Assembly (NCBI GenBank): GCA_964247135.1
Contig: CAXTTL010000155.1
Location: 1-11,610 of the forward strand
DNA from: an uncultured Deinococcales bacterium
Lineage (GTDB): Bacteria > Deinococcota > Deinococci > Deinococcales > JAAFIG01
Direction: 5' to 3'
DNA: 11,610 bases
The translations under genes and the position numbers were made by a program. Every line of letters starts with the position of its first letter. Within the stretch, counting starts at the first letter, position 1. The notes beneath the pieces are model-generated. The model did no database searches and was not told where the DNA came from. It saw only the letters and a program-made list of their open reading frames with translations. Shown here piece after piece: positions 1 through 11,610 of this stretch.

Positions 1-1
1 C

Positions 2-961
2 CAGTATCGTCTGGCAATGGTCACACAGGACAGTGTGCGCAAAGTATTGGGTGCTGACAAACCCGACCTGATTCACGTGCACTCACCTGACCCTCTGGGT
101 TGGGCTGCCATGCGTTACGCCCGTCATGAGGGTATTCCGATGGTCGCCACGTATCACACCCATTTTCCAAGCTATGCCAAGTATTATCACCTCGAGTTTG
201 CCGCGCCGTTGGTTTGGCAAATCATGCGTGCCATGTACCGCTCGAGCCAAGCGGTGATCGTGCCTTCACAGTCCACGCTCGAGGAACTTGCCGAGCACGG
301 CATCAAAAACCTGATTCACATTCCGCACGGCGTGGACACCGCCAGTTTTTCGCCCTCAAACCGTTCCGAGGCTTGGCGCTCGGGTATTCTGGGCGCGGAG
401 ACCGACCGTGTGATCGTCAGTTTTGTCTCGAGGTTGGTCTGGGAAAAAAACCCGATGGTGCTGGTGCAAGCTTGGAAGCGCTTAAACAACAAAGGACGCG
501 CCAAGCTGGTGATCGTCGGCGACGGACCTGCCCGATTAAGGCTCGAGCAACTGCTGCCCGAAGCGCACTTTACTGGCAAATTGTCGGGCGCGGCATTGTT
601 TGAAGCCTACGCCTCGAGCGATCTGTTTGTCTTTCCCTCAATCACCGAAACCTTTGGCAATGTGACCGTCGAGGCGATGGCGTCTGGTTTGCCCGCAATT
701 TGCGCGATTGCGGGCGGCGCGAGAGACATTGTGATTCCAGGTCAGAACGGTTTGCTGTTCAATGCCGACAAACCTTTAGAGCTTGCCCAAGCCATCGATG
801 AACTCGTGACCAATACAGTTTTGCGTGCTGAGATGTCCAAAAATGCCCTCGAATCGGTCAAACGCTTCAGTTGGGAAGCCACGGTTTCGGCTTACGAACG
901 CGTCTACCAAGAGGTTTTGGCGGAAAAAGCAATTGTCCCTCAACTGGCGAAAACGAGTTAA
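2..961 (+). CDS. Glycosyltransferase family 4 (GT-B fold, GT4-like/MgtA-like), 5'-truncated by the window edge
   Basis: The frame is open from position 2 (QYRLAMVTQ...), so the true start is probably upstream of the window. Motifs: PDLIHVHSP, TYHTHF, IPHGVD, FVSRLVWEKN, IVGDGP and the GT4 signature FVFPSITETFGNVTVEAMASGLP. Stop TAA at 959-961. Confidence 0.9.
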   Translation, partial: QYRLAMVTQDSVRKVLGADKPDLIHVHSPDPLGWAAMRYARHEGIPMVATYHTHFPSYAKYYHLEFAAPLVWQIMRAMYRSSQAVIVPSQSTLEELAEHGIKNLIHIPHGVDTASFSPSNRSEAWRSGILGAETDRVIVSFVSRLVWEKNPMVLVQAWKRLNNKGRAKLVIVGDGPARLRLEQLLPEAHFTGKLSGAALFEAYASSDLFVFPSITETFGNVTVEAMASGLPAICAIAGGARDIVIPGQNGLLFNADKPLELAQAIDELVTNTVLRAEMSKNALESVKRFSWEATVSAYERVYQEVLAEKAIVPQLAKTS

Positions 962-974
962 CAGTTGACTGAAC

Positions 975-1005
975 AACCCTCGAGCGAGCGCTTTTTGAGG
1001 GTTTT
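975..1005 (+). terminator. Probable intrinsic terminator of the glycosyltransferase gene
   Basis: AACCCTCGAG (975-984) pairs with TTTGAGGGTT (994-1003) using two G-U pairs, ending in a short T run. It starts 13 nt after the stop codon. Confidence 0.55.
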
Positions 1006-1059
1006 CTCGAGATCACCTTAAAACTGGTGACTGACTTCCCTTTGCCAGAACGCGCGGGG

Positions 1060-1068
1060 TGCTATAGT
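1060..1068 (+). promoter_or_regulatory. Extended -10 promoter element for secA (leaderless or very short leader)
   Basis: TGcTATAGT lies 8 nt upstream of ATG 1077. No Shine-Dalgarno is present. TTGCCA at 1042-1047 has only a 15-nt spacer. Confidence 0.6.
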
Positions 1069-1076
1069 GACTCGCC

Positions 1077-4064
1077 ATGCTGGGATTCCTAAACAAACTT
1101 TTTGATAACAACGCCAAAGACGTGCAACGACTGACCAAAGATGTGGTCGTCAAAGTCAATGCGCTCGAGGCTCAAGCCAAAGACACCCCTGATCTCGCAA
1201 ACGCTTTTGCGAAACTGCGAGAACGCGTTGCGGGCGGTGAATCGCTCGACGCCGTGCTGCCAGAAGCCTTCGCCCTCACCAGGGAGGCGGCGATACGCAC
1301 GCTCGGCAAGCGACATTACGACGTGCAATTGATCGGCGGCGCGGCGCTGCATCAAGCCCGAATTTCGGAAATGAAAACCGGTGAGGGCAAAACCCTGGTC
1401 GCCACCCTCGCGCTGGCATTGAACGCGCTCGAGGGCAAGGGCTGTCATTTGGTCACGACCAACGATTACCTCGCCAAGGTCGGCGCGGAACAGATGGGTT
1501 TGATTTACAAGGCGCTGGGTTTAACTGTTGGCGTGATCCAACAAACGCTCGACCCAAGCGCCCGCAAAGTGGCTTACCTTTGCGATATCACCTATGTCAC
1601 CAACTCCGAACTCGGCTTCGATTACCTGCGCGACAACATGGCAAATCAACCCGATCAACTGGTGCTCCGCGCCGATCACCCGCTCAACTTTGTGATTATC
1701 GACGAGGTGGACAGCATCCTGATCGACGAAGCCCGCACGCCACTGATCATTTCGGGCGCGAGCGAGAAATCGACCAGCAATTATTACCTGATGGCAAAAA
1801 TCGGCGGGATGCTCGAGAAGGGCGAACCCGTCGTTCCAGGCGATAAAACCCGCACCGTGGCGACAGGCGATTACACCATTGACGAAAAACAACGTCAGAT
1901 TCACCTGACCGAAAACGGCATTGAAAAAGCCGAGAAATTGCTGTCCATCGACGGTTTGTTCTCGACCGAGCACATGGAACTTGGGCACATGCTGCAACAA
2001 GCCATTCGCGCCCAAGAGCTGTACCACAAAGACAAAGACTACATCGTTGACGAAAACAATGAAGTCGTGATTGTCGATGAATTCACGGGACGCCTCATGC
2101 CAGGTCGTCGTTACGGCGAAGGCTTGCACCAAGCCATTGAAGCCAAAGAGAACGTCAAAATTGCTGGTGAAAACCAAACCCTGGCGACCATCACCTACCA
2201 AAATTTCTTCAAACTCTACAACAAAATTTCGGGCATGACCGGCACCGCCAAAACCGAGGAAAAAGAATTTGTCGAACTGTACGGCGCAGATGTTTTGGTG
2301 ATTCCAACCAATTTGCCGATGATCCGTAAAGACAACCAAGACGTGGTGTACCGCTCTGAGCTTGGCAAGTTTAAAGCCGTGATCGAAGAGATTGTGGTGC
2401 GCTCCGAAGCCGCGCAGCCCGTGTTGGTCGGTACAATCAGCATCGAAAAGTCAGAATTCTTGTCCAAGATGCTCTCCGAACCCAACCGTTACGTGCAATT
2501 TATCGAAGCCACCGCAGGGCGACTGCTCTCGCAACTGGTCAAAGCGGACGCCAAAACCATCGAGAATGCCAACAAAATCCTCTCGAATGCTGGTGCGTTA
2601 ACGCCAGAAAAACTGACCGACCTCAAACCCATGCTGCCCAAGAATGCACTCGAGACTTTTTCCTACCTCGAGAGCGAGGTCAAAACCTTGCAGGCGCTGC
2701 GCAAAGGCATCAAGCATCAGGTCTTGAACGCCAAGCAACACCAGTTTGAAGCCGACATCATCGCCCAGGCTGGTCGTTCAGGTTCGATCACCATTTCCAC
2801 CAACATGGCAGGGCGCGGCACGGACATTCAACTCGGTGGAAACGCCGAATTTGCCGCTTACGCCCTGCTCGAGAAAAAAGGTTTGAGCCGTTACGATGAC
2901 CACATCGAACTGTTCGTTGCCGCGTGTTTGCGCGACGACGACGCCACCATCAACAAATTGCGCCCTGAACTGCCAAAAGTCAGCGATGAGGATGTCAAAA
3001 TCATTCGGGACACTCGAGAAGCCTTCAAACAAGATTTTGTCAAGGTCAAAGCCGCCGGTGGCTTGCATATTATCGGCACAGAACGCCACGAATCGCGCCG
3101 CATCGACAACCAATTGCGCGGACGTTCGGGGCGTCAGGGCGATCCAGGCTCGAGCCGTTATTATGTCTCGTTTGAAGACGATTTGATGCGCTTGTTCGCC
3201 AACGAAAGCGTCATTAAGATGCTGGATCGTCTGGGTATGGACGACACCCAACCCATCGAAGCTCAAATGGTCACCTCGAGCATCGAACGCGCCCAAAAAC
3301 GCGTCGAAGACCGCAACTTTGGCATCCGCAAGCAACTCCTCGAGTTTGACAACGTCATGAGCAAACAACGCGAAGTCGTGTACGCCCAGCGCCGCGAAGT
3401 GCTCCTGGGCAACGATGAGGGCGTGGTGGACATGGTTGAGGGCATGATCGGCGATTACACCGAAGGGCAAGCCGACATGCACCTCTCGGGCGACAGCGAC
3501 CAATGGAACCTCGAGCAACTCCGAGCCAGTCTGGTCGATGCCTGTCCAGCGTTTGAAAACTTTGATTTTGAGGCATTGCGCGGTCACAAGATCGATGACG
3601 CTCGAGAACAACTTGTCAGTTTCATTGCCGATGCTTACGATACCCGCGAGAAAGAACTTGGCGCTCCGCTCTTGCGGTCGCTCGAGCGTTACGTGGTCTT
3701 GCAGGTCGTCGATCAATTCTGGAAAGAGCACCTTCACGCGATGGACGTGCTGCGAAGCGGTATTTTCCTTCGCGCTTACGGGCAAAAAGACCCGTTTGTC
3801 GAGTACAAGTTTGAAGCCACCAAACTCTTCAGCGAACTGACCGAAACCATCAAAGCCGAAATCACCAAGTTTATTTTCCGCTTGCAAGTGAATTTTGAAG
3901 CCCCACCTCAACCCCAAGTTTCAGACGACTCGAGCAACGACGGCGAATCTGAGCCGCAACCAATGAACAACCCGTTCATGCGTCGCAACACCCAAACCAC
4001 GCGCATTCCAAAACTCTCGAGACAAGACCGCCGGAAACTCGAGCGGGACAACAAGAAAAAGTAA
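1077..4064 (+). CDS. secA: Preprotein translocase ATPase subunit SecA (995 aa)
   Basis: EMKTGEGKTL Walker A, ELGFDYLRDNM, IIDEVDSILIDEARTPLIISG, SGMTGTA, STNMAGRGTDI, GTERHESRRIDNQLRGRSGRQGDPG, YGQKDPFVEYK. Confidence 0.99.
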   Translation: MLGFLNKLFDNNAKDVQRLTKDVVVKVNALEAQAKDTPDLANAFAKLRERVAGGESLDAVLPEAFALTREAAIRTLGKRHYDVQLIGGAALHQARISEMKTGEGKTLVATLALALNALEGKGCHLVTTNDYLAKVGAEQMGLIYKALGLTVGVIQQTLDPSARKVAYLCDITYVTNSELGFDYLRDNMANQPDQLVLRADHPLNFVIIDEVDSILIDEARTPLIISGASEKSTSNYYLMAKIGGMLEKGEPVVPGDKTRTVATGDYTIDEKQRQIHLTENGIEKAEKLLSIDGLFSTEHMELGHMLQQAIRAQELYHKDKDYIVDENNEVVIVDEFTGRLMPGRRYGEGLHQAIEAKENVKIAGENQTLATITYQNFFKLYNKISGMTGTAKTEEKEFVELYGADVLVIPTNLPMIRKDNQDVVYRSELGKFKAVIEEIVVRSEAAQPVLVGTISIEKSEFLSKMLSEPNRYVQFIEATAGRLLSQLVKADAKTIENANKILSNAGALTPEKLTDLKPMLPKNALETFSYLESEVKTLQALRKGIKHQVLNAKQHQFEADIIAQAGRSGSITISTNMAGRGTDIQLGGNAEFAAYALLEKKGLSRYDDHIELFVAACLRDDDATINKLRPELPKVSDEDVKIIRDTREAFKQDFVKVKAAGGLHIIGTERHESRRIDNQLRGRSGRQGDPGSSRYYVSFEDDLMRLFANESVIKMLDRLGMDDTQPIEAQMVTSSIERAQKRVEDRNFGIRKQLLEFDNVMSKQREVVYAQRREVLLGNDEGVVDMVEGMIGDYTEGQADMHLSGDSDQWNLEQLRASLVDACPAFENFDFEALRGHKIDDAREQLVSFIADAYDTREKELGAPLLRSLERYVVLQVVDQFWKEHLHAMDVLRSGIFLRAYGQKDPFVEYKFEATKLFSELTETIKAEITKFIFRLQVNFEAPPQPQVSDDSSNDGESEPQPMNNPFMRRNTQTTRIPKLSRQDRRKLERDNKKK

Positions 4065-4074
4065 AGAAAGTTTG

Positions 4075-4111
4075 AAGGCTCGAGGTCGAAGGTGAACCTC
4101 GAGCCTTTTTT
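4075..4111 (+). terminator. Rho-independent terminator of secA
   Basis: Perfect 12-bp inverted repeat AAGGCTCGAGGT (4075-4086) / ACCTCGAGCCTT (4096-4107) with a 9-nt loop. The T run extends to 4111. It starts 10 nt after the secA stop. Confidence 0.9.
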
Positions 4112-4167
4112 GTAACAAAGTTTTTGATTTGGTGACACTCGAGTTCTATGGTTTTGTCCACGTTTTG

Positions 4168-4887
4168 CTAAGGGTAAACCTCAAATGCACAGGTATAGTC
4201 TTGTGAGTCAATCAGAATAATCTTGTCAAACGAGTGATTAATACTTGGCTTCAATGTGTCTCGGTGCAGTTCATAAAGTTCCAAATCCATGCTGTTGTCG
4301 ATATGATTTGGAAGCACAAGCCACCACTTTGAATACTTGTCTCGGTACTTTTCGATTTTGAGTTTCTTTTCCGCTATACAGACTTTTAGATTTCTCTCAA
4401 TCTCGCTTATTATGTCGCCACCCTCATCGTAGTCAATGCTTGAAATATATTGAAAAAAACTTCCTAGGTCTTTTCCCGCAGGATCAAGTTCAAGTTCGAT
4501 GTTTCCGATATTGATAGTTTGGGGAGTTCGAGATGAACTGTGCATGAAAGTCGTTAGTTCTGATTTAATTTCGGAAATAAGTGACTTTTGCGAAAGACCT
4601 ATTGGTCGTTGATAATCAATCGAGACTAACCAACTTTCACCTTGCAAAGATGAGCCTATCAAAGGCAGGTGTTTTTTCAAGCTAGCTTGCAATGGAATAG
4701 AAAACTCTTCCAAACCATTCTTTGAGCCATCGGGTCTTTCGTGGTTCTGATTGAGCCTGCGTACCTCAATACCAATTGTTCCACCTAATGAGAAATCAGG
4801 AGGAATATTTCCATCTGGCTCAAAAACCACAGCACCTTGGTCAAGACCTACCAGGTACTTCTGGACAAGCATCTCTGATTCGTCCAT
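4168..4887 (-). CDS. Hypothetical protein (239 aa), putative PD-(D/E)XK nuclease-like, probably horizontally acquired
   Basis: Long ORF in AT-rich DNA (32-45% GC in sampled 60-nt lines). The N-terminus has E...EPDGNIPPDF...GIEVRRL, resembling a PD-x(n)-E-x-K/R catalytic arrangement. The ORF is well supported; the function is inference. Confidence 0.7.
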   Translation of the reverse strand: MDESEMLVQKYLVGLDQGAVVFEPDGNIPPDFSLGGTIGIEVRRLNQNHERPDGSKNGLEEFSIPLQASLKKHLPLIGSSLQGESWLVSIDYQRPIGLSQKSLISEIKSELTTFMHSSSRTPQTINIGNIELELDPAGKDLGSFFQYISSIDYDEGGDIISEIERNLKVCIAEKKLKIEKYRDKYSKWWLVLPNHIDNSMDLELYELHRDTLKPSINHSFDKIILIDSQDYTCAFEVYP

Positions 4888-5047
4888 TGAAGTCTAACCG
4901 CAAATCTTACCGCAGGCGCGGAATAAATTCGTCGAAGAAAGCATTGAGTTAAGGTATTTTTTTGTGTTCAAGGATTGGTTCATTTCAGCACCTCACTTAA
5001 TTTTCCATGATATACCGTTATTGACTAAACTGAAACTTGCTCGAGCC

Positions 5048-6136
5048 TCAAACGTTAAACAAGAAATGCACCACATCCCCGTCCTTCATCACGTATTCTT
5101 TGCCTTCGGTTCGCACCCAACCTTTGGCTTTGGCGTTCACATTGCTTCCAGCCTCAACCAATTTGTCCCACTCCACCACTTCGGCGCGAATAAACCCGCG
5201 TTCGATGTCGCTGTGAATTTCGCCTGCGGCTTGCGGTGCTTTTGTGCCTTCTTTGACCGTCCAGGCTCGGACTTCTTTTTCGCCGCTGGTAATCATGGTG
5301 ATTAACCCAAGTGCCTTGTAACCCACGTGCACCAGTCGCTCGAGTCCTGATTCGGTCAAACCCAGTTCCTCGAGGAAAACCTTGGCGTCTTCGTCGCTTA
5401 AATCGGCGATTTCGCCCTCAATTTGGGCGCTGATTTTGACCACGGCAGCGCCCTCTTTGGCGGCGAGTTCACGGACTTTTTTGACGTGTTCGTTGTCTTC
5501 GGTCAAACTGGCTTCGTCCACGTTGGTCACGTAAATCACGGGTTTGCTGGTAATCAAGCTCAGTTCCTTGGGAACTTCAATGCCCGTTAGACGCGCTGGA
5601 ATACCCTTAGAGAGCGGCTCGAGCAGTGCCTCGACCACAGCAAGCAACTCCGCATCGTCTTTGCTGTTCTTGGCGGTTTTACGCAGTCTGTCCACCCGCC
5701 GCTCGAGGGTTGCCAAATCTGAGAGTGCCAGCTCGAGGTTGATGGTTTCGATGTCGTCCAGCGGGTCAATGCGTCCTGCCACGTGAATGATGTCGTTGTT
5801 TTCAAAGCAGCGAACCACGTGAGCGATGGCGTTGACCTCGCGGATGTTGGCGAGGAACTGATTGCCCAAACCCTCGCCTTTGCTCGCGCCTTTGACAAGC
5901 CCCGCAATGTCCACAAATTCGACAGCCGTCGGAATAATTGGCGGCACACGATCACCTTTGGTAAAAACTTTAGATAGTGCCTCGAGTCGGTGGTCTGGCA
6001 GCGGTACAACGCCAATGTTTTTGTCAATCGTGGCGAACGGATAATTCGCCGCCTCGACCCCAGCTTTGGTAATGGCGTTAAACAGCGTTGATTTTCCGAC
6101 GTTTGGCAGTCCGACAATTCCAATTCCCAATCCCAT
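5048..6136 (-). CDS. ychF: Redox-regulated, ribosome-binding ATPase YchF (Obg family), 362 aa
   Basis: GIVGLPNVGKSTLFNA, ANYPFATI, FVDIAGLVKGASKGEGLGNQFLANIRE, YVTNVDE, and TGS C-terminus GEIHSDIERGFIRAEV...EGKEYVMKDGDVVHFLFNV. Start set at ATG 6136, preceded by SD GGAGGT (6141-6146). Confidence 0.97.
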   Translation of the reverse strand: MGLGIGIVGLPNVGKSTLFNAITKAGVEAANYPFATIDKNIGVVPLPDHRLEALSKVFTKGDRVPPIIPTAVEFVDIAGLVKGASKGEGLGNQFLANIREVNAIAHVVRCFENNDIIHVAGRIDPLDDIETINLELALSDLATLERRVDRLRKTAKNSKDDAELLAVVEALLEPLSKGIPARLTGIEVPKELSLITSKPVIYVTNVDEASLTEDNEHVKKVRELAAKEGAAVVKISAQIEGEIADLSDEDAKVFLEELGLTESGLERLVHVGYKALGLITMITSGEKEVRAWTVKEGTKAPQAAGEIHSDIERGFIRAEVVEWDKLVEAGSNVNAKAKGWVRTEGKEYVMKDGDVVHFLFNV

Positions 6137-6268
6137 AAGAACCTCCAACTCGAGATTCCCTCGAGAAATTTCTAGTTTGTGCTTGAGGCTTGTCGCTCGA
6201 GCATCAGAGTATACCGTCTGGTGAGCCTGATTACAGCTTGTGACGTAACGAAAGTCTAGAATGTGGTC

Positions 6269-6550
6269 ATGAAAGCCATTTGGAACGATCAAGTCATCGC
6301 CGAGAGCAACGATACCGTCGTGGTTGAAGGCAACCATTACTTCCCAGAATCCAGCGTCAAAGCCGAATTCTTGCGTCCCTCGAGCACGCACAGCACTTGC
6401 CCGTGGAAGGGTGTTGCCAGTTATCACTCGCTCGAGGTGGGCGGGAAAATGAATGCGGACGCGGCGTGGTTTTATCCTGCGCCAAAAGACGCCGCCAAGG
6501 AAATCACGGGGCGGATTGCCTTTTGGAAGGGCGTTCAGGTCAGCGCTTGA
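6269..6550 (+). CDS. DUF427 family protein (93 aa)
   Basis: MKAIWNDQVIAES...VEGNHYFP...STCPWKGVASY...NADAAWFYPAPK...RIAFWKGV is the typical DUF427 pattern. TAGAAT (6257-6262) lies 6 nt before ATG 6269, supporting this start over GTG 6263. Confidence 0.92.
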   Translation: MKAIWNDQVIAESNDTVVVEGNHYFPESSVKAEFLRPSSTHSTCPWKGVASYHSLEVGGKMNADAAWFYPAPKDAAKEITGRIAFWKGVQVSA

Positions 6551-6601
6551 ACTCGAGATTCGTTTAGGGCGCTACGAAGATTCCTGCGTTAAACTCGAGC
6601 C

Positions 6602-7201
6602 ATGAATGTTGGCGTCCTGATTTTTCATGAGGTGTCCGAGTTTGAAGTGGCTGGAATCATGGGCGTTTTTGGTGCGGCTCGGGCTTTTTTGCCTATGCCT
6701 GAAGTCCTCGAAGGTGCTGAACCGCCTCCAAATCCGCTCGAGGTGTTCACACTATCCAAAACCCGTGCCAGCATTCGTGGGGCTGGCGGTTTGGTCATGA
6801 CGCCGACGTATGCTTTCGCTGGGGCGCCCGAACCCGACATTTTGGTTGTGCCTGGCGGTTTGGGTGCGGAAAAAATATCGAAAGACCTGCAAACCAAAGA
6901 GTATTTGCGTACTCAGGCGGCTCGAGTCAGGTTTTTGATTTCAATCTCGGGTGGGGCGTTGATTTTGGGCGAGGCGAATTTGCTGACCGATTTGGATGTC
7001 ACGACCACGCCAGCGCTGTCGGAGACGATCTGGAAGTACAATCCTGGAAATGTTTTTGAGACTCGAGTCAGCAAAAACCCGAATGGGCGTTGGTTTGCCG
7101 CGACTGGTTTGGCGGCAATGGAATTGGCGCTCGAGCTGGTATCACTCGAGTTTGATGCCGAAATTGCCAGCAAGACGGGCAAGAATTTGGGTTTGTCCTA
7201 A
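6602..7201 (+). CDS. DJ-1/PfpI (class I glutamine amidotransferase-like) family protein lacking the nucleophile Cys
   Basis: N-terminal VGVLIF, GGLVMTP, PDILVVPGG, nucleophile-elbow region ISISGGALILGEANLL, C-terminal GLAAMELALELV. TAAACT (6590-6595) lies 6 nt upstream of the ATG. Confidence 0.85.
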   Translation: MNVGVLIFHEVSEFEVAGIMGVFGAARAFLPMPEVLEGAEPPPNPLEVFTLSKTRASIRGAGGLVMTPTYAFAGAPEPDILVVPGGLGAEKISKDLQTKEYLRTQAARVRFLISISGGALILGEANLLTDLDVTTTPALSETIWKYNPGNVFETRVSKNPNGRWFAATGLAAMELALELVSLEFDAEIASKTGKNLGLS

Positions 7202-8007
7202 CCTTCTATGGTGGTGGCTTTAGAGAGTGCCGTCAGAATGCTCAAGGCATCAGGGTAACGGTTGGCAGGGTTTTTCTCGAGCAACCGCAGCGCCACCTGG
7301 TCGAGCACGTGCGAGTGTCGCCCCTCGCGCAGGCTCGAGGGGTCTGGAGGCAGTTGCGACAGGTGCGCCCGCATGACCTCTTGCGGTTCACCCTCGAAGG
7401 GGTGCTGACCGGTGATCCCCCAGTAGAGCATCACGCCAGCCGAGTACAGGTCGGCGGCAGGGGTCAACGGCAAACCGCGCACGGCTTCTGGGGAAAGGTA
7501 CGCCAGCGTTCCAGGGGTCAGGCGGTCACGAAAGACCTCGTTGCTGGGTCCGCTCAGGTCAAAATCGAGTAATTTTGCTTCCAGGCTGCCAGGTTTGATG
7601 CCGGGTGAAACCACGATGTTGTCTGGTTTCAAATCGCGGTGAACAAGACCTTTTTCGTGCATGACCGACAAACCCTCGAGCACCTGAACAAAAACCTCGA
7701 GAAACTGCTTTAAGCCGTGATACGCCACCCATTCACTAAAACGCTGCCCAGGGGCGAAGGGCATCAAGGTTCCAGGTTGCCCCTCGAGGGTGATGCGCTC
7801 CAGAACTGGATTGAGGTTTTTATGATGCAAATCCTTGCCGACCAGAAATTCGCGGTCGGCTCGGGCTGCCATTTCGTTGGGGAACAGTTTCACGGCGTAA
7901 GGCGTGCCGAACAAATCGAATGCCAAATACACGACGCTGCTCGCCCCGCGAGCGATAGGACGCACGATGGTGTACTTGTCGAGCAAGACCGTTCCAGCAA
8001 TCGCCAT
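7198..8007 (-). CDS. Hanks-type serine/threonine protein kinase, catalytic domain only (269 aa)
   Basis: IARGASSVVY (P-loop), YAVKLF, VHRDLKPDNI, LLDFDLS, GTLAYLSPE, ADLYSAGVMLY, TGQHPF, KNPANRY. TATCAT (8015-8020, minus) lies 7 nt before the ATG. Confidence 0.92.
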   Translation of the reverse strand: MAIAGTVLLDKYTIVRPIARGASSVVYLAFDLFGTPYAVKLFPNEMAARADREFLVGKDLHHKNLNPVLERITLEGQPGTLMPFAPGQRFSEWVAYHGLKQFLEVFVQVLEGLSVMHEKGLVHRDLKPDNIVVSPGIKPGSLEAKLLDFDLSGPSNEVFRDRLTPGTLAYLSPEAVRGLPLTPAADLYSAGVMLYWGITGQHPFEGEPQEVMRAHLSQLPPDPSSLREGRHSHVLDQVALRLLEKNPANRYPDALSILTALSKATTIEG

Positions 8008-8055
8008 TGGTTCGATGATAACGCATTCTCGAGCGCGGCGTGGTTGTTTCCAGGT

Positions 8056-9018
8056 TTAGCTCGAAGGTTGAAGGCTCACGGCAGCCGTTTGCGGGGAGCG
8101 AACCACGATCAAAACACCAACCAACAAGACCAAACCGCCCAGAATAATTCCAAACCCAGGGATTTCTTTAAACAAGAATATGGCGCCCAGGGCACTGCCA
8201 ATCGGCTCGAGCAAGACCACCGAGGCGACCACGGCAGGATTGAGGTATTTGACCGCCCAGTTGACGCTGGTGTGACCGATCAGTTGCGGGATCAAACCGA
8301 GCAGCAGTATCCAGAAATACGTCTCGAGCGGATACTGGAATGGTTGCAAGCCAAAGACAAATGGCATGGGAACAAGCACCAGCGCCGCAGTGCCGTAGGC
8401 GATGCCCGCGTAACTGCGCAGGCTTAAACCCAAATGCTGGCTGTTGCGTCCGAGCAAATAATAGGCAGCCCCCGCAAACGCGCCGAGCAGCGCCAAGCCG
8501 TCGCCCAAAAGCGGGTTTTGAAAGCCGCCCGTGTTGCTGGCGTCGCCAATGCCAATCAGAATGCCGCCCGCGAAAGTCACGAGCAGACCCACAAGCTCCA
8601 TTTGGCTGGGTTTTTGCTTTAACACCAGCCAGGCGTAAAGACTGAGCCACAGCGGGTTTGAGGTCACGATGGCGGTGCTGGCGGCAATTGAGGTCAAACC
8701 CAGGCTGACAATCCAGAACGTGAAATGCGCTGCCAGGGCAATGCCCGCAAAAACGCTCAGCCAAATTGCTTTTTGGAAGACTCGAGGCTCGCGGGATTTT
8801 TGTTCTTGGATTAAAGTTTGAAAGCCCAATGGTGTGGCTATCAGTGCAGCCACCAGGATTCTGCCCGCCGCGATCACCACGCCAAAGGCGGCGTCGCTCG
8901 AGAGTGAGGCATTGCGTGAGAGCCTGATCAAAATGGCGGCGAACGACATTGCCAGCAAACCCATTAAAAGCACCGAATTGATTTTGAAACGACTTGGTTG
9001 ACCCGAGGTTGAGTTCAC
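8056..9018 (-). CDS. DMT superfamily (EamA) transporter, about 10 TM helices
   Basis: Hydrophobic two-repeat protein with SFAAILIR, ALAAHFTFWIVSLGLTSIAAST, GDGLALLGA, PQLIGHTSVNWAVKYL, LLEPIGS. Start placed at GTG 9018 because TGtTAGACT lies 7 nt upstream; GTG 9024 is the alternative. Confidence 0.9.
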   Translation of the reverse strand: MNSTSGQPSRFKINSVLLMGLLAMSFAAILIRLSRNASLSSDAAFGVVIAAGRILVAALIATPLGFQTLIQEQKSREPRVFQKAIWLSVFAGIALAAHFTFWIVSLGLTSIAASTAIVTSNPLWLSLYAWLVLKQKPSQMELVGLLVTFAGGILIGIGDASNTGGFQNPLLGDGLALLGAFAGAAYYLLGRNSQHLGLSLRSYAGIAYGTAALVLVPMPFVFGLQPFQYPLETYFWILLLGLIPQLIGHTSVNWAVKYLNPAVVASVVLLEPIGSALGAIFLFKEIPGFGIILGGLVLLVGVLIVVRSPQTAAVSLQPSS

Positions 9019-9025
9019 AACCACG

Positions 9026-9045
9026 AGTCTAACAGCCTTTATACT
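9026..9045. promoter_or_regulatory. Back-to-back -10 boxes for the divergent DMT and AlaX genes
   Basis: Minus-strand TGtTAGACT (hexamer 9026-9031) and plus-strand TATACT (9040-9045), each 7-8 nt from a start codon. No SD motifs. Confidence 0.6.
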
Positions 9046-9053
9046 GGCAAGAC

Positions 9054-10241
9054 ATGACGCAGACCATTCAAAAACTTTACCGCCAGGATTCTTACCTCAA
9101 AGAATTTCGTGCCACCGTGATTGGAACTGAATTGATTGCTGGCAACACCGAGGTCGTGCTCGATCAAACCGTGTTTTACCCCACCGCAGGGGGTCAACCC
9201 TACGACACCGGATTTTTAAATCAAGCCAGGGTTCTCGAGGTGCGCGAGTCAAAAGGGGACAGTCAGATTGTGCACGTGCTCGAGGGTCAGGTCGCGTTTG
9301 AAATTGGTAGCGATGTGATTGGCAAAATTGATTGGGCGCGGCGTTTTGATCACATGCAGCAACACACGGGCGAGCACATGCTCGGGCAAGCTTTTTTTCG
9401 GCAAAATGCCCATGTGATTGCCGTCAACATGGAACGTGGTATTTGCACGCTCGATCTCGAGCACAGCATCACCGAAGACATGGCGCTCGAGGCGGAACGG
9501 ATTTGCAACAAAGCAATTTGGGCGAATCATGAGATCACTTCCTATGAAGTCCACGATTCCGAAATCGCTAGCGTCCCGTTGCGCCGAACTGCAAAAGTTT
9601 CGGGCATGATTCGCGTGGTGCAAATTGGCGATTATGACTACAGCGCTTGCGGCGGCACACATTTGCGTTCGAGCAGCGAGGTTGGCATGGTCAAAATCCT
9701 CAAACTCGAGCGGATTAAATCTGGAGCGACCCGCGTGTACTTTATTTGCGGCTCGAGGTGTTTAACGGATTACGGTTTCAAGCACGAATTTGTCAGCAGT
9801 CTCGGGCTTAAATTCTCAACCGCACCCGAGAATGTTCCAGCCCGTACCGAAGCGCTGCTCGAGGAACTCAACTCAAGCAAAAAAGAACGCTTGAGCCTCA
9901 GAGCAAACTACGCCGATTTACTGGCGGCAAGTCTGCTCGAAAAGTCTTTTCCAGTGGTGGTTCACACACTTTCCGACCCGAGTTTGTTGGCTGATGTCGC
10001 AAAAGCCATTGCGGCTCGAGAGGGTGCAATTGGGATTTTGGGGGCAGTTGACGGCGCTCGAGCTTTGCTGGCGGTGGGTTGCGGTGTCGGCTCGAGCAAT
10101 AACGCCAACGATGTTTTAAAGCTTGGTTTGCCGTTTGTTGAGGGCAAGGGTGGCGGCAAACCCGACATGGCGCAGGGCAGTGGAACAAACCCAAGCGGCT
10201 TGGCGGCGGCATTGGAGGCAATGGCAAAATCGTTGCGTTAA
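9054..10241 (+). CDS. Free-standing alanyl-tRNA editing protein (AlaX-L type) with C-terminal DHHA1/C-Ala domain (395 aa)
   Basis: KLYRQDSYLKEF, VLDQTVFYPTAGGQPYDTG, zinc-binding HMQQHTGEH (HxxxH) and SACGGTH (CxxxH), C-terminal GKGGGKPDMAQG. No aminoacylation domain. Confidence 0.92.
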   Translation: MTQTIQKLYRQDSYLKEFRATVIGTELIAGNTEVVLDQTVFYPTAGGQPYDTGFLNQARVLEVRESKGDSQIVHVLEGQVAFEIGSDVIGKIDWARRFDHMQQHTGEHMLGQAFFRQNAHVIAVNMERGICTLDLEHSITEDMALEAERICNKAIWANHEITSYEVHDSEIASVPLRRTAKVSGMIRVVQIGDYDYSACGGTHLRSSSEVGMVKILKLERIKSGATRVYFICGSRCLTDYGFKHEFVSSLGLKFSTAPENVPARTEALLEELNSSKKERLSLRANYADLLAASLLEKSFPVVVHTLSDPSLLADVAKAIAAREGAIGILGAVDGARALLAVGCGVGSSNNANDVLKLGLPFVEGKGGGKPDMAQGSGTNPSGLAAALEAMAKSLR

Positions 10242-10582
10242 AGATTTTGTGGTGGTTCTGGAGGTAAGGCTTTTTTCTTTCTGGGTCCAAAACTGGCAAC
10301 GACCGCGCCAATAAAACCAGCCGCCAGTGCCGTTAAACCGAACAACCGAATTGCAGCCAAAACAAAATTCACGCCTTCGCCAAGGTCTTCAAAATTTAAC
10401 ACCGCACTCAGTTGCCGTAATCCAAGAATGGTGACGATTGCCCCGAGCAGACCAAACAGCAAGCCCCACAAGCCAACCTTCCAACCCCGAATCAAGCGCC
10501 CCAGGAGCTTGCGCAGCAACCAAGAAACGCTGAACGAACCAATAAAAACCAACACTTCCAAAAGAATCAATTGACCGCTCAT
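10238..10582 (-). CDS. Hypothetical membrane protein (114 aa, about 3 TM segments)
   Basis: Three hydrophobic stretches with basic flanks (LLRKLLGRLIR, PRKKK) and a Pro-rich tail. It fills the gap after AlaX, and TATTAT (10588-10593, minus) lies 5 nt before the ATG. Confidence 0.65.
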   Translation of the reverse strand: MSGQLILLEVLVFIGSFSVSWLLRKLLGRLIRGWKVGLWGLLFGLLGAIVTILGLRQLSAVLNFEDLGEGVNFVLAAIRLFGLTALAAGFIGAVVASFGPRKKKALPPEPPQNL

Positions 10583-10805
10583 GATTCATAATACGTGGTT
10601 TTGTCAATTAACGTTCCAAGTTTTTGCTTTTGAAGTCTTAAGGTTGGTGAATTGAATCGAGGTGGCGTTGCCCAAGGAGCCTTGAGAATGCGTGGCATTA
10701 TTTCCAGTTCAACTGCTGCCGGCGGCTCGAGAGGCTGTGCTTCACGGCTCGAAACAACGCATTTTGCATTCGGATACAGGGCGCTTTCAATGTTGTGGGT
10801 AATGC

Positions 10806-10833
10806 TTGACCAACAACTTTGAAGTGTTAAACT
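10806..10833 (+). promoter_or_regulatory. Sigma70-type promoter for the sugar ABC operon
   Basis: TTGACC (10806-10811), 16-nt spacer, TAAACT (10828-10833) preceded by an extended TG. A strong SD GGAGGAGG (10882-10889) follows downstream. Confidence 0.6.
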
Positions 10834-10893
10834 CGAGCGGAAGCACAGATCGTGCAATACAATCCATCAGGGTCAACCTATGGAGGAGGACGT

Positions 10894-11610
10894 ATGAAAA
10901 CAAAAACATTCGCAACACTCGCAGCGTTTGGTTTGGCGGCGGGGGCATTGGCGTTATCGGCAGCCACAGCCCAATCCAAAACCACGATCACCGTGTTTTT
11001 TGGTTCGACCTTTAGACCAGATTTGATGCGTCCGATTTTTGATCGTTTTGAACAAGCCAACCCAGACATTCAAGTCAAACAAGAACTGGGCGGCGCGACC
11101 TCAGAATTGCAAAACCAGTACCTGACCACGGTGCTGTCTGCCAAAGACTCGAGCTTGGATGCGTTTTTGATCGACGTGATTCGCCCAGCCCAATTCCAAT
11201 CGCAAGGTTGGCTCGAGCCGATGGACAAGTATTTGGGCGGTTCTCAAAAAGCCCAAGAATTCTTGGCTGGTTACTTGCCAGGTCCGATCAATGCCGACAA
11301 GATCAACTCTCAAATTTGGGCGCTTCCTGCCACCACCGACACGCAGTTTTTGTACTACCGCAAAGATTTGCTCGCCAAGTACAACCTCAAAGTGCCCAAG
11401 ACTTGGGAAGAAGTGATTAGCCAAGCCCAAACCATCACCAAGGGCGAGAACAACCCGCAGTTGCAAGGTTTGAACTTCCAGGGCGCACCCATCGAGGGCG
11501 CGGTCTGCACTTTCTTGCAACCATTCTGGGCGGCAGGTGGCGAAGTGCTGCAAAATGGCAAAGTCAACGTCAATTCCGAAGCCGGACGCAAAGCTTTAAA
11601 CTTGTGGGTT
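10894..11610 (+). CDS. Sugar ABC transporter substrate-binding protein (family 1, trehalose/maltose-like), 3'-truncated
   Basis: Not in the ORF track because it has no stop in the window. Manual translation: MKTKTFATLAAFGLAAGALALSAATAQSKTTITVFFG (signal peptide)...FEQANPDIQVK...LDAFLIDVIRPAQF...GWLEPMD...WALPATTDTQFLYYRKDLLAKYNLKVPKTWEE...QGAPIEGAVCTFL. SD GGAGGAGG precedes the ATG. Confidence 0.92.
   Translation, partial: MKTKTFATLAAFGLAAGALALSAATAQSKTTITVFFGSTFRPDLMRPIFDRFEQANPDIQVKQELGGATSELQNQYLTTVLSAKDSSLDAFLIDVIRPAQFQSQGWLEPMDKYLGGSQKAQEFLAGYLPGPINADKINSQIWALPATTDTQFLYYRKDLLAKYNLKVPKTWEEVISQAQTITKGENNPQLQGLNFQGAPIEGAVCTFLQPFWAAGGEVLQNGKVNVNSEAGRKALNLWV

Follow-up and report, generated by a model that had tools for sequence, protein, structure and literature searches.

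Why does a single palindromic hexamer, CTCGAG, recur so often in this 11.6-kb stretch of DNA from an uncultured Deinococcales bacterium (the whole stretch is called the window below)? The window contains 70 exact copies, spanning positions 191 to 11217, whereas dinucleotide-preserving shuffles gave a mean of 2.44 (sd 1.49, maximum 7) and none of 200 shuffles reached 70. The sequence-only reading had estimated about 70 copies against about 3 by chance, an approximately 20-fold excess; our recount agrees, and the ratio for the whole genome is about 25. The features of the window used in this analysis are the following.

191 to 11217, no strand: 70 dispersed CTCGAG copies, found by exact match and assessed by dinucleotide shuffle
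1077 to 4064, plus strand: secA with 16 CTCGAG copies, identified by Pfam SecA domains
4074 to 4108, plus strand: terminator-like hairpin 3' of secA, each arm centred on a CTCGAG copy (4079, 4098), followed by a T-run
4168 to 4887, minus strand: ORF of 239 aa without CTCGAG (no site between 4143 and 5040; G+C 41% in the 4001-5000 bin)
5048 to 6427, minus strand: YchF-type GTPase gene with CTCGAG in the minus-strand reading frame, sites being present also in genes of the opposite orientation

In the source genome CTCGAG is the commonest hexamer: genome-wide hexamer counts gave 33,925 copies (6.7/kb), 24.7 times the zero-order expectation. Under a maximal-order Markov model the ratio is only 1.24; this null uses the pentamers that CTCGAG itself makes. 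The mirror word GAGCTC has 0 occurrences in 5.09 Mb. Each one-letter variant of CTCGAG stands at 0.08-1.7 times its expectation and is thus 15-50 times rarer than CTCGAG, the CTAG-containing variant being rarer still; the transition variants are not depleted and constitute the commonest one-off forms. The flank preference is weak and symmetric (A at -3, G at -1, C at +1, T at +3), none of the flanking bases exceeding a share of 43%; the share of G at -1 is 39% and that of C at +1 is 38% over all sites, compared with 35% and 36%, respectively, in non-coding DNA, where the symmetry is also seen (5,090 sites). Spacing is near-exponential (CV 0.96), with somewhat fewer gaps of 300-500 bp than an exponential distribution gives (3,586 vs. 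4,436), and the density is even genome-wide, just two 5-kb windows having eight or fewer sites.

According to the ORF map, 58 copies in the window are coding (5.4/kb), on both strands and in three frames; the frame examples given earlier agree with the ORFs, positions 241, 427 and 3149 being read as xxC TCG AGx and positions 3013 and 3601 as xCT CGA Gxx. The intergenic excess described earlier (about 14 copies in 0.95 kb) stands in the window, where we count 12 copies in 898 bases (13.4/kb), but the threefold difference is gone genome-wide: the density is 7.48/kb in non-coding and 6.53/kb in coding DNA, and it is similar in convergent, tandem and divergent spacers (9.0, 8.8 and 7.4/kb, respectively). 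The sequence-only reading had allowed that the enrichment might disappear under a codon- and dipeptide-preserving null. It survives: 28,294 coding sites were observed vs. 3,979 in a shuffle preserving every protein and the codon usage of each gene, an approximately 7-fold excess that is 5.6-, 13.5- and 11.3-fold in the three frames, frame 0 (CTC GAG) holding 61% of the coding sites. The excess acts at the DNA level, and not at the level of protein, RNA or a longer repeat.

Protein sequences are altered by CTCGAG on a large scale. Leu-Glu is the most over-represented dipeptide (2.40-fold, 22,430 vs. 9,345 expected), the ratio for Glu-Leu being 1.02. As many as 76.8% of Leu-Glu pairs are spelled CTCGAG, while independent codon use predicts 4.9%; away from these pairs, 15% of Leu residues are encoded by CTC and 33% of Glu residues by GAG. 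Across groups the Leu-Glu ratio climbs with CTCGAG: 0.86 in Bacillaceae, 1.05 in Deinococcus, 1.34 in Trueperaceae, 1.58 in Meiothermus and 1.98 in the source-genome family.

Conservation was determined in 273 kb of aligned sequence of the source genome and a sister genome of the same genus (86.6% identity). CTCGAG is conserved in 78.4% of cases (1,537/1,961) vs. 46.6% for all hexamers, the first rank among 1,035 hexamers, and in non-coding DNA in 74.6% (188/252) vs. 43.9%. CTC differs at its third base in 6.1% of cases (61/999) when GAG follows and in 32.8% (168/512) when the next codon is another G-initial one; for the third base of GAG, the figures are 5.9% after CTC and 25.4% after other C-ending codons. 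Compared with the same codons outside the word, synonymous positions within it show 5-6 times less change. In the suggested check on positional conservation among orthologues, CTCGAG is kept far above background, at synonymous and non-coding positions included, and the word is actively maintained.

One-off variants, on the other hand, are conserved in 38.8% of cases (906/2,335), below the hexamer average, and for 15.3% of them (357/2,335) the sister genome has CTCGAG at the corresponding position. Pairwise-unique CTCGAG sites number 424 in the source genome and 226 in the sister. The closest SecA loci are Deinococcales MAGs, so that the assignment to Deinococcota in the sequence-only reading is correct. 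A codon alignment of secA with 15 rows (the window and 14 related loci) allowed 15 of the 16 window sites to be mapped: some CTCGAG columns are common to 12-15 of the 15 rows and others are lineage-specific, site 3275 being found in the window only. The lineage-specific secA sites and the sites unique to either genome show that gain and loss of CTCGAG are ongoing.

Foreign genes lack the word. In the source genome, CTCGAG is missing from 15 genes with a length of 900 nt or more vs. 1.2 expected, and in 8 of them G+C is below 0.40. The ORF at 4168 to 4887, for which no Pfam family was found, has as its best named relatives MAG proteins of Gallionellaceae and Methylobacter (55-59% identity); it is likely a recent foreign gene and, as such, a case of incoming DNA without CTCGAG in the window itself.

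Confinement to one contig, considered earlier as a sign of artefact, was not observed, the excess being genome-wide and present in all 18 sampled genomes of the source-genome family. The comparison across Deinococcota proposed at the same time identified the excess in less pronounced form (6-11-fold) in loci of Meiothermus and Calidithermus, cultured strains among them, whereas in named Deinococcus loci the word is mostly missing; the excess persists across 45% to 60% G+C. In genus g9 of the Meiothermus family (genomes of about 2.2 Mb), which is presumably Thermus-like, GCTCGAGC is depleted. Within the phylum, the genera known to be transformable are Deinococcus and Thermus; given the shortage of CTCGAG in Deinococcus loci and the depletion in g9, competence alone does not yield CTCGAG. 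ComEC, found in 40 of 41 relatives, is compatible with the mechanism favoured below but does not discriminate, and a 6-mer is a poor discriminator as an uptake tag.

We conclude with a probability of about 95% that CTCGAG is a real, maintained word of the HIP type. The HIP1-like behaviour and the genome-wide creating or maintaining process postulated in the sequence-only reading are supported by frame independence, non-coding density, orthologous conservation, turnover and family-wide spread. The force is still acting, and it recognises the exact duplex hexamer chromosome-wide in the source Deinococcales family. As its mechanism we tentatively favour biased transmission (molecular drive). In this model, CTCGAG and its weak symmetric flanks would be read by a factor that is itself symmetric and probably dimeric. 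When alleles with and without CTCGAG come together, in heteroduplexes formed between copies of the genome or with DNA arriving from kin, this factor would bias repair or recombination toward CTCGAG; sites would therefore build up where the protein code allows, resist decay and be missing from newly acquired foreign genes. We infer both the existence of this factor, for which no candidate was found, and its action by biased transmission rather than by per-site selection. HIP1 is reported to raise natural transformation (bioRxiv 10.1101/2024.09.10.611283) and has been proposed as an uptake signal (PMC13756078); both fit biased transmission without discriminating.

Per-site natural selection for a chromosome-level function, with CTCGAG bound by a plentiful protein of the architectural or nucleoid-associated kind, or by some other reader acting genome-wide, and each copy contributing, is in our opinion a rather unlikely alternative, but it is the one nearest in its predictions: biased transmission and weak per-site selection predict the same conservation and the same equilibrium. 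The conservation of orthologous sites in coding, non-coding and synonymous positions is the same kind of evidence as that used for HIP1 by Xu, Lawrence and Durand (2018), who concluded selection for function (PMC5861425). The symmetry of the flanks points to a dimeric binder, and both the even density and the shortage of mid-length gaps, which is also predicted by a spacing-dependent function, speak for selection as well. However, about 34,000 sites imply a tiny contribution of each, yet the amino-acid change is large-scale; spacing is overall near-random; no candidate protein was identified; and one-off variants of CTCGAG have no protection at all, whereas HIP1 one-offs were reported to be more conserved than controls (PMC5861425).

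Less probable still is methylation-directed creation, Elhai's model for HIP1, in which CTCGAG would be marked by a dedicated orphan methyltransferase and near-matches would be turned into the word by methyl-directed mismatch repair. Cyanobacterial HIPs of high frequency are reported to be accompanied by a methyltransferase of matching specificity (Elhai 2015, PMC4390886), and the preferred G at -1 and C at +1 would give GC around the methylated outer C, as the model needs. The source genome encodes several N4/N6 methylases, whose specificity is not readable from sequence here. Restriction-modification of the CTCGAG type circulates in the phylum: among 151 genomes, 4 were found to have a XhoI-family nuclease, with a methylase adjoining in each, one of the four loci combining a broken nuclease with an intact Eco57I/TaqI_C-type methylase, and the CTCGAG-rich G027, from outside the source-genome family, has a methylase homologous to the XhoI-linked one at 62-63% identity. 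Against the model, no methylase orthologue (PF01555, PF00145, PF02086, PF07669/PF02384) was common to six CTCGAG-rich genomes (the source genome G000, its sister G005, G009, G011, G019 and G027), most family genomes being 57-94% complete and methylase families that escape recognition being possible, and three traced methylases of the source genome are patchy (5, 9 and 6 of the 18 family genomes). The XhoI-linked methylase family was found in none of the 18 family genomes, 15 genomes of the Meiothermus genus g13 and 5 genomes of g18/g19, but in 19 of 27 genomes of the GCTCGAGC-depleted g9, and searches of G000, G009, G011, G019 and G027 for a nuclease of the XhoI family gave no match. The CTCGAG-rich G011, a single 5.09-Mb contig, has no PF01555 gene, and its sole C5 methylase gene, with 0 sites and G+C of 0.42, looks recently acquired; all three methylase genes of G027 carry only 0-1.1 sites/kb. 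No Vsr homologue was found in the source genome, which together with the undepleted transition variants argues also against drive via repair of deaminated methyl-cytosine. The expectation of an associated methyltransferase or Vsr, taken over from HIP1, was thus not borne out, and, to judge from these gene inventories, CTCGAG abundance does not seem to depend on a methyltransferase that is conserved and dedicated to the word.

A side effect of nucleotide, codon or amino-acid usage (Leu-Glu-rich proteins, CTC and GAG preference) would fit the share of frame 0, the low Markov ratio and the 4-13-fold excess in Trueperaceae loci of high G+C and in G+C-rich genomes from other phyla (there a codon effect, since GAGCTC is also raised), but it is refuted by the protein- and codon-preserving shuffle and by the spelling of 77% of Leu-Glu pairs, non-coding DNA as dense as coding DNA, the missing mirror word and the range of G+C also being against it. 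An artefact or a longer repeat (an XhoI linker or adapter, mis-binning, a REP- or MITE-like element with CTCGAG) is likewise refuted: CTCGAG is a common cloning site and the copies at 4079 and 4098 pair as a hairpin (predicted fold -22.6 kcal/mol, z -3.96; 0/200 shuffles fold as well), but flanks are weak, spacing is near-exponential, in-frame sites lie in conserved genes, positions are common to independently assembled MAGs of several record series and a single-contig 5.09-Mb chromosome, and cultured Meiothermus and Calidithermus loci have the word too.

Among known systems, Dcm/Vsr at CCWGG in E. coli resembles the present case in that a repair system linked to palindromic methylation alters how often the word and its deamination products occur; its effect is small, not 25-fold, and T-containing variants are depleted, whereas the transition variants of CTCGAG are the commonest one-offs and a Vsr homologue was not found in the source genome. 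XhoI/PaeR7I-type systems share the hexamer as recognition site, but restriction sites are usually avoided, while CTCGAG is in excess, in genomes where the nuclease (five rich genomes) and the linked methylase (the family) were not found. The DUS of Neisseriaceae and the USS of Pasteurellaceae are non-palindromic words of 9-12 nt, occurring about once per kb, with a receptor known or inferred; they are explained by molecular drive rather than by per-site selection, and pairs of copies can form terminator stems. CTCGAG is similar to them in its genome-wide excess in a phylum with naturally transformable members, its presence in coding DNA at a cost to proteins, its lack in recently acquired DNA and the terminator-like stem at 4074 to 4108, but it is shorter (6 nt), palindromic and denser (6.7/kb), no receptor for it is known, and it is mostly missing from named loci of the transformable Deinococcus.

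The closest known system is HIP1 (GCGATCGC) with the alternate cyanobacterial HIPs, which are likewise short G+C-rich palindromes over-represented at least 15-fold (PMC4390886, PMC5861425). Like HIP1, CTCGAG is scattered singly over non-coding DNA and all frames of coding DNA, is conserved between orthologues above background even in within-codon controls and non-coding DNA, is lineage-wide with related lineages lacking the word, and has a weak palindromic extension around its core. Unlike HIP1, it is a different word, a hexamer, in another phylum, with a higher density (6.7/kb vs. 0.3-2.7/kb reported in PMC4390886), unprotected one-letter variants without bias to the outer positions, no cognate methyltransferase common to the rich genomes and a large effect on the proteome (Leu-Glu 2.4-fold). 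Our literature search found no published report of CTCGAG hyper-abundance in Deinococcota; CTCGAG represents a HIP-type word in a second phylum.

The window carries 70 exact copies of CTCGAG between positions 191 and 11217, whereas dinucleotide-preserving shuffles gave a mean of 2.44 copies (standard deviation 1.49, maximum 7) and none of 200 such shuffles reached 70, which bears out the excess of about 70 copies pointed out by the sequence-only reading. According to the ORF map, the copies lie in genes of both strands and in all three frames (58 coding copies and 12 in 898 intergenic bases), and the examples which that reading had assigned to individual frames agree with the ORF coordinates. 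The features of the window that are referred to here are as follows.

Features of the window
Housekeeping genes: GT4 glycosyltransferase, secA, ychF, DJ-1/PfpI protein, Ser/Thr kinase, EamA transporter, AlaX-like editing protein, solute-binding protein
4074-4108, plus strand: terminator-like hairpin of secA, whose stem arms are two copies of CTCGAG, followed by a T-run
4168-4887, minus strand: ORF of 239 aa without CTCGAG, in a 41% G+C bin, with no Pfam family
5048-6427, minus strand: YchF GTPase, longest ORF 459 aa, GTPase domain from residue 102

The true start of YchF is probably about 100 codons downstream of the longest-ORF start; the 6428-6601 spacer would then be larger, and four more copies of the word would become non-coding. 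The intergenic enrichment that had been claimed holds for the window itself and does not hold genome-wide, where the density is 7.48/kb in non-coding and 6.53/kb in coding DNA; the threefold intergenic excess of the window is therefore local.

The whole assembly, G000 (5.09 Mb in 386 contigs, the longest of 116 kb; 52.7% G+C; 84% complete), contains 33,925 copies, or 6.66/kb, so that the excess is seen beyond this contig. At 24.7 times the zero-order expectation, CTCGAG lies above the at least 15-fold genome-wide over-representation by which G+C-rich short palindromes are recognized as highly iterated palindromes (HIPs). It is the top-ranked hexamer by count, and the runners-up overlap it; 62% of the 54,610 TCGA tetramers lie within CTCGAG, and the others occur in about the expected number. 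A maximal-order Markov null, under which the excess is only 1.24-fold, was rejected as uninformative, since the pentamers that it uses are products of the word.

Each of the one-letter variants of CTCGAG is found in this genome at 0.08-1.7 times its expectation, 15-50 times below the word itself; the variant containing CTAG is rarer still, and the three transition variants are the commonest. The flanks are weakly defined, with G at -1 in 39%, C at +1 in 38%, and A at -3 and T at +3 in 37% of copies, and GCTCGAGC has 4,225 copies (44-fold). The same preference is observed at 5,090 purely non-coding copies (A at -3 42%, G at -1 35%, C at +1 36%, T at +3 42.5%), which makes the symmetric flank preference a property of the DNA. 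A REP- or MITE-type repeat as the source is ruled out, as 83% of the copies (28,294 of 33,925) are coding and no base exceeds 43% at any flanking position. The spacing of neighbouring copies is near exponential (CV 0.96), with a deficit under about 18 bp and a three-base ripple caused by frame preference; a spacing of 6 is never seen because GAGCTC is absent from the genome. On the larger scale of 10-90 kb, cyanobacterial HIPs are described as periodically distributed along the chromosome. Among 3,329 neighbouring pairs 8-30 nt apart, 826, as a raw count, adjoin a T4/A4 run.

The contribution of codon usage was estimated in 4,479 ORFs of at least 100 aa, taken by a greedy longest-ORF rule, which is an approximation and not a gene finder. 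Synonymous codons were permuted within each gene ten times, keeping proteins, dipeptides and per-gene codon usage. The excess survives this codon- and dipeptide-preserving null, which is itself already inflated by the codons belonging to CTCGAG; shuffling of whole codons in the same ORFs gave 1,641 copies.

CTCGAG in the ORFs of the whole assembly
Frame; observed; synonymous shuffle; ratio
CTC GAG; 17,236; 3,065; 5.6
xCT CGA Gxx; 4,514; 335; 13.5
xxC TCG AGx; 6,544; 579; 11.3
All coding frames; 28,294; 3,979; 7.1

In spacers the density is 9.0/kb between convergent, 8.8/kb between tandem and 7.4/kb between divergent genes, and the word has no strong tie to promoters or terminators. As in other HIPs, single copies are dispersed over every frame and over non-coding DNA, beyond codon usage and without a longer repeat.

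The word has left a mark on the predicted proteome. Leu-Glu, the top over-represented dipeptide, occurs 22,430 times versus 9,345 expected (2.40-fold), whereas the ratio for Glu-Leu is 1.02; 76.8% of the Leu-Glu pairs use CTCGAG, compared with 4.9% predicted from the usage of CTC and GAG outside such pairs. Similarly, the codon preceding TCG-AGx pairs ends in C in 92% of cases, versus 33.5% of codons overall. In ORFs of the fetched loci the Leu-Glu ratio tracks the word, rising from 0.86 in Bacillaceae through 1.05 in Deinococcus, 1.34 in Trueperaceae and 1.58 in Meiothermus/Calidithermus to 1.98 in the Deinococcales family of the window, with Glu-Leu near 1 in all five groups. Ser-Ser enrichment, considered as a possible trace of the xxC TCG AGx frame, was dropped as not diagnostic, since it is 1.6-fold in Deinococcus as well. 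By skewing codon-pair and dipeptide statistics, the word can mislead composition-based binning, detection of horizontal gene transfer and gene-finding. Ten copies fall within the 66 tRNAs predicted by aragorn, some of which look doubtful; tRNA-Glu and tRNA-Val carry several of these copies in the 3' acceptor-stem region, and in tRNA-Leu(GAG) one lies over the anticodon loop.

Conservation was analyzed against a genome of the same genus (G005); from 390 kb of it, 273 kb of ungapped columns were aligned at 86.6% identity (107 blocks kept). The word was kept at 1,537 of 1,961 sites (78.4%), and 87.2% of the 1,763 sites of G005 are common to both genomes. For all hexamers together the figure is 46.6%, and none of the 1,035 that occur at least 100 times is better conserved than CTCGAG. 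At non-coding sites conservation is 74.6% (188 of 252), compared with 43.9% for all non-coding hexamers. In coding sequences 61 of 999 CTC codons preceding GAG (6.1%) differ at the last base between the genomes; the corresponding figures are 168 of 512 (32.8%) when another G-initial codon follows and 193 of 514 (37.5%) when the next codon is not G-initial. For GAG, the last base is different in 59 of 993 cases (5.9%) after CTC and in 126 of 497 (25.4%) after other C-ending codons. Conservation at orthologous sites thus exceeds that of control motifs, in coding as in non-coding DNA, and that of the same codons elsewhere, with synonymous differences of 6% inside the word and 25-33% outside it.

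One-letter variants have no such protection: 38.8% are unchanged between the two genomes (compared with the 46.6% of all hexamers), 15.3% are CTCGAG in the other genome, and for the transition variants this share is 22-31%. Transitions are about equally common at all three half-site positions, and the bias of one-letter variants to outer positions (Elhai) and their extra conservation (Xu et al.), both described for HIPs, were not found for CTCGAG in this comparison. There are 424 unshared sites in the window's assembly and 226 in G005, gain and loss being read from presence patterns and pairwise differences. When secA of the window was aligned by codons with that of 14 family loci, 38 columns had CTCGAG in at least one row; five of them are common to 11-15 of the 15 rows and twelve are found in a single row, showing retention and turnover alike. 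The hexamers best conserved after CTCGAG (ATCATG, TCATGA, CATGAC, GCATGA and CATGCG, 73-76%) all contain CATG. This may be no more than an effect of Met having one codon, or CATG may be a further word that is maintained or methylated.

The closest public secA loci, with 97% and about 73-76% identity at the amino-acid level, belong to uncultured Deinococcales MAGs, so the initial assignment of the window to Deinococcota was right. Seventeen loci titled as Deinococcales or Deinococcota MAGs have CTCGAG at 14-31 times expectation at 45-60% G+C; 19 of 27 loci titled Deinococcus or Deinococcaceae have 0-1 copies where 4-8 are expected; and in Trueperaceae loci the word is 4-6-fold enriched, with the mirror control GAGCTC raised too. 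All 18 sampled family genomes, from five genera, are rich (838-4,448 copies of GCTCGAGC versus 0-165 of the reversed control word), and, as in HIPs, the trait covers a whole lineage that has relatives without the word. A further 150 Deinococcota genomes were scanned with the same two words.

GCTCGAGC in genera of the phylum scan
Genus; genomes; copies of GCTCGAGC; copies of the reversed control word
g7 (largest genus); 77; 6-199; about the same
g9 (genomes of ~2.2 Mb); 27; 2-56; mostly higher
g13, g18, g19; 20; 737-2,379; 78-622
g6, g12, g27; 4; 1,642-3,475; 12-272

We take g9 to be probably Thermus or a Thermus-like genus. A g13 genome (G117) matches a contig of a Thermaceae MAG, and the secA of this contig shares 91-93% identity with that of Meiothermus granaticius. 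In loci of four named strains (M. granaticius NBRC 107808, M. rufus DSM 22234, M. hypogaeus DSM 23238 and Calidithermus chliarophilus DSM 9957), CTCGAG occurs at 2.2-3.8/kb, 6.4-10.9 times expectation and 6-8.5 times the mean one-letter variant, with GAGCTC at 0.9-3.6 times expectation, which points to a milder form of the trait in cultured strains. In a quick secA tree the window and the 14 family loci form one clade (SH-aLRT 100), and a rich MAG locus outside it (L022, 19-fold) pairs with a poor one (L038, 1.4-fold), implying more than one gain of the word, or losses. The trait is thus old enough for family-wide presence and is graded over the phylum. Scans for clustered CTCGAG were also run on wider collections. 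Among 80 loci examined from at least 120 matching viral stretches, most are G+C-rich with frequent GAGCTC and none resembles the family of the window; among the listed matches in the genome collection, mostly high-G+C genomes with a codon-driven excess, one Deinococcales MAG locus stands out at 42-fold.

Incoming foreign DNA is devoid of the word. Of the 1,980 ORFs in the window's assembly that reach 900 nt, 15 have no CTCGAG, where a Poisson distribution predicts 1.2, and eight of these 15 have a G+C content below 0.40; only two 5-kb windows have eight copies or fewer. In the window, the ORF at 4168-4887, whose named relatives (55-59% identity) are hypothetical proteins from proteobacterial MAGs (Gallionellaceae and Methylobacter), is probably a recent horizontal acquisition, and one N4/N6 methylase gene on contig C189 likewise has no copy. 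Missing CTCGAG can serve as a marker of recently acquired genes. The first 20 kb of contig C1 (C1:1-20000), without counterpart in five genomes of the same genus, has a normal density nevertheless (116 copies): this accessory DNA either came from a word-carrying donor or was lost in the others, and is either long resident or exchanged inside the word-rich clade.

CTCGAG is therefore a HIP-type word that is DNA-level, exact-match, symmetric and maintained now, and in abundance, dispersal, conservation and lineage distribution it behaves like cyanobacterial HIP1, as the sequence-only reading had proposed. The maintenance itself could be due to biased transmission, to which we assign a probability of about 0.4. 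We lean to it because the ~34,000 sites can each have only a negligible share in any function and yet displace amino acids, because one-letter variants are unprotected, because the density is equal in coding and non-coding DNA, and because foreign genes start without the word. The facts fit weak per-site selection as well as biased transmission, and selection for a chromosome-level reader of CTCGAG is in our view a less likely alternative.

Less likely still is a methylation-directed version of the drive. Pfam scans of the window's assembly identified several DNA methylases (families PF01555, PF00145, PF02086 and PF02384/PF07669) and, at its 84% completeness, no match to Vsr. The methylases of this assembly and of five near-complete rich genomes (G005, G009, G011, G019 and G027, the last from outside the family) were collected by Pfam scans, compared by all-against-all BLASTP and typed by Pfam and NCBIfam. 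Across four or five Pfam methylase families no orthologue common to the six genomes was found. A methyltransferase specific for the word wherever it is frequent, as described for cyanobacterial HIPs and suggested by the sequence-only reading, finds no support within these families, nor does the suggested co-occurrence with Vsr in the window's assembly. Cross-genome identities were mostly 22-50%, while those of secA are 57-97%, and the ~500-aa PF07669 matches are mostly type I HsdM subunits. Three methylases of the window's assembly, traced over 40 relatives, were present in five, nine and six of the 18 family genomes, which are 57-94% complete; methylase specificity is not readable from sequence. 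In G011, a single contig of 5.09 Mb, there is no PF01555 gene and the sole C5 methylase gene has no CTCGAG and 42% G+C; all three methylase genes of G027 have 0-1.1 copies/kb. The starts of contigs C4 and C207 of the window's assembly hold overlapping, about 89% identical pieces of one N4/N6 (SPPY) methylase gene, representing either a collapsed duplicate or strain variation within the bin.

CTCGAG was also considered as the site of a resident restriction-modification system of the XhoI type. This was rejected: XhoI-family nucleases (PF04555) occur in four of 151 phylum genomes and in none of five rich ones (the window's assembly, G009, G011, G019 and G027). In G021, G033 and G141 the nuclease adjoins an N4/N6 methylase of 340-354 aa, and these methylases are mutually 70-73% identical. 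A different arrangement is found in G031.

Locus L506 (G031:C1:1089001-1103000)
ORFs 4829-6580 and 6595-7226: broken XhoI-family nuclease (one TGA, one TAG) and intact 583-aa Eco57I/TaqI_C-type methylase

In this genome, where CTCGAG is at about sixfold, a restriction system is on its way to becoming an orphan methylase; the methylase of the locus has no close relative in the window's assembly or among the methylases collected from the other five rich genomes. Homologues of the XhoI-linked N4/N6 methylase (62-70% identical) are present in 19 of 27 g9 genomes and in G027, and were not found in any of the 18 family genomes or of the 20 genomes of g13, g18 and g19. The recognizable CTCGAG-type methylase of the phylum thus goes with depletion and, G027 excepted, not with enrichment of the word; that CTCGAG is the target of the homologues in g9 and G027 is presumed from how closely they resemble the XhoI-linked enzymes. 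In g9 the methylase gene is followed by a conserved ORF without a Pfam family, possibly its nuclease. Eight g9 loci around this gene (L511-L518, 3.8 kb, high G+C) have 2-6 copies of TCGA, almost all inside CTCGAG, which suggests avoidance of TCGA elsewhere in them.

A large number of further 6-bp palindromes are nearly or wholly missing from the 5.09 Mb of the window's assembly, with about 1,100-1,700 copies expected for each: GAGCTC (0), GGGCCC (1), CGGCCG (3), AGGCCT (4), CGTACG (5), GGATCC (7), CCGCGG (11), CAGCTG (15) and GCATGC (17). GGCC is at 0.016 and CTAG at 0.07 times expectation, and every family locus has 0-1 copies of GAGCTC. Palindrome avoidance so far above the usual suggests a long history with many restriction systems.

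In cyanobacteria the methylated HIP is reported to raise natural transformation. Of the competence machinery that a word of the DUS/USS type would call for, ComEC was found in 40 of 41 relatives, including 17 of 18 family genomes and every word-poor relative; it permits a route through uptake and recombination and is no argument for one, since word-poor genera have it too. Neither codon bias nor an artefact nor a longer repeat can account for the excess.

We suggest only tentatively, and at lower odds than for biased transmission itself, that Deinococcota have a HIP of their own, independent of that of cyanobacteria and without a dedicated conserved methyltransferase. A putative core factor would read exact CTCGAG and bias the outcome of recombination or repair, between copies of the genome or with DNA coming in from kin, strongly enough to rewrite about 13,000 dipeptides of the proteome. 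If so, the gradient over the phylum (14-31-fold in the family of the window, 6-11-fold in Meiothermus/Calidithermus loci, mostly 0-1 copy in named Deinococcus loci, and g9 depleted in GCTCGAGC) would make it possible to identify this factor, and perhaps the principle behind HIPs in general, through genome comparisons and through experiments on strains that can be cultured.

In the open-access literature, supplements aside, we found no report of a CTCGAG excess in Deinococcota or Meiothermus; one elsewhere is possible. Neither "Deinococc" nor "CTCGAG" appears in the main text of Elhai 2015 (PMC4390886) or in that of Rodriguez-Cruz et al. 2026 (PMC13756078), a study that regressed the presence of orthogroups on HIP1 with phylogenetic correction. 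A 2026 preprint on hot-spring epigenomes gives CTCGAG among the methylated motifs common to one host-phage group, whose phylum is not named in the passages concerned. A Meiothermus strain, M. ruber DSM 1279, is in use as a benchmark for methylation.

A series of related genera ranging from depletion to 30-fold excess, some of them cultured (Meiothermus, Calidithermus), provides both a natural comparison and experimental hosts for the question of what writes such words into genomes. DNA uptake sequences (DUS/USS) are non-palindromic, 9-12 nt long and present at about 1/kb; CTCGAG, a 6-nt palindrome with a weak symmetric extension at 6.7/kb, falls outside this definition. HIP1 has been known for some thirty years, and its mechanism is debated between biased repair, selection on chromosome structure and a role in transformation. 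Compared with HIP1, CTCGAG has no obvious cognate methyltransferase and represents a second case in another phylum, with a different word, a density several times higher and a measurable footprint in the proteome.
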